A program made the position numbers and the translations under genes. Source: Oscillospiraceae bacterium (GTDB taxonomy: Bacteria; Bacillota; Clostridia; Oscillospirales; CAG-272). From it: a stretch of DNA of 64,000 bases. Below are positions 1-64,000 of the stretch, in pieces (position 1 is the stretch's first letter; every line of letters begins with the position of its first letter). The stretch covers positions 32,557 through 96,556 of the forward strand of contig SVRS01000004.1 in NCBI GenBank assembly GCA_015064695.1. The letters are read 5' to 3'. The notes under the pieces were generated by a model. That model did no database searches, was not told where the DNA came from, and saw nothing but the letters and a program-made list of their open reading frames with translations.

Positions 1-85
1 TCGTTTGCGTCTTTCCTCATATATCCTTTTTCCCAATATAGCCGTATCGAACACAAATACCTCCAACAATCTGTTTCAAGCAGAA

Positions 86-331
86 TTATCGTTCAAGCTC
101 CAATGCCTCTGATTCAAATATTTCATCATCCAGGAACTCGGTCAGCGACATATGGAACCCTCTTGCCAGCAGGATCACTGTACTCAACGTCACGGTCTGA
201 TTCCGCCCGTTCATGATGCACTGCATACTTCCGTGCTGTATGCCTGATTCCTGTTCCAACCGATACTGAGTCATTCCCTTTTCCAACAGCAACTTGGACA
301 CGCGCTTTGCCACGGCATCATTGACAGTCAA
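86..331 (-). CDS. XRE-family helix-turn-helix transcriptional regulator (~81 aa)
   Basis: The C-terminal part of ORF 86..700(-) reads AKRVSKLLLEKGMTQYRLEQESGIQHGSMQCIMNGRNQTVTLSTVILLARGFHMSLTEFL, a typical Cro/C1 HTH. A TTG at 329-331 is preceded by GGAGG. The rest of the long ORF is antisense to rarA and was discarded. Confidence 0.6.
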   Translation of the reverse strand: MTVNDAVAKRVSKLLLEKGMTQYRLEQESGIQHGSMQCIMNGRNQTVTLSTVILLARGFHMSLTEFLDDEIFESEALELER

Positions 332-459
332 GACCAGTTCCTCCTTCCGATTTGATGATTCTTTATACGAATATATTGTATCAAGAATCATCAGAAAATG
401 TAAGAAGGTACGCCTACATATCACGCGATTTTTAATTCTTCGGAAACCTTTGTTCCCAC

Positions 460-488
460 TTGACAAACTCTCCCCCATCCTGTATAAT
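460..488 (+). promoter_or_regulatory. Sigma-A type promoter for rarA
   Basis: TTGACA (460..465), 17-nt spacer, TGTATAAT extended -10 (481..488). Confidence 0.45.
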
Positions 489-533
489 AATGTCAGACAA
501 AATCCGCCCCCATCGGGCCCGAAAGGAACCGCC

Positions 534-1769
534 ATGACACACAACGCTCCCCTTGCCGATGCCCTGCGCCCCAAGACCATGGATGAGATCGTGGGCCAGA
601 CCCACCTTTTTGGAAAGAACGGTGTCATCCGCCGCATGGTGGAGGCGGGCCGCCTGACCAACATGATCTTTTTCGGCCCTCCCGGGACGGGCAAGACCAC
701 TGCCGCTTCGGTGATCGCCGCCCAATCGGGAATGGAATTTCATAAGCTCAACGCCACCACCGCCTCCCTCCAGGACGTCAAGGACATTTTAGCCCAGACC
801 GAGGGTATATTCGGCGCGGGCGGTATCCTGCTCTACCTGGATGAGATCCAATACTTCAACCGCAAGCAGCAGCAGTCTCTGCTGGAATACATGGAGGATG
901 GGCGCATCACCCTTATTGCCTCCACCACCGAAAATCCTCATTTTTACGTCTATAACGCCATTATTTCCCGTTCTTCCCTCTTTGAGTTCAAGCCCGTCCC
1001 CGCCGCCGAGTGTCTCAAAATGCTCCGCCGCGCCCTGGACCATCTGAACGAGCAGGGCGGGACATCCACCGTTCTGTCCGACAAGGTGGGCCTGGCTTTG
1101 GCCGAAAGCGCGGGAGGCGATGTGCGCCGCGCCGTGGGGCTTTTGGAGAACGCCTATTTCTCTGCGGGCTTTGAGGAGGGAGCCGAGATCACCGCCGAGC
1201 ATATTGCGGCCTTTGACACGGGGATCGGCAACTTCAACGACGACGTTCACTACGATCTGTTAGGCTGTCTGCAAAAATCCATTCGGGGCTCCGATCCCGA
1301 TGCGACGGCGTTCTACGTTGCCAAAATGCTCTCTTTGGGGGAGATGTTCCCCCTCATCCGCCGTCTCCAGGTGATCGCCAGCGAGGACATCGGGCTGGCC
1401 TACCCCCAGGCCGCCGCCATCGTTCGCGCCTGCTGTGAGTCTGCGAGGGAGTTGGGCATGCCCGAGGCACAGATCCCCCTCATCCACGCGGCCATGCTTC
1501 TGGCCACCTCTCCCAAGTCTAATTCGGCCTATAATGCCCTCCACTCTGCCATGTCCGATGTGGAGGCGGGCAAGGGGGTTCGTATTCCCGTCCACCTCCA
1601 AAGTCCTCTGTTCAAGGGGTACAAGTATCCCCATGACTACCCGAATCACTATGTGGAGCAGCAGTACCTCCCCGACGACCTTGTGGGCAAGCACTACTAT
1701 GAGCCTGCCCACAACAAAACCGAGCAGGCCGCCGCGGCTTATTGGCGGGAGATCAAGAAGAAGGGGTAA
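534..1769 (+). CDS. rarA: Replication-associated recombination protein A (AAA+ ATPase, MgsA/RarA)
   Basis: MTHNAPLADALRPKTMDEIVGQTHL...FFGPPGTGKTT (Walker A), LYLDEIQYFNRKQQ (Walker B/sensor), and a MgsA C-terminal region HLQSPLFKGYKYPHDYPNHYV. ATG at 534 chosen inside ORF 294..1769. Confidence 0.9.
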   Translation: MTHNAPLADALRPKTMDEIVGQTHLFGKNGVIRRMVEAGRLTNMIFFGPPGTGKTTAASVIAAQSGMEFHKLNATTASLQDVKDILAQTEGIFGAGGILLYLDEIQYFNRKQQQSLLEYMEDGRITLIASTTENPHFYVYNAIISRSSLFEFKPVPAAECLKMLRRALDHLNEQGGTSTVLSDKVGLALAESAGGDVRRAVGLLENAYFSAGFEEGAEITAEHIAAFDTGIGNFNDDVHYDLLGCLQKSIRGSDPDATAFYVAKMLSLGEMFPLIRRLQVIASEDIGLAYPQAAAIVRACCESARELGMPEAQIPLIHAAMLLATSPKSNSAYNALHSAMSDVEAGKGVRIPVHLQSPLFKGYKYPHDYPNHYVEQQYLPDDLVGKHYYEPAHNKTEQAAAAYWREIKKKG

Positions 1770-1873
1770 GGCATCGTGGGCCAATCGGTTGGGACGTGGG
1801 CTTACAACTTTGCGGTTATTGCATTCGTTTCCATTTTGTGATATACTGGTCTCACAGACAGGAGGAAGAATAC

Positions 1874-2578
1874 ATGTATAACCTGAATCAATTCTGTAAC
1901 GTAATCACAGCCCTCCGAAAGGAACGCAGATGGACCCAGACGCAGCTGGCCGATCGGATCGGGATCGCGCCCCAGTCGGTGTCCAAGTGGGAGTGTGGTG
2001 TCGGGTTCCCCGATATTACCCTGTTTCCCGTCATTGCCGATCTCTTTGACGTTCCCATTGGTGTCCTGTTCGGAGTGGCTCCATCACGAACAAAGGAGAA
2101 TGAACGTATGGAAAACCATTTGACCCGTGAGCGAAGCTATACTTTTGAACCGCTGACCCACCTTGATTTCAGTATCAACAACCGTTGCCGTATCCGCATC
2201 ATTGACGAGGAACGGGAGGATTCCCTGGTAACCGTACAGGGTGATCCCACTTTTATGGAGTACCATCTGGTCGAAAAGGAGGGAGACCACCTGCGGATCA
2301 CCGTCAAGAACCCCAGCGGCTCGGCATTCCGTTGGGAGCCCTACGACCGGGGCAGCTACGAAGGCGAGAACCTCATCACCATCCACACGGGCGTGGCAAA
2401 GTCCAACTGCTACTGCACCAATTTCCTGGATTTGATCACGTCCCAATGGCGCACAGATGATGGCCACGACGAATGGGTGTTCTGCACCGAGGAGGAGATG
2501 GAAGCCCTCTGCCCGGGCTTCCACGAACGCAAGCAGGAGCCCACGGAGGTGTATGCCGTCACACGGCCTATGAGATAA
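1874..2578 (+). CDS. XRE-type HTH domain protein with uncharacterised C-terminal domain
   Basis: N-terminus LRKERRWTQTQLADRIGIAPQSVSKWECGVGFPDITLFPVIADLFDVPIGVLFG. GGAGGAAGAATAC lies upstream of the ATG at 1874. I did not recognise the C-terminal ~160 aa. Confidence 0.7.
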   Translation: MYNLNQFCNVITALRKERRWTQTQLADRIGIAPQSVSKWECGVGFPDITLFPVIADLFDVPIGVLFGVAPSRTKENERMENHLTRERSYTFEPLTHLDFSINNRCRIRIIDEEREDSLVTVQGDPTFMEYHLVEKEGDHLRITVKNPSGSAFRWEPYDRGSYEGENLITIHTGVAKSNCYCTNFLDLITSQWRTDDGHDEWVFCTEEEMEALCPGFHERKQEPTEVYAVTRPMR

Positions 2579-2626
2579 GATTTCCAAGAGTTGGACGACC
2601 TCAAACAGGTTAAGAATCCATAATTG

Positions 2627-2667
2627 AAAAACTCCTTGCGACCCAAAAGGCTCGCAAGGAGTTTTTT
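2627..2667. terminator. Bidirectional intrinsic terminator
   Basis: AAAAACTCCTTGCGA-CCCAAAAGGC-TCGCAAGGAGTTTTTT between convergent genes. Confidence 0.7.
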
Positions 2668-2695
2668 ATGGGATCTTTATGCGCTTTCCGTCGTC

Positions 2696-2914
2696 TTACG
2701 AATCCTCCAGCGCGTCGTAATCGCGGGAGCGGAAGAGGAGGGAGATGCACCAGATACCGGCCAGAGCGACCACGGTATAGATGATGCGCGCCGCCACGGT
2801 GGCGGCTCCGCCGCAGATCCAGGAGACCAGATCGAACTGGAACAGACCGATGCTACCCCAGTTCAGCGCGCCGATGATGGAAACAATGAGCGCGATGCGA
2901 TCCAAAATCATCAT
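2696..2914 (-). CDS. DUF378-family small membrane protein
   Basis: MMILDRIALIVSIIGALNWGSIGLFQFDLVSWICGG... matches the characteristic DUF378 (YuzA-like) two-TM signature. Start trimmed to the ATGATG at 2909-2914. Confidence 0.7.
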   Translation of the reverse strand: MMILDRIALIVSIIGALNWGSIGLFQFDLVSWICGGAATVAARIIYTVVALAGIWCISLLFRSRDYDALEDS

Positions 2915-3196
2915 AAAAGAACCTATCCTTTCCGAGGTCGGCGTAGAGCCCGCCGCCTCCGTCTTTGTACAAGCGGACAGCGACCCATCCGCGGCGGAAA
3001 CGGCCGCAGACGGCGCGGGTTCGGTCGGCTGATCGGCGTTTTCGTCCATCCATAGTGTGGCGTTTTGCAAAGATATTTATGCGGCCGGACGTGAGTGGGT
3101 AATTGTGGTTTTCGCCGAATTTTTCATGCATCAAAAGTATAGGAAAACTGCCACAAAAAGGGCTGCTTAATTTGTCAAAAAATGCAAGTTTTGCCC

Positions 3197-3366
3197 TGTG
3201 GAAAACTCGCCGCTTTACTCGGATCTCCACAAGTTTTCCCCACCACTTTCCCACAGGCTGTGGATAAGTCTGTGGACTTCTTTGCAAAATTGTGGAAAAA
3301 ACCGCGACCCATAAGGCTTTTTTAGGGTTTTAGTTGGATAAAGTCGGTGTTGGATGCTGTGGATAA
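3197..3366 (-). promoter_or_regulatory. DnaA-box cluster (consensus TTATCCACA read on the minus strand)
   Basis: Perfect TGTGGATAA at 3259..3267 and 3358..3366. One-mismatch TGTGGAAAA at 3197..3205 and 3291..3299. All four share one orientation. Further 2-mismatch sites occur at 3223..3231, 3247..3255 and 3333..3341. The region has no credible ORF. Confidence 0.6.
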
Positions 3367-3483
3367 GCATCGTTTGGTTGTATATCGTTCTTCGGCTGCT
3401 TTGGGAAAAGCTTATGGTAAAAATCAACAAAAAAAGAGGGGTCTCGATGGTCGGTCAAGGCCCCCGCCCTACATCCCCTGCTC

Positions 3484-3513
3484 TTGACAACACACCTCCT
3501 TTCGTGCTATAAT
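3484..3513 (+). promoter_or_regulatory. Sigma-A type promoter upstream of the DUF3006-like gene and M3 peptidase
   Basis: TTGACA (3484..3489), 18-nt spacer, TATAAT (3508..3513). Confidence 0.45.
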
Positions 3514-3540
3514 AAGCCATCCCCCGAAAGGAGACCGTTT

Positions 3541-3717
3541 ATGGAACCCAAGGATTACATCCTCATCAAAATCGAAGGCGAATACGCCTACCTCCGCGAG
3601 GTCAATGAAGCCACCTCCGACAAAGACGTTTACATTGCTCTTGCCCTCCTGCCCGCAGGGGTGGATGTGGGAGACAAATTGCATTACGAGATGTTTACGT
3701 ATACGATCATCGAATAA
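3541..3717 (+). CDS. Small DUF3006-like protein (58 aa)
   Basis: MEPKDYILIKIEGEYAYLREV...LPAGVDVGDKL resembles DUF3006 (xIxRIEGxxAVLE...LPxxxxEGD). AAAGGAG RBS and a TTGACA-18-TATAAT promoter lie upstream. Confidence 0.45.
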   Translation: MEPKDYILIKIEGEYAYLREVNEATSDKDVYIALALLPAGVDVGDKLHYEMFTYTIIE

Positions 3718-3777
3718 CGAAACGCCGCGGACGTCGATTTCGACAAATTACAATTCCATCAGAAAGGAAACAGAATC

Positions 3778-5481
3778 ATGAAATTCACCGAAATGCCCTA
3801 CACCCGCCCCGACATGGAGGCTGTCAAGGCACAATCTGCCGCCCTCACCGCTCGCTTGAGCGAGGCCACCGACTACGCCGCCGCCAAGGTCGCATTCCTG
3901 GAATACCAGGAAGTCCAAAAGCACCTTCAGACCCTCTGCACCCTGGCCGAGGTGCGCCACTCCATCGACACCCGCGACGAGTTCTACGACGCCGAGGTCA
4001 AGTATATCAACGCCACCATGCCCGAGGTACAGGAGTACGCCCAGGCCTTCACCGCCGCCCTGCTGGAATCCCCCTTCCGCGCGGATTTTGCCGCAGAGTA
4101 CGGCGACCTCATGTTCGTCAACGCGGAGATCGCGCTGAAATCCTTCTCCCCTGAGATCATCCCCGAAATGCAGGCTGAAAACGATCTGACCATGGCCTAC
4201 GAAAAGCTGTTGGCCTCCGCGCAGATCCCCTTTGAGAACGGCGTCTATACCCTCTCCCAAATGACTCCCTTTATGTCCGACCCCGACGACAACCGCCGTC
4301 TGGCCGCCTGGAAGGCCAACGGTCAGTGGTACAAGGACAACCAGGCCGAGCTGGACCGCATTTACGACGAGCTGACCCACCTCCGGGACACCATGGGCAA
4401 GAAGCTGGGCTACGAGGGCTACACTACCCTGGGCTACTACCGCATGGGGCGCAACTGCTACACCGAGGCCGACGTAAAGAAGTTCCGCGCCGCCGTGGTA
4501 AAATATCTGGTTCCCGTGGCGGATGCCATCTACCGCGCTCAGGCCGAAAGATTGGGTAAGACCTACCCCATGAGCTACGCAGACAACGCCCTGATGTTCC
4601 GCACGGGGAATCCCCGTCCCTGCGGAAGCGCCGAGGATATTCTCAAGCAGGGCGATAAATTCTACGACGAGCTGTCCCCCGAAACCGCCGAGTTCTTCCG
4701 GATCATGCGTGAGGGAGAGCTTTTGGACGTTCTCTCCACCGAGGGCAAGCAGGGTGGCGGCTACTGCACCGGTATCCCCGACTACGAGGTGCCCTTCATC
4801 TTCGCCAACTTCAACGGCACCCAGGGTGACGTGGAGGTGGTGACCCACGAGGCGGGCCACGCCTTCGCCTGCTGGATGAACCGCGACCGCATTCCCCTGG
4901 ATTACATGTGGCCCTCCATGGAGGCCTGCGAGGTCCACTCCATGTCCATGGAATTCTTTGCCTGGCCTTGGGCTGAGGGATTCTTCGGGCAGGACACCCG
5001 CAAGTTCCTCTACAGCCACCTGGCGGGCGCTCTGACCTTCATCCCCTACGGAACTCTGGTGGATCACTTCCAGCACGAGGTGTATGCGAAGCCCCACATG
5101 ACCCCCGCACAGCGTCACGCCACCTGGAAGGAGCTTATGGGCGTATACATGCCCTGGGTCAAGCTGGACGGCGAGATTCCCTTCTACGCCGAGGGCGAGG
5201 GCTGGCAGAGACAGCACCATATTTACAGTAGTCCCTTCTACTACATCGACTACTGCCTGGCTCAGACCGTAGCTCTCCGCTTCTGGGCAATGATCCAAAA
5301 CGATATGCCCACCGCGTGGTCTCACTATATGGCCTACACCAAGGAGGGCGGCAGCAAGAGCTTCACCGATCTGCTTACCCATGCCGGTCTGGACACGCCC
5401 TTCGACGAGGCCTGCCTGCGCGCCGTCTGCGAGGAGGCCAACAAGTGGCTCTCCGAGTTTGATCTGGGCGGAATCGTCTGA
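3778..5481 (+). CDS. M3-family oligoendopeptidase (PepF-like zinc metallopeptidase)
   Basis: 567 aa with the HEAGHAF zinc motif followed downstream by EVHSMSMEF. Overall length and architecture fit M3B oligoendopeptidase F. Confidence 0.85.
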   Translation: MKFTEMPYTRPDMEAVKAQSAALTARLSEATDYAAAKVAFLEYQEVQKHLQTLCTLAEVRHSIDTRDEFYDAEVKYINATMPEVQEYAQAFTAALLESPFRADFAAEYGDLMFVNAEIALKSFSPEIIPEMQAENDLTMAYEKLLASAQIPFENGVYTLSQMTPFMSDPDDNRRLAAWKANGQWYKDNQAELDRIYDELTHLRDTMGKKLGYEGYTTLGYYRMGRNCYTEADVKKFRAAVVKYLVPVADAIYRAQAERLGKTYPMSYADNALMFRTGNPRPCGSAEDILKQGDKFYDELSPETAEFFRIMREGELLDVLSTEGKQGGGYCTGIPDYEVPFIFANFNGTQGDVEVVTHEAGHAFACWMNRDRIPLDYMWPSMEACEVHSMSMEFFAWPWAEGFFGQDTRKFLYSHLAGALTFIPYGTLVDHFQHEVYAKPHMTPAQRHATWKELMGVYMPWVKLDGEIPFYAEGEGWQRQHHIYSSPFYYIDYCLAQTVALRFWAMIQNDMPTAWSHYMAYTKEGGSKSFTDLLTHAGLDTPFDEACLRAVCEEANKWLSEFDLGGIV

Positions 5482-5513
5482 TCTGCAGGGGCAGGCTATA
5501 GCTTATACGTAAA

Positions 5514-5674
5514 GGGAACCTCTAAAAATTCATCGCATGGAGAATCGACGGAATCTTTTCCGTCATACTTCACAAAAATCCTTCGCGTAGACTCCACTAC
5601 GCGCGCGGACTTTTGTTGCGTCTGACAAAAAATCTTCTCGCCGCTCTCCGCACGCTGAATATTTAGAGGTCCCC
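5514..5674 (+). mobile_element. MITE-like 161-bp TIR element, copy A
   Basis: GGGAACCTCTAAAAATTC...GAATATTTAGAGGTCCCC. Flanked by TAAA on both sides. By eye it is identical to 59908..60068. Confidence 0.7.
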
Positions 5675-5681
5675 TAAAGAA

Positions 5682-5720
5682 ATCCCCCGATGCGGCGGCA
5701 TGCGCTCTGCATCGGGGGAT
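5682..5720. terminator. Hairpin terminator between the M3 peptidase and the HPr-like gene
   Basis: ATCCCCCGATGC-(15 nt)-GCATCGGGGGAT, immediately after MITE copy A. Confidence 0.55.
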
Positions 5721-5754
5721 AAATGTTCAATTTAACGTGATTTTCGTGATGGAA

Positions 5755-6000
5755 TTACGCCTCGGGTGCCTCAACCACGAACTTGCCCAGCAACTCCATC
5801 AGCTCACCAGACTTGTGGTCCTCGTGGAAAATGAGCTGAACGGGCTTGGTCAGATCCAGGCTGAAAATACCCAGGAGAGAACGGCCATCTACGGTATAAC
5901 GGCCGGATACCAGATCTACCTCTCCGTCGAAAGCGAGAAGAGACTTCACAAGGGTGTACACATCGTCAACGGTCGTAAGCTTAATGTAAATGGATTTCAT
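5755..6000 (-). CDS. HPr-like small protein lacking the canonical His15 motif
   Basis: 81 aa MKSIYIKLTTVDDVYTLVKSLLAFDGEVDLVSGRYTVDGRSLLGIFSLDL... The GRSLLGIxSL segment resembles the HPr Ser46 region, but there is no GLHARPA segment. GGAGAA RBS present. Confidence 0.55.
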   Translation of the reverse strand: MKSIYIKLTTVDDVYTLVKSLLAFDGEVDLVSGRYTVDGRSLLGIFSLDLTKPVQLIFHEDHKSGELMELLGKFVVEAPEA

Positions 6001-6306
6001 AGCATTCTCCTTTCCGCCGTATAGAAATACGGCACACGTGCGCCGATCGGTATCCCATTGATCCGTCGGTGCTTTGCAGATCCTGTTTACGCCCAAATTA
6101 TATCGAATTTTTCTGTTTTTGGCAAGATGTAAATTGTATAAAGTTTCCAATTTGTTCTTGCTCTTTTTGTTTCAATTGCACAGAACTCGTCTTGAGCCGC
6201 GCCAATATGCCGAAAGGAAACGATAAATGTCAATCCATATGGGTGCTTTTTTTCTTCCCGCAACGATTTTTTCCGTTCTGAAATCCGTGAATTTCGTCAA
6301 AACCCC

Positions 6307-6335
6307 TTGCAAATTTTTATGAAATGTGCTATACT
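6307..6335 (+). promoter_or_regulatory. Sigma-A type promoter for lysK, giving a ~185-nt leader
   Basis: TTGCAA (6307..6312), 17-nt spacer, TATACT (6330..6335). Confidence 0.4.
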
Positions 6336-6528
6336 AAAATATCTGTAAGTATTCTCGCTTTATTTTACTCAACTGAATCCGTAGGCAATATTGCACAAGG
6401 GTTGCTTCGCAGACGTGCCGCCCGCTTTGCAAGCATAGACGTTTCGTCAAACGCACAAAGGAATCAGCCGTGCATTGTGCATGATTGCCTGTATATCGTA
6501 AAATGCAAAAAGAAGAAAGGAAACCACT

Positions 6529-8586
6529 ATGCATTGGTCAGAAGAAATCGCACAAAGAGTCATCGCCAGAAACCCCGACAAGGAGGAGTACGTCTGCGCC
6601 GCGGGCATAAGCCCCTCGGGCTCTGTTCATATCGGTAATTTCCGTGACATCGCCACCTCCCTGTTCGTCTGCAAGGCCATCGAGAAGCAGGGCAAGCGGG
6701 CCCGCCTTCTGTTCTCCTGGGACGACTTTGACCGTTGCCGCAAGATTCCCGCCAACGTTCAGGCTGCCGTGGGCGATGCCTACGACAAGTATATCGGTAC
6801 TCCCTACGTGGATATCCCCGACCCCTGGGGCTGCCACGAGAACTACGCCGAGCATTTCAAGGCCGAGTTCACCGAGTCCATGAAGAAGTTCGGCATCGAG
6901 ATGGACTACCGCCATCAGGGCAATATGTACCGCTCGGGTGCTTACACTCAGGCTATCATCGAGTCCCTCCGCAAGCGGGAGGAGATCTTCGAGATCCTGG
7001 ACTCCTTCAAGACCAAGGATATGACCAAGTCCGAGGAGGAACGCAAGGCCGAGCACGACGCCGAGAAGGCCAAGTATTCCCCCGTGTCGGTCTTCTGCCC
7101 CGAGTGCGGCACCGACTTCACCACCCTGGAGAACATCTCCGAGGACTGCACCGAGGCAGACTACACCTGCCGTTGCGGCTACCACGGACACATCAACTTC
7201 ACCGAGAACTTCAACTGCAAGCTGGGCTGGAAGATCGACTGGCCCATGCGCTGGAGACACGAGGGCGTAGACTTTGAGCCCGGCGGAAAGGATCACGCCG
7301 CTCCCACCGGCTCCTACTCCAACGCCAAGGTGATCTCCAAGAAGATCTTTGGCTACGAGCCTCCCCTGTTCCAGGGCTACGAGTTCATCGGCATCAAGGG
7401 TCTGGCGGGCAAGATGTCCTCTTCCTCTGGTCTGAACCTCACCCCCGATACCATGCTGAAGCTCTACGAGCCCGAGGTCATTCTGTGGCTCTACTCCAAG
7501 ACCGAGCCCACCAAGGCCTTTGACTTCTGCTTCGACGACGGCATTCTCCGTCAGTACTTTGAGTTCGACAAGATGTACGAGGACTACCGCGCAGGAAGAT
7601 GCAACGAGCGCGACGCCGCCATCATGTACAACTGCGACGTGGCGGGCCACGAGGTCAGCACTGTTCCCATGGGCCTGCTGGTTCAGCTGGGCTCCATCGT
7701 GGACTTCAACGTCCCCATGCTGGAGACGGTATTCGAGAAGATCGGCACGCCCTACACCGCCGAGCAGTTCATGGGCAGACTGGACCGCGCCAAGTACTGG
7801 CTGGAGCAGTGCGCTCCCGAGCAGGTCAACCGTCTGCGTGAAACCCGTAACTTTGAGGTCTACAACACCCTCTCCGACGAGGAAAAGCGTGAGATCGCCC
7901 TTCTCCACGACTATCTGGCCGCAGGCGGCTACGATCTGGATGCGCTGAACGCCGAGCTGTACGCCATTCCCAAGCGAGTCTTTGGGGAGGACAAGCCCGA
8001 CAAGGAGCTGAAGGGTCTGCAGGGCAACTTCTTCAAGACGGTCTACAAGCTGCTCATCGACAAGGAGCGGGGCCCCCGTCTGTACCTGTTCCTGTATGCC
8101 ATCGATCCCGCCCGCTACGTGGGTCTTCTGGACTTCTCCTACGAGCAGACCGCCGAGGAGATGGCAGCCGATCAGGCCGTAGCCGACGCTGAGGCCGCCG
8201 CGAATACCCCCGTGGAGAAGGTCTACGGCGAGCCCGATCCCGTACAGCCCATTTCCACCGACATGGTGACCATGGACGACTTTGGTAAGATGGATATCCG
8301 CGTCTGCAAGATCGTGAAGGTGCAGGAGATCCGCAAGTCTCACTCCTGCTACAAGCTGACCCTGAACGACGGCATCGGCGAGCGGGTCATCGTGTCGAGC
8401 ATCAAGCACGACTACACCATCGACGAGCTGGTGGGCAAGAAGATCATTGTTCTGGCCAACCTCACCCCCACCCGTATCACGGGTGTCACCTCCAACGGTA
8501 TGCTCCTGGCCGCCACCAACAACGCCTGCGGCTGTCAGGTCATCTTCGTGGACGAGAGAGTGCCCGAGGGTACCAGATTGCACTAA
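6529..8586 (+). CDS. lysK: Class I lysine--tRNA ligase fused to a C-terminal OB-fold tRNA-binding domain
   Basis: N-terminus MHWSEEIAQRV...GISPSGSVHIGNFRD (HIGH-type motif) and GKMSSSSG (KMSKS-type) identify class I LysRS. The last ~110 aa, DFGKMDIRVCKIVKVQEIRKSHSCYKLTLNDG...LANLTPTRITGVTSNGMLLAA, have the Trbp111/CsaA/MetRS-C type tRNA-binding signature. Confidence 0.85.
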   Translation: MHWSEEIAQRVIARNPDKEEYVCAAGISPSGSVHIGNFRDIATSLFVCKAIEKQGKRARLLFSWDDFDRCRKIPANVQAAVGDAYDKYIGTPYVDIPDPWGCHENYAEHFKAEFTESMKKFGIEMDYRHQGNMYRSGAYTQAIIESLRKREEIFEILDSFKTKDMTKSEEERKAEHDAEKAKYSPVSVFCPECGTDFTTLENISEDCTEADYTCRCGYHGHINFTENFNCKLGWKIDWPMRWRHEGVDFEPGGKDHAAPTGSYSNAKVISKKIFGYEPPLFQGYEFIGIKGLAGKMSSSSGLNLTPDTMLKLYEPEVILWLYSKTEPTKAFDFCFDDGILRQYFEFDKMYEDYRAGRCNERDAAIMYNCDVAGHEVSTVPMGLLVQLGSIVDFNVPMLETVFEKIGTPYTAEQFMGRLDRAKYWLEQCAPEQVNRLRETRNFEVYNTLSDEEKREIALLHDYLAAGGYDLDALNAELYAIPKRVFGEDKPDKELKGLQGNFFKTVYKLLIDKERGPRLYLFLYAIDPARYVGLLDFSYEQTAEEMAADQAVADAEAAANTPVEKVYGEPDPVQPISTDMVTMDDFGKMDIRVCKIVKVQEIRKSHSCYKLTLNDGIGERVIVSSIKHDYTIDELVGKKIIVLANLTPTRITGVTSNGMLLAATNNACGCQVIFVDERVPEGTRLH

Positions 8587-8672
8587 GGGGAGCGGGAGAA
8601 CGCAAGGAACCTTCTTAAAAGAAGGTTCCTTGACCTCCAAGAACTTTTCGAAAAAGGATTCCTCAAAGAGAT
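8587..8672 (+). repeat. Hairpin-plus-tail intergenic repeat R1
   Basis: GGGGAGCGGGAGAACG + perfect hairpin CAAGGAACCTTC-TTAAAA-GAAGGTTCCTTG (8603..8632) + tail ACCTCCAAGAACTTTTCGAAAAAGG. Confidence 0.6.
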
Positions 8673-8736
8673 CAAATGCCAATTCGCTTATTTTGAAAGG
8701 CCTGCTCCGCAGGTCCTTTTCAGAAAGGAGACCGCT

Positions 8737-9939
8737 ATGAAGTGGCCAAAGCTCAAGCATCCGTTGCTCTGCAACGTGGTTCTTGTGGGTAGCGTGATGG
8801 CACCGCCGATACTTTCTCTTTTTCTCCCGGCTCTACCCGTTGCGGACAATATACATCCTCTTTTGCTCGCTGTCATCATACTTGCTCCGTGGTGTTGGGC
8901 ACTCTGGTTCATGATCAGCCACTACGCCATTCTCATGATGACCAGTATGTGTCTGGAAATGTACCAAGCCTATCTCCACGGCCGCAGACATTTCACCTGT
9001 CCCCAAAACGGGGAAGATCCGGATACCATCCGCAAAAGAATCCTTCGCCGTGTGGGGCGGTTCGGCTCTCCGTATGAGGTCAAGGCAGTCCCTCCGGAGC
9101 TTTTGACCATCCGGTACAAGAATTCCCCCTCCGGCACGGTCTACTACAACCGCATCGAAAAGCTCCTGCTCGTGTATGAGGCGGACATCCTTGACGGGGA
9201 AGCCTTCCGCAAGCTGTGGCAATCCGCCCACGCCATCGCCAACATCATCGGCAGGGAGCAAAAGCCCCTGTACCGTAAGCCCAAGGGGCACTCCAAGGAT
9301 AACTCGGTATCGGTAGTTGCGGTGATTCTGGCAAATACCGTTTCCCCCGATATGGCCGCCAAGCTGGTTGAGACAGAGATCAGAACAGACGATCGTCATG
9401 TGCTTTTCTGTGCCGTGGAGCTTTCGAACGCCAAATACTACTTCGACAACCAGAAAGAGCCCTTCATGTTTGCTTATCCCGTGAAGAACCGCGCCGTTAA
9501 CCTGATCCACCGCGTTGTGTTCGGCGGACGGGTACCCCTGCGGAGCAATCCCCATATGCTCCCCGAGCCCCAGTGGGCGGAGCAGGACGGATTCTCCCCC
9601 GAGGAATCCCTGTGGAGCTTCATGAAGCACTTGCAAAAGGAGCTCAAAGGGTTCGGACGCCGGGGAAAAAAGATGCTTCAAAATATGCCCGCCGACACCG
9701 TACACATGGACGACAGCTGGCTGTACTGCAAGATCGGGGACCGCGTGTCCACCATGATGGTAGATGACGACGAAATCGACCCGCAGAAAAAGCAGGTCAC
9801 CCTCTCCTTGAATTGGTATTATCCCAAATCCAACCGCATTTCCAAAAAGGATAACGCTACCATTCGCCGCCTGACCGAGGAATTCCTCCATGGGCAGGGC
9901 TTTGAGGTGACCTTTACAGATCCCTATGCCGATGAATAG
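8737..9939 (+). CDS. Hypothetical membrane-anchored protein (400 aa)
   Basis: AAAGGAG RBS, two N-terminal hydrophobic helices, and non-repetitive amino-acid composition. No family recognised. Confidence 0.6.
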   Translation: MKWPKLKHPLLCNVVLVGSVMAPPILSLFLPALPVADNIHPLLLAVIILAPWCWALWFMISHYAILMMTSMCLEMYQAYLHGRRHFTCPQNGEDPDTIRKRILRRVGRFGSPYEVKAVPPELLTIRYKNSPSGTVYYNRIEKLLLVYEADILDGEAFRKLWQSAHAIANIIGREQKPLYRKPKGHSKDNSVSVVAVILANTVSPDMAAKLVETEIRTDDRHVLFCAVELSNAKYYFDNQKEPFMFAYPVKNRAVNLIHRVVFGGRVPLRSNPHMLPEPQWAEQDGFSPEESLWSFMKHLQKELKGFGRRGKKMLQNMPADTVHMDDSWLYCKIGDRVSTMMVDDDEIDPQKKQVTLSLNWYYPKSNRISKKDNATIRRLTEEFLHGQGFEVTFTDPYADE

Positions 9940-10071
9940 AGGTGCCATAGAACGAGCCTGTGCGGGACGAGTCACCCGTGCAGGCTTTTTTTTCGGAGGA
10001 GGGGACGATTTTGGCCGCACCCCTTGCAATCTCCCGCAAAATATGTTACAATATAAGAAAACGAAATTCCC

Positions 10072-10145
10072 TTGCTAAAGTTTTTGGGAATCCAAAACCC
10101 TTTTTTCAAAAAGGGTTTTGGCCGCCGGAGGCTCGCTCCCCCCGC
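10072..10145 (-). repeat. Hairpin-plus-tail intergenic repeat R2 (inverted)
   Basis: The reverse complement reads GGGGGAGCGAGCCTCCGGCGGC + CCAAAACCCTTTTT-GA-AAAAAGGGTTTTGG + ATTCCCAAAAACTTT. It lies between the ygiQ promoter and the start codon. Confidence 0.6.
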
Positions 10146-10171
10146 AAATTTTCCCCGAAAGGACACGCCTT

Positions 10172-12211
10172 ATGCCTACTGTTTCCGATTTTCTCCCCTT
10201 GACCCGCGCCGATATGGATGCCCGCGGGTGGGACCGCCCCGATTTTGTCTACGTCACGGGTGACGCCTATGTGGATCACCCCTCCTTTGGCGTGTCCATC
10301 ATCTCCCGCGTCCTGGAGGCCGAGGGCTTTCGGGTGGCCATCCTGTCCCAGCCCGATTATAAGTCAGCCGAGGCCTTCAAGGAGTACGGACGTCCTCGAT
10401 TGGGCTTTTTGGTGACGGCGGGCAACATCGACTCCATGGTGGCTCACTACACCGCCGCCAAGCGCAAGCGCACCTACGATTACTACTCCGCGGGGGGCAA
10501 GATGGGGAACCGCCCCGACAGAGCCACCATCGTTTACTGCAACCGCATCCGCGAGGCCTACGGTGACGTGCCCATCATCATCGGCGGCCTGGAGGCCTCC
10601 CTCCGCCGCTTCGCTCACTACGACTACTGGGACGATAAGGTGCGCCGCTCGGTCCTGGTGGACAGCCGCGCCGATATCCTGACCTACGGTATGGGGGAGA
10701 ATATTCTCCGCCGCATTGCAAGGTTGCTTGACAAAGGTGTGCCCATCCGCAAGATCCGGGACGTGCGGGGCACCTGCTACCTCTGCAAGACCGAAGAGCG
10801 CGACACCATCCACTTTCCCGTGGCGGCTACCTTTGATTACAACGAGCTGAAAACCGACAAGCACAAGTACGCCGAGGCCTTTGGCGTCCAGTACCGCAAC
10901 CAGGACGCCATAAACGGCAAGGCCATCTGCGAGGTCTACGACAATAAGATCCTCGTCCAGAATCCCCCCATGCCTCCCTTGGAGCGGGAAGAGCTGGACG
11001 CCGTCTACGCCCTGCCCTACACCCGCACCTACCACCCCTCCTACGAGAAGGACGGCGGCGTGCCCGGTATCGAGGAGGTGCGCTTCTCGGTGACCCATAA
11101 CCGCGGTTGCTTCGGTGCCTGCAATTTCTGCGCCCTGGCCTTTCACCAGGGCAGAACCGTGCGCTCCCGCAGCATCGAGTCGGTGGTGGCCGAGGCCAAG
11201 CAGATCACCGAAATGCCTGACTTTAAGGGCTACATCCACGACGTGGGCGGTCCCACCGCCAACTTCCGCTATCCTGCCTGCAAGAAACAGCTGGAGAGCG
11301 GCGTTTGCGCCAACCGCAAGTGTCTCGCCCCCAAGCCCTGCCCCAATCTCATTGCCGATCACTCCGAGTATATCGAGCTTCTGCAAGCCATCGAGGCTCT
11401 GCCCAAGGTGAAGAAGGTGTTCATCCGCTCGGGCATCCGCTTTGACTATCTGCTGGCCGATCCCAAGGACGACTTCTTCCGCAAGCTGGTGAAGGATCAC
11501 GTATCGGGACAGCTCAAGGTCGCCCCCGAGCATTGTGCCTCCCCCGTTCTGCGATGCATGGGCAAGCCCGATTTCCACGTCTACGAGACCTTCCGCAAGA
11601 AGTATTTCGAGCTTTCCAAGGAATGCGGCAAGGAGCAATACCTGGTGCCCTACCTCATGTCCAGCCACCCGGGCTCGACTTTGAACGAGGCCATTGATCT
11701 GGCTCTCTGCCTCAAGCGGGATCACTATGCTCCCGAGCAGGTGCAGGATTATTATCCCACCCCCGGCACGGCCTCTACCGTTATGTTCTACACCGGCATC
11801 AATCCCCTGGACATGAAGCCTGTCCACGTGGTCACCGACTACCACGAAAAACAGCTCCAGCGCGCCCTGCTCCAGTACAACCGCCCCGAGAACGCCGATC
11901 TGGTTCGCGAGGCTCTGACCAAGGCGGGACGAACCGATCTCATCGGCTTTGGCCCCGAATGCCTGGTGCGCCCCGCAGGGGGAAGACCGAGCCCCGATCA
12001 CCGCACCTCGGAGAGAAGGTCCGGCGCCGGGAAACCGGCCTCGGTCAAAACGGCCACAGGCAAGGCTTCCTCCGCCAAGACCTCCTCCGGGAAGCCGGCC
12101 GCCGACAGAACGGCCAACGGAAAGCCCGCGAGGGGCAAGCCCTCCTTTGACAAACCCGCCTCCAAGGGCGGTAAAGCTCCCGCCAAGAACGGCGGCCGGG
12201 GAAGGAGATAA
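10172..12211 (+). CDS. ygiQ: YgiQ-family radical SAM protein (UPF0313) with basic K/P/G-rich tail
   Basis: MPTVSDFLPLTRADMDARGWDRPDFVYVTGDAYVDHPSFGVSIISRVLEAEGFRVAILSQPDY plus HNRGCFGACNFCAL (CxxxCxxC cluster). ATG at 10172 chosen inside ORF 10118..12211. Confidence 0.85.
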   Translation: MPTVSDFLPLTRADMDARGWDRPDFVYVTGDAYVDHPSFGVSIISRVLEAEGFRVAILSQPDYKSAEAFKEYGRPRLGFLVTAGNIDSMVAHYTAAKRKRTYDYYSAGGKMGNRPDRATIVYCNRIREAYGDVPIIIGGLEASLRRFAHYDYWDDKVRRSVLVDSRADILTYGMGENILRRIARLLDKGVPIRKIRDVRGTCYLCKTEERDTIHFPVAATFDYNELKTDKHKYAEAFGVQYRNQDAINGKAICEVYDNKILVQNPPMPPLEREELDAVYALPYTRTYHPSYEKDGGVPGIEEVRFSVTHNRGCFGACNFCALAFHQGRTVRSRSIESVVAEAKQITEMPDFKGYIHDVGGPTANFRYPACKKQLESGVCANRKCLAPKPCPNLIADHSEYIELLQAIEALPKVKKVFIRSGIRFDYLLADPKDDFFRKLVKDHVSGQLKVAPEHCASPVLRCMGKPDFHVYETFRKKYFELSKECGKEQYLVPYLMSSHPGSTLNEAIDLALCLKRDHYAPEQVQDYYPTPGTASTVMFYTGINPLDMKPVHVVTDYHEKQLQRALLQYNRPENADLVREALTKAGRTDLIGFGPECLVRPAGGRPSPDHRTSERRSGAGKPASVKTATGKASSAKTSSGKPAADRTANGKPARGKPSFDKPASKGGKAPAKNGGRGRR

Positions 12212-12214
12212 GCC

Positions 12215-13258
12215 GTGGCACTCAATATTCTGAAGGAAGCCGACTTCCGCAAGGAGCTGAAGGCGGCCGCTACGGGAGGCTACCTCTTTTTCGGAGAGGA
12301 GGACTACATGAAGTCCGCCTCCATCCGCATGGCGCGGCAGAGTGTAGCCGAGGCCGACCCCACCATGGCCGCCTTTGACGATATCCGTCTGGACGGTCTG
12401 GACTTCACCCCTGCGGCTCTGTTGGATGCAATGTCCGTTCCTCCCATGGGTGGAAGCCGCAAGGTCATCACGATCACGGGTATGAATTTCAACGCCCTCC
12501 GCGCCGCCGACCTGGACAAGCTCTGCGAGGCCTTGGCCGAGATCCCATCTTATCCCTACAATTTGGTGATCTTCTCCGCCGCCGCCGATGCTTTGGATGG
12601 GGGAAATCTGCCCAAAAAGCCCTCCGAGCTACTGACCACTCTGGGGGAATATCTCCGTCCCGTCTATTTCGAACGGAACACCCCCGCCAAGCTTGCGGGC
12701 TGGGTACAGAAGCACTACCTCCACAACGGAGTACAGGCGGATCCTTCCGTCTGCCAGTTCACCGTGGAATACTGCGGGCGAAATATGTTCACCCTGTCCG
12801 GGGAGATCGACAAGGTCTCCTTCTACGTCCGCGCCAAGGGACGGGATACCGCCACCGAGGCCGACATTCGTACCGCCGCCATCCCCGCCATGGAGTATGA
12901 TGCCTTTGCCTTCACCAACGCCATCATGGAGCGAAGACGGGGGGATGCCCTGGATATTCTGGCGGATCTGAAGCTCCGTCGGGTGGAACCCCTGTACATT
13001 CTCTCAGAGGTCTCCCGCGTGGTCTGCGATCTCATGGCCATCCGCACCATGGCTGACGGAGGCCACACCTCCGCCGAGATCGGATCCTCCCTCAAAATGC
13101 ACGAATACCGTGTGGGTCTCTACATGAAGCAGGCCCGCAAAGCCGATCTTGCCCTCCTGCGTGGCGCGGTCACCGCCTGCCAGGCCGCTGACAGAGCCCT
13201 CAAGCGCTCGGCGGGCGACGGGTACGGCATCATTGAACGGTTGATCTGTACGCTTTAA
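12215..13258 (+). CDS. holA: DNA polymerase III subunit delta
   Basis: 347 aa. N-terminus LKAAATGGYLFFGEEDYMK with HolA-like length and layout. GTG start 3 nt after the ygiQ stop, with GGAAGGAG RBS. Confidence 0.75.
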   Translation: MALNILKEADFRKELKAAATGGYLFFGEEDYMKSASIRMARQSVAEADPTMAAFDDIRLDGLDFTPAALLDAMSVPPMGGSRKVITITGMNFNALRAADLDKLCEALAEIPSYPYNLVIFSAAADALDGGNLPKKPSELLTTLGEYLRPVYFERNTPAKLAGWVQKHYLHNGVQADPSVCQFTVEYCGRNMFTLSGEIDKVSFYVRAKGRDTATEADIRTAAIPAMEYDAFAFTNAIMERRRGDALDILADLKLRRVEPLYILSEVSRVVCDLMAIRTMADGGHTSAEIGSSLKMHEYRVGLYMKQARKADLALLRGAVTACQAADRALKRSAGDGYGIIERLICTL

Positions 13259-13269
13259 CCTATGGACAT

Positions 13270-13394
13270 TTCAAAAAATCCCTTCGCGCAGAGACGTCTA
13301 CGCGAAGGGATTTTTTCATGCTCACGGGAAAGGCTGACGAAAAAACCTTTTTCGCGAGCCGTTTTCCGTGCGTTCAATATGCAGAGATTCCCCT
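13270..13394 (-). repeat. Degenerate MITE-family relic F
   Basis: CGCGAAGGGATTTTTTCATGCTCACGGGAAAGG...CCGTTTTCCGTGCGTTCAATATGCAGAGATTCCCC parallels the central hairpin and right half of copies B and C. Its hairpin AAATCCCTTCGCG...CGCGAAGGGATTT also looks like the holA terminator. Confidence 0.4.
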
Positions 13395-13448
13395 TACGAA
13401 GGACCATTTTACATCTTATACTAATCCTTGACAAAAACATTGAATAGA

Positions 13449-13520
13449 AGAGCGTGCCTCCGGCGGCTTAAACCCTTCTTTGAAGAAGGGTTTAAGAATC
13501 CCAAGAACTTCAAAAAAGAA
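13449..13520 (+). repeat. Hairpin-plus-tail intergenic repeat R3
   Basis: AGAGCGTGCCTCCGGCGG + CTTAAACCCTTC-TTTGAA-GAAGGGTTTAAG (13467..13496) + AATCCCAAGAACTTCAAAAAAG. Confidence 0.6.
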
Positions 13521-13617
13521 TTATAGAGGATACAAGAGGAAAACAGATACCATAGAGGGCATCACCATGGGGCCCCTCCCCCATTGGTTCGGGAGAACGG
13601 TTTGACATTCAAGGTTT

Positions 13618-14364
13618 TTATTGATAATTAGTATTAGGGGAAGATTCGCACGACTCCTTGTCCACGATCTCGCTTCCCTTCCCACTCTTGAAGATGGCAT
13701 AGGCGGGCACTGCGCCCCGGACGGAGGACAGAGGATAGATATTCGTGTGCGCACCGATCACCGTACCGGGATTCAGGACGCTGTTGCAACCCACCTCCGC
13801 AAAGTCTCCCAGCATGGCTCCCAGCTTTTTCCGCCCCGTGGAGATGGGATCAAAATCGCCCTTAAATCCCCTTGCAGGCTTGACCGTGACGGGGGATCTA
13901 TCGCTTTTGACGTTGGAGGTGATGGCCCCCGCTCCCATATGGGATTTATAGCCCAGCACCGAATCTCCCACGTAGTTATAGTGGGGCACCTGTACTCCAT
14001 CAAAGAGGATGCAATTTTTCAGCTCGGTAGAATTGCCCACCACGCAATCTTCCCCCACCAATACCGCACCGCGGATGAAGGCCCCATGACGCACCTCGGT
14101 ATGCTCCCCGATGATAGCGGGTGCATTGATACAGGCCGTAGGTGCGACGGTAGCGGAGCGGGCGATCCAGATTCCGTCGGCGGGGTGGTCGTACAGCATG
14201 GGATCCAACGTGTCCCCGATCTCTCGGATGATCACGGGAATCTCCGAGAGAATCTCCCAGGGGAATTCGGTATGCTCCAGCCAGGGCTTGGCACGGGTGT
14301 GGGTCAGATCGAACAAGGCTTGCGTGCGGAGGGGGATGCGGGGTGCTTCATCATTCTTTTTCAT
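13618..14364 (-). CDS. Left-handed beta-helix (hexapeptide-repeat) protein, GlmU C-terminal-like
   Basis: Repeated [LIV]G hexapeptide pattern (IIGEHTEVRHGAFIRGAVLVGEDCVVGNSTELKNCILFDGVQVPHYNYVGDSVLG...). The ATG at 14362-14364 lies 1 nt after the glmM TGA stop, suggesting translational coupling. Confidence 0.65.
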   Translation of the reverse strand: MKKNDEAPRIPLRTQALFDLTHTRAKPWLEHTEFPWEILSEIPVIIREIGDTLDPMLYDHPADGIWIARSATVAPTACINAPAIIGEHTEVRHGAFIRGAVLVGEDCVVGNSTELKNCILFDGVQVPHYNYVGDSVLGYKSHMGAGAITSNVKSDRSPVTVKPARGFKGDFDPISTGRKKLGAMLGDFAEVGCNSVLNPGTVIGAHTNIYPLSSVRGAVPAYAIFKSGKGSEIVDKESCESSPNTNYQ

Positions 14365-14365
14365 A

Positions 14366-15790
14366 TCAGGATTCCTCACAAGTCAATTTTTCGGAAGCAA
14401 TGGTATCCGCCATTTCCCGAACGTAAGCCTCGCAGACCGCCTCGTCGGCCGCCTCTGCCATGATGCGCACCACGGGCTCGGTGCCGCTCTTGCGCAGTAG
14501 CATCCGACCGACGCCCCCCAATCGGGTATTGCACTCGGTCAGCTTTGCCTGCACGGCGGGATGCCGCAAAACGGCGTCCTTATCGGGAACACGAATATTT
14601 CTGGTGATTTGCGGGTACATGACCACGGGCTCGGCCAGCTTGGACAGGGGGAGCTTGCTTTCGACGATGCGCTCCATGACCATAACGGCGGTCAGAAGGC
14701 CGTCCCCCGTAGTGGCGTACTTTCGAAGGATAATATGCCCCGATTGCTCCCCGCCGAGGACATGGCCGTTCTCCACCATATTTTCATAGACGAATCGATC
14801 CCCCACGGTGGTTTGGACGTAATCGATACCCGCATCCTCCAGGGCGCGGTAGAGACCCATGTTGGACATAACCGTGGTCACCACCGTGTTATTGGCCAGG
14901 CTTCCCTGCTCCTTCATGGCTTTTCCCAGGATATAGAGAATATGGTCTCCGTTGACCTCGTTTCCCCGCTCGTCCACGGCGATGCATCGGTCCGCGTCCC
15001 CATCGAAGGCGAAGCCCACGTCCAGTCCTTCCTCCAGCACCATCCGCTTCAAGCGTTCAACGTGAGTCGAGCCGCAATCCACGTTGATATTGAGTCCGTC
15101 GGGACGGTCGCCCGTAACGTAGGTTTTCGCACCCAAGGCCTCAAAGACCGCCCGTCCGATCATCCAGGCCGCTCCGTTGGCGCAATCCAATCCCACGCGG
15201 AAATCCTTATAGGAGTGGGCCGCCAGGGAGATAAGGTATCCCACGTAACGATTCCGCCCTGCGACGTGATCCACGATGGCTCCCACGTCTGCCCCCGTAG
15301 CCACGGGCAGATCACCGTTCCACATCTCAGCCTCAGTCAGCCCCAGCGCCGCCGCACCGCCATCCAGATAGGCTTCGATGATCGCGATGGTATCGTCGCC
15401 GATCTTCTCGCCATGGCGGTTGACCAGCTTAATACCGTTGTCGGAAAAGGGATTATGGGATGCGGAGATCATGACCCCGCCGTCGAAATTCTCCCGTTCG
15501 GTTACGAAGGCTACGCTGGGTGTGGTGGTAACGTGGAGCATATGGGGCTCCGCGCCCGAGGCGGCCAGGCCCGCCGCCACAGCGTACTCGAACATATAGC
15601 TCGAGCGTCGTGTGTCCTTCCCCACTACGATACGAGGGCGGTGGTATGCTATGGTCTCCTCCGCAGGACGGCTGAGATCATGCCGTCCGCAGTACCAGCC
15701 CAGGAACCGTCCCAGGCGGAATGCATGATCGGCGGTCAGCGTCACGTTGGCCTCCCCACGGAAGCCGTCGGTTCCAAAATATTTTCCCAT
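14366..15790 (-). CDS. glmM: Phosphoglucosamine mutase
   Basis: MGKYFGTDGFRGEANV..., the active-site segment ISASHNPFSDNGIK, and GDGDADR. Start trimmed to the ATG at 15788-15790. Confidence 0.9.
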   Translation of the reverse strand: MGKYFGTDGFRGEANVTLTADHAFRLGRFLGWYCGRHDLSRPAEETIAYHRPRIVVGKDTRRSSYMFEYAVAAGLAASGAEPHMLHVTTTPSVAFVTERENFDGGVMISASHNPFSDNGIKLVNRHGEKIGDDTIAIIEAYLDGGAAALGLTEAEMWNGDLPVATGADVGAIVDHVAGRNRYVGYLISLAAHSYKDFRVGLDCANGAAWMIGRAVFEALGAKTYVTGDRPDGLNINVDCGSTHVERLKRMVLEEGLDVGFAFDGDADRCIAVDERGNEVNGDHILYILGKAMKEQGSLANNTVVTTVMSNMGLYRALEDAGIDYVQTTVGDRFVYENMVENGHVLGGEQSGHIILRKYATTGDGLLTAVMVMERIVESKLPLSKLAEPVVMYPQITRNIRVPDKDAVLRHPAVQAKLTECNTRLGGVGRMLLRKSGTEPVVRIMAEAADEAVCEAYVREMADTIASEKLTCEES

Positions 15791-15879
15791 ATAGAGATCC
15801 CCTTCCGAGTAGATTGTTCGGGTACGCGTGTCGTTCCCTCTCACCCTACAGTATAGCAATTTCTCAGAAGGAGTATCCA

Positions 15880-15940
15880 ACCTTTTGAAAGTTCTTGAAA
15901 GTAATCCGGGGAAAACCTCCTTCAAGAAGCTTTCCCCGGA
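15880..15940 (-). repeat. Hairpin-plus-tail intergenic repeat R6 (inverted, imperfect)
   Basis: The reverse complement reads CCGGGGAAAGCTTC-TTGAAG-GAGGTTTTCCCCGG + ATTACTTTCAAGAACTTTCAAAAGG. It lies between the glcK stop and the glmM promoter. Confidence 0.45.
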
Positions 15941-15954
15941 AAATCGTCCTAATA

Positions 15955-16920
15955 TTACTTCAGACCCAGAACGGCTCCGCCGATGATACCGGCGTCGTTG
16001 CGAAGGGCGGCGATTCGGATATCCGTCCCCTTCACGATGCCCTGGCCATAGACCTCAGCCCGTACCAACGGAACCAGCATGTCCAGAAGGTAATCGCCTT
16101 CGTTGGAGATACCGCCGCCGATGGACAGAACCTCGGGCTGGAAGATATTGATGATATTGGAAATACCCTGTGCCAGGTAGTGGACGTACTTTTCCACGAC
16201 CTCAGCGCCTGCCTCGTCACCGGCGCGCTTGGCATCAAAGGCAGTACGGCCCGAGACCTTTCCCGCCTTCTCCACCATCTCGGTCATGACCGTCTCACGG
16301 CCCTGTGCCTCGCACTCGGCCAGCTTCTCGCGGGTCATGCGGATGAGGGCGGTAGCGGAGCTGTAAGCCTCCCAGCAGCCCTTACGGCCGCAACCGCACT
16401 GAGCGCCGTCCACCTCGATGACGATGTGACCCAGCTCGGCGCCCGCATAGTTGAAGCCCGAAATAACCTTGCCGTCGATGATGATACCGCCGCCCACGCC
16501 GGTACCCAGCGTGATCATGACAGAATCTCTGCTTCCCTTAGCGGAGCCGGCCACCACCTCGCCCCATGCGGCAGCATTGGCATCGTTTTCCACGAACACG
16601 TGAGAAACAGGGAATCCGGCCTTCACAGCCTCGCATACGTTGAACTTGCTAAAGGAAGGAATATTGCAGCAGTACTCGATCACGCCCTCGTCGTGGTTGG
16701 CGATACCGGGAGAGGCAATACCTACCGATGCAATCTCGGAGGGCTCAATCCCTGCATCGCGGCAGACGGTGTGGCAGATAGCGGCCATGTCGGCTGCGAT
16801 TTCGCTTGCAGGACGGTCGGCCCCCGTGGGAATGCTGGCCTTACAGATGATTTCGAAGTTCTCGTTCACAATACCGGCGGCGATATTGGTGCCGCCCAGG
16901 TCGATACCAATGCGATACAT
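15955..16920 (-). CDS. glcK: ROK-family glucokinase
   Basis: MYRIGIDLGGTNIAAGIV... and the ROK zinc motif GAELGHIVIEVDGAQCGCGRKGCWE. Confidence 0.85.
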   Translation of the reverse strand: MYRIGIDLGGTNIAAGIVNENFEIICKASIPTGADRPASEIAADMAAICHTVCRDAGIEPSEIASVGIASPGIANHDEGVIEYCCNIPSFSKFNVCEAVKAGFPVSHVFVENDANAAAWGEVVAGSAKGSRDSVMITLGTGVGGGIIIDGKVISGFNYAGAELGHIVIEVDGAQCGCGRKGCWEAYSSATALIRMTREKLAECEAQGRETVMTEMVEKAGKVSGRTAFDAKRAGDEAGAEVVEKYVHYLAQGISNIINIFQPEVLSIGGGISNEGDYLLDMLVPLVRAEVYGQGIVKGTDIRIAALRNDAGIIGGAVLGLK

Positions 16921-17130
16921 AATTGTTCTCCGTTATTCACAAAATTCTCCATTCTTCTGGAGTGCTCATCCTGCATTATACTACAAAAACCCGAATCTGT
17001 CAAGGGGAATCTCAATTTTTGGCATAAAACCCGGGGCTCACATCTGTTTCCCGAAAACCGGCTATCCCTTGACAAACACACCGATTCATGATATAATTAG
17101 AATATAAATCTGAAAAGGAGTTCTGCAAAT

Positions 17131-18606
17131 ATGACAAGATCCCAAAAAACCAAGCTGGCCAGCCTGCTTTTGGCGGGGCTTTTGCTCCTGCCCACTCTGG
17201 CCTCCTGTGCCGCAGATGGAGATGAGCCCAAGGGCACCCAGGCAGACACGGGCACCGGGGCAGACACCGAGGCCGCGATCGATCCCGTCGACCAAGCCAT
17301 CAGCGACCTCCGCGGTCAGACCAACTGGGGCGGGGAGGATTTCGGTATTCTGTATTCCACCGCCTTCGACAGCTATCGCGAGGAGGTGGAGGCAAAGCCC
17401 GAGGGCGGCTCGGTCATCAACGACGCGGTCTTTGAGCGCAACACCCTGTTCCAGGAGTATTGCAATCTGAATTTCGTCTTGATCCCCACCACCGCCGAGG
17501 CCTACAACACCTCCTTGACCAAGGGTATTCAAACCGGCACCAAGGACTTCTACATCACCAGCCAGGGCGGATCGGGCACTGCTGCAATCGCGCTCCAGGG
17601 ATATCTCTATAATTACCTGGACCTGGATATTGACTACGACCGCGAGTGGTGGGACCAGGGCACCCTGAACTTCGCCCTGGACGGCCGTGTCTTCTTCATG
17701 AACGGCCCCTTCAACACCATCGACGATGACTGCACCTACATCATCGCCTTCAACAAGAATCTCCAGCGAGAGCATCGGGTGCCCAACCCCTATCAGACCG
17801 TGCGGGATCACGAGTGGACCATGGAATACATGAACTCCATTATCTCAAACCTTTCCACCGACAACGGCGACGGTAGTTGGGACGAAAACGACACCTACGG
17901 TCTTACCGCCACCAGCGTCATCTCCACGGCCTTTTTCTACGGTGCGGGTCTCAAGTACGTAGACAACAGTCTGGAAAAGGACGTTCCCGAGCTGATCCTG
18001 AGCGATAAGCTAGACCGCGTCACCGAGGTCATGGACATCACCCGAAAGATCCTTCACGAAAACAACTCCACCCACGTCGGAATCGGCATGGAAATCTTCA
18101 TCAACGACCGCGCCCTGTTCGGCTTTGAGGTGGTCAACTATCTCCGCGCGCTGAACGCCCAGATGAACAGCGAGTACGGTGTTCTCCCCGTACCCAAGTA
18201 TGACAAGGCCCAGGAGCAATACTACTCCTTCAGCAACGCAGGCGTAGGCACCACCCTCTCCATCCCCACCTCAGTGGCCCAGGTGGACATGAACCTGTTT
18301 GCCAACACCCTTGAGATGTACTGCCTCCTGTCCCAAAAGCTGGTCAAGCCCGCCTACTACGAGATCACACTCATGACCCGTAACATCCAGGACCTGGATT
18401 CCGCCGAGATGCTGGACATCGTGTTCCAGCACCGCATCTACGACCTGGCCGCTTACTTTGACGATCTCGGTCTCGCGGGGATCTTTGAACAGGCCGCATC
18501 CGGCACTTCCGACACCTTCTCCTCCAAATACTCCTCCGCCAGCAGAGCCTTCGACAAGAAGGTCAAGAATATGCTGGTCAAGCTCCAGCGCCATTCCAAG
18601 AACTGA
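17131..18606 (+). CDS. Lipoprotein, ABC-transporter extracellular solute-binding protein-like (orphan)
   Basis: Signal peptide with lipobox LLLLPTLASC. At ~490 aa it has the size and composition of family-1 sugar-binding lipoproteins. No permease or ATPase gene is adjacent. Confidence 0.65.
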   Translation: MTRSQKTKLASLLLAGLLLLPTLASCAADGDEPKGTQADTGTGADTEAAIDPVDQAISDLRGQTNWGGEDFGILYSTAFDSYREEVEAKPEGGSVINDAVFERNTLFQEYCNLNFVLIPTTAEAYNTSLTKGIQTGTKDFYITSQGGSGTAAIALQGYLYNYLDLDIDYDREWWDQGTLNFALDGRVFFMNGPFNTIDDDCTYIIAFNKNLQREHRVPNPYQTVRDHEWTMEYMNSIISNLSTDNGDGSWDENDTYGLTATSVISTAFFYGAGLKYVDNSLEKDVPELILSDKLDRVTEVMDITRKILHENNSTHVGIGMEIFINDRALFGFEVVNYLRALNAQMNSEYGVLPVPKYDKAQEQYYSFSNAGVGTTLSIPTSVAQVDMNLFANTLEMYCLLSQKLVKPAYYEITLMTRNIQDLDSAEMLDIVFQHRIYDLAAYFDDLGLAGIFEQAASGTSDTFSSKYSSASRAFDKKVKNMLVKLQRHSKN

Positions 18607-18612
18607 TCTCCC

Positions 18613-18642
18613 AACGGGGTCTTCGGACCCCGTTCTCTTTTT
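18613..18642 (+). terminator. Intrinsic terminator after the solute-binding lipoprotein gene
   Basis: AACGGGGTC-TTCG-GACCCCGTT followed by CTCTTTTT. Confidence 0.7.
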
Positions 18643-18725
18643 CGTCGAAATCCATTGACAAGCGGGGCGTTTCATGGTACAATAAGACCACAAATCATTT
18701 CACCGCGCAGAAAGGAACCGTCATT

Positions 18726-19157
18726 ATGTCCAACTCCATCATCAACGGCCTGGGCTACGCCCACATCGCCATTGCATCCTACGATTTTGAGAAGTCCCTG
18801 GCCTTCTACAAGGCTTTGGGTATGACCGTCTATACCGAGTGGGGAGAGGGCGACAAGCACATTGCTCTGCTCGACATGGGCAACGGCTCTCTGGTGGAGC
18901 TGTTCTCTAAGCCCACCCTCAATTCCGAAAAATCCGCAGGTCTGGAGGACGGCGCCCAGTTCATGCATTTTGCTTTCTCCGCCGACGACGTGGATGCCGC
19001 CTACCACACCGCTCTGGCCGCAGGCGCCACCTCCCTTATCGCTCCCAAGGACGCGCCTCTTGCCTCCCACCCCGTCCCCCTTACCCTCCGCGTAGCCTTC
19101 GTCAAGGGTCCCTGCGGTGAGGAGCTGGAGTTCTTCAAAGCGACTGTCAGAGAGTAA
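18726..19157 (+). CDS. VOC/glyoxalase-family protein
   Basis: 143 aa with GLGYAHIAIASYDFEKSLAFYKALGM...HFAFSADDVDAAY..., the typical paired beta-alpha-beta-beta-beta glyoxalase pattern. Confidence 0.75.
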   Translation: MSNSIINGLGYAHIAIASYDFEKSLAFYKALGMTVYTEWGEGDKHIALLDMGNGSLVELFSKPTLNSEKSAGLEDGAQFMHFAFSADDVDAAYHTALAAGATSLIAPKDAPLASHPVPLTLRVAFVKGPCGEELEFFKATVRE

Positions 19158-19393
19158 GCATACGCCCACGGCGGGGCGCTACACGGGATACCCCGTGATT
19201 CGCGATGCCCAATGGCTCAACGAGGGCGGTGTCGGCGGCGGTCTCCGCGGCGGTCTCCGCGGCGGTCACGACGGCCGACGGGCACAGGCTCCTGCCTCTG
19301 ATCAAGTATTACAAGACCCCCGATGCCGTGGCGAACGTCTTGCGGCAGAAGGTGCTATTCTGATCCCACCAAACCCCACACAGGAGGTCCTCC

Positions 19394-21361
19394 ATGAACA
19401 AAGGCTCTGACACCTACACCAACGAACAACTCAAAATCCTCCGCCTGCTGGCCGCCGAATACCCCTCCATCGCCCTGGCAGGGGCAACCTTGGTGAATCT
19501 CAACGCTCTCTCCAATCTGCCCAAGGGCACCGAGCATTTCATGAGCGACCTCCACGGCGAGGCCGAGGCCTTTGAGCATATCCTCAACAACGGCTCCGGG
19601 GTCATCCGCGAGAAGGTAGACACGGTTTTCTACCGTACCATGGGCGAGGAGGAGCGGCGCACCCTCTGTACCCTCATCTACTACCCCGTCGAGAAGATGG
19701 AGGAGCTGCGGGCGGGCGGTGTGATCACCTCCGATTGGTACCGCATCACCTTGTACCGTCTGGTGGACCTTTCCCGCTCGGTGGCCTCCAAATACACCCG
19801 CGAGAAGGTGCGGGAGGCTCTCCCCGCCGATTACCGCTACATCATCGACGAGCTGCTCCACACCTCAGGGGAGGAGCACGACAAGCAGGAATACTACCGC
19901 AACATCATCGACACGGTGATCGAGGTCGGCCAGGCAGAGGCCTTCATCGTGGCTCTCTGCAACCTCATCAAGCGCATGGCGGTGGACCGTCTTCACGTGG
20001 TGGGGGACATTTACGACCGAGGCAATCATGCCGACCGCATTCTGGATATGCTCCGCGAGCATCATCAGGTGGACATTCAGTGGGGCAACCACGACATTGT
20101 CTGGATGGGTGCCGCCGCGGGGTCTGCGGCTTGCGTGGCCACGGTGCTTAACTCGGCGTTGCAGTACAATACCCTATCCATCGTGGAGAACACCTACGGC
20201 ATCTCCCTGCGGGACCTCATCGGCTTTGCCCAGGAGACCTACCGCGACTCCACCTGGTTCATGCCCCGCAACCCCGACGACGCCTACTACGTCAAAAGCA
20301 GCATGGACAATCTGGCCAAGGCCCACAAGGCCATCGCCATCATTCTGTTCAAGCTGGAGGGCCAGCTCATCCGCCGTCATCCCGAGTTCGGCATGGAGGG
20401 GCGGTTGGTGCTGGAGGCTATTGACTACGAGGCCAACACCGTGACCCTGGGCGGGGTGGCCTACCCCCTCAACGACGGGCACTTCCCCACCATTGATCCT
20501 GCGGATCCTTACCGACTGACCGATGCCGAGTCCTCACTGATCGGGTCGCTGACGAATGCCTTCCGCCACAGCAGAGCCCTCCGCCGTCATGTGGAATTCC
20601 TTTACAATGACGGTTCTCTTTACAAGGTCTGCAACGGCAATCTCCTGTTCCACGGCTGTATTCCCATGACCGCCGCAGGAGAATTTGACAGCGTCGTCTG
20701 CATGGACGGTGTGGCCCGCAGCGGCCGCGCCTACATGGATTGGTGCGACAAAACTGCCCGCGCGGCCTTCTATGAGCACAGTCAGGATGCGCTGGATTTC
20801 ATGTACTATCTCTGGTGCGGCCGCCGCTCTCCTCTGTTCGGGCGGGAGCGGATGACCACCTTTGAGCGGTATTTCGTGGCCGACAAGGGGACCTGGACCG
20901 AGCAAAAGAATCCCTACTACGGGTTGGTGGAGGACTATGAGGCCGCCGCGGCCATCCTCCGTGAGTTTGGACTGGACGAGTCCACGGGGCACATCATCAA
21001 CGGCCACGTACCCGTCCGCGCCGCCATCGGGGAGCATCCCGTGAAGGCTCGGGGCCGCTACATCCGCATCGACGGCGGATTCTGCCGCGCCTATCACAAC
21101 CACACGGGCATTGCGGGATACACCCTTATCTACTCCTCCCGCGGTCTGCGCCTGGTCTCCCATAGCCCCTTTGAGGGCAAGGAGGCGGCTGTCCGTCAGA
21201 ACCGCGACATTCTCGCCGCTGACGACGTCGTCTTTGAGATGATGCCCCGCCGCATGCTGGTCCGCGACACCGACCAAGGCAAACGCATCATCGAGCGTAT
21301 GGAGGACCTCCGCGCCCTGCTCGCGGCATACAGGGAGGGTGTGGTATCGCCCGAGGTGTGA
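19394..21361 (+). CDS. fbp: Fructose-1,6-bisphosphatase class 3
   Basis: 655 aa with LRLLAAEYPSI...LPKGTEHFMSDLHGE...HVVGDIYDRG...WGNHD, the Firmicutes Fbp class 3 signature. Confidence 0.9.
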   Translation: MNKGSDTYTNEQLKILRLLAAEYPSIALAGATLVNLNALSNLPKGTEHFMSDLHGEAEAFEHILNNGSGVIREKVDTVFYRTMGEEERRTLCTLIYYPVEKMEELRAGGVITSDWYRITLYRLVDLSRSVASKYTREKVREALPADYRYIIDELLHTSGEEHDKQEYYRNIIDTVIEVGQAEAFIVALCNLIKRMAVDRLHVVGDIYDRGNHADRILDMLREHHQVDIQWGNHDIVWMGAAAGSAACVATVLNSALQYNTLSIVENTYGISLRDLIGFAQETYRDSTWFMPRNPDDAYYVKSSMDNLAKAHKAIAIILFKLEGQLIRRHPEFGMEGRLVLEAIDYEANTVTLGGVAYPLNDGHFPTIDPADPYRLTDAESSLIGSLTNAFRHSRALRRHVEFLYNDGSLYKVCNGNLLFHGCIPMTAAGEFDSVVCMDGVARSGRAYMDWCDKTARAAFYEHSQDALDFMYYLWCGRRSPLFGRERMTTFERYFVADKGTWTEQKNPYYGLVEDYEAAAAILREFGLDESTGHIINGHVPVRAAIGEHPVKARGRYIRIDGGFCRAYHNHTGIAGYTLIYSSRGLRLVSHSPFEGKEAAVRQNRDILAADDVVFEMMPRRMLVRDTDQGKRIIERMEDLRALLAAYREGVVSPEV

Positions 21362-21447
21362 GGGGGGGAGAACGAGGGGCTCTGCCCCCGGCCCCCGCTT
21401 AAGGGGCTTTTGAAAAAGCCCCTTAAGAATCCCAAAAACCTTCAAAT
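21362..21447 (+). repeat. Hairpin-plus-tail intergenic repeat R4
   Basis: GGGGGGGAGAACGAGGGGCTCTGCCCCCGGCCCCCG + CTTAAGGGGCTTT-TGAA-AAAGCCCCTTAAG (21398..21427) + AATCCCAAAAACCTTCAAATGG. It starts immediately after the fbp stop. Confidence 0.6.
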
Positions 21448-21547
21448 GGGTTTCACGTATGTGTTTACTTGCTGTTTGACGGAGACCTCTTGCTTTCACC
21501 GTGTGACCCAACCCACCGGGATTTTTGGGGAGCGGGGGATTGGATAT

Positions 21548-21584
21548 GAAAAACCACTCGATTTTTGAAACCGAGTGGTTTTTG
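21548..21584. terminator. Bidirectional intrinsic terminator after GH43a
   Basis: AAAAACCACTCG-ATTTTTGAAAC-CGAGTGGTTTTT. Confidence 0.7.
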
Positions 21585-21591
21585 TTATGGA

Positions 21592-22848
21592 TCAATCCTT
21601 GATCTGCTCAAAATAGAACTCCTCAAACCGCAGAATATCCTCCCCGTCCCCACGGAAGACGAAGCAGAGGTCGTGGGTGCCGAAGGTATTCTCCAGGCGG
21701 CAGGGGATGTCGTCGAAGCCGCCGAAATTGTAGTTTCCGACGTTTTCCACGTTGAGGTGGCCCAGGATCGGGCCAAAGGGGCTTCCCTCACGGATCTCCA
21801 CCGAGCATTTTCCTCTGCAGGCCAGACGGACGAACATCAGGGCGTTGGGATTCATGCCGCTGACCTTGGGGTAGTACAGGTAAGAGCCGTTCTTGATTCC
21901 TCTCAGCTCAAAGCCGGAGAGGTTCTCCTTCTTGGTGATCCCGTCGGAGGCGGCGAAGTACCACTCGCCCTTGACCGATGGCCAGGAGGCATCGTAGTGG
22001 CCCACGCCTGCCCGCTGGATGAACTCGTCGATGGTGATGTCTCCGTTGTCCTTGAAGTGGGCGTAGAGCATTTTTGTGGTGCGGTAGTAGCGGTTCATGC
22101 GGTCCTCGCCCCAGTTCTCGGGGATGCCGTAAGCAAAGTAGGTCTGGTTGTGGAAGGTAAAGAAATTGCCGTGATCCACATAGGCCTCGTTGCAGAAGGA
22201 GCCACGGTAGGTGTAGGGGCCGTAGACACTGTCCGATGTGGCAAAGAAGGCGCGATGACTACCCAGATAATACTTCCCGTTCCACTTGTTCAGGTTTGGG
22301 GCATCGTTACCGTCCCAGGAGTTGAGGATCTCCACGGGGCGAGGCTCCTCGGCCAAAGAGATCATGTCCTCGTTCAGGCGAGCGATGTAGTACTGCTTGC
22401 CGCCTACGGTATAGCCAAAGACGATGTAGGGGGTGTGGTTTTCGTCGTCGTCGATGAAGATGGCAGGATCGTAGGAGGGGGTATCCACAAAGCCCTCGGG
22501 GAGCAGGGGCTTGCCCAGGGCATCCTTGTAGGGGCCGCCCGGGCCGTTTTCGCTGACAGCTACTCCTGTGCAGGATTGGCCGCGGGAAAAGTACAGGTAG
22601 TACTTCCCGTTCCGCTCAGCGGTATCGGTAGCGTAGCAGTCGTTGACCTTACCGAGGAAGGTCTCCTCGGGGTAGAAGGTGTATTCCAGCTTCCAGTTGA
22701 GCAGATCGTCGCTGGAGAAAATGCGCCAATCGTCCATGCGGAAGCCCTTATTGTCGGGGCTTCGGTCATGGGTGGTGAACATATAGACCTTTCCGTTATA
22801 GACACGGATATGGGGGTCACAGACCCCTTGCTTGGGGATGATTCTCAT
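21592..22848 (-). CDS. Glycoside hydrolase family 43 protein (copy a)
   Basis: MRIIPKQGVCDPHIRVYNGKVYMFTTHD...DDWRIFSSDDLLNWK... shows the five-bladed propeller GH43 N-terminus. The C-terminal ~120 aa form a beta-sandwich-like domain. Paralogue of 25241..26497. Confidence 0.85.
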   Translation of the reverse strand: MRIIPKQGVCDPHIRVYNGKVYMFTTHDRSPDNKGFRMDDWRIFSSDDLLNWKLEYTFYPEETFLGKVNDCYATDTAERNGKYYLYFSRGQSCTGVAVSENGPGGPYKDALGKPLLPEGFVDTPSYDPAIFIDDDENHTPYIVFGYTVGGKQYYIARLNEDMISLAEEPRPVEILNSWDGNDAPNLNKWNGKYYLGSHRAFFATSDSVYGPYTYRGSFCNEAYVDHGNFFTFHNQTYFAYGIPENWGEDRMNRYYRTTKMLYAHFKDNGDITIDEFIQRAGVGHYDASWPSVKGEWYFAASDGITKKENLSGFELRGIKNGSYLYYPKVSGMNPNALMFVRLACRGKCSVEIREGSPFGPILGHLNVENVGNYNFGGFDDIPCRLENTFGTHDLCFVFRGDGEDILRFEEFYFEQIKD

Positions 22849-22865
22849 AGCTCTACTCCAATTTC

Positions 22866-24914
22866 TTATTCTGCGCCGAAGAAGATCATAGCCGCACCCT
22901 GACCTTCAAAGCGGATCTCGATGCTTGAGGTACCGTCTGCCAGCGGGGTTACCGTCACTGGCATGGAGGACCAGAAGGTGGGAGCTGTCTTTTTCACGGT
23001 GATGTAGCGGAAGGTATCTCGCACGGTCGCAAACACCGAGATCACGCCCTTCCCCGTTTCCGAATCGATCTTCTCGTAGCACTCGAAGCCCGAACCGGTC
23101 ATACCGCTCTTGATGGCGGCCTCGGCGGTGATGTCGTCCCGCACCTGCTTGTAGCGAGACAGAACCTCTCCGAAGCGGGCGCGGCCTTCGGGGGAAATGG
23201 CAGGCAGGTCACCCCAAATGCCGTTCTGCCCCAAAATGAGGGAGGCCAGATTGATGTCCTGAGAGTCCATGGGATCATCCGGCAGGTAGTGGGTCAGGAA
23301 CAACACCGAGGGGATCCACTTATCGAAGGTCAGAGGACTACGGCAGATCCAGGGGCGGGCAGGGCCGGGATGCACAAAGATATTCGACCAGACGGTACCG
23401 GGATCGTAGGGGATATTGTAATTCTGATAGTAGGGGCCGTTATTGATGAGGAAGTATTTGCCTACCGACAGGAAGCCCAGGCCTACGCTGCGATAGCCCT
23501 CTGTGATATCGAAGTCCACGATAACGTCGGGGCAGGCGGCGCAGATCTTATCCACGATCTTCTGCATATAGATACCCAGGTTGAAGGCGTAGGCATCGGC
23601 GCGCTCCTCGGGGGAATTCTCCTCTGTACCGTGGCAGTGGCGAGGATCGTTACAGCCGTACTGGCCCACGGCATCCCACTTGAAATAACTCACGCCCAGC
23701 TCCTTTGAGAGACCGATCAAGGTATCCGCCAGGGCCTCCCAGTAGTCACTGACCAGGCACATATTATAGCTTTCCTCGGTCAGCCATACCGGGAATGGGT
23801 CTCCCGTGTTGCCGTTCCAGGTCATCTTACACGAGGGGTTCTCGGCGAGGGCCTTGCTGGTTACAGCCGCCTCGGGCGGGCCGATCCACAGACCCAGCTT
23901 CATACCGTAGCTGTCCAGCTTGGCCTTCACGCTCTTGAGTCCGTCGGCAAAGCGAGCGCGGTTGGGAACCCAATCGCCCGTTTTCTCGTACCAGCCCGTA
24001 TCGATGACGAACACGTCGATGCCCATTTCGTGGGCGGCTTCGATCTCGGCCATCATACGCTCCTCGTTCATATCCGACAGATAGGTCTTATGGTTCCAGA
24101 AGCGGTTGCGCTCCTGGAAGCACCAGGAATTATAGAACACGTAGGGCTTGCGGCTCTCGAGGTTCATGGTCACGTACTTGAGCTGGAACTCGCGGAAGGC
24201 GGCGGCCAGGGCGTCCACGTCCCCGTGAATCAAGGCGAAATCCATCCAGATGGTTTCGAAGGGTCTCTCACCCAGAACGGTGCCCGCGAGATAGTTCCCC
24301 TTTCTGGCCGAGAGGATCGTCTCCCTGTCGGGGGTAAAGCGGAACTGAATGAAGGCATCGGGATACTGGGAGCCGTGCTCGTAGGCCCAAAGGTAGCTGT
24401 CCGTACCGTCGGTACCCGCCAGCAGGGGGCCCATAACCGAGAAGCGGTTGGCAAAGAAGCTCTCCTCTACGGGAATCTCGTTCATGCAGAAGCTATGGAG
24501 CATTTCGTTGAACTCCGAGAAACGCACCTCGGTGAGGTGATCTCCGGCCGCCACGCACAGCGTACCGTAATCCAGCCTTTCCCCGCTCGTCTTGGTCAGC
24601 TTATGGGAGCCGTCACCCAGGAGCAGATACTTGAATTTGAGGATGGGCGAGCCGTCTGCCACACGCAGAAGCACGCGGAGCATCAGATCGGGGCGGTCGG
24701 CGTAGACCGCATCCACGGCGTACTCGGTCACGGCGTCGTTGCGCTTGGTTTGCGATGCAAGCTCCACCGAGACAAAGCGGGGGAGCAGAGCCTTCCCGTC
24801 CACCTCGAAAACAGGGCCCTCAATGGCGCGGGTAGCATGGGGGGTGGTATAGGTCAGCAAGACGTGCTCGCTGCCGACGGTGAGATCATAAGCTGATGTA
24901 TGAAGAATATACAT
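22866..24914 (-). CDS. GH36-like alpha-galactosidase family protein
   Basis: IDVFVIDTGWYEKTGDW...GMKLGLWIGPPE...YFKWDAVGQYGC resembles the GH36/clan-D (DxGW, KWD) catalytic core. No signal peptide. Confidence 0.6.
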   Translation of the reverse strand: MYILHTSAYDLTVGSEHVLLTYTTPHATRAIEGPVFEVDGKALLPRFVSVELASQTKRNDAVTEYAVDAVYADRPDLMLRVLLRVADGSPILKFKYLLLGDGSHKLTKTSGERLDYGTLCVAAGDHLTEVRFSEFNEMLHSFCMNEIPVEESFFANRFSVMGPLLAGTDGTDSYLWAYEHGSQYPDAFIQFRFTPDRETILSARKGNYLAGTVLGERPFETIWMDFALIHGDVDALAAAFREFQLKYVTMNLESRKPYVFYNSWCFQERNRFWNHKTYLSDMNEERMMAEIEAAHEMGIDVFVIDTGWYEKTGDWVPNRARFADGLKSVKAKLDSYGMKLGLWIGPPEAAVTSKALAENPSCKMTWNGNTGDPFPVWLTEESYNMCLVSDYWEALADTLIGLSKELGVSYFKWDAVGQYGCNDPRHCHGTEENSPEERADAYAFNLGIYMQKIVDKICAACPDVIVDFDITEGYRSVGLGFLSVGKYFLINNGPYYQNYNIPYDPGTVWSNIFVHPGPARPWICRSPLTFDKWIPSVLFLTHYLPDDPMDSQDINLASLILGQNGIWGDLPAISPEGRARFGEVLSRYKQVRDDITAEAAIKSGMTGSGFECYEKIDSETGKGVISVFATVRDTFRYITVKKTAPTFWSSMPVTVTPLADGTSSIEIRFEGQGAAMIFFGAE

Positions 24915-24954
24915 GGTCCTCTCCTTGTTTTTAAATAGAGCGGTTCTTTACAAG

Positions 24955-25218
24955 TCATTTCCCCAGGGTTCGGATCATCCGGGACTCTACCGCGGCGGGG
25001 TCGTCCTCTCGGTAGATGAACAGCCGACCGTCTCGGAGGGTGTCGTCGCCGTAGCAATTATCGCCTCCCCAAATGACAAGATCGGGTTGGCACTCGTCGA
25101 GCTGGGCCTCCACCGAACGGAGGGAGCGGGGATCGTATTGGGCGGATTCCTGAATATCCGACATCATAAGCACCCGAAACGTGCCGTCGGGGCGAAAGCG
25201 AAGAGGTAACAGGGACAT
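24955..25218 (-). pseudogene. Metallophosphoesterase N-terminal fragment (motifs I-II only)
   Basis: 87 aa, FRVLMMSDIQE (motif I-like) ... PDLVIWGGDN (GD motif II), then a stop 40 nt before the GH36 start codon. Motifs III-V are absent. Confidence 0.5.
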
Positions 25219-25240
25219 AGTCGGTCTCCTCTCTTACCAA

Positions 25241-26497
25241 TCAGTTGGGCACGCGCTCAAAGCGGAAATCTTCAAAGGTGAACAGATCCTTCCCTTCGCC
25301 GCGGAAGACGAAGCAAAGGCTGTGGGTTCCGTGGGTATTGGTCAAGGGGATGGTGAACTCACGGGCATCTCCATTTTGAATGGCGCATTGGGGCTCAGCC
25401 TTGATACAGCCCAGAACGGGGCCGAAGGGGCTTCCCTCCCGCACCTCGATCTGACAGGTCTGATGCTCGCAGGAGCCACGGAGGATGAGCTTGGTATTCT
25501 GCCGCATCCCGTGGACATTCTGATAGCACAGGTAGGCACCGTCCGTGATGCCCCTCAGCTCAAAGCCCGAGGCGTTTTCCTTCTTAATGACACCGTCCGA
25601 GGCGGCGAAGTACCACTCGCCCTTGATGACGGGCCAGCTCGCATCGTACTGACCCACGCCCACATCCTGAATGAACTCGTCGATGCAGATATCTCCGTTG
25701 TCCTTGTAGTGGGCGTAGAGGATCTTGGTGGCGCGGAAGAAGGGGTCGATCTCTGCACTCTCTCCATAGTTGGCGGGGACGCCGTAGGCGAAGTAGGTCT
25801 GGTTATGGAAATCGAACACGCAGGGATGATCCACGTTATTGCAATCGTTGCAGAACTTGCCGCGGTAGGTGTAGGGACCGTAGATATTGTCCGCAGTGGA
25901 GTACCAGGCACGGTGGGTCAACAGGTAGTACACGCCGTTGTGCTTCCATACCCAGGGAGCATCCGACCACCAAGGGCCATGCTCAATGGGACGAGGCTCC
26001 TCGGCCAGGGACACCATATCCTCGTTCAACCGAGCGATATAGTATTTCTTGTCGAAGCAGGTGTAGCCCCACAGGATGTAGGGTGTTCCGGCCTCGTCGT
26101 CGTCGATGAACACCGAAGGATCGTAGCTGGGGGTATCCGCCAGGCCTGCGGGGAGGATGGGCTTACCCAGGGCATCCTTGTAGGGGCCCGCGGGATGGTC
26201 GGCCACCGCCACGCCGGTGCAGGTCTGGCCCTGGGAGAAGTACAGGTAGTACTTCCCGTTCCGCTCGGCGGAGTCGGTGGCGTAGCAATCCTCACACTTA
26301 CCGAGAAAGGTATCCTCGGGGCGAAGGGTGTATTCCTCCTTCCAGTTGAGCAGATCATCGGTAGAATATACCTTCCAGTCGTCCATGCGGAAAATGGAGT
26401 TTCCGGGGGAACGGTCATGGGTGGCAAACATATAAACTCTCCCGTTATACACGTGCATATGGGGATCGCAGATCCCCGAATCGGGTAGAATATGCAT
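25241..26497 (-). CDS. Glycoside hydrolase family 43 protein (copy b)
   Basis: MHILPDSGICDPHMHVYNGRVYMFATHD...DDWKVYSTDDLLNWK. It is collinear with copy a at the same length (418 aa) once the start is trimmed to the ATG at 26495-26497. Confidence 0.85.
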   Translation of the reverse strand: MHILPDSGICDPHMHVYNGRVYMFATHDRSPGNSIFRMDDWKVYSTDDLLNWKEEYTLRPEDTFLGKCEDCYATDSAERNGKYYLYFSQGQTCTGVAVADHPAGPYKDALGKPILPAGLADTPSYDPSVFIDDDEAGTPYILWGYTCFDKKYYIARLNEDMVSLAEEPRPIEHGPWWSDAPWVWKHNGVYYLLTHRAWYSTADNIYGPYTYRGKFCNDCNNVDHPCVFDFHNQTYFAYGVPANYGESAEIDPFFRATKILYAHYKDNGDICIDEFIQDVGVGQYDASWPVIKGEWYFAASDGVIKKENASGFELRGITDGAYLCYQNVHGMRQNTKLILRGSCEHQTCQIEVREGSPFGPVLGCIKAEPQCAIQNGDAREFTIPLTNTHGTHSLCFVFRGEGKDLFTFEDFRFERVPN

Positions 26498-26539
26498 AGG
26501 AATCCTTTCTGTAAAGCTTGTCAAAAGCCTTCAAAGCCG

Positions 26540-29500
26540 TTATCTGTTCTTTTTCTTGATCATAGCAAAGGCGATCGCGGCGGCCATTGCAGCCGTAATC
26601 CCCGAGGCCCCCGCGCCGATTACGGAGGAGCAACCACTCTTGGAGACGCCGGGCTCGGGCTCGGTTTCACTATCGGTATTGGCAGAGGTTGTGGAGTTGG
26701 TTCCGTTCTGAGTCGCCTCGGAGAACGAAACCGTAAATTCTGCCGCGGCCGCGGGATTCTCCTTAGCGGTTACGACGTAGGTGACTCGTCCCTCAGTTGC
26801 CCCGCCCGTCTTTACCGCAAGCTCATATTCCTCCACATCCAGTTCTCGGCTGAGCAAGGAATTTTCCGCCGTATACAGGGACCATTCATCCGCGCGATAC
26901 TTCAAATCGTCCGTCCACTCACGGATAACCACTCTGTCGAAGGTAACGGTCTCACTCCATTGCAGCTGCACCCACATGGGCAGGGCTTCGGGATTGACGT
27001 TCTGCCCCGACCAGCGGTTGGCCGGATCTCCGTCATTGATGCAAGCGGCACGCATCTCATTGAATTCAGAGCAAGCCGCCGCCGTGGCGCTTCGCGCCAG
27101 GTTCACCTCGTCACTGCCGTTGTAGACCTCGATCTCCCCAATGCAGGGGATTTCCGACGCCGTACGCAGCATGCTCTCCAGCACCAATCGCAGGTTATCG
27201 GTGGTCACGGGCTTATCCAGCTGAATGATTTTGGCCTCGCCCAGCTTCTTGCCGGAGGCGATCTCGCTCCATTGCAAATTGGCCGAGGTGAATGCACCCG
27301 TCACCACAAGTCCGGTCAGATCCACGGCTTCACCGACGTCGTATTCCGTCCGATCGGGGACCTTGGCAATCTGAATGCTTTGCAGATAGGGGGCAACCAG
27401 GCTCTCCGCATCCAAAATATCCACAACGGCAGGCGTGTTGAAGCCCTTCGCCAGCTCTGCTGTCCCCTCGGCGGGGACGAGATCCAACGTAAAGCTCAGC
27501 GTTCCCGTCTTTTCCGTGTACCGCTTGGTGCGAATCCGAACCGTTTTTTCGGTTTCGCCGTCCTCAAAGACAACGGGGATCCCTTCCGTCGGTACGTAAC
27601 TGCTCTGCACGGCACTGCCCGGGTTGTCTTGAACGATCGCCGACAATCTGCCCGACGAGCCGCCCTTACGGATGATCTTGACGTCCAGCCACACGTTTTC
27701 ATCCACGGAGTAGCGGCTCTGCTCGAAATCCAGCAGGCCTACGCCCCCGTTATCCAAAACGCACAAGCCGCTTACCTGGCCCTTCCCCGACACAACCCGA
27801 ACCGTGAGAGTATGCTCACCGAAGGTCAGATCCCCGGTCTCATAGAACATACTGTCCGAAGGAGTAACGACCTCCTCCCCCCCTCCGTCCAGAGAAACGG
27901 CCAGGGTGGTTTTTTCGAAGGGAATGCCTCTCAGCCATGCCTTGGATCCGGTAAAGGCCACGGTCATCGTAGCTCCATTGCGACCGCTATAGTATGCATC
28001 CTCGGTGGCGCTTGCGGGGGAGGTCAGATGCCACCCATCGACAGTAAAGGCTGCGTCCGTTGCGGCGATCTCGGTCACACCGTCGGGCAGGGCCTTCGCA
28101 TAGGCAAATTCGTCCGTCACCTTATGGATACCCAAATGGCTGATCACAGGCGTTGCCACCGTTCCGTCTCCCGCGGTCAGGCCCGTAAACTCCACCCGCA
28201 CCTGGGTTGCCTGTACGGGCTTGCCCATAAGGACGCGCTTGGAGCCCACGGTGGTGCCTCGGCCGTACTCGTACCACTCACCGTCTACGGTTTTATAGTA
28301 CACCGCAAACGCCTCCACCCGCTGTCCCAAGCGGATTTCCTCCTCGATGGTCAGCGCATCGAACACGGTCTCCTTGCCGAAGTCTACCAACAGCGAGGAA
28401 GTCTTGCGCCCCTGCTCTGCCGTCCAATAGGTATCGTCGTTCCCGTCTGCCACGTGGGAGGGGGAGAAGCGAACATCCTGATTATGGACACTATCCGCCA
28501 GGACGGTTACGCCCTCCGCCGCCGCCAGGTTGTTCTCGGAAAAGGACTTTTTCAGATTTTCGCCCCATTCCCGCACGCGGTCCTCGATGGCCCCGTCCAG
28601 CTCACCCTGATCATTCAAGGGAACGTTGAGAAGCAATACGGAGTTGTGGCCGACGCTGTCCATGTACATATCCCTCAGCTCGATCAAGGTTTTGGGCACC
28701 CGTTTGTTTTCACCCCAGAACCAACCGGAGGTGATGCGGGCATCCACCTCGGGGATGGACCAAAGATTTCCGTTCCTTTGTCCGACGTACACCTGCATAT
28801 CCTTGTACGTGACGACCGGAGCAACGTTGATCCAGGTAACGTCATGTATTCCCTTGGCCCAGGTCTCCTCGTTGGCCACGCCGCCCTCATTGCCGATCCA
28901 ATGGACGTTGGCGTGTACGCCGGCGCCAAAGAGCAGGATATCATCGCCCTCGTAGCTCTTGATGACATGGACGTATCGGTCCGTGTCATAGTATTGGGCA
29001 TCCGCGCCGGTGCCCTTGGCACCGTCCATCCAGATCTCGTAGAACTCACCGTTGTTACCGTACTTGTCGTTCCCCAGGATCTCCTCCAGCTGGCCGACGT
29101 AGTAATCGTCGTATTTCAGAACGTCGTTTTCCTCGGTGGTGGGGTTTCCGTTCTCGTCGTAGTAGCCGTAATAGACGGAATTTTCATCCCAGGGAGACAG
29201 ATACAGTCCCATATTCATATCGTATTTGGTGCAGGCTGCGGAAATATCCGCCAGCACGTCACCGCCGGGATAATCGGTAGAAGCCGTGTCATGCTCGGTC
29301 CAGGCGCTGTCCCAGATACAGAAGCCGTCGTGGTGCTTGGCCGTCACGATGAGGCTCTTGAAGCCTGCCTCCTTCAGGGTTTTCACGTAGTGATCCGCAT
29401 CGATCTTTTTATCGAGGGCAAACATATCGGGCGTTTCCTTACCGTCGCCCCACTCGTTTCCGGTAAAGGTATTCATACCGAAATGCAGAAACGCAGATAG

Positions 29501-29716
29501 CTCCTGCGTGTGGTAGGCGTACTGAGCATCGGTGGGGGTGGCGCCGAAGGCGGCCACGTCCCCCGTCCCTTTATCCGTCAGATCCAGATCTGACAGGTAC
29601 GTGGTCTCCTCGACCGTCTCCCCCGCGCCCACGACCGCCAGGGGTGTGGCGGTCAGCAACGTCGACAGGGCGGCCAGGAAGGAAATGATCTTCCGTAGTT
29701 TTTTTCCGTATCGCAT
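26540..29716 (-). CDS. Secreted multidomain GH29 alpha-L-fucosidase (discoidin/F5-8C, Calx-beta-like and Ig-like domains, C-terminal TM anchor)
   Basis: Signal peptide MRYGKKLRKIISFLAALSTLLTATPLAVVGA. GH29 core FLHFGMNTFTGNEWGDG...LIVTAKHHDGFCIWDS. Two F5/8-type-C-like segments (DGNDDTYWTAEQ..., INDGDPANRWSGQ...). Calx-beta-like segment SRYSVDENVWLDVKIIRKGGSSGRLS. The C-terminus ends in a hydrophobic helix followed by KKKNR. Confidence 0.8.
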   Translation of the reverse strand: MRYGKKLRKIISFLAALSTLLTATPLAVVGAGETVEETTYLSDLDLTDKGTGDVAAFGATPTDAQYAYHTQELSAFLHFGMNTFTGNEWGDGKETPDMFALDKKIDADHYVKTLKEAGFKSLIVTAKHHDGFCIWDSAWTEHDTASTDYPGGDVLADISAACTKYDMNMGLYLSPWDENSVYYGYYDENGNPTTEENDVLKYDDYYVGQLEEILGNDKYGNNGEFYEIWMDGAKGTGADAQYYDTDRYVHVIKSYEGDDILLFGAGVHANVHWIGNEGGVANEETWAKGIHDVTWINVAPVVTYKDMQVYVGQRNGNLWSIPEVDARITSGWFWGENKRVPKTLIELRDMYMDSVGHNSVLLLNVPLNDQGELDGAIEDRVREWGENLKKSFSENNLAAAEGVTVLADSVHNQDVRFSPSHVADGNDDTYWTAEQGRKTSSLLVDFGKETVFDALTIEEEIRLGQRVEAFAVYYKTVDGEWYEYGRGTTVGSKRVLMGKPVQATQVRVEFTGLTAGDGTVATPVISHLGIHKVTDEFAYAKALPDGVTEIAATDAAFTVDGWHLTSPASATEDAYYSGRNGATMTVAFTGSKAWLRGIPFEKTTLAVSLDGGGEEVVTPSDSMFYETGDLTFGEHTLTVRVVSGKGQVSGLCVLDNGGVGLLDFEQSRYSVDENVWLDVKIIRKGGSSGRLSAIVQDNPGSAVQSSYVPTEGIPVVFEDGETEKTVRIRTKRYTEKTGTLSFTLDLVPAEGTAELAKGFNTPAVVDILDAESLVAPYLQSIQIAKVPDRTEYDVGEAVDLTGLVVTGAFTSANLQWSEIASGKKLGEAKIIQLDKPVTTDNLRLVLESMLRTASEIPCIGEIEVYNGSDEVNLARSATAAACSEFNEMRAACINDGDPANRWSGQNVNPEALPMWVQLQWSETVTFDRVVIREWTDDLKYRADEWSLYTAENSLLSRELDVEEYELAVKTGGATEGRVTYVVTAKENPAAAAEFTVSFSEATQNGTNSTTSANTDSETEPEPGVSKSGCSSVIGAGASGITAAMAAAIAFAMIKKKNR

Positions 29717-29867
29717 TTGATGATCTCCCTTTTTTATTTTCCTGCAAAGCATGGTGTAAAATATGCCGTCAAACGGCAAACGCACCGCAGGGCACCGACC
29801 GCGAATGGTACGGTTTTGCGAGAAAGAAGCGAGGGCGGGCTGCAACCCGCCCCCGCAGAGCATTGAT

Positions 29868-31007
29868 TTACGTTTCTTCCTCAACGAATACGTTGCGGAT
29901 GGCCTCCAGGTAGCCGTAGCCGTACTTGGTGTCGGGCTCCAGGTAGGAGGTTTCGGTCCACTCGTTCCAGCTGTTGATGGTGATCAGGGGTGCGGGGAGA
30001 TTGTGGGTATCCACGTACTCCTTGGCCTTGACGAGGGCCTCCTTGAACAATTCGGGGGTGTTGTTGGTGCAGACATAGTTGGTATAGTTGATGAAACGGG
30101 GGTTGTTATCCCAGCCGATGGATACGTGAGGGTAGTAGGGGACGGTATAATCTCTGTCCATGCGGGACCACTCGGCGTAGACCTCGGGGAGAATCTCGGT
30201 GTAGTCGCGGTGCATATAGCAGAAGTGGACGAACTGGTAGTTGGTCACGCTGTCAAAGCCCAGGGTCGGCACGACCTCCTTGGTGGAGATCTCACGAGAG
30301 CCGTCCACGCCGCTCATGTTGGAGACCCGCTCACCCCAGGCGGTGAGCTGCAGCTCCAGGCCGGGATGCCCCGCCTTGACGCACTCGGCGCGGAACCATT
30401 CCAGGGCGTCCTTGGTGGCCTCGATGCCTCCCAGGCCCTTCACCAGGTTATCCACGTCGTAGATCATAAACACGGGCTTGCCGTCGATCTTATAGTAGTT
30501 GGGACGGGAGAAATACTTCTCGATGACACGGTGGGCCACCCTTTCAAACTCCACGCGATCAACCGAGCCCAGCCATACGTTGGGATCCTGGCCGCGCCAC
30601 AGCAGGTCGGACAGACGAACGTCCCAGGTGTAGCCGGCGTCATGGTTCGCCCACATGAGGTAAAACTTCATCTTCTCGTTATTGGGTGCGCCCAAAAATC
30701 CCTCGTCCAGGCACTGCTCCAGGAAGGGGCGGCGGTCATACCAATACCAGTCGTAAATGAACACGTTCACGCCGTGCTTGGTAGCCTCCTCGATCTGCAT
30801 TTCCATGACCTTGGGGTCAGCCTCGTCGCAGCAGCCCCACAGAGGCTTGCGGTCCCACTCGTAATCCGCAGGCTTACGGCACATACGGGAGGGGACGGAC
30901 ATGACCGTCTGCCACTCACCGATGCCGTCGGGCCAAAACTGGCGGGCGCGGAACTCTTTGCCGGTATAGGACGGCCATACGTAGGCCGCGATATCATATT
31001 TTTGCAT
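29868..31007 (-). CDS. WbsX / GH99-like domain protein
   Basis: IAAYVWPSYTGKEFRARQFWPDGIGEWQTV...VNVFIYDWYWYD... resembles the Glyco_tran_WbsX (GH99-like TIM barrel) family from memory. It has its own extended -10 promoter. Confidence 0.5.
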   Translation of the reverse strand: MQKYDIAAYVWPSYTGKEFRARQFWPDGIGEWQTVMSVPSRMCRKPADYEWDRKPLWGCCDEADPKVMEMQIEEATKHGVNVFIYDWYWYDRRPFLEQCLDEGFLGAPNNEKMKFYLMWANHDAGYTWDVRLSDLLWRGQDPNVWLGSVDRVEFERVAHRVIEKYFSRPNYYKIDGKPVFMIYDVDNLVKGLGGIEATKDALEWFRAECVKAGHPGLELQLTAWGERVSNMSGVDGSREISTKEVVPTLGFDSVTNYQFVHFCYMHRDYTEILPEVYAEWSRMDRDYTVPYYPHVSIGWDNNPRFINYTNYVCTNNTPELFKEALVKAKEYVDTHNLPAPLITINSWNEWTETSYLEPDTKYGYGYLEAIRNVFVEEET

Positions 31008-31127
31008 AGAATAATTCTCCTTATTACATAAATTTTAATGAATTTATTATAACACAGAACCTATTAAAATGCAATAGGGTAGGAAATTTTTTTCATTTTC
31101 CTACCCGAAAAATTTCAGATCGTATAA

Positions 31128-31288
31128 GGGAGCCTCTAAATATTCAGCGTGCAGAGAGCGGCGAGAAGATTTTTTGTCAGACGAAACAAAAATCCGCGCG
31201 CAGAGTTTATCCTCTGCGAAGGGTTTTTGTAAAGTATGACGGAAAAGATTCCGCCGATTCTCCGTGCGATGAATTTTTAGAGGTTCCC
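31128..31288 (-). mobile_element. MITE-like 161-bp TIR element, copy B (inverted, diverged)
   Basis: GGGAGCCTCTAAATATTC...GAATTTTTAGAGGTTCCC. Flanked by ATAA on both sides. Located between the GH78-like stop and a terminator hairpin. Confidence 0.7.
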
Positions 31289-31306
31289 ATAAGAGATTTG
31301 CCGCCG

Positions 31307-32767
31307 TCAATCCTGCCCCAGGCCGTATTTGCGGATGAAGTAGGTAGCCGTACAGCTCCAGGCGTGGCAGTTGCTGTTCATCTTTCTGTCGCCGTAGGAA
31401 GAGAAATCGGGGTCGGTGGGCACGTAAGCTTCAAAGAAGGTATCCGCGCCGTCCTTCACCATACCGCCCCAGATGTGGCGGAGGTGCTGTTCTGCCTCTG
31501 CGCGGGCACCCGCGCAAAACAGCGCATCCACGGCGTAGTGGTGCATGTAGGGCGTGAAGGGCTTCACGGACTCCCCGTCGTTCATGACCTTCAGAAGAAC
31601 CTCTTTGGCCTCCTCGCCCTCGACAACACCGCCCAGCACCATCCAGGCGGCAGCGTGAACGCTGTACTGGTACTCGTCACGGGCATTGATGAAGGCCTTC
31701 TTTTCGGCGTCGTAGAGGTACTTGCGGGAGGCGGCGCGGCCTGCCTCCAGGCGGGCGCGGTACTCGGCGGCCTCGGGGTAGCCCAGCGCCTCCAAGGTTC
31801 GGCTCCACCGCTCCAGGGTGTAGAGGTAAATGCCCTCAAAGGCCGTCCTCTTGTGAAGTCCGGGACACCAATCGATGAACCAGTCGCCGCAGGTGTTGTC
31901 GACGATGCCATGCTCGTCCTTGTTCGCCTCGGCAGAATCCAGGATCCTTTTGGCCACGTCGCACATGTCGCGGAAGGTCTCGGCATCCCCCGTATGGCTG
32001 TAAAGGTCACACAGCGTGTTGACGAACATGAAGCCGTAATCCAGAATATGCCAGTAGCCCGACACGAAGATGGGGTTCTCGTAGATATAACCGGGCATGA
32101 GGCCGTAGGGGTTCTTATCCGCGGCGGCGAACAGGTACAGGCACCGCTTGACCAGGGAAACGTCGCCAAAGGTGTAATAGTTGGCCAAGGCCTCCAGGCG
32201 AAGATCCCCAATCCACAGGCGGCGATCCCGCTTGGGGCCGTCCTCGAATACTCTCTGCATACAGTTGCGGAGGGTATGGACCGCCACGCGATCGATGGCG
32301 GCCAGCTCCTCGTCCGTGGTATCGTAGGGCTTAAGAGCAGTCATGTCCGCCGAGGAAACCGCTTCGAAGGTAAACTCCGAAAGGGCCACGGGCTGGGAGG
32401 TATACAGCACCTTAATGAGAATGTACCGGGCGGCATAGCGGCGGGACATCTTGTAGACCCCGGGGGAATCCACGTTGATCAGCTCGTCCTGGAGCCAGGA
32501 GCGGCTGAGGGAGCCGTGGTAGTCATTGTAATCATCCTCCAGCTCCCGCGCCGTCTCGCAGAAACGAAGCTCCATGCGCAGGGGCGCGTCATTGTACCAA
32601 TGAGGATGGCTTACATGAAAGGACAGATAACCCACATAGTGATTGCCCAGATCCACGACCATAGTGTCCCCATTAGTCAGAGGGCGGGGCTCCGCCTCGG
32701 GGCGAATCACGGTGGTATGAAGAACAGGCAGGTTTTCATCGGCCTTTTGCAGGTAGTAGGATTGCAT
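31307..32767 (-). CDS. Six-hairpin glycosidase, GH78 (alpha-L-rhamnosidase)-like
   Basis: DGPKRDRRLWIGDLRLEA resembles the GH78 catalytic-domain motif D-x-P-x-R-[DE]-x-x-W-x-GD. No signal peptide. Confidence 0.5.
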   Translation of the reverse strand: MQSYYLQKADENLPVLHTTVIRPEAEPRPLTNGDTMVVDLGNHYVGYLSFHVSHPHWYNDAPLRMELRFCETARELEDDYNDYHGSLSRSWLQDELINVDSPGVYKMSRRYAARYILIKVLYTSQPVALSEFTFEAVSSADMTALKPYDTTDEELAAIDRVAVHTLRNCMQRVFEDGPKRDRRLWIGDLRLEALANYYTFGDVSLVKRCLYLFAAADKNPYGLMPGYIYENPIFVSGYWHILDYGFMFVNTLCDLYSHTGDAETFRDMCDVAKRILDSAEANKDEHGIVDNTCGDWFIDWCPGLHKRTAFEGIYLYTLERWSRTLEALGYPEAAEYRARLEAGRAASRKYLYDAEKKAFINARDEYQYSVHAAAWMVLGGVVEGEEAKEVLLKVMNDGESVKPFTPYMHHYAVDALFCAGARAEAEQHLRHIWGGMVKDGADTFFEAYVPTDPDFSSYGDRKMNSNCHAWSCTATYFIRKYGLGQD

Positions 32768-32842
32768 TGAGAACGTCTCCTTTCGGTTGCAAGAAAGGGG
32801 TGCCGATCAAGGACACCCCTTATTGATAAAATTTTCGTTGAA

Positions 32843-33703
32843 TCACTTACCCATGATCTCGCTGAGGGTACGAACCGCCTTACGGATGTCTGCCTCGGGG
32901 GTCTCGCCGCACTCACGCTCGATGGTGAGGAAGCCCTTGTAGCCGATGTCCTCCAGAGCGGCCATGTAGGCAGGGAACGGAACGTTTCCGTCTCCCAGGG
33001 GCTTCTCTTCATAGAAGCGTACACCCTGATACTCCTGAGGAGCGGGATGCAGTACACCGTAGAGGTACTCGGGATTGCCTACCTGCAACCGCACGCCGTC
33101 CTTGGCATGGGTATGCACGATGTAGTCCTTCAGGTTGTAAACGGCCTGTACGGGGTTGTCGCCCGTGACCATGACCAGGTTGGCAGGATCCAGGTTGACA
33201 CCGACACCGCGAGTGCCGCCCAGGGAATCCAGGAACATCTTCAGGTCGGCAGAGGTCTCGGGGCCGGTCTCCACGGCGAAGCGGGCACCAATGGAATCGG
33301 CGTACTCAGCCAGCTCGTAGCAAGCGGCCTGCATGATCTTGAAGCGCTCGTGGTTGGGGTCGGAAGGAACCACGCCGATATGGGTGGTCACGATACCGCA
33401 GCCCATGTCCAGGGACATATCCAGAATGCGCTTGGACTTCTCAATCAGACCGGGGTTCAGCTCTGCGTTACCGAAGCCGTGACCCAGATCACCGCACAGG
33501 GCAGAGAAGCGCAGGCCATGGGAGGCCAGCAGATCAACCATCTCACGGCGTGCGGCCGCATTCATGTTTTCGGGAGCGTGGACACCGCTGGTGGCGTACA
33601 TCTGAATACCTTGAGCGCCCACCTCAGCGGCCTTGGCCACGGCCTCGCGGTCATCCGCCAGGCGGAAGGATTCCAGCATCACGCCAATCGGAAACTGATA
33701 CAT
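32843..33703 (-). CDS. Sugar phosphate isomerase/epimerase (xylose-isomerase-like TIM barrel)
   Basis: MYQFPIGVMLESFRL...FAVETGPET...HAKDG...GDGNVPF...LTIEREC is the typical AP-endonuclease-2/XylA-like TIM pattern. GGAGG RBS. Confidence 0.8.
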   Translation of the reverse strand: MYQFPIGVMLESFRLADDREAVAKAAEVGAQGIQMYATSGVHAPENMNAAARREMVDLLASHGLRFSALCGDLGHGFGNAELNPGLIEKSKRILDMSLDMGCGIVTTHIGVVPSDPNHERFKIMQAACYELAEYADSIGARFAVETGPETSADLKMFLDSLGGTRGVGVNLDPANLVMVTGDNPVQAVYNLKDYIVHTHAKDGVRLQVGNPEYLYGVLHPAPQEYQGVRFYEEKPLGDGNVPFPAYMAALEDIGYKGFLTIERECGETPEADIRKAVRTLSEIMGK

Positions 33704-33837
33704 AATTTTCCTCCGTTCTGCTCCGCGCAGGAGCATAAAAAATCAAATTCCGGCATGCAAGTCCGGCTTGCATTGGTTCAATTATACCATATCACCTATG
33801 AAAAATCAAGACGTTTTCGGAATTTATATCCACTTTT

Positions 33838-34302
33838 TTAGATCACGGTGATCTCCCGCAGGGTGTCGAGTCCCGTGACGATCTGGTCCTTCTCTCCAAG
33901 CCCCAGGATCTCGGTGTTTTTGTGCGTATGTCCGCTCAGCACGCACTTGATGAGAGCGGATTTACGGATATGCTCCACCATGGGAACGGTAGGCGCCTCG
34001 GGCTTGCGTTCGAACACGTCCACGGGGTGGCAGTTCTCGAAGTAGGCGTCGGGAGCGCAAAGGGAATACTTTGCCGAATCGCCGAGATGAGCGGAATAGA
34101 GGGGAATGTGCATGAACAGCAGAATGGGCTTGCCCTCTGCCTCCACCTTCAGAAGCTTCTCGAAAACGTCCTCGTCGATGTCGTAGTCACCGTCGTCCAC
34201 GCAGACGAAATTCACCCCGCCGATCTCACGGCAGGAGAAGCGGATATCCACCCCCAGGCTCTCCTCCACGGCGGCCCGGATGGTGTTCTTGATGATTTGC
34301 AT
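33838..34302 (-). pseudogene. Metallophosphoesterase C-terminal fragment (motifs IV-V only)
   Basis: 154 aa with LLFMHIPLY (motif IV) and LSGHTHKN (motif V) but no N-terminal DxH/GD metal-binding motifs. It starts 27 nt after the lepA stop. Confidence 0.5.
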
Positions 34303-34329
34303 AGTCGTGTTCTCTTTCCTGAATATTGA

Positions 34330-36153
34330 TTATTGGTCGTCGCTATCCAGGCGCAGGACCGCCATAAAGGCCTCGGGAGATACCTCCACCGAGCCCAACT
34401 GGCGCATCTTCTTCTTACCTTCCTTCTGCTTCTCCAAAAGCTTCTTTTTACGGGTGATGTCACCGCCGTAGCACTTGGCCAGCACGTCCTTACGCATGGC
34501 CTTGACCGTCTCGCGGGCGATGATCTTGGAGCCGATGGCGGCCTGGATGGGGATCTCAAAAAGCTGACGCGGGATATTCTCCTTCAGCTTCTCGGCCACG
34601 CGGCGGGCGCGAGAGTAGGCCTTCTCCTCGTGAACGATGAATGACAGGGCATCCACCTGCTCGGCATTGAGCAGGAAGTCCAGCTTCACCAGCTTGGAGG
34701 GCTCGTAGTCCAGCAGCTCGTAGTCCAGGGAAGCGTAGCCGCGGGAGCGGGATTTAAGAGCATCGAAGAAATCGTAGATGATTTCGTTGAGAGGCAGGTG
34801 ATAGTGAAGCTCCACGCGGGTCTGATCCAGGTACTTCATGTCAATGAAGGTGCCGCGGCGATCCTGACAAAGGTCCATCAGACCGCCCACGAACTCGGTG
34901 GGGGTGATGATGTTGGCCTTGACGATGGGCTCGCGAGCCTCCTTAATCAGATCGCTGGTGGGGTAGTTGGAGGGGTTGTCCACAATGATCTCCTGACCGT
35001 CGGAGAGGGTGACCTCATAGACCACGCTGGGGGCGGTGGTGATGAGGTCGAGATTGAACTCTCGCTCCAATCGCTCCTCGATGATCTCCATGTGGAGAAG
35101 GCCCAGGAATCCGCAACGGAAGCCAAAGCCCAGGGCGATGGAGGTCTCGGGCTCAAAGGAGAGGGCCGCGTCGTTGAGACGGAGCTTCTCCAAAGCATCC
35201 CGCAGATCACCGTAGCGAGCGCCGTCGGCAGGGTAGATACCCGCGTAGACCATGGGATGTGCCTCGTGGAAGCCGGGGCAGGGCTCCTTCGTGGGATTCT
35301 CGTGGAGAGTGACGGTATCGCCCACCTGGGTCTCGCTGACCGACTTGATGGAGGCGGTCAGATATCCGACCTCACCGGCCTGCAAAATCCCCGTGGATTT
35401 CAGGCCGAAGGGCTCAAGAGTACCCACGTCCACCACGTCGAAGGTGGCACCGGTGCTCATGAGACGGATCTTGTCGCCGGTCTTGAGACAACCGTCAAAC
35501 ACCCGGATATTGACCACAACGCCCAGGTAGCTGTCATAGTAGGAATCGAAAATCAAGGCCTTGAGGGGCGCGTTCTCATCCCCCGTGGGGGCGGGAATGT
35601 CGCGGACCACGGCCTCCATGACGTCTGCAATATTCAAGCCGGTCTTTGCCGACACGGCAGGGCATCCCTCGGCGGGGATGCCGATGATCTCCTCGACGTC
35701 CTCGCGGCAACGATCCACCTGGGCGGAGGGGAGGTCGATCTTATTGATGACGGGGACGATCTCCAGGCCTGCGTCCACCGCCAGGTAGGCGTTGGCCAAG
35801 GTCTGAGCCTCGATGCCCTGGGTGGCGTCCACCACCAAAAGCGCACCGTCGCAGGCGTTGAGGGAGCGGGAGACCTCGTAGTTAAAGTCCACGTGCCCGG
35901 GGGTGTCAATGAGGTTGAACACGTATTCCTCTCCGTCGGGGGCAGCGTAGTTGAGCTTGACGGCGCGGGCCTTGATGGTTATGCCCCGCTCCTTCTCCAG
36001 GTCCATGTTATCCAGCACCCGATTCTCCATCTCTCGGGCCGAGAGGGTCTGGGTCAACTCCAGTATGCGATCGGCCAGGGTGGACTTACCGTGGTCGATG
36101 TGGGCAATAATGGAGAAATTCCGAATGTGCTTCATGCGTTCACTTTGTGCCAT
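34330..36153 (-). CDS. lepA: Translation elongation factor 4
   Basis: [20 protein letters not shown]...DTPGHVDF...NKIDL... plus the LepA C-terminal domain. 607 aa. Confidence 0.95.
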
Positions 36154-36167
36154 AGGGTTCCTTTCGT

Positions 36168-36260
36168 GGGAGGTGCGGAGAGCGAGGGGCTCTGCCCCTG
36201 TCCCTCGCTTAAGGAACCTTTTGCAAAAGGTTCCTTAAGAATCCTCTAAAACTTTCAAAT
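36168..36260 (+). repeat. Hairpin-plus-tail intergenic repeat R5
   Basis: GGGAGGTGCGGAGAGCGAGGGGCTCTGCCCCTGTCCCTCG + CTTAAGGAACCTTTT-G-CAAAAGGTTCCTTAAG (36208..36238) + AATCCTCTAAAACTTTCAAAT. The 5' part is nearly identical to R4. Confidence 0.6.
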
Positions 36261-36382
36261 ATCAAATATATACGCGGTGGGCATATACTGCTCCGAGTAT
36301 GATTATACCGCATTTTTGCGGATTCGGCAAGGGGTTTTGGAAAAATTTCTATGACCGACCCCATATTTTTTCATTTGGCGGG

Positions 36383-36712
36383 TCACGGTATGACAACATG
36401 CACGGGTTTTCCCTGCTTTTCGGCATATTTCACCGTGTAGGCGGTTCCCTTTGATACACCGTCCCAAATCACCAAAACCTCGTCCGCCATATCAACCATC
36501 TGCTCGTTTCGTTTTAAAGGCGCTGCTCTACGGTAGCGGTCGTATTGTGGGCGAACCACGATTTTTTGCAAGCCATGTTCGTCTGCGTACCGTTCCGCAA
36601 CAGCACCAATCCCCTTGGCACCGCCGCTGATAATCACATCGACATCATCAGAAACAAACGGCTTCAAATCAAATTTCGATATATTTCTCGATCCTGCAAT
36701 CAACAATTTCAT
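36383..36712 (-). CDS. SLOG-superfamily (DUF2493-like) small Rossmann protein
   Basis: MKLLIAGSRNISKFD...IISGGAKGIGAVAERYADEHGL...VLVIWDGVSKGTAYTVKYAEKQGKPV matches the GSR...GGA.G.D...WDG.S.GT pattern I associate with DUF2493/SLOG. The local GC looks lower than the surroundings. Confidence 0.5.
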   Translation of the reverse strand: MKLLIAGSRNISKFDLKPFVSDDVDVIISGGAKGIGAVAERYADEHGLQKIVVRPQYDRYRRAAPLKRNEQMVDMADEVLVIWDGVSKGTAYTVKYAEKQGKPVHVVIP

Positions 36713-36816
36713 ATCATTCCATCCTGTTTCGTCAATAATTGCACCCGTATAAGTGCAATCAAATTATAACATACGGCTATAATTATGTCAAGAACTTTCG
36801 GAATTATGGTGAACGT

Positions 36817-37050
36817 ATGAATAAAGAAATCGAAACAAGAATCGGACAAAACATCCGCCGCCTTCGCGAAAAGGTCAATATGACCCAGGATACCCTGGCG
36901 GCCAGACTTCAGGTAAACGGTTGTGATATTACCCGAAGCGCCGTTGCGAAAATCGAAGTCGGGCAACGGCATCTCTACCCCGATGAGCTCATGCTCATCA
37001 AGCAAATTCTGCGCGTTGAGTACGAAGACATATTTCAGATGGACGACTAA
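36817..37050 (+). CDS. XRE-family HTH transcriptional regulator
   Basis: IGQNIRRLREKVNMTQDTLAARLQVNGCDITRSAVAKIEVGQRHL. Divergent from the SLOG gene. Confidence 0.75.
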   Translation: MNKEIETRIGQNIRRLREKVNMTQDTLAARLQVNGCDITRSAVAKIEVGQRHLYPDELMLIKQILRVEYEDIFQMDD

Positions 37051-37226
37051 GCAGGGCACTTCCCCGAGGGAAACGGCTCTGCTTTTTCACATTCTGCCGT
37101 GTTTCTTTTAAAAAACGAAATTTTTGACAAGAATCTCCCCGAAAGCCCTTGATTTTTGACAAAAAATGAAGTATAATTAAACTCAATATGAACTCAACCA
37201 TAACCATCACTGAGGGAGGTTCCATC

Positions 37227-38180
37227 ATGGATCAAGAAACTACCATCGTCGAAACCAACGTAAGCGATACCCCCGCCGCAGAACCCCGCCTGCCCCGCCC
37301 CCAAAAGCGCAAGAAAAGATGGGGCGACCGCAAGGACGGCCGCCTGGTCCGCACCGCTCAGCCCATGAACAAAATGATGGCCTTCATCATGAAGGACCGC
37401 GCCGATGCCATGAACTACTTCGCAGACGAGATGGACGTCACCGAGACCGACGTCTTCTGCAAGCAAATGATTGCCAACGGCTACGAGGGCTTCAGCTTTC
37501 TCCACATCATGCTGGCGGCTTACGTCCGCGTGATCTCCCAAAAGCCCGCCCTCAACCGCTTTATCAGCGGCCAGCGCATCTACGCTCGCAACAACATCGA
37601 GGTCAACATGACCATCAAAAAGGACCTGCGGGAGGACTCCCCCGACACCTGTATCTCGGTCATCTTTGAGCCCGACGATACAATCATCGACGTTTACGAG
37701 AAGTTCAACGCCGCCGTCCTGAAGGAGAAGGAAAAGGAGGACCTGGACTCAGGCTTTGACAAGACCGCGGGAACCCTGGCTTCCCTCCCCCGCCCCATCC
37801 TCCGCGCCACTGTCCGCACCCTGTTCTGGCTGGACTACCACGGCTGGATCCCCAAGTCCCTCACCGATCTCTCCCCCTTCCACGGCAGTATGATCATCAC
37901 CTCCATGGGCTCTCTGGGCATCAAGCCCATCTACCACCATATCTACAACTTCGGTAATCTCCCCGTGTTCATCTCCTACGGCATCAAGCGCACCGCCTAC
38001 CGCCAGAAGCGGGACGGCTCCATGGAGGCCCGCCGCATGATGGACATTAAGGTGGTCACCGACGAGCGCATCTGCGACGGCTTCTACTTCGCCTCGGCCT
38101 TCAAAATGATCCGCCGCCTGGTGGAGCATCCCGCCGCCCTGCTCAAGAGGCCCGAGCAGATCTTCGAGGATATTGATTGA
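37227..38180 (+). CDS. 2-oxoacid dehydrogenase acyltransferase catalytic-domain-like protein (CAT fold)
   Basis: The C-terminal VVTDERICDGFYFASAF corresponds to the DHRxxDG catalytic motif region of E2/CAT-like acyltransferases. GGGAGG RBS before the ATG at 37227. Confidence 0.55.
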   Translation: MDQETTIVETNVSDTPAAEPRLPRPQKRKKRWGDRKDGRLVRTAQPMNKMMAFIMKDRADAMNYFADEMDVTETDVFCKQMIANGYEGFSFLHIMLAAYVRVISQKPALNRFISGQRIYARNNIEVNMTIKKDLREDSPDTCISVIFEPDDTIIDVYEKFNAAVLKEKEKEDLDSGFDKTAGTLASLPRPILRATVRTLFWLDYHGWIPKSLTDLSPFHGSMIITSMGSLGIKPIYHHIYNFGNLPVFISYGIKRTAYRQKRDGSMEARRMMDIKVVTDERICDGFYFASAFKMIRRLVEHPAALLKRPEQIFEDID

Positions 38181-38266
38181 TATTCCCCCAAAAATGAATA
38201 TGTCATTGTATAATTGCATATTTTCAAACCAACTAAAATTTTTGCGAATAAATTTTCAAAAACCCC

Positions 38267-38295
38267 TTGACAAATTCTTGACAAAGGTATATAAT
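38267..38295 (+). promoter_or_regulatory. Sigma-A type promoter of the T-box leader
   Basis: TTGACA (38267..38272), 17-nt spacer, TATAAT (38290..38295). Confidence 0.5.
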
Positions 38296-38301
38296 AGGCC
38301 C

Positions 38302-38647
38302 ATCAAAAGCGATGAGCGGAAACAAGTAGGCCGCCATGACCCGCACAGAGAACCGTCGGTTGGTGCGAGACGGAAGGGACATTTCGGCTGAATACATTCC
38401 GGGAGCTGTGTTCTCGAAGCGTCTCTCCGATCAAGAGATGCCCAGGGAACAACGGGGTTCGCCCGTTACAGCGATGAGGCATACAAGGTCTGCGGCGGCG
38501 AGGCGGCTCGTACACCCGCTCCGCGCAAGCGCTTTCCCCACGTGCCCGACGAGGTTCCCCCCTGTGAGGGGAGGAATAAATTGAGGTGGTACCGCGGTTA
38601 TAATCATACCCGCCCTCTTTCCGTCATACGGAAAAGGGGCGGTTTTT
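38302..38647 (+). promoter_or_regulatory. T-box riboswitch leader, candidate Tyr (UAC) specifier, with intrinsic terminator
   Basis: The conserved T-box sequence AGGTGGTACCGCGG lies at 38584..38597 and overlaps the 5' arm of the terminator CCGCCCTCTTTCCG-TCATA-CGGAAAAGGGGCGG-TTTTT (38609..38647). I folded Stem I by hand: GA/K-turn GCGATGAG, lower stem CGGAA/TTCCG, 5' specifier-loop side ACAAGTA, stem GGCCG/CGGCT, AGAGA bulge, distal loop GGTTGGTGCGA, and 3' specifier-loop side GAA-TAC-A (codon at 38393..38395). Confidence 0.75.
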
Positions 38648-38723
38648 GTTTTGCTATAGATCTTACGGCAAGACAGACTCCCCTTTCCGACACTTTCATT
38701 CTTTTTCGGAGGTCTCTGTCATC

Positions 38724-40349
38724 ATGTTTGTCAAGCTCGCTATGATCGTCGTATTCTTCGCCATCACCATTCTGGTGGGCATCCTCTCCGCCCGCTCTGC
38801 CAAGGGCGTGGACGGCTTCGTCCTGGGCGGCCGCTCGGTGGGTCCCTGGCTCACAGCCTTCTCCTTCGGTACATCCTACTTCTCCGCCGTCATTTTCATC
38901 GGCTACGCCGGCCGCTTCGGCTGGAACTTCGGCCTTGCCTCCACCTGGGTGGGTCTGGGCAACGCCTTCATCGGCTCTCTCCTGGCCTGGATGCTCCTGG
39001 GTCGCCGTACCCGCGTCATGACCCAGCACATCGGCAGCCGCACCATGCCCGATTTCTTCGGCCTTCGCTACAAGTCCAAGGCTCTCCGCCTGGTAGCCGC
39101 CTGCATCGTATTCATCTTCCTTATTCCCTACACCGCTTCCCTGTTCAACGGTCTCGCTCAGCTCTTCTCGGCCTCCTTTGACCTGCCCTACTGGGGCTGG
39201 GTACTCATCATGGCGGTCCTGACGGGTATTTACGTCATCGTGGGCGGCTACATGGGCTCTGCCGTCAATAACTTCATTCAGGGTCTTATCATGCTGGTGG
39301 GTATCGTGGCGGTCATCGCTGCTGTGCTTAACGATAACGGCGGTCTCATGGAGGCCATCGCCAAGCTCTCGGAGGGCTCGGCCACCACCGCCGCGGGCAC
39401 CGAGTTCAAGGGTGCCTTCACCTCCTTCCTGGGCCCCAATCCTCTCCAGCTTCTGGGTGTCGTGGTCCTGACCTCCCTGGGCACCTGGGGTCTGCCCCAG
39501 ATGGTGGGTAAGTTCTACGCCATCAAGGACGAGAGTGCCATCAAGAAGGGCACCATCATCTCCACCTTCTTCGGTCTCATCGTGGCCGGCGGGTGCTACT
39601 TTCTGGGTGGCTTCGGCCGTCTCTACGCCGACAGCATCACCATGAACGGCGCCGGCACCGCACCCGCTTCCTTCGATGCCATCATTCCCACCATGCTGAA
39701 TGCCGTGGAAAATTCCATGGGCGCAGGCGGTGCCTGGCTCATTGGTCTGGTGCTGATTTTGGTGCTGGCCGCCTCCATGTCCACCCTGTCCTCCTTGGCC
39801 ATGACCTCGGCCTCCACCATCACCCTGGATCTGGTAGCTCCCCTGTCGAAGAAGTCTAAGAGCGAGAAGGCCAATATGCTCATCATGCGAGTCCTTCTGG
39901 CGGTATCCATCATCATCGCCGCCGCCATCGCCATCCTGGTGGTGACGAACAAGGAAATGGCCTCCAAGCTCTATATCTCTGACCTCATGGGCATCTCCTG
40001 GGGCGCTCTGGCCGGATGCTTCCTGGCTCCCTTCCTGTACGGTCTGTACTGGAAGAAGACCACCAAGGCCGCCGTCTGGGCCAGCTTTGCCACGGGTCTT
40101 GGCATCACCCTCACCCAGTTCATTCTGAACGCCGTCCTCAAGGTAAGCTTTGAAAACCCCGTTCTGAGCTACTTCTGCGGCTCCTCCATCAACGCAGGTA
40201 TGCTGGCCATGCTGGTGGGTCTGATCATGGTTCCCGTCGTCTCTCTGCTGACCCAAAAGACCGCCCCCGCAGGCACCGACGAGGTGTTCGCCTGCTACGA
40301 CCGCATGGTCACGGTTCCTGTGGACACGGCACTGGAAAAGGGAGAATAA
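38724..40349 (+). CDS. Sodium:solute symporter (SSS) family transporter, T-box controlled
   Basis: Highly hydrophobic, multi-helix N-terminus ...GFVLGGRSVGPWLTAFSFGTSYFSAVIFIGYAG... typical of the SSS (PutP/PanF-like) family. It lies directly downstream of the T-box terminator. Confidence 0.8.
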   Translation: MFVKLAMIVVFFAITILVGILSARSAKGVDGFVLGGRSVGPWLTAFSFGTSYFSAVIFIGYAGRFGWNFGLASTWVGLGNAFIGSLLAWMLLGRRTRVMTQHIGSRTMPDFFGLRYKSKALRLVAACIVFIFLIPYTASLFNGLAQLFSASFDLPYWGWVLIMAVLTGIYVIVGGYMGSAVNNFIQGLIMLVGIVAVIAAVLNDNGGLMEAIAKLSEGSATTAAGTEFKGAFTSFLGPNPLQLLGVVVLTSLGTWGLPQMVGKFYAIKDESAIKKGTIISTFFGLIVAGGCYFLGGFGRLYADSITMNGAGTAPASFDAIIPTMLNAVENSMGAGGAWLIGLVLILVLAASMSTLSSLAMTSASTITLDLVAPLSKKSKSEKANMLIMRVLLAVSIIIAAAIAILVVTNKEMASKLYISDLMGISWGALAGCFLAPFLYGLYWKKTTKAAVWASFATGLGITLTQFILNAVLKVSFENPVLSYFCGSSINAGMLAMLVGLIMVPVVSLLTQKTAPAGTDEVFACYDRMVTVPVDTALEKGE

Positions 40350-40421
40350 CCCCGCCGTACACGATCCCCTCCTTCCACATATACTATGAAGGAATATCCA
40401 CATAGAAAGGAAGGTATTCCC

Positions 40422-40508
40422 ATGAAGATCGTGATCCTGCGTACCCCCTCGTTGCTTGCGCCTCTATTGAGAAAAATGTTCGGCATCCGAAAGGAGAAAC
40501 GGCCATAA
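40422..40508 (+). CDS. spoVM: SpoVM-like 28-aa sporulation peptide (not in the ORF track)
   Basis: My translation is [28 protein letters not shown]. From memory, B. subtilis SpoVM is MKFYTIKLPKFLGGIVRAMLGSFRKD, sharing MK, Pro9, Arg17, M19 and G21. GAAAGGAAGG RBS and a strong terminator at 40518..40551. Confidence 0.55.
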
Positions 40509-40517
40509 TACCGCTCC

Positions 40518-40551
40518 AAAGGGAGGCGATTCGCCTCCCTTTTTCTTTTTT
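40518..40551 (+). terminator. Intrinsic terminator after the spoVM-like ORF
   Basis: AAAGGGAGGCGA-TTCGCCTCCCTTT followed by TTCTTTTTT. Confidence 0.75.
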
Positions 40552-40689
40552 ATCGCACACGCACGGGCTCGTCGCGGGTTCACACCCCCTCCTTTGGGCT
40601 CGCGATTCGTGATTATGACAATCTCTGCTTTATCCCGCATTCGTTTGACAGACAAATTGTATAAAATATCAAAAAAATCGAAAAAACCC

Positions 40690-40718
40690 TTGACAGGAAA
40701 GGAGAGTTGTGGTATAAT
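40690..40718 (+). promoter_or_regulatory. Sigma-A type promoter for rpmG-secE-nusG
   Basis: TTGACA (40690..40695), 17-nt spacer, TATAAT (40713..40718) preceded by TGTGG. Confidence 0.5.
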
Positions 40719-40857
40719 GGCATCACCTCTGCGAAGAGTTTTTTTGTTGTGTCCGAAGCTTGCGCCACAAGACGGACACGGGCCTTCGGAGAGGGAGGTA
40801 CACGGCAGTTTCACTTCCGTGAGACTGCAAATAATTTTTATGGGAGGTGCCGATATC

Positions 40858-41019
40858 ATGGCTAATGAAGTAAGAGTCAAGGTAACTCTGGTATGCACCG
40901 AGTGCAAGCAGAGAAACTACGACACAATGAAGAACAAGAAGAACAACCCTGACAGACTGGAGCTCAAGAAGCACTGCAAATTCTGCCGCAAGCACACTCT
41001 TCACAAAGAGTCTAAGTGA
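40858..41019 (+). CDS. rpmG: 50S ribosomal protein L33
   Basis: [53 protein letters not shown]. Confidence 0.95.
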
Positions 41020-41034
41020 TTGGGAGGAATGAAC

Positions 41035-41595
41035 ATGTTTAAGAGCAACAAGCTGGTTGTCCTGGCCGCTCTGCTTTCTCTTCTGATGCTGATCGTGCTG
41101 ACCGTCCCCGCTTTCGCGGAGGAGGTTACCACCGGCGAGGAAGCCGAAGCAACCGTGGCAGAAACCGAGGTCGCGACCGAACCCGAAACCGGTGACGAAG
41201 CCGGTACGGAGGATGGGACCGAAGCAGGCACAAGCGGCGATACTGCCAAGGACACCACTGCCTCCACCAAGGAAGAAACTACCACCAAGGCTCCTAACGA
41301 AGCCGATGCAGCCGCCAAGAAAAAGCAGCTGACCCGTGGTATCATCAACCTGAGTGTTGGCGCACTGATCGTGCTGATTCTGGGTATCCTGGCAATCAAG
41401 AACCGCGCAAAGATCCCCACTTGGTGGAAGAGTCTGAAGTCCGAGTGCGGCAAGATCACTTGGTGCCCCAAGGACAAGCTGAAGAAGAACGTAATCGTTG
41501 TCGTCCTCATCATTCTCGCCGTTGCTGCCGCTATTGCCGTGCTGGATTTCGTTTTCTCGAGATGCATCATCTTCCTGGGAAACATTTTCAACTAA
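41035..41595 (+). CDS. secE: Preprotein translocase subunit SecE with long N-terminal extension
   Basis: The C-terminal ~60 aa (WWKSLKSECGKITWCPKDKLKKNVIVVVLIILAVAAAIAVLDFVF) are SecE-like, and the gene sits in the conserved rpmG-secE-nusG position. The N-terminal ~125 aa add a hydrophobic helix plus an acidic E/T-rich stretch. The start could be 41029 or 41035. Confidence 0.75.
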   Translation: MFKSNKLVVLAALLSLLMLIVLTVPAFAEEVTTGEEAEATVAETEVATEPETGDEAGTEDGTEAGTSGDTAKDTTASTKEETTTKAPNEADAAAKKKQLTRGIINLSVGALIVLILGILAIKNRAKIPTWWKSLKSECGKITWCPKDKLKKNVIVVVLIILAVAAAIAVLDFVFSRCIIFLGNIFN

Positions 41596-41609
41596 TCAGG
41601 TGATCGGTC

Positions 41610-42149
41610 ATGAGTGATATTGATGAGATGAACGTAGGCCCGCGGTGGTATGTGGCGCACACCTATTCGGGCTATGAAAGCAAGGTCAAGGCTAATCTGG
41701 AAAAGATCGTAGAAAACCGCGGTCTCGGAGACAAGATCTTCGATATCCGCATTCCCGTCGAGACCATCGTTGAGAAGAACGGTGACGTTGAGAAGGTCGT
41801 GGAAATCAAAATTTTCCCCAGCTACGTCTACATCAAGATGGTTATGACCGACGAGACCTGGCACGCCGTCCGTAACATTACGGGTGTGACCGGTTTCGTA
41901 GGACCCGGCTCCCGTCCGACTCCTTTGTCCGACGCAGAGGTCGAGGCCCTGAACATCGAGGAGGTCAAGGTACGTCTTTCCTTCAAGGAGGGCGACAACG
42001 TGCAGATCGTTGCCGGCTTGTTCGAAGGATATACCGGCGTGGTCCAGTCGATCTCCGACGATCTCCGCAACGTCACGGTTCTGGTCAAGAGAGGCCGCCG
42101 CGATATGCCCGTCGAGCTTGAGACGTCTATGATCAAGCCCGCCGACTGA
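41610..42149 (+). CDS. nusG: Transcription termination/antitermination factor NusG
   Basis: WYVAHTYSGYESKVKANLEK... (NGN domain) and a KOW motif (FKEGDNVQIVAGLFEGYTGVV). Confidence 0.95.
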   Translation: MSDIDEMNVGPRWYVAHTYSGYESKVKANLEKIVENRGLGDKIFDIRIPVETIVEKNGDVEKVVEIKIFPSYVYIKMVMTDETWHAVRNITGVTGFVGPGSRPTPLSDAEVEALNIEEVKVRLSFKEGDNVQIVAGLFEGYTGVVQSISDDLRNVTVLVKRGRRDMPVELETSMIKPAD

Positions 42150-42351
42150 TCGTTTCCAAGCACGCTCCTCGGGCGAATCCGCCCACGTTTCGGACTCCCC
42201 TTGAATCACGGAGTCCTGTCTGCATCAAATCCCCACTATACAGGGGTGCGGCACGGTGTGCTTTGCCGCAACCGCGTCCGTCGTGGGAGGGAGAAAATAC
42301 TGCCACTGGCAACTCTCCCGTACAAGTACCACATTTGGAGGTTCAATCATT

Positions 42352-42777
42352 ATGGCAAAGAAAATTATGGGTTATATCAAGCTCCAGCTGCCCGCCGGTA
42401 AGGCTACCCCTCAGCCCCCCGTAGGTCCCGCTCTGGGTCAGTACGGCGTGGCCATCCCCATGTTCACCAAGGAATTCAACGAGCGCACCAAGAATGACAT
42501 CGGTCTGATCATCCCCGTTGTCATCACCGTGTACGCCGACCGTTCCTTCACCTTCATCACCAAGACTCCTCCCGCTCCCGTTCTGATCAAGAAGGCCGCT
42601 GGTATCGAGACCGCTTCCGCTAAGCCTAACAAGAACAAGGTTGCATCCCTCACCAAGGAGCAGGTTCAGAAGATCGCTGAGACCAAGATGCCCGATCTGA
42701 ACGCAGGCTCTCTCGAGGCTGCTATGAGCATGATCGCCGGTACTGCCCGCTCCATGGGTATCACCGTCGAGGACTAA
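42352..42777 (+). CDS. rplK: 50S ribosomal protein L11
   Basis: [43 protein letters not shown]... Confidence 0.95.
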
Positions 42778-42796
42778 TTGAAGGAGGTATAGGGAA

Positions 42797-43492
42797 ATGG
42801 CTAAAGTTGGAAAGAAGTATTCCGATAGCGCAAAGCTGATCGAGAAGAACAAGATGTATGATCCCGCCGAGGCTCTGGCTCTGGTTTGCCAGACTTCCAA
42901 GGCAAAGTTTGATGAGACCATCGAGATCCACATCCGTCTGGGTGTTGACTCCCGTCATGCTGACCAGCAGGTCCGCGGTGCCGTCGTCCTCCCCAACGGT
43001 ACCGGTAAGACCGCTCGCGTTCTGGTTTTCGCCAAGGGCGATAACATCGCTAAGGCTCAGGAGGCAGGTGCTGACTACGTTGGCGGTGCCGAGCTGGCCG
43101 AGAAGATCCAGAAGGAGAACTGGTTCGACTTCGACGTGGTCATCGCTTCCCCCGACATGATGGGTACCATCGGTCGTCTGGGTAAGGTTCTGGGTCCCAA
43201 GGGTCTGATGCCCTCCCCCAAGGCCGGCACCGTCACCCCCGACGTTGCCAAGGCTGTTCGTGAGGCTAAGGCCGGTAAGATCGAGTACCGTCTCGATAAG
43301 ACCAACATCATCCACTGCCCCATCGGTAAGGCTTCCTTCGGTGCTGAGAAGCTCCAGGCTAACTTCGACACCCTGGTTGGTGCCGTTATCAAGGCCAAGC
43401 CCGCCGCTGCAAAGGGTCAGTATATCAAGTCCTGCGTGATCGCATCCACCATGGGCCCCGGCATCAAGGTTAACCAGTCCAAGCTGGGTTAA
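42797..43492 (+). CDS. rplA: 50S ribosomal protein L1
   Basis: [30 protein letters not shown]...[22 protein letters not shown]... Confidence 0.95.
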
Positions 43493-43526
43493 TCGGATAA
43501 CCACCCATTGTAACTTGATACAATAA

Positions 43527-43561
43527 AGAACCCGCTGAGCTTTGCTCAGCGGGTTCTTTTT
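43527..43561 (+). terminator. Intrinsic terminator after rplA
   Basis: AAGAACCCGCTGAGC-TTTG-CTCAGCGGGTTCTTTTT. Confidence 0.8.
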
Positions 43562-43736
43562 GGCGAGTGGACAATCAATTGAGCGTATCGGTCCAGCCGG
43601 CGATGTAATCGGTGGAACAAATTTGTATACGTATTTTCGCCGCACAAAATTGTGCGAAATCCAACGTTCCGAACAAAGCTCCGAACAAAGTTCCAAAAAG
43701 ACCTCAAAAAAATCTCAACTTTTTTTCAAAAACCTC

Positions 43737-43765
43737 TTGACAAATCCGATCTTTTGTGGTATGAT
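43737..43765 (+). promoter_or_regulatory. Sigma-A type promoter for tRNA-Ser
   Basis: TTGACA (43737..43742), 17-nt spacer, TATGAT (43760..43765) preceded by TGTGG. Confidence 0.5.
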
Positions 43766-43792
43766 ATGTAGGTCGCCAGCGAGTGACACCAA

Positions 43793-43884
43793 GGAGAGGT
43801 GGCTGAGCTGGTCTAAGGCGCACGACTGGAAATCGTGTTTGGGCTAATACCCCAACGAGGGTTCGAATCCCTCCCTCTCCGCCA
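43793..43884 (+). tRNA. tRNA-Ser (anticodon GGA), encoded CCA
   Basis: Hand-folded cloverleaf. Acceptor GGAGAGG/CCTCTCC, anticodon stem CACGA/TCGTG with loop CTGGAAA, long variable arm (TTTGGGCTAATACCCCAAC), T arm GAGGG-TTCGAAT-CCCTC, then GCCA. Confidence 0.9.
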
Positions 43885-43946
43885 AATACCCCCGAGTTGA
43901 AGAACTCGGGGATTTTGCTTTTTACGACACATATGGGGAGAAGGTC

Positions 43947-44543
43947 ATGCTTGTTTCGCAGATACAAGAGGAAAATTTAACCGCCGACGTCATCGATCGG
44001 TTACTATTTGAAGGTCTGGAGGACACCGGCGAGAGCGCGGATTGCATCATTGTATTAGGAAGTTCTACTGCCGCGAAATATCGGGTCCCCGTGGCAGTTA
44101 GCGCCCATCAGGCCGGGCGGGCAAGCAAGCTCCTGTTCTGCGGTGGTGCCCGTCATGGCGGTTCCTATTCAGAGGCCGAGCAAATGTGTCATGCGGCACA
44201 CGCATCCGGAATAGCCGAAGAAAACATACTTGCGGAAACCGCATCACAAAACACCATCGAAAATATTCTCTTTGCATTGATCGAATTGCAGCGAGCCTTT
44301 TGGCTGAACAACGTCCATAGGGTCCTGCTGGTCACCACCGCCTATCATATGCGGCGAAGCTTGGCGGTTGCAAGATACCTGTTTCCAACACACATCACGG
44401 TTATTCCCTGCCCAGCCAATGACACCAGCACCCGACGGGACACGTGGACGAGCTCCTCCGAGGGTATCGAGCGCGTCAGAAACGAGGCTATGAAAATCGT
44501 TGACTACGTTCATAGCGGCGTCATCCCGGATTTTGACATATGA
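43947..44543 (+). CDS. YdcF/ElyC/SanA (DUF218) family protein
   Basis: ...DCIIVLGSSTAAKYRVPVA...LLFCGG...SEAEQM...ETASQNTIENI...VLLVTTAYHMRRS is the typical DUF218 pattern. Confidence 0.75.
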   Translation: MLVSQIQEENLTADVIDRLLFEGLEDTGESADCIIVLGSSTAAKYRVPVAVSAHQAGRASKLLFCGGARHGGSYSEAEQMCHAAHASGIAEENILAETASQNTIENILFALIELQRAFWLNNVHRVLLVTTAYHMRRSLAVARYLFPTHITVIPCPANDTSTRRDTWTSSSEGIERVRNEAMKIVDYVHSGVIPDFDI

Positions 44544-44679
44544 CAAAGCAGACCTCCGCGCCCCCCATTGCAATCGGTCCGGCTACTGCTGAGGACCTTG
44601 GGGAAACAAGGGGAGTGTGCCTCCGGCGTCCGACAGGCAAGCCTCTCAGAACGTTAACATACCTATAAATCATATAAGA

Positions 44680-44719
44680 AACCGCCGCGTATCGGGTTGT
44701 ACGCGGCGGTTAATTTTTT
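44680..44719. terminator. Bidirectional terminator between the DUF218 gene and the low-GC XRE gene
   Basis: AACCGCCGCGT-ATCGGGTTGT-ACGCGGCGGTT followed by AATTTTTT. Confidence 0.65.
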
Positions 44720-44729
44720 CAAGGTGAGT

Positions 44730-44942
44730 TCAATACCGTTGGGGATTATCCGTCTCGCCAAGTAAATAATCAATACTGGTATTATAAAATCGTGCGAGCT
44801 TAATCAATATCGTTGTAGGAATATCATTCTCTCCTGTTTCATATTTTGAGTATCCTGTTTGAGACATCCCCAACATTTTAGCGATTTGAGTTTGGTTCAT
44901 GTCTCGATCTTCGCGCAAGTCTCGTATCCTGGAATATTTCAT
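44730..44942 (-). CDS. XRE-family HTH transcriptional regulator (low-GC islet)
   Basis: MKYSRIRDLREDRDMNQTQIAKMLGMSQTGYSKYETGENDIPTTILIKLARFYNTSIDYLLGETD. Confidence 0.8.
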   Translation of the reverse strand: MKYSRIRDLREDRDMNQTQIAKMLGMSQTGYSKYETGENDIPTTILIKLARFYNTSIDYLLGETDNPQRY

Positions 44943-45074
44943 GTGCTCCTCCAAAACAAATTATTTGACTTATTATAAAATAATCTGTTTTAGGGTATTG
45001 ACAAATAACCTGAAATAGGTTATAATATTTAATACCAAAAGCTTGATAATTCTTACATTACGGAGGAAACAAAA

Positions 45075-46181
45075 ATGAAAAGAATTCTAATTCTCATTTT
45101 TTCTGCATTCTTGTTCGCATCTCTTGTCGCCTGTAGCAACACAACCAACGAAGAAAGTATCGGCATCGACACCACCACCCAAAACACATCTGCCGTCGAT
45201 AGAGAAGATTATTCTCAAATTGACGACAATACAGATACCGCAGAGAAGGACAACGATAACAACCTTTCTTCTGCAAATCGTATTAGGATGGACGATATCG
45301 TTTTCTCCTCTCGTTTTCAGGAGGGCTTAGCCTTTGTGGCGATCAAGGATGAACCATACTCTGCATACTGTATCAATAAAGCTGGCGAAATAATCTTTAA
45401 AATCGAAAATTGCTCCCAAGAGGGTTCAGAGAGACCTGTAATTGAATTAGGTTTGAATTATAACAACGGCCTCATGCTCTTTGATGGAAATATTTATGAC
45501 AGGAACGGAAAGATTACTACCCCCGAATCTCTCGGAGTGACCCGCTTTATTGAATGGAACGGAACATATCTTATTGCCGAAAAAATCACGTCTGACTATA
45601 TTTCCGCTACAAAAGAGCTTGGCGCACTGAATAAAAACTTTGAGTGGGAGTTTCCACTTTCCGAAGACCATTACACAGCATACCAAGCGGATCCTTCCTT
45701 TTTTGATGATCATACGGATGTTAACGAGGAACAACATGACATAACACAGATTATAAACTATAGAAAGGGAACCGATTTTATAAACGGAAAAGCCGCCGTA
45801 TTACTGATGAATCCCGAAACGAACGAGTTATTTATCACCGTCGTAAATACGAATCTCGAATTTCTCTTTGAGCCTAAAAAGCTTGTTGGAAAAGACGTCT
45901 CGGTCGTGTCAATGGAATTTGATGGCGACTACGCGATATTATACACGGAATACAGCGGATCCAAAGATTATCCATTGAGTCTTTACGCATACAATGTCCA
46001 TGGAGATCAAGTTGCAGCCATGTCAACTTCGATTTTTGACGATTATGGTGCTACCTCCATTTATTGTGATTACAATGACGGAGTGTTTGTGTTTTCCTTT
46101 TCATACGGCTCATATTCTGCATATGATAGAAGAAATACCGTGAAATACTATTCCATTGATGGTACGCCACTTGAATGGTAA
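45075..46181 (+). CDS. Lipoprotein with WG-repeat-like beta-propeller repeats (low-GC islet)
   Basis: Lipobox LFASLVAC. Repeated xxGLAxVxxxxxxxYINKxGExxF-type units (FQEGLAFVAIKDEPYSAYCINKAGEIIF). The coding sequence is visibly AT-rich relative to its neighbours. Confidence 0.6.
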   Translation: MKRILILIFSAFLFASLVACSNTTNEESIGIDTTTQNTSAVDREDYSQIDDNTDTAEKDNDNNLSSANRIRMDDIVFSSRFQEGLAFVAIKDEPYSAYCINKAGEIIFKIENCSQEGSERPVIELGLNYNNGLMLFDGNIYDRNGKITTPESLGVTRFIEWNGTYLIAEKITSDYISATKELGALNKNFEWEFPLSEDHYTAYQADPSFFDDHTDVNEEQHDITQIINYRKGTDFINGKAAVLLMNPETNELFITVVNTNLEFLFEPKKLVGKDVSVVSMEFDGDYAILYTEYSGSKDYPLSLYAYNVHGDQVAAMSTSIFDDYGATSIYCDYNDGVFVFSFSYGSYSAYDRRNTVKYYSIDGTPLEW

Positions 46182-46215
46182 TTCTTCACAATAATGGAAC
46201 AAAGTACAATCATCC

Positions 46216-46256
46216 AAAAAGGCAGCACCCCCTCCATTGGGGGTGCTGCCTTTTTT
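46216..46256. terminator. Bidirectional terminator between the two convergent lipoprotein genes
   Basis: AAAAAGGCAGCACCCC-CTCCATT-GGGGTGCTGCCTTTTTT. Confidence 0.75.
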
Positions 46257-46269
46257 GTTTTTCATCTAT

Positions 46270-47691
46270 TCATTCCCCCGACTCAACCAGCGGGTTGAAG
46301 GTCAGTCCGCCGTTTACGCGGACGCTCTCGCCCTTATCCAAGTCGGGGTTTGAATAGGAGCCGACCAGAGCGGCGTACTCCTCCTCGGTGATGGCGGTCC
46401 GTTGGCCGTTCTCCACCTTGAAAAACTCGTGGGTGGTCGCGGTCCATAGGTCTCCAAAGATCAGCCGCTCCTCCAACACGCCCTGTTGGGTGATCCCCAA
46501 AACCGCCCACTCGTACCCTCCGCCCGAGGCGGCGTAACGGGTGGTCCAAAGCTCACCGTCAGCCGACATACCGACCAATCCGTATCGGCGGCAGAAGGTC
46601 ATAAAATCATCCACGGGGATGACCTGCCCGTCCACCGTGGTGAAGATGGCCAGGATCTTGTAGGTGTCGGTCAGAAGGACCAGCTCGTCCCGTCCATCGC
46701 CGTTCAGGTCGGCCTCGGCGTACCCGTAGGCCTCGACACCGTTCTCCGGGAAAGGGGAAAAGCGATTGTCTGTCCCGGGTCGGCAGGTGTAAGCGAGATA
46801 CCACAGGTGGCTGTAGGTATCGTAATCTGCGTCGGACGCGAAGGTGAACAGTCCATCGCAGTTTCCAAGAAGCCAATCCGCCTCCGTTCGACGGGGCATA
46901 TCGGTCAGCATAGCCTTGAAGGTGGACTTGACCGCTTCATAGCTTGAAAAATCCGCATCGGGAATCTCCTCGCCCCCCTCGGAGGGCAGAGCAAGAACAA
47001 TGCACGGGGTATTCCATTTGGCGATCTGACCGCCGCCCACCTCTTGAAGGGTGCGGTGGTCCTCCATCAGCCCTTGAAATTCCATAGCGTCGATATCGGT
47101 GCGAACGCCGTCTGCCTCCCGATAGTAGCGAATGTGGTTCCCCTCCCCGTCCCACTCGCCGCCGAAGACCGCGTCGTACACCAACCGATCCCCCTCCACA
47201 CGGGCCTTGTAGTAGGTATCCGTAATCCCTGCGTCGGTCTCGACCTCGGTGGAGCGGAGGAGAGTTTCATCCCACCAGCAGTGCCAAAAATCCTTGGCAC
47301 CCGCCGTGTGGCAAAGCAGAATAGGCTCTCCGTCGGACAGGGTCAGGATGGCGCGGATGGGGGAGCTGGCGGCCAGCAGGAGCAGTTCGGGGGTTCCGTT
47401 GCCGTCCATATCCTTGAAGGCGTAGCCCATACCCGCGGGGGAGGGGCAGGTATCCGCCACGGCGTGCAGGGCCTCAGCGATGGCGGCCTCGCGGGGGGCC
47501 ATCCCCTCGGTCTCGGGGGGAGAGAGCTCCTCACCCGCCTGTCTGCGGGCCAGCAGGTCCCGATAATCCTCGAGCACGTCGTCATACAAGTCTTTTTGTT
47601 TCTCATAGTGCTCCTCGGGATCGGGGGCCGTGCAGGCCGCCGCCGACAACAGAAGCAGACCGCACAGGAGGGCGGCAAACAACTTTTTCAT
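46270..47691 (-). CDS. Lipoprotein, hypothetical, with FG-GAP/VCBS-like DxDGNGxxELL motifs
   Basis: Lipobox LLLLSAAAC, with the motifs DMDGNGTPELLLL and DLNGDGRDELVLL. Confidence 0.6.
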   Translation of the reverse strand: MKKLFAALLCGLLLLSAAACTAPDPEEHYEKQKDLYDDVLEDYRDLLARRQAGEELSPPETEGMAPREAAIAEALHAVADTCPSPAGMGYAFKDMDGNGTPELLLLAASSPIRAILTLSDGEPILLCHTAGAKDFWHCWWDETLLRSTEVETDAGITDTYYKARVEGDRLVYDAVFGGEWDGEGNHIRYYREADGVRTDIDAMEFQGLMEDHRTLQEVGGGQIAKWNTPCIVLALPSEGGEEIPDADFSSYEAVKSTFKAMLTDMPRRTEADWLLGNCDGLFTFASDADYDTYSHLWYLAYTCRPGTDNRFSPFPENGVEAYGYAEADLNGDGRDELVLLTDTYKILAIFTTVDGQVIPVDDFMTFCRRYGLVGMSADGELWTTRYAASGGGYEWAVLGITQQGVLEERLIFGDLWTATTHEFFKVENGQRTAITEEEYAALVGSYSNPDLDKGESVRVNGGLTFNPLVESGE

Positions 47692-47706
47692 GCTGAAATC
47701 TCCTTC

Positions 47707-48153
47707 TTACTCGGTCACAACGCCCTTCTGCAAAATGACGTTGGCATAAATGGCGCTCTCGCCCGTGGCGATGACGGCGTAGCACTTCTTGGCCTCCTCG
47801 TAGAAGGCGAAGCGCTCGATGGTGCCCACGGCCTCGGCGCCGCGGTTATCGTGGCGGGCCACGATGGCCTTGTACTCGTCCCAGATGGGGGTCTCTACCC
47901 GGCCCTTGTCCCGATCCATCAGCTCCATGAGGCAGACAGGGGTGTCCACGTAGGTATCCAGGGGGAATACGGTCAGAATGGCGTCCAGCAGGGCGGGGAT
48001 GTCCTGGCCGTCATAGCGGATGACCTTGGCATTCTTGCCCATGGTCTCGGCGGGGAAATTGCCGTCACCGATGACGATGCGGTCGCTGTGGCCCATTTCG
48101 CACAGCACCTTGAGCAGCTCGGGGGACAGCAGCTTGGGAATTCCTTTTAACAT
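47707..48153 (-). CDS. fucU: L-fucose mutarotase (RbsD/FucU family)
   Basis: MLKGIPKLLSPELLKVLCEMGHSDRIVIGDGNFP... is a close match to the FucU N-terminal signature. Confidence 0.8.
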   Translation of the reverse strand: MLKGIPKLLSPELLKVLCEMGHSDRIVIGDGNFPAETMGKNAKVIRYDGQDIPALLDAILTVFPLDTYVDTPVCLMELMDRDKGRVETPIWDEYKAIVARHDNRGAEAVGTIERFAFYEEAKKCYAVIATGESAIYANVILQKGVVTE

Positions 48154-48180
48154 GGTAGTTTCTCCTTTTTATATAATATG

Positions 48181-49818
48181 TTACACGGTCTCGATATTAT
48201 CCCGTACCGTGACGTTTCCACAGTGGTGAGGATCCACCGTCAGGGCGGCATCAAAGGTATTGCCCACGATCTCGGCCTCGCCCAGGTACTCAAAGCGGAA
48301 AACGTGATTGCCGCGGTAAGGCTGACGGAACACGTTGTTTTCCACGGTCAGCTTTCCGTGAACGAAGGCCTCGCTGTTTGGATCCATGACCTTGGGGGAG
48401 TAGCAGAGCAGGGGGCCGCCGGGATAGTTGTTGCCGTAGTTGCACCCGATGACTTGGTTATTGCGGAAGATGACGTGGCGGGTGTAGCCCGACTCGAACC
48501 AGAAGTTGCAGTCGTCCTCCACCACCAGGGCAGGCCCACGCAGGTGGTAGAAGCGGTTATTCTCAATGATAACCTCCCCGCGGGTGGTACACAGGACACC
48601 GCGGCAGGCGATCATGAAGGCGTCGCAGTTGCGGACGTAGAGGTCGGGGGTCCAGGTGGCGTTCTCCACCACGTCCTTATCCGGGACGATCCCCTCGGGC
48701 AGGTCACGGTCCAGGGTCAGGCGGATGTCGGTATCATTCAGCTTTTCCCAGGCGGTCACAACGGTCTCGGCGTAGGGCTGCAGGGTATCCCATCGGATAA
48801 ATTCCAGCTCGTCTCCCACCTCAAAGGCCTGGATGCCCCAGGTCTCGTGGTGCATGAAGCGGACGGTCATGGATCGCGTAGCGGGGTCGGTCTCCACCAC
48901 CCGCAGGTGGGTGCCGTGGACGTTGATGAAATCATCCTGCGCGCCGCTGGCGCGGCATCCGTCCACCACGATCTTCCCCCGACAGCCCGAGAACTGGAAG
49001 AAGTCGGCGGTGCTGGTGATGGTCCTTCCCTCCCCGGGGGTGAAGTCACAATTCTTGAAGGTGACGTTCTCGCAGAACTGGGAAACCATGCCCAGTCCGT
49101 GCATGAACTTGACCCGCAGGCTCTCAAAGGTCAGATTCTTGCACCGCTGGAACAGTGCCCCCGTCTGGTCGCGGACGATATTGCGGGACTGGATGACCCG
49201 TCCGGGGATCAAGCCGTGGCCGGGGTCCTTGAAGGTCAGCCGCAGGGTGCGGTCGTCCAGGATTTCAATGGCATCAAAGGTAAACTGGCCGTTTCCGCAC
49301 CAGGACGTGACCTCAGCCACAGGGTCGTACCACAGGGTGAAGCGGGGACCGCCGTTGGAGGGCTCCTCCCAGTAGGGCTTGCCGTCCAGACCGTTGTCAC
49401 TGCAAAAATACAGGTCACTGCCCTCCACGCGGAACAGGGAGCCGGGGTGGAAGCGGATATCGCAGACCTTGCCCTCCACCGAGAGGACGGTGAACTCGGT
49501 CATGGTGGGGGCGGCGTAGTCCACGGTGAGGTTTTTGACCGTGATATGCTCGCAGGCATCAAAGAGGAAGGGGGTCATTTTGCCGTGGACCATGACAGTT
49601 GCACCGTTACCGTCGATGGTGATATGCTTTTTTCCCTTGAGATACATGGCCGTATGGCGCAGGCCGTTGGGGTTTTGGGGGATGGTGGCGGTGTTGGTGC
49701 AATAGTAGCCCGTCAGAGTATAGGAATCGTCCTGGCGGATGTGGTAGGTAGCTCCCTGCTCCAGGGTGACGATGTCACCGTCTTGGATATGCAGGAACAG
49801 CTCGCAGAGTTGATTCAT
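48181..49818 (-). CDS. Right-handed parallel beta-helix repeat protein (pectin-lyase fold, probable glycosidase)
   Basis: Periodic hydrophobic/N/G pattern (ITIDGNGATV..., ITVKNLTVDY..., VTFKNCDF..., IIENNRF..., VIFRNNQVIG..., LTVENNVF...). No signal peptide. Confidence 0.55.
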   Translation of the reverse strand: MNQLCELFLHIQDGDIVTLEQGATYHIRQDDSYTLTGYYCTNTATIPQNPNGLRHTAMYLKGKKHITIDGNGATVMVHGKMTPFLFDACEHITVKNLTVDYAAPTMTEFTVLSVEGKVCDIRFHPGSLFRVEGSDLYFCSDNGLDGKPYWEEPSNGGPRFTLWYDPVAEVTSWCGNGQFTFDAIEILDDRTLRLTFKDPGHGLIPGRVIQSRNIVRDQTGALFQRCKNLTFESLRVKFMHGLGMVSQFCENVTFKNCDFTPGEGRTITSTADFFQFSGCRGKIVVDGCRASGAQDDFINVHGTHLRVVETDPATRSMTVRFMHHETWGIQAFEVGDELEFIRWDTLQPYAETVVTAWEKLNDTDIRLTLDRDLPEGIVPDKDVVENATWTPDLYVRNCDAFMIACRGVLCTTRGEVIIENNRFYHLRGPALVVEDDCNFWFESGYTRHVIFRNNQVIGCNYGNNYPGGPLLCYSPKVMDPNSEAFVHGKLTVENNVFRQPYRGNHVFRFEYLGEAEIVGNTFDAALTVDPHHCGNVTVRDNIETV

Positions 49819-49962
49819 AAGACCTCCGATCTTGTCGTGGGTTCGGGTTGGATATCATGCGGCAAAAGGACCAATGTGCAACAGTTGGTCCTTTTGATTA
49901 TAGCATATTTTTGGTTGATTGTCCATATATTTTCGGAATTTCAAGAAGATTTTGCAGGAGCA

Positions 49963-49991
49963 TTGACAAATCCCCCGAAATCCGCTATAAT
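49963..49991 (+). promoter_or_regulatory. Sigma-A type promoter for thiN
   Basis: TTGACA (49963..49968), 17-nt spacer, TATAAT (49986..49991). Confidence 0.45.
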
Positions 49992-50023
49992 ATACCCAAC
50001 CAAACCGAAAGGAACCTTCCACC

Positions 50024-50650
50024 ATGCGCGCATTCATCTACACAGGCGGCACCGTCCGCACCGAGCATATTACCGAGCATCCCAAGGCTGACGACCTCAC
50101 CATCGCCGCCGATTCGGGCTACCATACCGCCGTCGCTCTGGGCGAGCGCATCGACCTGCTCCTGGGGGATTTCGATTCCATCGGGCAGATCCCCCGAGAC
50201 GAGAAATTTGAAATTCAGCAGGTCCCTGCCGAGAAGGATTACACCGACACCCAACTGGCCGTGGAGATCGCCATCGACCGCGGGGCTGACGAGCTGATCA
50301 TCATCGGGGGGCTGTCGGGACGGCTGGACCATACCCTCTCCACCCTGTCCATCCTGGAGGACCTCCACGCCCGCGGTCTCCACGGCTACATCACCGACGG
50401 GCAGTCCCGCGCCCATTATTTGAAATCCTCCTCCACTCTGGTGGCCCGCAGTGGGTACAAGTACCTGTCCCTCGTGGCCGCTGACGAGGTGGTAAAGGGG
50501 GTAGACATTGAAGGGTGTAAGTACCCTCTCAAGCGCGCCACCCTCCGCCGCCGCAACCAGTTCGCCGTGTCCAACGAGATCACGGGGAACGTAGCCTTCA
50601 TCGCGGTGAAAAAAGGCGGCATCTACATCATCGAGTCGCGGGATCTGTAA
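50024..50650 (+). CDS. thiN: Thiamine diphosphokinase
   Basis: ...LTIAADSGY...LLLGDFDSI...EKDYTDTQLAVE...IIIGGLSGRLDHTL... is the TPK catalytic signature. Confidence 0.85.
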   Translation: MRAFIYTGGTVRTEHITEHPKADDLTIAADSGYHTAVALGERIDLLLGDFDSIGQIPRDEKFEIQQVPAEKDYTDTQLAVEIAIDRGADELIIIGGLSGRLDHTLSTLSILEDLHARGLHGYITDGQSRAHYLKSSSTLVARSGYKYLSLVAADEVVKGVDIEGCKYPLKRATLRRRNQFAVSNEITGNVAFIAVKKGGIYIIESRDL

Positions 50651-50679
50651 CCGCCCGAATATGTAGCTGCCCTCAATCG

Positions 50680-50713
50680 AAAAAAGAGCCCGGACGTCCG
50701 GGTTCTTTTTTTT
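50680..50713. terminator. Bidirectional terminator between thiN and eutH
   Basis: AAAAAAGAGCCCGGA-CG-TCCGGGTTCTTTTTTTT. Confidence 0.75.
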
Positions 50714-50781
50714 GCGGCAATGGCAGGCTCCGCCCCATTGTCGGGTTTCCCCGGGGAAATCGGAAATCGCCGCCGTTTTAT

Positions 50782-51858
50782 TTACACTCTTTTCTGCATT
50801 TTCGCATACAAAAGCTGCGCAACTGCCACGGCGCAAATGCCGGCTACCAGCTTGCCGATCATCACGGGAAGCACGTATTCTCCGTTGAAGGACATGGTAA
50901 AGGCCAGATGCCCTGCAAAGGTAAACGCCGCGGAAACCGCAAAGGCGGAGTTCAGTACCACGCCCTTATCGTCCATATCCCTCATCATACCGAAGGTGGT
51001 CACGTTGGTAGCCAACGTACCCACGAAGCCCAGGGCCGATACCTCATTCATCCCCACCCGCTCGCTGATCTTCTTCATAGGCCTCTTGATCAGCCTGCTG
51101 AGAATGGCCAGCAGGGGGAACGCGCCGGTCATGACCGCCGTTGCATTGAAGCAAACCATCACGCCCTCCTCCACGGGAGCCGTGTGGGGAATATCAAAGC
51201 CCAGGGTAAACTCTGCAATACCCACCAGCAGGCCGATGACGATGATGGTCTTGATGACGATACCGAAAACGTTAAAAATTTTGATGCAGACACGGGGGAT
51301 CTTGAGAAGCCCGATGGTAAGGACGACCGAGAACAGTGCCAACGGAACGACACTCATGGCCAGCTCCGCGGGCGACATCCCCAGCATAAGTCCCGAAGCA
51401 ATACACCCCACGGGAATTGCCGCGATACCCGCCATAAGGCCGAGCATGACGCTGTTTCTCTGCTCCGGCTTGGTTACGCCGAGGGCAAGAGGAAGGGAGA
51501 AGGAGATAGTCGCGCCCATCATGGAGCCCACTACCAGCCCGTTGAAATACCCGGCGGATTCGGTTTTGGCAAGCTCCATGGACAAGGGGGCACCGCCCAT
51601 ATCATTCGCCAGGAGCGAGCCCGCGATCACAGAGGGCTCAAAGAAGGGGAGCCTGTCGGAGACCACCCGTAGGACGGGCTCGATCCAGGCGGCGATCAGC
51701 GGGGCCAGCACGATCATACCCACCATAGAAATGATCATGGTTCCCATAATCAGAATGCCGCGTTCAAATTCCTTGCCGACGCCCAGGTGATTGCCCGTCA
51801 GGTAATCCACCGCGCCCACCACCGAGAACAAGAGCATCACGATTGAAATCACATTCAT
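50782..51858 (-). CDS. eutH: EutH-family permease (ethanolamine-utilisation protein H homologue), orphan
   Basis: ...GAVDYLTGNHLGVGKEFERGILIMGTMIISMVGMIVLAP...AGSLLANDMGG...GSMMGATISFSLPLALG... is collinear with E. coli EutH as I recall it. No other eut genes are in the window. Confidence 0.75.
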   Translation of the reverse strand: MNVISIVMLLFSVVGAVDYLTGNHLGVGKEFERGILIMGTMIISMVGMIVLAPLIAAWIEPVLRVVSDRLPFFEPSVIAGSLLANDMGGAPLSMELAKTESAGYFNGLVVGSMMGATISFSLPLALGVTKPEQRNSVMLGLMAGIAAIPVGCIASGLMLGMSPAELAMSVVPLALFSVVLTIGLLKIPRVCIKIFNVFGIVIKTIIVIGLLVGIAEFTLGFDIPHTAPVEEGVMVCFNATAVMTGAFPLLAILSRLIKRPMKKISERVGMNEVSALGFVGTLATNVTTFGMMRDMDDKGVVLNSAFAVSAAFTFAGHLAFTMSFNGEYVLPVMIGKLVAGICAVAVAQLLYAKMQKRV

Positions 51859-51870
51859 CTGAAGCCTCCG

Positions 51871-52701
51871 TCAAATCCTATGGGGTACAAAGCCGCTTTT
51901 TTCCAACGTCAGCACCTCGGTAAAGCCACAGGCCCGCGCCATATCCAGAGCTTCTCCGAAATGGCAATCCAGGAAGCGGTTATCATGGCAATCCGAGCTG
52001 ATCACGATCCCACACCCCAAGGCCTTCATTTCCTTCAGGAGAAAGGGCTCGGGATAGGCCGTGGTTCTGTAACCGCGGGAGATGGCACCCGTATTGATCT
52101 CAAACACGGAACAGGCCTCCTTAAGCGTATGGAGAGCCTCCAGCGCGCAGGCACGGTACTCCTTCGAGGCAGTATCGAAAAAGCTCCTTGTTTCCACGTG
52201 CTTCGTAATCAGGTCAAAATGACCGATGATATCGCTTTGGGCATATTTCGGAAGCTCACAAAGAGTTTCGTAGTATTTCTTTGCGTACTTCATTCCGTCG
52301 CCGTCGAAATACACGTCGATCACTCGCTCTACCTCGTCAGCCCCTCGGTCGAAGCCTACGAACTCGTTCCCTACCTTCAGATAATGTACCGAGCCGATGA
52401 TATAGTCATAGCCCGTAAGCGGATCTTCGGAATACATATCGAATTCGATGCCGCAAAGCACGTCGATCCGGCCCTTGTATTTCTCCGCAAGAGCCCGCAC
52501 GGTTTTCTTATATTCTTCCGTACCCTCCACGGACATGGAATGGGAAGGAGCATAGGACATATAGGAATGCCCCGAAAAGCCGATGGAGGTAAAGCCAAGC
52601 TCCATCGCCCGTCGGATGGTAGATTCATAATCGTCCTTCCCATCGCAAAGCACGCCATGGGTATGCAAATTCTGCGTATACACCTTCATATCCGATTTCA
52701 T
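51871..52701 (-). CDS. PHP-domain histidinol-phosphatase (HisJ) family protein
   Basis: MKSDMKVYTQNLHTHGVLCDGKD...FSGHSY...GSVHY...GHFDL... are the PHP metal-binding motifs. The ATG at 52699-52701 lies just after the niaR stop, with GGAGGG RBS. Confidence 0.75.
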   Translation of the reverse strand: MKSDMKVYTQNLHTHGVLCDGKDDYESTIRRAMELGFTSIGFSGHSYMSYAPSHSMSVEGTEEYKKTVRALAEKYKGRIDVLCGIEFDMYSEDPLTGYDYIIGSVHYLKVGNEFVGFDRGADEVERVIDVYFDGDGMKYAKKYYETLCELPKYAQSDIIGHFDLITKHVETRSFFDTASKEYRACALEALHTLKEACSVFEINTGAISRGYRTTAYPEPFLLKEMKALGCGIVISSDCHDNRFLDCHFGEALDMARACGFTEVLTLEKSGFVPHRI

Positions 52702-52702
52702 T

Positions 52703-53218
52703 TCAATTACCCTCCACCAAAATTCCCAGGTCGGACAGCGCGCGGATGATACGGTCAAAAGTATCCTCATCCTTCACCGCGATGGTGTGAATATGGACGC
52801 CCTCGGTCAGCAGAGAGAGGGGCAACGCTCCCGTCTCCTTGGTGCGGAGAATGAATTGATCCGCCTCATAGCGAGAGGTAATATGCATATTGGCCGACAG
52901 GCATCCGTACAGAGGATGCTCCACGATGACGTCCAACACCTGGCCGCCGTGATCCACCACCGCATAGAACTCGTCGGCAATGGCCCCAGCGTCATGCTTC
53001 ACCGCAACGTGCTTGAGCAGACCGCTGACGGCGGTCTCCAGGATATATCCGCGATTGACGGCCGTGATGCGATGGCCTGCCGCCCGCAAGAGAGCGATAT
53101 CTGCCACGATGATCTGACGGGTCACGGTATACTCATCCGCCAGGCACTTGGCACTGATGGGAGCTTCACTTTCCCGCAGACGTTCCAAAATCGCCGCTCT
53201 TCTTTCTTGTCCGTTCAT
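52703..53218 (-). CDS. niaR: Transcription repressor NiaR (HTH + 3H domain, niacin-responsive)
   Basis: ERRAAILERLRESEAPISAKCLADEYTVTRQIIVADIALLRAAGHRITAVNRGY... followed by a His-containing 3H-like C-terminal domain (HVAVKH...VVDHGG...IVEHPLYG...HIH). Confidence 0.8.
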   Translation of the reverse strand: MNGQERRAAILERLRESEAPISAKCLADEYTVTRQIIVADIALLRAAGHRITAVNRGYILETAVSGLLKHVAVKHDAGAIADEFYAVVDHGGQVLDVIVEHPLYGCLSANMHITSRYEADQFILRTKETGALPLSLLTEGVHIHTIAVKDEDTFDRIIRALSDLGILVEGN

Positions 53219-53252
53219 GATGATCTCCTTCTATTTCCTAATTTTCAATAAA

Positions 53253-53444
53253 GGGAGCCTCTAAATATTCTGCGTGCGGTGAGAGCCGAGTGAGCTCGGC
53301 GGCGAGAAGATTTTTCGTCAGCCCGCCCTGCGGGCGCTAAACAAAAAAATCGCGCGCAGGGTTTATCCTCTGCGAAGAATTTTTGTAACGAATGACGGAA
53401 AAGATTCCGCCGATTCGCCGTGCGAAGAATTTTTAGAGGTTCCC
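53253..53444 (-). mobile_element. MITE-like TIR element, copy C (192 bp, with two extra internal hairpins)
   Basis: It has the same ends as copy B. Extra palindromes GCCGAGTGAGCTCGGC and GCCCGCCCTGCGGGCGC are inserted. Flanks are TAAA and TAAG. It lies between the CPBP stop (53453) and the niaR start (53218). Confidence 0.65.
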
Positions 53445-53452
53445 TAAGCTTG

Positions 53453-54319
53453 TCACGGAATGGAATCCGTATCGGGCGCGAGATAAATCTCCTCCACGCA
53501 GGACAGATCCAGAGTAAAGAACTGCCAAACCAGGTAAGCCGTCGTGGAGACAGCCAGCACTGCGGTGAAGATCACGGTGGGAGTATCCCACCAGGTGCCG
53601 CCTCCCAGAGTAGGGAGTAGATTTCCGCAGAAATCGTAGACGGCGTGGAGCAGGACGCAGAGCCAGATATTGCGGGTCTTGAAAAGCACCACCGAGCACA
53701 TGGCTCCAATGAGGAAGGAATACCCGATCTGCAGGATCACGCCGCCGATACCCGCACCCATAAAGACGTTCAGCAGATGCACGCCGCCGAATACGGCCGA
53801 GGACAGGATCAGACTCCAGAACAAGCCCTTACGGGTGGTGCGTCGCTTTTCAGCGAAGGACAACAGGATCACGCCGCGGAAAGCGAACTCCTCAAACAAG
53901 CCGATGGCCAGGCATTCCAGGGAAAACCAGATGAGATACGCAGGCGCTTTGTGGATCAGATAGGCATCCCCCACGGCCAGAGAGAGAATCGGCAGATTGT
54001 TCACCACCACCAAAAAAGGCGGCACTGCAAACAGAAGGGATTTCCAAAAGGGAGCCTGCAGGGGATTCATGACCCGAAAGCCCTCGTGAAGAAGCAGGGC
54101 AAGGAACACCACCGCCCCCAGAATGCGGGTCAGGGTCATGCTGATGAGCGGGGATAGAACGGGATCCTCGGACAGCTCCGGCCGTTGGATCTCCAGCCAC
54201 AGAAGGACGGGCAAAGCTGCGCAGATCAGGATCAGACAGGCCCGTCGGGATACGTAGCGGCGGCGAGTTTTCTTGCAGGCGGCGGATGTGTCCGTCGTCG
54301 TGCGCGGCTGATCATTCAT
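53453..54319 (-). CDS. CPBP-family intramembrane glutamic endopeptidase (CAAX protease-like)
   Basis: EEFAFRGVIL, FGGVHLLN and HAVYDF motifs in a polytopic membrane protein. The start overlaps the lgt stop by 8 nt. Confidence 0.75.
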   Translation of the reverse strand: MNDQPRTTTDTSAACKKTRRRYVSRRACLILICAALPVLLWLEIQRPELSEDPVLSPLISMTLTRILGAVVFLALLLHEGFRVMNPLQAPFWKSLLFAVPPFLVVVNNLPILSLAVGDAYLIHKAPAYLIWFSLECLAIGLFEEFAFRGVILLSFAEKRRTTRKGLFWSLILSSAVFGGVHLLNVFMGAGIGGVILQIGYSFLIGAMCSVVLFKTRNIWLCVLLHAVYDFCGNLLPTLGGGTWWDTPTVIFTAVLAVSTTAYLVWQFFTLDLSCVEEIYLAPDTDSIP

Positions 54320-55118
54320 GGGCTTCCTCCTCGGACGCGGGAACCGGTGCAATCGCCGCGCTCCGACGGTCCAGATACAGCTCGACGGCCAGCAGAACCA
54401 GGCCGCCCGCCAGCAAGAGAACCGAGATCAGTTGAGAGGGTGTGAGGAAATCCACCACCGTTGCCCCTCGGTAATCTCCCCGCAGGATCTCTGCGACAAA
54501 GCGCCAACAGGCGTAGGTGATCATGTAGATCGGCATTTCGTAACGCTTCCCTTTGCGGTAAAGAATCAGCAGGACCGCCGACAGAGCGAAGAGGAACAGC
54601 GCCTCAAAGAGCTGAACGGGAATGACCTTGTGATCCATCCCCACCATCTGAACGGCGTACCATGCATCGCTCCGAGCGCCGTAGCAGCAACCCGCCATCA
54701 AGCATCCCAGCCGTCCGAAGCCGTGAGCCACGGTGATGGCCGCGGGCGCCAGATCGGACACGTCGCGGAACTGACGGACGTGATACCCATCGGCATACAA
54801 AAATCGGCCTGCCACAAAATAGATGACGATGAACATGGCCGTTCCGCCGATCAGGCCGCCGTAAAAGGTCGAGCCTGTACTGTTCACGATCTCAAAGTGT
54901 CCGCTCGCCATGTAGTTGTAGAAGGCCTGGAACAGAACGGCAAAGCCGTAGCCCAGCACCACGGCGGCGATGGTATTGAACAGGATCAGATTTTGCAGCT
55001 TCGCCTTCATTTTTCGCCAATCAGCCTGCAGGCGAATGAAGGCCATACAGACGATCACGCCTACGGAAATCAGAATGGTATACAGGTCCATCCCGAAAAC
55101 GATATCATATGGATACAT
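54312..55118 (-). CDS. lgt: Prolipoprotein diacylglyceryl transferase
   Basis: ...HGFGRLGCLMAGCCYG... is the Lgt signature in a polytopic membrane protein of 268 aa. Confidence 0.9.
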   Translation of the reverse strand: MYPYDIVFGMDLYTILISVGVIVCMAFIRLQADWRKMKAKLQNLILFNTIAAVVLGYGFAVLFQAFYNYMASGHFEIVNSTGSTFYGGLIGGTAMFIVIYFVAGRFLYADGYHVRQFRDVSDLAPAAITVAHGFGRLGCLMAGCCYGARSDAWYAVQMVGMDHKVIPVQLFEALFLFALSAVLLILYRKGKRYEMPIYMITYACWRFVAEILRGDYRGATVVDFLTPSQLISVLLLAGGLVLLAVELYLDRRSAAIAPVPASEEEAHE

Positions 55119-55157
55119 GAAATTCCTCCTTTGAAATTTGGACGCCCGAGCGCCCCG

Positions 55158-56225
55158 TTAATGGTATTTCTTCATGCTCTGCACACCGCTTCGCATGATA
55201 CAAAACCGCAAGGCGGGCGAGCATAGGATCCTTCTCTTTTGCACCTTCCCGCAAAGCTTTCTGCGCAGAGGACGGCTTTTTCTTTTGTAAATCTGCAGAA
55301 CCCGATCCGTCGCATACCCCTCGGCAAAGGCCTCCGCCAGCAAGCGGGCGCTGTACAGGGCATTGCTGATACCCTCAAAGGAGCTGGCGCTGATAAAGCC
55401 GGCCGCCTCGCCCACCAGTAAAACCCGTCCCTCGCCGTTGCAGAAATCCCGTTTTCGGCGGGGGCTGGTGACCAGACAGGCCTCGGTCTTAAGGGGCTCT
55501 CCGAAGCGGATGCCCAAAAACTCCTCCAGGCGTGCCTTCTGCTTTTCGAAATTCTCGCGGCATTTTTCGGGTTCAAAGGCGCCGCCGTACAGGATATGAT
55601 CCTCCTTGCGGATGGTCCAGGAGCAGCTGTCGCTGGTATCGGGATCAAATATACAGGAATAGGGCGGGAAGGGCAGATCGCCGCAGGAAAAGGTCTGCTG
55701 GATCGCCACATACTTTTTGATGCGACGCTTAAAAAAGGTTTTCCGCACCATGGAGGCTGCGCCGTCAGCCCCGATCAGATAGCGTGTCGTGACGCATTGG
55801 GTCTCCCCATTGCGTGAAAGCCGAAGAAGAATGTTTTCCCCCTCCTGACTCGCGGATACACAGCGACCCTCGTACACCTCCGCCGCGGGCGGAATCAAGG
55901 AGATCAACCAAAAGTCAAAGGCAAGGCGATCCATATTCAAATAGTGTCGCTGGTAATGCCGAACGAGGCCACTACGCAGGTCGATGGTTTCCACGTCAAA
56001 GATCTGCGGATCGGCCAAAAGCGCCTTGGGCAGGGTCATATTCATGCGTGCAAAGATTTGCTGGGCATCCGGAGCCAGCAAGCCGCCGCACACCTTGGGG
56101 TTTTTCGCGGTCTGGCCGTCCACCAGCAACAGGCGCACCTCAGGGAGGAGCGCGGCCATCTCCTTTGCCAACACAGCTCCTGCCGGGCCTCCGCCCACGA
56201 TCACTACGTCATATATATCGTTCAT
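55158..56225 (-). CDS. FAD-dependent oxidoreductase (geranylgeranyl-reductase-like)
   Basis: MNDIYDVVIVGGGPAGAVLAKE (GxGxxG) and a GD motif (LLVGEAAGFISASSFEGI). Confidence 0.7.
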   Translation of the reverse strand: MNDIYDVVIVGGGPAGAVLAKEMAALLPEVRLLLVDGQTAKNPKVCGGLLAPDAQQIFARMNMTLPKALLADPQIFDVETIDLRSGLVRHYQRHYLNMDRLAFDFWLISLIPPAAEVYEGRCVSASQEGENILLRLSRNGETQCVTTRYLIGADGAASMVRKTFFKRRIKKYVAIQQTFSCGDLPFPPYSCIFDPDTSDSCSWTIRKEDHILYGGAFEPEKCRENFEKQKARLEEFLGIRFGEPLKTEACLVTSPRRKRDFCNGEGRVLLVGEAAGFISASSFEGISNALYSARLLAEAFAEGYATDRVLQIYKRKSRPLRRKLCGKVQKRRILCSPALRFCIMRSGVQSMKKYH

Positions 56226-56333
56226 ACCGTGATCCTTCCTTCCGCACGTATTCTTTTTCGTTTGAAAGACCCTTTCAGAGGTCCGGGCGTTTCTCTTCAT
56301 TATACCTTATGAATATGAACATGGAGTAAACAA

Positions 56334-56376
56334 TCCGAAAAAAATCCGAGGAAACCGCAAGGCTTCCTCGGATTTT
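56334..56376 (-). terminator. Intrinsic terminator after ftsK
   Basis: AAAATCCGAGGAA-ACCGCAAGGC-TTCCTCGGATTTT, with an A-run on the plus strand that reads as a T-run on the minus strand. Confidence 0.7.
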
Positions 56377-56383
56377 CGGTGGA

Positions 56384-59300
56384 TCAAAGATCGTCAAAGT
56401 CTCCCTCGTCGCCACCCTCGCTACCGCCGTTTCCGGGCAATCCGTTGGCGCGGTATTCCAGGTATTCCTGCTTGGTGATCAGCACCTTGCGTCCCTGCTT
56501 GGTGCCGGGATCGGGACCGACGAAGCCAAGCTCCTCCATACGGTCGATGATCTTGGCAGCTCGTCCGTAGCCCAGATTCAAAGCGCGCTGGAGAGCCGAG
56601 GTACCGATCTTATCCTTTCCTGCGGCCACCTCCAGAGCCTCCCAGAACTTGGGATCCTCGTTGTCCTTACGGCCGCCGCCTCCGCCGCCGCCCAGGCCGC
56701 TGAAGTCGTCGATATCCATCTGCTCTGCACCGCCCTTCTTCTTACCGGCGGCACATTTCGCGGCCTCGATCTCGATCTGACGGGTGAAGGATTCATCAAA
56801 CTCACCCCGTTCGTTGTTCTCCTTGAGGAAGGTCACCACTCGCTCTACCTCGCCGTCGCTGACGAAGGTTCCCTGCACACGCAGGGGCTTGGTGGTGCCC
56901 ACGGGAGAGTAAAGCATATCTCCTCGGCCGATGAGCTTCTCGGCACCCACGGTATCGATGATGATACGGGAGTCAACCGACTGAGTAACCGTAAAGGCAA
57001 TACGGGAAGGAACGTTGGCCTTGATCAAACCGGTAATAACGTCGGTGGAGGGCCTCTGAGTACCCAGGATCAGGTGCATACCTGCGGCTCTTGCCTTCTG
57101 TGCCAGACGGCAGATAGCGGTCTCCACCTCGTTGGAGGCGGTCATCATGAGGTCGGCCAACTCATCGATGATGATGACCATCTGGGGCATATAGGGACGA
57201 GCAGGATCGTCGGCCGTCACCTCGTTATAGCCCGCGATGTTACGAACACCCACCTCCTCGATCAGCTCGAAGCGACGCTCCATCTCGTTGACCGCCGAGT
57301 TCAGCGCGCCTGCGGCCTTCTTGGGATCACTGATAATGGGGCAGTACAGATGAGGCAGATCGCGGTAGACTGCAAACTCTACCTTTTTGGGGTCGATCAG
57401 AATGAGCTTGACCTCGTCGGGCTTAGCCTTGTAGAGGATACTCATAATGATGGAGTTGATACAGACCGACTTACCCGAGCCGGTGGTACCCGCCACCAGC
57501 AGGTGGGGCATTTTGTTGATATCCAGAATTACGGGACGGCCTGAAACGTCCGCGCCCAGACAAGCGGCAATGCGGCTCTTGTGGTTACGGAACTCGGGAG
57601 TTTCCAGAATGTTTCGGAAATAAACGGTGGAGGGCTCGGCGTTCGGCACCTCGATACCCACGGCGGCCTTACCGGGGATAGGAGCCTCGATACGCACGCC
57701 CGCCTTTGCCATACCCATGGCAATATCGTCCACCAGGTTGGCAATGGAGCGAACGCGGACACCCGAATCGGGCTTGACCTCAAAGCGGGTGATGGTCGGT
57801 CCGCAGGAGCAGGAGATCTCTCTGACACCGATGCGGAAGCTCTCCAGCACCTCGCGGAGGATCTGCGTGTTCTCAGCGATCTCCTCCTCGTTTGCCTCGT
57901 ATCGGTTACTTCCCTTAGTCAGCAAATCGATGGGAGGGAATACGTACTCACGGGGAGGCATATCCTCATCTCCCTCGCCGTCCTCGGATGCATCGCGGGC
58001 AGAAGAGATCACGACCTCCTCCTCGGAAAGCCCTGCCTCCGCTACGGCGGCCGTCTCGCTCTTCAGAATGCGAACCGTGGCATAGGGATCGTTCTTACCG
58101 GTCTGAGTCCGGAGAGGCGTCTCACCGTTATCGGTAATTACCTCGTATTTCACTTTGGGAGCGGGCGTATCCTCGAAATCGTCATCGTAGCCCACCTCCA
58201 TGGTTTCGGCACTCATATCCTCATCGTCTGCAAAATCCTCAGGCTCCACGGCCTCCGTCCGCAGGGTCTCAGCCTGGGTGCGGGAAGCCGTATAGACGGG
58301 TGCCGATCTCTTTTCTCTGGTCTCGCTGCGGGCCTCCGTACGGGGTCTCTCCGGAGCAGGCTCGGGAATTACCTCCGCGGGCGTATCATAGAAGGGCAGT
58401 CCCTCCGGCTCATAATTGTTTCCGTCCTCGTCAAAGGGAGCGGGATCTCGCTTGTCGTTGCGGCGAAGGACGCTCTTGCTACCGCGGGATCTCTCGGTTC
58501 CCAGCACCTCGCCGGTACGGGAATTGACCACCAGATTGTCTTCGGCAGCTCCCATACCATCATCGTAAGTCCCCGAGGACTCCTCGGTGGCATCGGCGTA
58601 GGTATCACGGGCAGAGGATTTCTTCTTGTTCCGTCCCTGCCGGCTGTCCTCACCTTCGACTCTTCGGTTATCGGAGCGGCGATCGGTCTTACGGTCGGAG
58701 CTACGGGCGGATTCGTCGCCGTAGGACTCGTTCTCCTTGTATTCGTCGTCCTCTCCGTCGGGAATCTCGTCCTCGGCCTCCTCGGTGTATTCTTCATTCG
58801 CCTTCGCCTCGGCACGCTCCGCGCGGCGGACAGCCCGCTCCTCAGCGGAATCCTGTATGCTCTTCTTCATGGCCTTACCGATCTTGATGGCAACAGCCAC
58901 AGGGCTCACGCCTACCAGGTACATAAGCAGAGGAGGAAGCACCAGCACCGCCACCAGAATGGTTCCGGGCAGCCGCAGACCCATGTACAGCAGATATCCC
59001 GGATATCCGCCCAGGATACCGCCGCTGGCAAAGGTGGCACCGGTTTTAAACAGGGTGACAAAGCTCAAGGTCTGAGCCAGCTCGCCCGTGGTATCCAGCG
59101 CACAGTCGAACACGTGGATCACGGCCGCCAAAAGGATCAGCGTAAACACCGACAGGAAGGTCTTGACGGGAATGCGCCCCTCGGTGTAGCGCCGTCTCCA
59201 GAAGACCATCATATTGATCAGCAGGAAGGGAATGAGGTAAGCCGCCCAGCCAAAGCAACCGAACAGCAGGTAGCAGGTGTAGTAGCCCACCCATCCCATC

Positions 59301-59584
59301 AAATGGTCATCAGGGGTTGCGGCCTGGCCGATGGCATCCAAAATGAGACACGCCCCCAAGAAAATGGTAAGAATGGCCAGGATCACCGGCACAAACAGCA
59401 ATCCAAAGTCACTTTTCTTCTTGATTTTGGCCTCCATCTGGGTAGGATCCTTCCCTTTTCCGTGGGCATCCTTCTTTTTGGACGGAGCCTTGGATGCTAC
59501 CGTGGCAGTCTTAACGGAAGCGGATGACGGCTTTTTCGCCGACACCGCAGGCTTTTTCTGATTACGTCTATCTGTTTCGGACAT
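56384..59584 (-). CDS. ftsK: DNA translocase FtsK/SpoIIIE
   Basis: N-terminal TM block, long acidic/basic low-complexity linker, motor domain (LLVAGTTGSGKSVCIN..., IIIDELADLMM) and C-terminal gamma winged helix (SALQRALNLGYGRAAKIIDRMEELGFVGP). ATG at 59582-59584 with AAAGGAGGAAACC. Confidence 0.9.
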   Translation of the reverse strand: MSETDRRNQKKPAVSAKKPSSASVKTATVASKAPSKKKDAHGKGKDPTQMEAKIKKKSDFGLLFVPVILAILTIFLGACLILDAIGQAATPDDHLMGWVGYYTCYLLFGCFGWAAYLIPFLLINMMVFWRRRYTEGRIPVKTFLSVFTLILLAAVIHVFDCALDTTGELAQTLSFVTLFKTGATFASGGILGGYPGYLLYMGLRLPGTILVAVLVLPPLLMYLVGVSPVAVAIKIGKAMKKSIQDSAEERAVRRAERAEAKANEEYTEEAEDEIPDGEDDEYKENESYGDESARSSDRKTDRRSDNRRVEGEDSRQGRNKKKSSARDTYADATEESSGTYDDGMGAAEDNLVVNSRTGEVLGTERSRGSKSVLRRNDKRDPAPFDEDGNNYEPEGLPFYDTPAEVIPEPAPERPRTEARSETREKRSAPVYTASRTQAETLRTEAVEPEDFADDEDMSAETMEVGYDDDFEDTPAPKVKYEVITDNGETPLRTQTGKNDPYATVRILKSETAAVAEAGLSEEEVVISSARDASEDGEGDEDMPPREYVFPPIDLLTKGSNRYEANEEEIAENTQILREVLESFRIGVREISCSCGPTITRFEVKPDSGVRVRSIANLVDDIAMGMAKAGVRIEAPIPGKAAVGIEVPNAEPSTVYFRNILETPEFRNHKSRIAACLGADVSGRPVILDINKMPHLLVAGTTGSGKSVCINSIIMSILYKAKPDEVKLILIDPKKVEFAVYRDLPHLYCPIISDPKKAAGALNSAVNEMERRFELIEEVGVRNIAGYNEVTADDPARPYMPQMVIIIDELADLMMTASNEVETAICRLAQKARAAGMHLILGTQRPSTDVITGLIKANVPSRIAFTVTQSVDSRIIIDTVGAEKLIGRGDMLYSPVGTTKPLRVQGTFVSDGEVERVVTFLKENNERGEFDESFTRQIEIEAAKCAAGKKKGGAEQMDIDDFSGLGGGGGGGRKDNEDPKFWEALEVAAGKDKIGTSALQRALNLGYGRAAKIIDRMEELGFVGPDPGTKQGRKVLITKQEYLEYRANGLPGNGGSEGGDEGDFDDL

Positions 59585-59654
59585 GGTTTCCTCCTTTGGG
59601 CGCATAAATGTATCGTAAGAGCGAGGACTCCGGCAACGGCACACCTCGCGGAAC

Positions 59655-59690
59655 AGTATTCCTTTATTATAACACAAAAGCTCCGCAATT
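59655..59690 (-). promoter_or_regulatory. Sigma-A type promoter for ftsK (minus strand)
   Basis: The minus strand reads TTGCAA-17 nt-TATAAT with a TGTG extended -10 (plus-strand text TTATTATAACACAAAAGCTCCGCAATTGCAA). Confidence 0.4.
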
Positions 59691-59779
59691 GCAAGGGCTT
59701 TGGGGAAGTTTTTTGTGATAAATGCCATATAAAAAACGATCGGATACGTTCAAGGCGAAGGGGGCCGCAAAGAACCTCG

Positions 59780-59865
59780 CGCGTCCCACCCGGCGTGAAG
59801 GGATTTTGTGTAACGAAGCGAAATAATTCCGTCAATGATCCTTGCGACGATTTTTTGAGGCCTCC
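59780..59865 (-). repeat. Degenerate half-copy of the MITE family (relic E), inverted next to copy D
   Basis: GAAGGGATTTTGTGTAACGAAGCGAAATAATTCCGTCAATGATCCTTGCGACGATTTTTTGAGGCCTCC aligns with the right half of copy B (GAAGGGTTTTTGTAAAGTATGACGGAAAAGATTCCGCCGATTCTCCGTGCGATGAATTTTTAGAGGTTCCC). Confidence 0.45.
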
Positions 59866-59907
59866 TGCAACAAGCAGAATCGCCCCAAAGCCGACCGTAT
59901 TTGTTTT

Positions 59908-60068
59908 GGGAACCTCTAAAAATTCATCGCATGGAGAATCGACGGAATCTTTTCCGTCATACTTCACAAAAATCCTTCGCGTAGACTCCACTACGCGCGC
60001 GGACTTTTGTTGCGTCTGACAAAAAATCTTCTCGCCGCTCTCCGCACGCTGAATATTTAGAGGTCCCC
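59908..60068 (+). mobile_element. MITE-like 161-bp TIR element, copy D
   Basis: Same sequence as copy A by eye. Flanked by TTTT on both sides. Located between the ftsK promoter region and the DJ-1 gene promoter. Confidence 0.7.
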
Positions 60069-60118
60069 TTTTCTCCAAAAACGTCTTCCCCGTGCTACAC
60101 AAAGCGCCCCGAAAAGCC

Positions 60119-60147
60119 TTGACAGAAGCGGCTATTCGTGGTATAAT
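60119..60147 (+). promoter_or_regulatory. Sigma-A type promoter for the DJ-1/MTHFS/CPBP genes
   Basis: TTGACA (60119..60124), 17-nt spacer, TATAAT (60142..60147). It lies just outside MITE copy D. Confidence 0.45.
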
Positions 60148-60182
60148 GAGTAATAAATTTACAGACATACGGAGGTTTTTCC

Positions 60183-60764
60183 ATGATCTATCTGTTTCTG
60201 GCGCCCGGCTTTGAGGAGGTGGAGGCGTTGGCTCCCCTGGATCTGCTCCGCCGCGCAGGGCTGAAGGTCACGACGGTGGCCATCACAGAGCCCGCCACCG
60301 AGCGAGCCGTTACCGGATCCCACAGCATCACGGTTCTGGCTGATATGTCGGGAGACGAATTCTGCCGATTTGCGGACCGTCATCTGCGGGGAGAAGAGCC
60401 CCAACCCATTGAGGCCGTGATCCTGCCCGGCGGCATGCCCGGCACCACCCACCTGGACGAATCTCCCATCGTGGATGCGGCTTTGCGCGCAGCCCACGGA
60501 CAGAATGCCTACCTCTGCGCCATCTGTGCCGCCCCCATGGTACTGGGCAAGCGCGGATATCTGAAGGGAAAGCGCGCCACCTGCTACCCCGGCTTTGAGG
60601 CTTACCTGGAGGGTGCCGAGATCGGTGGCTACGTCATCCGTGACGGAAAGGTCATCACCGCCGCCGGCATGGGCGTAGCCCAGGAATTCGGCTTGGAGAT
60701 AGTCAGCGCCCTTCTTTCCCCCGCCAGAGCCGGTGAGATCCGTGAAGCCATCCAATCCTTCTGA
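60183..60764 (+). CDS. DJ-1/PfpI (ThiJ) family protein
   Basis: MIYLFLAPGFEEVEALAPLDLLRRAG...LPGGMPG...AICAAPMVLG (nucleophile-elbow Cys). Confidence 0.85.
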   Translation: MIYLFLAPGFEEVEALAPLDLLRRAGLKVTTVAITEPATERAVTGSHSITVLADMSGDEFCRFADRHLRGEEPQPIEAVILPGGMPGTTHLDESPIVDAALRAAHGQNAYLCAICAAPMVLGKRGYLKGKRATCYPGFEAYLEGAEIGGYVIRDGKVITAAGMGVAQEFGLEIVSALLSPARAGEIREAIQSF

Positions 60765-60773
60765 GGGAACGTC

Positions 60774-61376
60774 ATGACGGATAAAACCCTCCTGCGCCGC
60801 CGCCTTTTGGAGCAGCGAAACGCCATTCCCCCCGCAGAAAAGGCTTCCGCCGAGGCCATCATTCTGGACAAACTCTTTGCACTGGATGCCTGGAAGCAGG
60901 CACCCTTGATCTGCGGATACGTTTCCGAGGGCAGCGAATTTTCCACGGAAGCCCTGTGGGCGCGGGCATCGGTCGAGGGCAAGGAATACGCCCTTCCCGT
61001 GACCGTCACCGGCGCGAGGGAGGGACGGATGATCTTTCGCCGTCTGCCGGGCTTTACCCCGGAGGCGCTGATTCCCGGTCGGTTCGGGATTCCCGAGCCC
61101 TCCGAAGATTGCCCCGCCCTGTCTCTCCGTGATTACTCTCATGCCCTCGTGATCGTTCCGGGCCTTTCCTTCGACCCAAAGGGTTACCGTATCGGGTACG
61201 GCGGCGGGTACTACGATCGCTTTCTTTCGGCCTTGGCCGAGGCGCACGTGCCCTATACGTCGGTGGGGCCGGTCTTTGGCGCGTGCCTTTCCAACGAGCT
61301 TCCCCACGAAGCCCATGATATTCCCGTAGACTACGTACTGGACGAAAGGAGGATCATCCAAGTCCATGGACACTGA
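60774..61376 (+). CDS. 5-formyltetrahydrofolate cyclo-ligase
   Basis: KTLLRRRLLEQRNAIP...VIVPGLSFDPKGYRIGYGGGYYDRFL is the MTHFS signature. Confidence 0.85.
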   Translation: MTDKTLLRRRLLEQRNAIPPAEKASAEAIILDKLFALDAWKQAPLICGYVSEGSEFSTEALWARASVEGKEYALPVTVTGAREGRMIFRRLPGFTPEALIPGRFGIPEPSEDCPALSLRDYSHALVIVPGLSFDPKGYRIGYGGGYYDRFLSALAEAHVPYTSVGPVFGACLSNELPHEAHDIPVDYVLDERRIIQVHGH

Positions 61377-62412
61377 ATCGAATCATTCCCCCATTGAAGC
61401 ATCCGAAGAGACTCCGACCTCCTCAAAGGGCTTCTTTTCCCGTCTTTCCCCCAAAAAGCAGGCTTTTCTCAAGGGTCACGCCGCAGTATCCAATTCCGCC
61501 ACCATCCTGGCGCTGGTCATATACGCCCTACTGCTGCTATCCCGTCTGATCGATTCCGCCTTTCTCTCCCGCGAAAGCGAATACCTGTCGGTCATCCTGC
61601 TCCAGCTTCTGATCTTCCCCATTCCCGCCTACCTGTACATTCGTCTGAAGCCCAAGGAATTTACCCATGCCCTCCGCCTGAAGGGCCTACGGCTGTCTCA
61701 CCTGTTCCTGCTCCTGTCGGGCTCGGCCATCCTGATCTGCGGATGCACCCTGCTGGGTATGCTCTGCGGCATGATGACGGCCCAGCCGTCCTTCACCCTG
61801 TACGATACCTTCGCCTCGGTCAATGACGGCTCCGTGGGTGCCACCATCCGCCTGGCCCTGGCCTACGGCCTGCTTCCCGCCTTTTGCGAGGAGCTGGTCT
61901 TCCGCGGGATCTTCTGCGCCGAGCATGAACGGTACGGTATCCTCTACGCCTCCGTAATCAGCGCCCTTTTCTTTGGATTTCTGCACTTTGATCTGACGGC
62001 GCTCCCCGTTTACCTGTTCGCGGGCATGCTCCTGTCCCTGATCATGTACGTGACTCGCTCTCTGGCGGCCGCCATGATCGTACATCTTTGCTACAACCTG
62101 TTCGGCATTTTCGTCCAGGCCGGTCTTTCGGGCTACTGCAGAGGCACAGGCAGTGTGGGTCTGCTGGTGGTTCTGCTCCTGGCTCTGTTGATCCTCTCCG
62201 CCGCCTTTTTCTGCGGTGAGGTTGCCCGCATCCTGCGCCGACGCGCCCGCGCCGACCTCTTGAATGACCCCGAAAGCCGGACCACTCCCGGCCTCAACCG
62301 CCTCCCCGCCAGGAAATGGCCCCGGGCGCTCCTTTCGGCCTTCGCGTCCCCCGCCGGGATCGCAGCAGTCCTTCTCTGGCTCCTTGGTGTCGTGATCAAT
62401 CTGATCCAATAA
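61366..62412 (+). CDS. CPBP-family intramembrane protease (second copy in window)
   Basis: EELVFRGIF, FGFLHF and HLCYNLF motifs in a polytopic protein. It overlaps the preceding gene by 11 nt. Confidence 0.7.
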   Translation: MDTESNHSPIEASEETPTSSKGFFSRLSPKKQAFLKGHAAVSNSATILALVIYALLLLSRLIDSAFLSRESEYLSVILLQLLIFPIPAYLYIRLKPKEFTHALRLKGLRLSHLFLLLSGSAILICGCTLLGMLCGMMTAQPSFTLYDTFASVNDGSVGATIRLALAYGLLPAFCEELVFRGIFCAEHERYGILYASVISALFFGFLHFDLTALPVYLFAGMLLSLIMYVTRSLAAAMIVHLCYNLFGIFVQAGLSGYCRGTGSVGLLVVLLLALLILSAAFFCGEVARILRRRARADLLNDPESRTTPGLNRLPARKWPRALLSAFASPAGIAAVLLWLLGVVINLIQ

Positions 62413-62452
62413 TTTTTTACTATCATAAACCAAACAAAGAAAGAGGTATTCC

Positions 62453-63331
62453 ATGAGAACACTTTCCATCACCCGTATCAAGTCCTTTGTCGGCTGTGCT
62501 GCTCCGCTGCAAATCTACATCGAAGATTACGAAGCACCCGAAATGACCATTCTGGACACCCCCTGCCGCAAGCTGGGTAAGATCAAAAACGGCCAAACCG
62601 TCTCCTTTGAGGTCACCGAGCAGGCCGCCAAGGTATTCGTCATAGCAGACAAGCTCAGTAAGAACTACTGCAACGAATACTACCCTCTCCCTGCCGGCAT
62701 GGATCCCGTGACCCTCACGGGCAAGTGCAAATACAATCCCGCCAGCGGCAACGCCTTCCGCTTTGACGGTGTTACCGACGAGGCCGTGCTGGCCAATCGC
62801 CGCAAGGGTAAAAACAAGGGCCTGCTCGTGCTGCTTGCCGCCGTAGCCGTGGGTCTTGTCATCGGCTTCGTGGGCGGATTGGTCCGAAGCGGCATCTTTT
62901 CCTCCGAGGCCCCCGAAACCTTTGAGGGCACCGGTTACTCCATCACACTGACCGAGGATTTCGACGCCGTCAGCTACGAGGGCTACGTGGCCGCCTTTGA
63001 GGGCGAATACGCCGTGGCCATGATCTCCACCGAAACCTTCGCCTCCTATGCGCCCTTGAGCGGCATGACCGTCCCCGCCTACGGTGAGGCTCTGCGCGAC
63101 ACCTACGAGATGGATCCCGACATCCTCACCGTTACCCCTGTTCGCACCGAGAACGGTCTGTGCTACTTCTACTACACCGCCATGGTAGACGGCGACGAGT
63201 TCACCTACTGCACCTTCGTTTCCAAGGGCGTGGACGCCTTCTGGACCTTGGAGATCGCCACCTACACCGAGAACATGGAGGACATGGAGTCGGATATTCT
63301 GGAGTGGGCCAAGAGCTTCCGCGTGAACTGA
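62453..63331 (+). CDS. Hypothetical single-pass membrane protein
   Basis: AAAGAGG RBS and a central TM segment (LLVLLAAVAVGLVIGFVGGLV). No family recognised. Confidence 0.5.
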   Translation: MRTLSITRIKSFVGCAAPLQIYIEDYEAPEMTILDTPCRKLGKIKNGQTVSFEVTEQAAKVFVIADKLSKNYCNEYYPLPAGMDPVTLTGKCKYNPASGNAFRFDGVTDEAVLANRRKGKNKGLLVLLAAVAVGLVIGFVGGLVRSGIFSSEAPETFEGTGYSITLTEDFDAVSYEGYVAAFEGEYAVAMISTETFASYAPLSGMTVPAYGEALRDTYEMDPDILTVTPVRTENGLCYFYYTAMVDGDEFTYCTFVSKGVDAFWTLEIATYTENMEDMESDILEWAKSFRVN

Positions 63332-63357
63332 TTGCCGCAGCCTCCCGTTTCTCCCGC

Positions 63358-63402
63358 AAAAAAAATCCCTTCTCGCATCACCGCGAGAAGGGATTTCTGT
63401 TT
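63358..63402. terminator. Bidirectional terminator between the hypothetical gene and the nitroreductase gene
   Basis: AAAAAAATCCCTTCTCGC-ATCAC-CGCGAGAAGGGATTT followed by CTGTTTT. Confidence 0.7.
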
Positions 63403-63408
63403 TACCGC

Positions 63409-63918
63409 TTACAGCATTTTGACCGTGTCCGAGAGGGGCAGACGCTCAAAATGGCGGGGACCGGGCTGACAATCCTCGGAGGGATACCCCAACGCCAGCA
63501 AGACGTAGGGAGTCAGGTTTTCGGGCAGGTCGAAGGCCTTGGCCATGGCAGGCACGTCAAAGGCACAGATCCAGCAGGTACCCACACCCAGGGAGTGCGC
63601 CTCCAGCATCATCTGAGTGGTCACGATAGCGCAGTCCATTTCGGCCATGCAGTGATCCACCTTGGGACGGTTGCAGGCCACCTCGGTGTCCCCGCAGACC
63701 ATCAGCACCAGGTTCGAGCCGTAGCACTTCTTGACCGTCCGCATGGTGGTCAGAGCCTCCTCGGAGCGGATGACAAAAATGCGCTGAGGCTGGAAATTCA
63801 TGGCCGTGGGTGCCAGACGACCCGCCTCCAGAATCTGATTCAGAACCTCATCGGAAATAGGGGTGTCGGCAAAGGAGCGCACCGAGTAGCGGTCAGCACA
63901 AAGCTTAAGAAAATCCAT
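63409..63918 (-). CDS. Nitroreductase-family protein
   Basis: RYSVRSFADTPISDEVLNQILEAGRLAPTAMNFQPQRIFVI... is the typical NfnB/NADH-oxidase-fold N-terminus. Confidence 0.8.
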   Translation of the reverse strand: MDFLKLCADRYSVRSFADTPISDEVLNQILEAGRLAPTAMNFQPQRIFVIRSEEALTTMRTVKKCYGSNLVLMVCGDTEVACNRPKVDHCMAEMDCAIVTTQMMLEAHSLGVGTCWICAFDVPAMAKAFDLPENLTPYVLLALGYPSEDCQPGPRHFERLPLSDTVKML

Positions 63919-64000
63919 AGAATCATTCCTTTCGTGTATGGGCTCGCAGGAGCCTTATTCCATATGCCCGGTCGGCTTGTATGGGATTATTATAACACGA

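Follow-up and report, generated by a model that had tools for sequence, protein, structure and literature searches.

A putative non-origin DnaA-binding locus conserved in a genus of uncultured Clostridia from the herbivore gut

Experimental work on DnaA-box clusters outside the replication origin is, to our knowledge, limited to a few model bacteria, and no RIDA/DARS cycle is known in Firmicutes. In Escherichia coli, the datA locus is thought to lower the initiation potential and acts via IHF-dependent hydrolysis of DnaA-ATP. The sda region of Bacillus subtilis (DBC[yqeG-sda]), with DnaA boxes upstream of a small gene, belongs to the same broad comE-holA-lepA neighbourhood of Firmicutes that is dealt with here. 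The DnaA-box clusters (DBCs) of B. subtilis that lie outside oriC restrain initiation and act best near oriC (PMC3245932). The core of E. coli DARS1 consists of three boxes, of which box I is opposed to box II and box III stands in tandem with box II (PMC6868365); as read from NC_000913, it runs TTATCCACT-ATTCC-TGTGGATAA-CCA-TGTGTATTA. The locus described below lies in the window, i.e., the whole stretch of 64,000 nucleotides that was analysed (positions 32557-96556 of contig C58), which is part of a 2.53-Mb assembly in 81 contigs. All coordinates without a contig name are those of the window.

A cluster of DnaA boxes in a gene-free gap

An earlier note on this DNA had drawn attention to a dense group of DnaA boxes in a region free of credible open reading frames and with no dnaA gene nearby. 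The region is a gap of 627 bp between the DUF378 gene, which starts at 2914 on the minus strand, and the next gene on the plus strand. The two perfect and the two one-mismatch boxes of the note were all recovered where it had placed them, and its count of at least three two-mismatch sites proved cautious, as there are four of these (beginning at 3223, 3234, 3247 and 3333) plus a three-mismatch site at 3271. The features of the gap and its edges are the following:

ending at 1769: rarA (MgsA_C match)
2696-2914, minus strand: DUF378 gene, left neighbour of the cluster (PF04070, E=2.8e-25)
3195-3400: conserved nine-box DnaA-box module of about 205 bp, non-coding
3197-3205, minus strand: DnaA box 1, TTTTCCACA, one mismatch; identical in 9 of 13 orthologues
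3223-3231, plus strand: DnaA box 2, ATCTCCACA, two mismatches; most relatives have TTTTCCACA
3234-3242, plus strand: two-mismatch DnaA site, TTTTCCCCA
3247-3255, plus strand: DnaA box 3, TTTCCCACA, two mismatches; 88% pairwise identity
3259-3267, minus strand: DnaA box 4, TTATCCACA, perfect; 92% pairwise identity
3271-3279: DnaA box 5, TGTGGACTT, three mismatches yet invariant in relatives; 91% pairwise identity
3247-3279: invariant three-box core formed by boxes 3 to 5, TTTCCCACA-GGC-TGTGGATAA-GTC-TGTGGACTT, layout > N3 < N3 <
3291-3299, minus strand: DnaA box 6, TTTTCCACA, one mismatch; weakly conserved, 67% pairwise identity
3333-3341, minus strand: DnaA box 7, TTATCCAAC, two mismatches; within a conserved GTYGGNTAAAGTCG block
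3358-3366, minus strand: DnaA box 8, TTATCCACA, perfect; 85% pairwise identity
3389-3397, plus strand: DnaA box 9, a degenerate remnant in this genome, TCTTCGGCT
3484-3513, plus strand: consensus promoter TTGACA-18-TATAAT of the 58-aa open reading frame and pepF
3542-3717, plus strand: small open reading frame of 58 aa, right neighbour, after the promoter

The density of boxes had been said to exceed chance, and this was borne out. When the 627-bp gap was simulated 20,000 times by a first-order Markov model of its dinucleotide composition, a single run contained at least four boxes (a frequency of 5e-5), which sets the four boxes found within 170 bp at P of about 5e-5. The genome as a whole contains 16 perfect and 552 one-mismatch boxes, and places with at least four boxes inside 300 bp occur three times in the 2.53-Mb assembly. 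The other two are both on contig C32, in the spacer between dnaA and dnaN and in the gap between gyrB and mreC, and the cluster in the window is the sole one of the three that is not beside dnaA. Within the window's first 10 kb, boxes with at most one mismatch are confined to the four strong ones listed above, and the boxes of the cluster match the type found in this genome's own dnaA-dnaN spacer, TTWTCCACA.

Four open reading frames within the gap were tested and none is conserved, since their frames shift and stop codons arise in relatives; a hidden gene was thus ruled out, as the earlier note had supposed. A structured RNA was ruled out by the lack of any Rfam match in the gap at E<=1, and a mobile element or a plasmid or phage replication element by the lack of any blastn match to the cluster in plasmid and phage collections. 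The promoter at 3484 that the note had named is real as a consensus match. On the other side of the gap, a stretch of 29 nt upstream of DUF378 (3034-3062) is 97% identical in G017, a genome in which DUF378 is not beside the cluster, and this stretch is probably DUF378's own promoter or leader element.

Conservation of the module and changes in its neighbourhood

The relatives available for comparison are MAGs of uncultured Clostridia, Eubacteriales and Oscillospiraceae from the gut of goat, deer, sheep, horse and cattle. When they were searched at the DNA level, window positions 3195-3370 recurred and the flanks did not. Among the 29 genomes of the genus, a covariance model (R1), sequence-only and built from seven copies in seven genomes, retrieved full-length orthologues from 13, with scores of 81-170 bits; conservation in relatives, which the earlier note had named as a check on its proposal, is thus present. 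In the 13-way alignment the nine boxes hold their order, orientation and spacing. The note had also stated that the four best boxes share one orientation, and this is correct for these four in the present genome, whereas the conserved arrangement combines both directions, < > > < < < < < >. Of its three boxes pointing to the right, two are weakened and one is lost in this genome, and in most relatives they have no or one mismatch. For the lost one, box 9, ten of the other 12 orthologues have TTTTCCACA, and the remaining two have one mismatch.

Mean pairwise identity in this alignment is 82% for the box columns, 52% for the spacers (non-box columns of the core) and 28% for the flanks. For holA, compared in 12 genomes, it is 82% over all sites and 63% at four-fold degenerate sites. 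Because the boxes reach 82% as compared with 52% in the spacers and 63% at the four-fold degenerate sites of holA, they are under purifying selection similar in strength to that acting on a protein-coding gene. Boxes 3, 4 and 5, with pairwise identities of 88-92%, are the most conserved part. Their strict pattern, CCACA-N3-TGTGG-N7-TGTGG, has two sites in the genome, one in the window cluster and the other in the gyrB-mreC cluster, and the dnaA-dnaN spacer contains a version with one mismatch in the middle box. Among 301 genomes of the class, seven contain the strict pattern and none its reversed control. In other families the three-box core is found in box clusters 19-48 kb from dnaA (loci L187/L191 in G244:C133, L185/L190 in G064:C1 and L182 in G302:C1), and G244 has three copies of it at a spacing of about 300-350 bp.

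The gyrB-mreC cluster (C32:9841-10292, locus L029) fills a gap of 520 bp, lies 5.6 kb from the dnaA-dnaN origin and is itself a non-origin cluster; two of its boxes are perfect, and the module made of an opposed pair and three boxes occurs in it twice. Weak matches to the model elsewhere in the genus occur as pairs about 5.7 kb apart, like the dnaA-dnaN and gyrB-mreC clusters here, and this pairing suggests that the gyrB-mreC cluster is kept throughout the genus.

The genes around the module, unlike the module itself, change among genomes. Two further features are needed for its description:

about 3440-13400: block of about 10 kb, inverted relative to G016 and other relatives, breakpoints inferred
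12215-13258, plus strand: holA, DNA polymerase III delta (TIGR01128, 179 bits vs a cut-off of 80)

In 10 of the 13 orthologous loci the module is located past the stop codon of holA, at a distance of 40-300 bp and of up to about 400 bp in G044, and six of the 13 genomes have DUF378 on its other side. In G016 the order is rarA, HTH, DUF378 (minus strand), cluster, holA (minus), ygiQ (minus), lysK (minus) and the gene for an HPr-like protein (plus), whereas the window has DUF378 (minus), cluster, small open reading frame (plus), pepF (plus), HPr-like gene (minus), lysK (plus), ygiQ (plus) and holA (plus). An inversion of about 10 kb with a breakpoint just to the right of the cluster would explain this gene order and would have split holA from the cluster. 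The block contains the small open reading frame, pepF, a MITE, the HPr-like gene, lysK, a gene for a membrane protein, ygiQ and holA; one of its breakpoints adjoins the DnaA-box cluster and the other a MITE-like relic after holA. Box 9 was lost at the edge of the inversion. The conserved partner and ancestral neighbour of the cluster is holA, now 9 kb away from it in this genome, a link that the earlier note had not seen. We found no paper linking DnaA boxes with holA in Clostridia in a literature search.

It follows from the inversion that the promoter at 3484 is a recent neighbour of the cluster. Homology to the unit formed by promoter and small open reading frame begins at about 3475-3505 in relatives, where it is found on other contigs. 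More generally, the left flank of the module varies (DUF378, the HPr-like gene, others), and so does the right flank (holA, a gene for a 940-aa protein, the small open reading frame). The module persists when either neighbour is replaced, and this persistence is our chief reason for taking it to act autonomously. The feature is real, and its conservation within this genus of uncultured Clostridia from the herbivore gut does not depend on which genes flank it.

At least six more distant members of the genus (G011, G013, G019, G022, G024 and G005) have two to five boxes after holA, including the three-box core, and a small HPr-like gene usually follows these boxes. In other genera, two to four co-oriented boxes lie directly after holA, and the promoter of the HPr-like gene comes 150-200 bp further on. 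Altogether, 23 of 72 holA loci have at least two boxes within 300 bp downstream of holA, and the 2 kb upstream almost never do. The HPr-like gene, whose ancestral place in many related genera is after the boxes linked to holA, has no boxes alongside in this genome (5755-6000, minus strand); its product of 81 aa gives a sub-threshold match to PTS-HPr (E=0.096) and could be a small DnaA-controlled effector.

Interpretation of the module

The earlier note had offered three explanations for the cluster: a secondary cluster of the DBC type, a promoter controlled by DnaA in the manner of sda, and an origin displaced from dnaA. The first fares best. We consider it rather probable, although far from settled, that the module is a locus at which DnaA binds and which acts autonomously outside the origin, in the manner of the B. 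subtilis DBCs: dnaA and the origin are on another contig, the cluster is one of three in the genome, and it is conserved whatever its neighbours. About nine boxes in fixed order, orientation and spacing would recruit DnaA into a stable complex away from oriC. Most likely, the module would then hold or remodel DnaA and in this way tune the amount of active DnaA that reaches oriC, like the DBCs of B. subtilis and datA of E. coli, and any effect on neighbouring promoters would be secondary. Binding of DnaA to the module in vivo and an effect on initiation are what we infer. Three observations speak against a DBC. In the closed relative G022 the site is 318 kb, or about 64 degrees, away from dnaA, whereas the DBCs of B. 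subtilis act best near oriC (PMC3245932); the rigid geometry exceeds the needs of simple titration; and in more distant genera the boxes precede the promoter of an HPr-like gene, to which we return below.

Possible as well, and with the odds clearly against it, is that the cluster is mainly a DnaA-dependent transcriptional element, either an activator or repressor site as at sda or an insulator or roadblock between holA and the next co-oriented gene. It would then couple the expression of the small gene downstream (HPr-like, DUF378) to the replication status, an idea that we hold to be just as doubtful. The ancestral layout speaks for it, because the boxes are always placed between the 3' end of holA and a co-oriented small gene, and the HPr-like gene of other genera has a TTGACA-17-TATAAT promoter about 150-200 bp beyond the boxes; in the window, too, the cluster sits between two divergent genes. 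On the other hand, the gene downstream is not the same in all genomes, the nine-box module was kept after parting from the HPr-like gene, the relocated HPr-like gene at 5755-6000 took no boxes along, DUF378 retains its own conserved upstream region of 150 bp when it is away from the cluster, and no box in the window comes closer than 118 bp to a -35 element. A site of the sda type would be expected to keep its place relative to a particular gene's promoter, and this is not seen, as the 13 orthologues do not share the same neighbours. Only in G000 (this genome) is the promoter at 3484 beside the cluster, through a genome-specific inversion, and DUF378 is adjacent in 6 of 13 cases; as a reason for the conservation, the sda-like promoter proposed earlier was therefore abandoned. 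The promoter some 150-200 bp beyond the boxes in distant genera means that the ancestral role of the holA-linked boxes may nevertheless have been transcriptional.

It appears improbable that the module is a DARS-like site at which a head-to-head pair of DnaA molecules undergoes nucleotide exchange or disassembly, i.e., a site that remodels DnaA rather than titrating it passively. The idea derives from the core, the most conserved part of the module. At 3247-3279, box I is opposed to box II and boxes II and III point in the same direction, the middle box has the perfect consensus and the spacer between boxes II and III measures 3 bp, all as in E. coli DARS1 (PMC6868365), and the strict pattern is very rare in the genome and in the class, with its reversed control at zero. 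However, the spacer between boxes I and II is 3 bp long (GGC) in the window and 3 bp in 13 of 13 orthologues, as opposed to 5 bp in DARS1. The triple is not confined to the window either: the gyrB-mreC cluster contains it, as does, with the mismatch in the middle box, the dnaA-dnaN origin, and it may thus be a general nucleation unit. Gln208 of E. coli DnaA, which is needed for DARS activity, aligns with Asn here, a difference that decides nothing. If it were nonetheless true, which we doubt strongly, the core would be a Gram-positive counterpart of DARS that remodels or recharges DnaA, and an ancient unit past holA across several lineages of uncultured Clostridia. As matters stand, the likeness to DARS1 is best taken as a resemblance in layout and not as evidence of membership.

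The remaining proposal, a second or displaced origin, was examined against the origin that this genome already has. In agreement with the earlier note, there is no dnaA near the cluster; the gene and a complete origin module are on a different contig:

C32:2780-4219: dnaA, followed by dnaN, recF, gyrB, mreC and gyrA

The dnaA-dnaN spacer of 636 bp contains more than 12 boxes of the TTWTCCACA type. At its end follow, in this order, the tandem pair TTTCCACAGTTTCCACC, TCCC, a run of trios (read from the sequence as CTA CAA ATA CTA CTT CTG GTA TTC) and, immediately ahead of dnaN, an AT-rich tract. A layout of box pair, TCCC spacer, trios and AT tract constitutes the basal unwinding system (PMC8287927), on C32 the skew changes sign at about 6 kb, from negative to positive, and the dnaA-dnaN spacer is the canonical origin. 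Its neighbourhood (C32:1-14000, locus L029) is unusual in that a pyruvate:ferredoxin oxidoreductase gene precedes dnaA instead of rpmH; mreC and an ECF-S-like gene are located between gyrB and gyrA. A second DnaA paralogue was considered on account of a weak PF00308 match on C23 and rejected, as the protein, by sequence reading, is a DnaC/DnaI-like loader encoded beside a DnaD-like gene.

For the cluster in the window we applied the rule that at least three DnaA-trios, (.T.){3,} with the central A on the bound strand, should lie within 16 nt downstream of a box (PMC8287927). Such runs were found at none of the eight boxes of the cluster with up to two mismatches; the automated rule also missed the dnaA-dnaN spacer, because the proximal box there has three mismatches. 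The longest NTN/NAN runs, taken as a proxy for trios, did not discriminate, as runs of 3-7 arise by chance at unconserved positions of the flanks. The AT-richest 30 bp (3406-3435, 80% A+T) are outside the conserved core and common to some close relatives only (e.g., G016), not across the 13 orthologues. On C58, where the cluster is more than 35 kb from both contig ends, the skew is unchanged at the cluster, a weak test since it tracks gene orientation there. Over C58:1-55000 the coding strand is C-rich, the skew follows gene orientation and gives no clean replication signal, and gene orientation diverges at about 20 kb, 12 kb ahead of the start of the window. A more informative profile comes from G022, the only closed relative (1.78 Mb, single contig). 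Here negative skew extends over 90-830 kb and positive skew over 990-1,550 kb, with the switch near dnaA at 903 kb; holA and its boxes at 1,220-1,221.6 kb (site at 1,221.5 kb) have positive skew on both sides and lie within one skew arm. In G022, holA is split over three reading frames (C1:1220422-1221395) and marker completeness is 59%, which suggests an error-rich long-read assembly whose gene calls need care and whose skew profile is still clear.

A second or displaced origin is therefore very hard to credit: many DnaA boxes in a gene-free gap, genes that diverge from it and the tract with 80% A+T might recall one, but the cluster lacks the trio runs that follow the tandem pair at dnaA-dnaN, its AT tract is not conserved, the divergent layout is a product of the inversion, and the skew of G022 switches near dnaA (about 830-990 kb) and stays positive either side of the orthologous site, 318 kb away.

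Comparison with described systems

The module shows that uncultured gut Clostridia maintain a non-origin DnaA-box locus, on which purifying selection acts as strongly as it does on a protein-coding gene, and this locus combines a fixed nine-box geometry, a core with a layout like that of E. coli DARS and survival of rearrangements that replaced either neighbour. With the defined fragment of 205 bp, a substrate for binding and initiation assays is now on hand. The cluster may be regarded as a further, putative example of the known extra-origin docking sites for DnaA, and it resembles each of the described ones in part.

With the sda region of B. subtilis it shares DnaA boxes upstream of a small gene; unlike there, no sda homologue is present, and the boxes persist without the adjacent small gene, which is not the same in every genome. 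With E. coli DARS1 it shares the features of the core set out above; unlike DARS1, the core is embedded among six further boxes, the triple also occurs at or near this genome's oriC, and the lineage differs. Like E. coli datA, it is a non-origin cluster of predicted high-affinity boxes.

The closest counterparts are the DBCs of B. subtilis (PMC3245932). The module differs from them in its position after holA, which matches none of the six B. subtilis sites, in its distance of about 64 degrees from oriC in one closed relative, in its rigid nine-box geometry with an invariant three-box core and in its occurrence in uncultured Clostridia. Like them, it is found in a Firmicute as an intergenic cluster of consensus and near-consensus boxes away from oriC, belongs to a handful of such clusters per genome, is conserved in relatives and appears to be without origin function.

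Follow-up and report, generated by a model that had tools for sequence, protein, structure and literature searches.

A short palindromic MITE with IS5-type ends and insertions that differ between near-identical strains of an uncultured Oscillospiraceae bacterium

The DNA analysed here is a stretch of 64,000 nt from an Oscillospiraceae bacterium (Clostridia; assembly GCA_015064695.1, contig SVRS01000004.1, positions 32,557 to 96,556), referred to below as the window. Four copies of one element are found in it, three of 161 bp (A, B and D) and one of 192 bp (C). Copy A, located at 5514-5674 on the plus strand by repeat comparison and by an end-pattern scan, sits between convergent genes and beside a terminator hairpin. 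Copy D (59908-60068, plus strand) lies between divergent genes for an FtsK-like and a DJ-1/PfpI protein, 51 nt upstream of the -35 hexamer of a perfect consensus promoter. Copies B (31128-31288) and C (53253-53444) are both on the minus strand and between genes that are themselves co-oriented on the minus strand: GH78-like and WbsX-like genes for B, and Rce1-like and NadR/NiaR-like genes for C, which ends 34 nt ahead of the start codon of the NadR/NiaR-like gene. The sole long ORF over any copy is 59497-60168 on the minus strand, which overlaps D; it was not called in any related contig, and strains without the element miss 165 bp of it.

A search of the whole window against Rfam 15 at the gathering threshold returned only a T-box leader and a tRNA, with no match on any copy of the element, and at E<=1 the single match around copy A was outside the element and at chance level. 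A known structured RNA family was dropped as a candidate for this reason. The T-box leader (38303-38620, 100 bits) lies upstream of the gene at 38646-40349, and the tRNA gene is at 43793-43881; a related metagenome contig starts at about the end of this tRNA gene. The window also holds a second family of intergenic repeats of about 60-90 nt (21356-21442, 36166-36254, 13450-13511 and, in reverse, 10078-10138), which consist of a AAGGGGCTTTTGAAAAAGCCCCTT-type palindrome followed by AAGAATCCCAAAAAC and have no Rfam match at the gathering threshold. In addition, a pair of paralogous genes on the minus strand (21592-22848 and 25241-26524) was found with 71-82% DNA identity and a spacing of 3.65 kb.

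Comparison of the four copies revealed that A and D are 100% identical over 162 nt as aligned by the repeat finder, the last base being the first T of each flanking 4-mer. Copy B is about 90% identical to A. Copy C is the most diverged of the four, with an identity to A of 71-80% depending on how its two insertions are counted; besides substitutions it carries these two internal insertions of 15-16 nt, GC-rich hairpins private to C, at 53285-53300 and 53321-53337. On the element strand the two micro-hairpins read GCCGAGCTCACTCGGC and GCGCCCGCAGGGCGGGC, and a third, GCCCACGAAGTGGGC, is present in copy C of sister strains (L256, about 1810-1835, and L258). The idea that the micro-hairpins are repeated mobile units was rejected, as they have no further copies within the window; template switching is one conceivable source.

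Terminal inverted repeats of 18 nt are found at all eight termini. In copy A the left end is GGGAACCTCTAAAAATTC (5514-5531, plus strand) and the right end is the reverse complement of GGGGACCTCTAAATATTC (5657-5674). The two ends within one copy differ at two positions, GGGAACCTCTAAAAATTC being paired with GGGGACCTCTAAATATTC in A and D or with GGGAGCCTCTAAATATTC in B and C. The degenerate pattern GGGNNCCTCTAAANATTC has eight matches in the window at zero mismatches, all at the eight element ends; the shuffle control gave 1.77 matches with up to three mismatches allowed. Just outside the ends, a perfect 4-bp duplication flanks three of the four copies: TAAA/TAAA for A (5510-5513 and 5675-5678), TTTT/TTTT for D (59904-59907 and 60069-60072) and ATAA/ATAA for B (31124-31127 and 31289-31292). 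The flanks of copy C read TAAA/TAAG, with three of four bases in agreement.

The first-pass annotation, made from the letters of the window, had described copy A with a base-for-base second copy at 59908-60068, two diverged copies in the opposite orientation, an 18-bp imperfect terminal inverted repeat and matching AT-rich 4-mers around each copy, TAAA/TAAG in the case of C. The present comparison agrees with it on each of these points. Its further statements, that all copies are intergenic without a credible ORF and that the window holds no transposase, also held, the latter for the IS5 type: the ORF overlapping D is the uncalled one mentioned above, and tblastn gave no IS5-type match in the window.

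Sister strains were found through contigs from several metagenomes that encode exactly the proteins flanking the copies. The D site is occupied in L120, which is identical to the window, and empty in L119 (ENA ERZ27317018) and L124, where the sequence runs ...CCGTATTTG-TTTT-CTCCAAAAACG... with TTTT present once. The A site is occupied across the whole element in L265 and L270, and the contigs L273 and L274 break off within copy A. It is empty in L266 (ERZ27317018), L267 and L272, which read ...GGGGGATTTC-TTTA-CGTATAAGC..., that is, a single TTTA where the window reads TTTA-element-TTTA; an equally short gene spacing of 108 nt is found at this site in L268, L269 and L271. Over 1.8 kb, the A-site flank of L266 matches the window at 99.3% identity. 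All three contigs with the protein next to copy B also have copy B itself, and copy C likewise occurs in every contig with its neighbouring protein, sister strains included. At the copy C locus, no element is seen in the 128 nt upstream of an orthologue with 85% protein identity (L264).

A and D do not differ at any position, and a strain that matches the window at 99.3% in the A-site flank has neither of them, so the last jumps were very recent. A and D are very recent insertions in the lineage of this strain, and B and C are older. The spread of identities among the copies, at 100%, about 90% and 71-80%, suggests long-lasting activity of the family. Precise excision, rather than lack of insertion, could in principle be the source of an empty site. 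The annotation had read the flanking 4-mers as target-site duplications and the identical copies as a sign of recent mobility, and had proposed a search for empty sites carrying the 4-mer singly. Such sites now exist for both identical copies, in sister strains with about 99% identity in the flanks, and the empty alleles carry the 4-mer exactly once, which bears out both readings at A and D.

Some of the contigs recovered in this way show further features. Beside the empty A site, L266 (2000-2816, ERZ27317018) and several other strains carry an insertion of about 817 bp that is missing from the window, at a place equivalent to about 5337-5514; a methyltransferase-like protein of 266 aa is encoded in it, and a 3' segment of the peptidase M3 gene, about 130-180 bp long, is duplicated at its flanks. 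Two contigs are apparently chimeric through the element. In L125 (1-304), the left flank is that of copy A and the right flank that of copy D. In L260 (380-790), the right flank is that of copy C and the left flank is a different one, with a left-arm deletion between AAAAATTCTTCGCA repeats; these joins are due either to mis-joining by the repeat during assembly or to real recombination. Several other contigs begin or stop inside the element. The element thus breaks and mis-joins metagenome assemblies, and it could serve as a strain marker.

The end motif was then used to scan one genome per species, and at least 118 loci were obtained. Among the matches listed, these are spread over Gallionellaceae, Nitrosomonas, Nitrotoga, Spirochaetia, Clostridia, Fibrobacter, Planctomycetota, Victivallis and others. 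Most of the matches listed are short inverted pairs 110-210 bp apart, and a few are elements of 1.27-1.35 kb.

In these longer cases GGGnnCCTCTAAAnATTC bounds full-length elements of other bacteria (1267-1345 bp) with one long ORF. An IS5-family DDE transposase is encoded by the elements in L072, L075, L028, L162, L198, L245, L141, L165 and L135, and further full-length elements were found in metagenome contigs and on a Cereibacter plasmid. The L072 transposase has the Pfam domains DDE_Tnp_1 and DUF772 and scores 281 bits on NCBIfam NF033581 (transpos_IS5_4, IS5 family transposase; cut-off 140). Its identity is 42% to a Bacteroides fragilis transposase with an IS1169-family annotation and, across 90% of its length, about 25% to the transposase of IS5/ISKpn26. 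The ends of the IS1169-annotated copy, GAGTTCTATAAATT and GAGTTCTATCAATTC, have the TCTAnnAATT core in common with the ends studied here. Both ends were located in eight of the ten full-length elements examined, and only the left end in L028 and L168. Perfect flanking 4-mers are present in L072 (ATAA), L162 (ATTA), L141 (ATAT) and L135 (TGCG); those of L245 agree up to the contig edge, and those of L075, L198 and L165 are imperfect. The insertion sequence with matching ends that the annotation had recommended looking for was thus found, in other organisms, as a member of the IS5 family that duplicates 4 bp of its target. When the IS5-family transposase was used as a protein query, more than 7,800 relatives came up, which did not point to the partner. 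One full IS5-family element lies on a predicted viral contig (L278, about 7146-8400), and its transposase is 48% identical to that of L072.

Between the window element and the full-length elements found, only the terminal 18-22 nt match, with no subterminal sequence in common. By tblastn with the IS5 transposase, there was no match in the Clostridia loci among the at least 118 genome loci, as in the window. A scan for the left end of this particular subfamily gave no match in the metagenome or viral contig collections. A generic right-end scan of the metagenomes yielded 120 loci, six of them with full IS5 elements, and the window-type interior is absent from these six.

A total of 69 short elements with these ends were examined, comprising the copies of the window and those from the at least 118 loci of the genome scan, and 40 of the 69 have a perfect 4-bp flanking duplication, versus 4.6 on average and at most 12 when the flanks are permuted. 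Shifted registers gave zero or one match, and no duplication reaches 5 or 6 bp. The duplications are AT-rich and roughly of the form T-W-A-A (TAAA in 9, TTAA in 6, ATAA in 4, and others). IS5 itself makes 4-bp duplications at YTAR (PMC5009759). The window 4-mers TAAA, TTTT and ATAA do not follow this motif, and among the duplications as a whole only TTAA, CTAA and similar ones fit it; the failure of the strict YTAR rule places the ends in a clade apart from IS5 proper and still inside the IS5 family.

The annotation had also called for a hunt for copies elsewhere, and related ones were found. L087, from a Clostridia MAG, is 78% identical to the window element over 161 bp and is the only interior match among the loci listed. 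L290, a predicted viral contig, carries at 2164-2219 a derivative of 56 bp, which has the two end variants in common with the window element and lies within a TTTA/TTTA duplication; its source is a JGI sample that also contains the organism of the window. The elements of other phyla have the terminal 18-22 nt in common, and their interiors are 30-45% identical after alignment, that is, essentially unrelated. For this reason common descent was rejected as the meaning of the equal 161-bp length seen in Clostridia, Fibrobacter and Planctomycetota. Most of the 69 short elements are hairpins over their whole length, of unrelated sequence. An 18-nt IS5-type end common to hairpins with unrelated interiors in many phyla suggests that such MITEs have been born repeatedly and independently.

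A hairpin MITE of 141 bp, which has the same ends and AT-rich duplications of 4 bp, recurs in Gallionellaceae, Nitrosomonas, Nitrotoga and related Betaproteobacteria (L003, L013, L016, L018, L027, L041, L046, L067 and others), often several times within 8 kb. A limited literature search on MITEs, IS5 and Nitrosomonas found no description of it.

Taken together, the window element is very probably a MITE with the recognition ends of an IS5 clade related to IS1169, mobilised in trans at 4-bp staggered cuts. It is short and non-coding, with terminal inverted repeats, a duplication of fixed length, dispersed copies and polymorphic insertions whose empty sites are exact; its ends are common to full-length IS5-family DDE elements, as is the 4-bp duplication. 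Under this reading, an IS5-family DDE transposase made elsewhere in the genome or on a visiting element would bind the two 18-nt ends and excise or copy the 161-bp unit, which would then integrate into AT-rich DNA, roughly T-W-A-A, where the strands are cut with a 4-bp stagger; repair of the stagger would leave the 4-bp duplication. We infer a matching active transposase in this genome and a cut-and-paste chemistry.

The family may instead be dead in this organism by now, its transposase lost or only ever transient on a phage or plasmid, so that the polymorphism at A and D would be the trace of a past burst. The partner IS was not found in the window, in the fetched Clostridia loci or in the metagenome and viral scans for the subfamily, and relatives do occur on predicted viral contigs, namely the 56-bp mini-element of L290 and the full IS5 element of L278. 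We nevertheless consider this unlikely, given the complete identity of A and D with their joint absence from so close a strain, and given the graded divergence of the copies, which implies long-lasting activity.

Folding, which the annotation had put forward as a check, revealed that the whole element forms one long and very stable hairpin, with folding energies of -61.6 kcal/mol (z -8.0) for the forward and -88.7 kcal/mol (z -10.7) for the reverse strand. The reverse strand folds better by 20-27 kcal/mol in all four variants, with 5-8 G-U pairs versus 1-3 on the forward strand; the better fold arises because G-U pairs of the reverse strand are A-C mismatches on the forward strand. Double compensatory changes are found at 9 of 66 pairs among A, B, C and L087, and two of them fall in the apical stem (GCGTAG/CTACGC versus GCAGAG/CTCTGC), which such changes preserve in B, C and L087. 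This apical stem-loop (5584-5603, minus strand; 59978-59997 in copy D) has a GC-rich stem of 7 bp and is followed by AAGGATTTTT, which makes it terminator-like. The core as a whole approximates an A-tract, a GC stem and a T-tract, and was scored as terminator-like on the reverse strand; the T-run begins 5 nt past the stem, which is poor for a terminator. Elsewhere in the window, at 13274-13314, lies another palindrome shaped like a terminator, the inverted repeat AAAAATCCCTTCGCG...CGCGAAGGGATTTT, which shows 76% complementarity to the MITE's central core.

These features of the fold are in keeping with an RNA-level effect, yet they are typical of palindromic MITEs too. They could be taken to mean that a former MITE now serves the host, as a bidirectional or reverse-strand terminator or as a hairpin that stabilises transcripts or is targeted by an RNase, with its fold under selection. 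The stability of the hairpin on both strands, the better reverse fold with its excess of G-U pairs, the compensatory changes among just four sequences, the terminator-like core and the likeness to the inverted repeat at 13274-13314 would all fit. However, near-identical strains differ in whether they have A and D, which are hence dispensable, and the variants share ancestry, so that the G-U bias does not amount to four independent observations and the 8:2 split is weak alone. Palindromy is, moreover, common among the MITEs with these ends examined here and may reflect their origin or mode of transposition, and the late T-run again speaks against a terminator. Given the common origin of the variants and the fact that strains can do without A and D, we treat a host function as a minority possibility, and a rather small one. 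It is a bolder and distinctly improbable proposal that the hairpin of this subfamily is maintained by selection and not just by descent, that its insertions act as portable terminator or RNA-structure modules and that one IS5 clade has seeded such modules independently in many phyla; if it were true, new insertions would rewire the transcription of neighbouring genes.

REP and BIME sequences are imperfect palindromes of 20-40 nt, associated with RAYT genes and without target duplication. That the window element is a repeat of this sort, spread by a RAYT/IS200-type enzyme or by recombination rather than by a DDE transposase and only coincidentally like IS5 at its ends, would suit a palindromic intergenic repeat with no transposase nearby, but is extremely improbable in view of the exact 18-nt motif that bounds full-length IS5-family elements in several phyla, the precise 4-bp duplications, the single 4-mer at empty sites and the 161-bp length.

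The reading as an IS5-derived MITE can be set beside known systems. Within the IS5 family, the element has the same type of end, with the TCTAnnAATT core, as IS1169 of Bacteroides fragilis, and IS5/ISKpn26 is more distant; the 4-bp target duplication and the AT-rich non-coding targets are further points of likeness. It differs from the members of this family in its length of 161 bp, in having no coding capacity and in its T-W-A-A-like targets, which are not strictly YTAR.

Among small intergenic repeats, Correia/NEMIS of Neisseria, RUP of Streptococcus pneumoniae and ERIC of enterobacteria are about 100-160 bp long, with inverted repeats and hairpins, and are polymorphic between strains. Correia elements duplicate TA, and Correia, RUP and ERIC all have documented effects on transcription or RNA processing. 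The window element resembles them in size, ends, hairpin and polymorphism, although the sequences and the parent IS families are unrelated.

A parallel in logic is provided by BrickBuilt, MITE293 and MITE700 of Porphyromonas gingivalis, which are non-coding and whose terminal repeats are identical to the ends of IS5-family elements or within 1 nt of them (PMC4596501). These MITEs have no transposase remnant, and identical ends were also reported in another phylum, in ISNme1 of Neisseria (PMC4596501). As in the window element, IS5-family ends enclose an interior that does not match the parent (PMC4596501). The BrickBuilt-type MITEs differ in having GAGACCTTTGCAAAA-type ends, and BrickBuilt contains a minisatellite and makes variable duplications (PMC4596501), whereas the window element folds over its whole length as a plain hairpin and has a clean duplication of 4 bp. 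A limited literature search found no description of the present end sequence or of MITEs with these ends. The window element is of an ordinary kind already known, an IS5-derived MITE that would not surprise a specialist. It offers a clean case of a recently active MITE in uncultured gut Clostridia, with occupied and empty alleles segregating in natural populations, and the family of the transposase that would drive it can be named as IS5.

Follow-up and report, generated by a model that had tools for sequence, protein, structure and literature searches.

Given that a hairpin-bearing sequence (R4) directly follows the stop codon of a fructose-1,6-bisphosphatase (FBPase) gene in a 64,000-nucleotide stretch of DNA (the window), we questioned whether R4 and similar sites nearby are copies of one repeat, and which relation between their parts is kept as their sequences change. 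The window belongs to a 2.53 Mb assembly of 81 contigs (55% GC). An earlier note on this DNA had described six intergenic sites of a single architecture (R1 to R6), and all six were recovered in place (Table 1). Scored with a covariance model trained on 60 copies from the same genome, R1 to R5 clearly belong to a single repeat family, and for these five the proposed common architecture stands; R6, which had been singled out as imperfect, does have an imperfect stem, matches the model marginally and is a decayed copy. A weak match at 44604-44669 (plus strand; 16 bits, E 0.05) is possibly another decayed copy. The genes neighbouring the repeats are housekeeping genes (class I lysS, radical SAM, holA, class 3 FBPase, GH43, lepA, pgm and a ROK kinase), and a reading of the sites as integron attC was rejected on account of such neighbours (lysS, holA, fbp and lepA).

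Table 1. Copies of the repeat in the window, the parts of R4, and matches to the covariance model.
Feature	Position	Strand	Details
FBPase stop codon (TGA)	21359-21361	+	class 3 fructose-1,6-bisphosphatase gene 19394-21361, Pfam PF06874; R4 begins at the next base
R4 head	21362-21374	+	GGGGGGGAGAACG; G-rich, Shine-Dalgarno-like
R4 module A	21375-21397	+	small hairpin GGGGC-TCT-GCCCC, linker CGG, C-run CCCCC(G); from folding and comparison of copies
R4 hairpin B	21398-21427	+	CTTAAGGGGCTTTT-GA-AAAAGCCCCTTAAG; perfect 14 bp stem
R4 tail	21428-21447	+	AA, pyrimidine block TCCC, purine run AAAAA, then CCTTCAAAT; candidate third strand of hairpin B
R4 model match	21369-21447	+	89 bits
R1	8587-8657	+	first base directly after the TAA stop of the class I lysyl-tRNA synthetase gene; head and hairpin B (8603-8632), without module A; tail ACCTCCAAGAAC
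R1 model match	8589-8652	+	40 bits
R2	10072-10147	-	GCCTCCGGCGG-box head, hairpin 10092-10121; upstream of a radical SAM gene
R2 model match	10072-10147	-	74 bits
R3	13441-13516	+	box-type head, hairpin 13467-13496; within a 224-bp composite (13413-13636) with terminal inverted repeats, downstream of the holA terminator
R3 model match	13441-13516	+	73 bits
R5	36179-36259	+	modules A and B, hairpin 36209-36238; antisense to lepA, in the lepA 5' UTR, head end 1 base from the lepA ribosome-binding site
R5 model match	36179-36259	+	72 bits
R6	15883-15927	-	decayed copy; between the ROK kinase and phosphoglucomutase (pgm) genes
R6 model match	15883-15927	-	12 bits, E 0.47

The repeat to which R4 and its relatives belong is a non-coding mosaic of 85-95 nt. 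Across the family, the head consists of zero to three tandem units of a Shine-Dalgarno-like octamer, G[GA][GA]GA[GA]CG. Module A takes one of two forms: in some copies it is a small GC hairpin (for example CAAGGGGC-TCT-GCCCCTTG) with ACCCC behind it, in others a GCCTCCGGCGG box. In hairpin B the stem measures 14-16 bp, an arm patterned YYWAR-variable-C-TTYTT leading through a GA loop into its complement, and the tail follows in the general order AA, pyrimidine block, purine run and CTTTCAAAAA. Hairpin B is cleanly missing from two copies (G000:C12:6609-6669 and G000:C29:34383-34443), in which the head box is joined directly to the tail (GGCGGCTTAG followed by AACTCC), and its loss there looks like clean excision of a palindrome by slippage.

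The six sites of the window are a small sample of the copies, of which the genome holds about 170. An nhmmer search (E<0.01) returned 168 non-overlapping copies, 125 of them full length, and the genome contains 349 perfect hairpins whose stem reaches 11 bp or more, where about 5 were expected in random sequence of equal size, a strong enrichment. Based on rough self-trained ORF calls (coding fraction 83%), 156 of the 168 copies (93%) are intergenic. The copies cover approximately 0.5% of the genome and 13 of them lie at contig ends. Two to five copies share a locus in 26 of 131 cases, and neighbouring copies are arranged tail-to-tail (17) or in tandem (20) but not head-to-head (0). Head-to-tail arrays of 3-4 copies with a period of ~110-165 bp were seen at G000:C17:33513-33934, C69:15221-15591 and C29:29328-29897, and in tail-to-tail dimers (e.g. 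C39:16011-16169) both tails make a further long imperfect palindrome.

Using the covariance model, we detected the repeat in 57 of the 121 genomes sampled from the same bacterial family (47 of 97 genera), often with at least 39 scored matches per genome, compared with 1 of 140 genomes elsewhere in the class; nearly all genomes of the same genus carry copies. The repeat is common across one family of gut Clostridia and nearly restricted to that family. Rfam contained no matching family (the window gave a T-box and tRNA only, and the best match over R4 had E 0.19), and a literature search returned no description of the repeat, in agreement with the earlier note, which had recognised no described family. 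The repeat family is real and large, and it is apparently undescribed. Phage and plasmid collections yielded no match to it. Five predicted viral contigs in IMG/VR (L314-L318) fit the pattern of module A plus hairpin; four scored 24-29 bits with the model, L317 gave no match, and the aligned copies were without the tail block, so these contigs hold weak distant relatives or fragments. A search for the 14-mer head box across genome contigs gave chance matches only, in GC-rich genomes, and no true copy.

We assessed how the two arms of the stem vary together. That pairing is conserved while sequence is not, as had been suggested from the sites in the window, was borne out in 60 copies selected for well-formed stems, in which 98.9% of cells were paired and 14 of the 15 pairs had changed on both sides. 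The stem covariation score was 0.674, a value reached in none of 500 shuffles, compared with 0.224 for shuffled stems, and it collapsed when the 3' partner was shifted by one column. Among 124 distinct full-length matches taken without such selection, 90 had a perfect stem of at least 12 bp, and 91 of these 124 copies were less than 95% identical to any other copy. The covariation is strictly of the Watson-Crick kind: G-U occupied 4 of 856 cells in the 60 copies, and the stem mismatches (35 in 2,546 pairs) included 10 G.T and 17 A.C and were symmetric between strands. Because G-U is rare and the mismatches are symmetric, we infer that a DNA palindrome is kept on both strands rather than an RNA helix. 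As single strands, the copies fold with energies of -14 to -24 kcal/mol and z-scores of -2.2 to -4.4 (Watson-Crick-only folding).

The tail behaves differently from what had been proposed. Rather than simply being conserved, it varies with the stem as a parallel mirror-image code, and the exact 18-mer tail occurs once in the window, even with up to 3 mismatches, the tails differing by indels. Mutual information in an HMM alignment linked columns of the tail with columns of the stem in mirrored order, and the code was then tested on 215 copies (87 unique ones from this genome, ~90 from 14 genomes of other genera and ~40 from gut metagenome contigs). In this code A is answered by T, G by C and an apical T-A pair by A. 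The tail's pyrimidine block follows the purines of the 5' arm in parallel, with T for A and C for G. Blocks hold more T where the 5' arm holds more A (Spearman 0.68, or 0.65 when 121 distinct combinations are counted), and the parallel code beats the antiparallel one in 137 copies versus 5, or 48 versus 2 when distinct stem types are counted. The alignment score of the parallel code was 3.62 versus 1.42 ± 0.15 with tails swapped among copies, and between stems that differ at one position the A variant had more tail T in 43 pairs and fewer in 4, although the copies are related by descent and these shuffle and sign tests overstate their independence. Series of variants display the read-out (AAAAAC/TTTC, AAAACC/TTCC, AAACCC/TCCC; and AAGAAAC/TCTTC, AAGGAAC/TCCTC, AGGAAAC/CCTTC), and a copy in another genus has the 5' arm GGGGGAAAAACTTTTT and the tail CCCCCTTTTCAAAAA.

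The purine run of the tail is the apical run of the 3' arm read backwards. The length of the tail A-run equals that of the stem T-run in 108 of 125 copies, and where runs are asymmetric the tail was an exact mirror in 12 cases and a direct repeat in 0 (stem/tail AGAAA/AAAGA, AAGAAA/AAAGAA and GAAAAA/AAAAAG, for example); 66 of 89 copies share a constant register. These asymmetric runs and the parallel order ruled out two other readings of the tail, one in which it pairs alternatively with the 5' arm by Watson-Crick rules and one in which it repeats the 3' arm directly. Head-tail Watson-Crick pairing (GGAG with CTCC), which folds had suggested, showed no covariation (3.64 versus 3.58). The same logic recurs in module A. 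Over 132 copies, its G-run and C-run were 3/3 long in 14, 4/4 in 59 and 5/5 in 6, and all five stems of the form GGG(G)AC were followed by CCC(C)T (GGGGAC by CCCCTG, for example); the C-run segment is a mirror of the 3' arm and neither its Watson-Crick partner nor a direct repeat of it. We regard the code that links tail to stem as very probably real.

Could such correlations arise in an ordinary selfish palindrome of the REP or MITE kind, in which template switching keeps the stems and the tail follows by descent, aided by low-complexity A/T and C runs, or serves as a protein site? The family has the subfamily structure that this would bring, with clusters of 10, 6 and 5 near-identical copies. 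One subfamily, that of R3 (10 near-identical copies), is represented inside the 224-bp composite, which is non-coding, has imperfect inverted repeats of ~28 bp at its termini (CTAATACTAATCCTTGACAAAAACATTGAAT with its counterpart) and recurs as a 99% identical copy on another contig (G000:C16:6029-6252); at least this subfamily has moved recently as a passenger. The clean losses of hairpin B would also suit a selfish palindrome, and so would the statistics of longest exact substrings, which gave similar scores for mirror and direct repeats and did not separate them. Descent alone, however, does not predict the direction in which tails change with one-step stem variants (43 versus 4), the parallel order in 48 of 50 informative stem types, the mirror rather than direct arrangement in 12 of 12 exact asymmetric cases, or the same logic in a second, unrelated hairpin. 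A tail kept as a protein site fares no better, since proteins read inverted or direct repeats and not mirror repeats. We therefore consider an ordinary selfish repeat of this sort unlikely. On contigs C65 and C77 the inner part of the composite is also repeated in tandem, every 179 bp.

Mirror repeats are neither maintained by Watson-Crick pairing nor produced by template switching, and to our knowledge the triple helix is the structure that demands them. Judging from the pattern of variation, we lean, by a modest margin, towards a mirror code that reflects a physical triplex. Each module would comprise a hairpin followed by a third-strand segment that reads it, and the fold would be an intrastrand, partly alternate-strand triple helix of the BoxC/PIT/TMECO kind, forming most likely in transiently single-stranded DNA. 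Alternate-strand triple helices were reportedly described by de Bizemont et al. in 1996 with synthetic (T,G)- or (T,C)-containing oligonucleotides, and one base pair is skipped in them at a 5'-purine/pyrimidine-3' junction. In the same way, the third strand of hairpin B would switch from the purines of the 5' arm, read in parallel (T.A-T, C+.G-C), to those of the 3' arm, read antiparallel (A.A-T, G.G-C), with one pair skipped; the known examples were designed and intermolecular, whereas this one would be natural and intramolecular. Such triads are standard, the third strand running parallel to the purine strand in T.A-T and C+.G-C and antiparallel in A.A-T and G.G-C (PMC2532714, PMC4666352). 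We place the putative triplex in DNA because the stems avoid G-U and because the clearest covariation (A.A-T and G.G-C at the apex) belongs to the purine motif, and this motif reportedly does not arise in RNA (PMC4666352).

When minus-strand rules were applied, 79% of triads were allowed, compared with 68% for swapped tails, and the fit peaked at the true register. Counted from the apex, the commonest run of allowed triads was 6 (range 0-12). Several points nevertheless speak against a triplex. The putative triple helix is short and interrupted, and it needs a strand switch with one skipped pair. The tail places a C opposite mid-stem C-G pairs, a combination outside the canonical triads on the plus strand that can be accommodated only on the minus strand, as a parallel G.G-C triad. 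For module A to fold on the plus strand, four neighbouring cytosines would have to be protonated. A fold in DNA alone also leaves unexplained the adjacency to stop codons and a 2:1 sense bias, both of which point to transcription or translation.

The head of the repeat abuts stop codons. It lies within 10 nt of a same-strand stop in 43 of 80 cases, against 0 of 57 for the tail, and among single copies it does so within 12 nt in 35 of 70, compared with 2% under random placement; the gene calls are crude and make start-codon distances unreliable, but these stop-codon distances are independent of the choice of start. The same bias holds in other genera (heads 44 of 81, tails 11 of 81). From the stop to the first hairpin the distance is 0 to ~25 nt, varying with the number of head octamers. 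In tandem regions, 66 copies are sense and 36 antisense, consistent with the earlier observation of both orientations relative to flanking genes; 33 copies lie between convergent genes, and divergent regions are avoided (8 copies versus ~26 expected, given how many of the intergenic regions of 60 bp or more are divergent). Among genes that a head adjoins, TAA is favoured (28 TAA, 15 TGA and 2 TAG, versus 844, 866 and 71 in the genome).

Antisense copies occur in 5' regions as well. R2 is one such copy, in the 5' region of the radical SAM gene, and R5 fills the lepA 5' UTR in antisense, ending one base before the ribosome-binding site GAAAGGAA (ATG at 36153). Upstream of lepA on the minus strand is a promoter-like site (TTGCCG at 36330-36325, a spacer of 17 nt, and TATAAT at 36307-36302), and the CCUCC-rich complement of the R5 head lies directly upstream of the lepA Shine-Dalgarno sequence. 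Near R4, a canonical bidirectional terminator (AAAAACCACTCGATTTTTGAAACCGAGTGGTTTTT, 21549-21583) is found between the FBPase and GH43 genes, ~100 nt past the R4 tail, with the head-like GGGGAGCGGGGGA just upstream of it.

With half of single copies placed within 12 nt of a stop, in the sense orientation only, the repeat may instead be a module that the host keeps at the level of RNA, in 3' UTRs, where hairpins after the stop would protect the 3' end or tune termination, perhaps with major-groove triples of the U.A-U and C+.G-C types. R4 lies between the FBPase stop and the terminator, and is thus transcribed as 3' UTR; the plus-strand pyrimidine block of the tail and module A fit the pyrimidine motif, which RNA can form; and the REPs of E. 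coli are a precedent. Against an RNA module stand the near-absence of G-U from the stems and the lack of strand bias in their mismatches, the roughly one third of copies that are antisense to a neighbour or in 5' UTRs (R5 and R2, for instance), and the apical covariation (A.A-U, G.G-C in RNA), which is the best supported and falls in the purine motif, reported absent in RNA (PMC4666352). Nor is the occupancy of orthologous sites conserved between species. After the orthologous FBPase gene of sister species we found a terminator, nothing before the next gene, or a different, unrelated copy, so occupancy turns over. On balance, an RNA-level module kept by the host appears improbable.

The possibility that the repeat is an unusual family of intrinsic terminators is very remote, despite a stable hairpin at gene ends and the copies between convergent genes: neither hairpin is followed by a U-tract in either orientation, as the earlier note had also seen, of 52 stop-adjacent copies only 5 contain a terminator-like signal, separate canonical terminators are present near R3 and near R4, and the repeat does not replace ordinary terminators, which are equally frequent with and without it (70% versus 65% in convergent regions, 18% versus 18% in tandem regions).

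Taken as a whole, R4-type repeats may be a non-coding mosaic with REP/BIME-like siting, a two-module, triplex-type single-strand fold, propagation that depends on this fold, and a REP-like effect on the host, a combined reading that we hold to be about evenly balanced between right and wrong. Some machinery would propagate, or retain, only those copies that keep the fold; from species to species the occupied sites change, while copies that have diverged are still perfect internally. For the host, the effect would resemble that of REPs, a stable structure in the 3' UTR, 0-25 nt past the stop, blocking 3' exonucleases and hindering the terminating ribosome. A stronger version, to which we incline somewhat less, is that natural selection maintains a double intramolecular triple helix, one module of it alternate-strand, and that the fold after stop codons has a function of its own, either as the substrate of an unknown mobilisation of single-stranded DNA or as a roadblock coupling translation termination to the fate of mRNA or DNA. 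Most likely, the family is a structure-dependent DNA repeat that acts, as a by-product or by co-option, as a REP-like 3' UTR structure near stops; in any particular function we have much less confidence.

The earlier comparison with REP/BIME elements holds in part. Like those of E. coli and Pseudomonas, the repeats are short extragenic palindromes present in hundreds of copies, at gene 3' ends and in both orientations, some of them in mosaic clusters (here 168 copies, of which 156 are intergenic, each built on a 30-nt hairpin core). Copies within a BIME alternate in orientation, whereas neighbours here are tail-to-tail in 17 cases and in tandem in 20. In E. coli, roughly one REP in two is found no more than 15 nt from a stop and stalls the terminating ribosome there, according to the account of Liang et al. 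2015 in PMC12306157, and the stop-adjacent half of the single copies here matches that account. The hosts differ, however, REPs being known from Proteobacteria and this repeat from a family of Clostridia. There is also no conserved GTAG-type head, 14 of 15 stem pairs vary on both sides while pairing stays perfect, and each of two hairpin modules has its mirror third segment. The RAYT- or IS200-like tnpA gene that the earlier note had raised was not found either: PF01797 (Y1/RAYT) was absent from this genome (84% complete) and from three nearly complete relatives with high copy numbers, G062 (98%), G095 (96%) and G058 (93%), and it was present in G110 and G049. The repeat is thus REP/BIME-like in its genomic behaviour and falls outside the REP-RAYT systems.

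Neither a mobilising enzyme nor a target duplication nor an empty site was found, and an empty-site search through exact matches to the FBPase and LepA proteins returned contigs identical to the window, with no polymorphism. Modular non-coding repeats that belong to one clade and are gained or lost between close relatives include the pneumococcal BOX, RUP and SPRITE elements and MITEs. The present family is likewise modular, clade-restricted and turning over (BOX and SPRITE being compared here from general knowledge), and it resembles MITEs in that one subfamily lies inside an element with terminal inverted repeats. Unlike MITEs, the core family has a head and a tail that are not inverted repeats of one another, no target duplication was found, and only the 224-bp composite has terminal inverted repeats.

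The closest structural parallel is with the BoxC/PIT/TMECO repeats (PMC4666352; Hoyne et al. 2000), which also have three consecutive blocks on one strand, a hairpin and a mirror third block (class II Y-R-R, class III R-Y-Y), and many dispersed intergenic copies; a promoter or terminator role has been found for neither group. In the repeat described here, too, the third block is by sequence a triad-compatible mirror. TMECO has one fixed, G/C-rich sequence with nine uninterrupted triads of the G.G-C type, and its triplex has been shown in vitro (Holder et al. 2015, PMC4666352); the BoxC-type consensus is CCCTCNCCC...GGGNGAGGG...GGGNGAGGG (PMC4666352). The present repeat, known from sequence alone, is unrelated to it in sequence, mixes A/T and G/C in its blocks, would need a strand switch, has 6 as its commonest triad run, combines two modules in one element and is associated with stop codons. 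Its sequence also varies, and evolution itself thereby displays the triad code. By its internal logic, the repeat would be a sequence-variable, two-module variant of the intrastrand-triplex repeats BoxC, PIT and TMECO.

For these genomes, the family marks a gap in annotation, as an unannotated repeat that accounts for ~0.5% of their sequence and for much contig fragmentation (13 copies at contig ends). Whether triplexes are selected in bacteria is an old open question, for which BoxC and TMECO offer the physics without an evolutionary signal, because their sequence is fixed. Here the sequence varies freely while the relation of hairpin to third strand is kept, so the covariation test familiar from RNA can be applied to a triple helix, and dozens of natural variants are on offer for melting and footprinting. 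If the triplex reading is true, the triad code appears as three-way covariation in hundreds of diverged copies from dozens of genera, and this would be the first triplex in bacterial genomes to be backed by evolutionary covariation. The tie to stop codons, for its part, makes a REP-like role in translation termination or mRNA decay directly testable in gut Clostridia.
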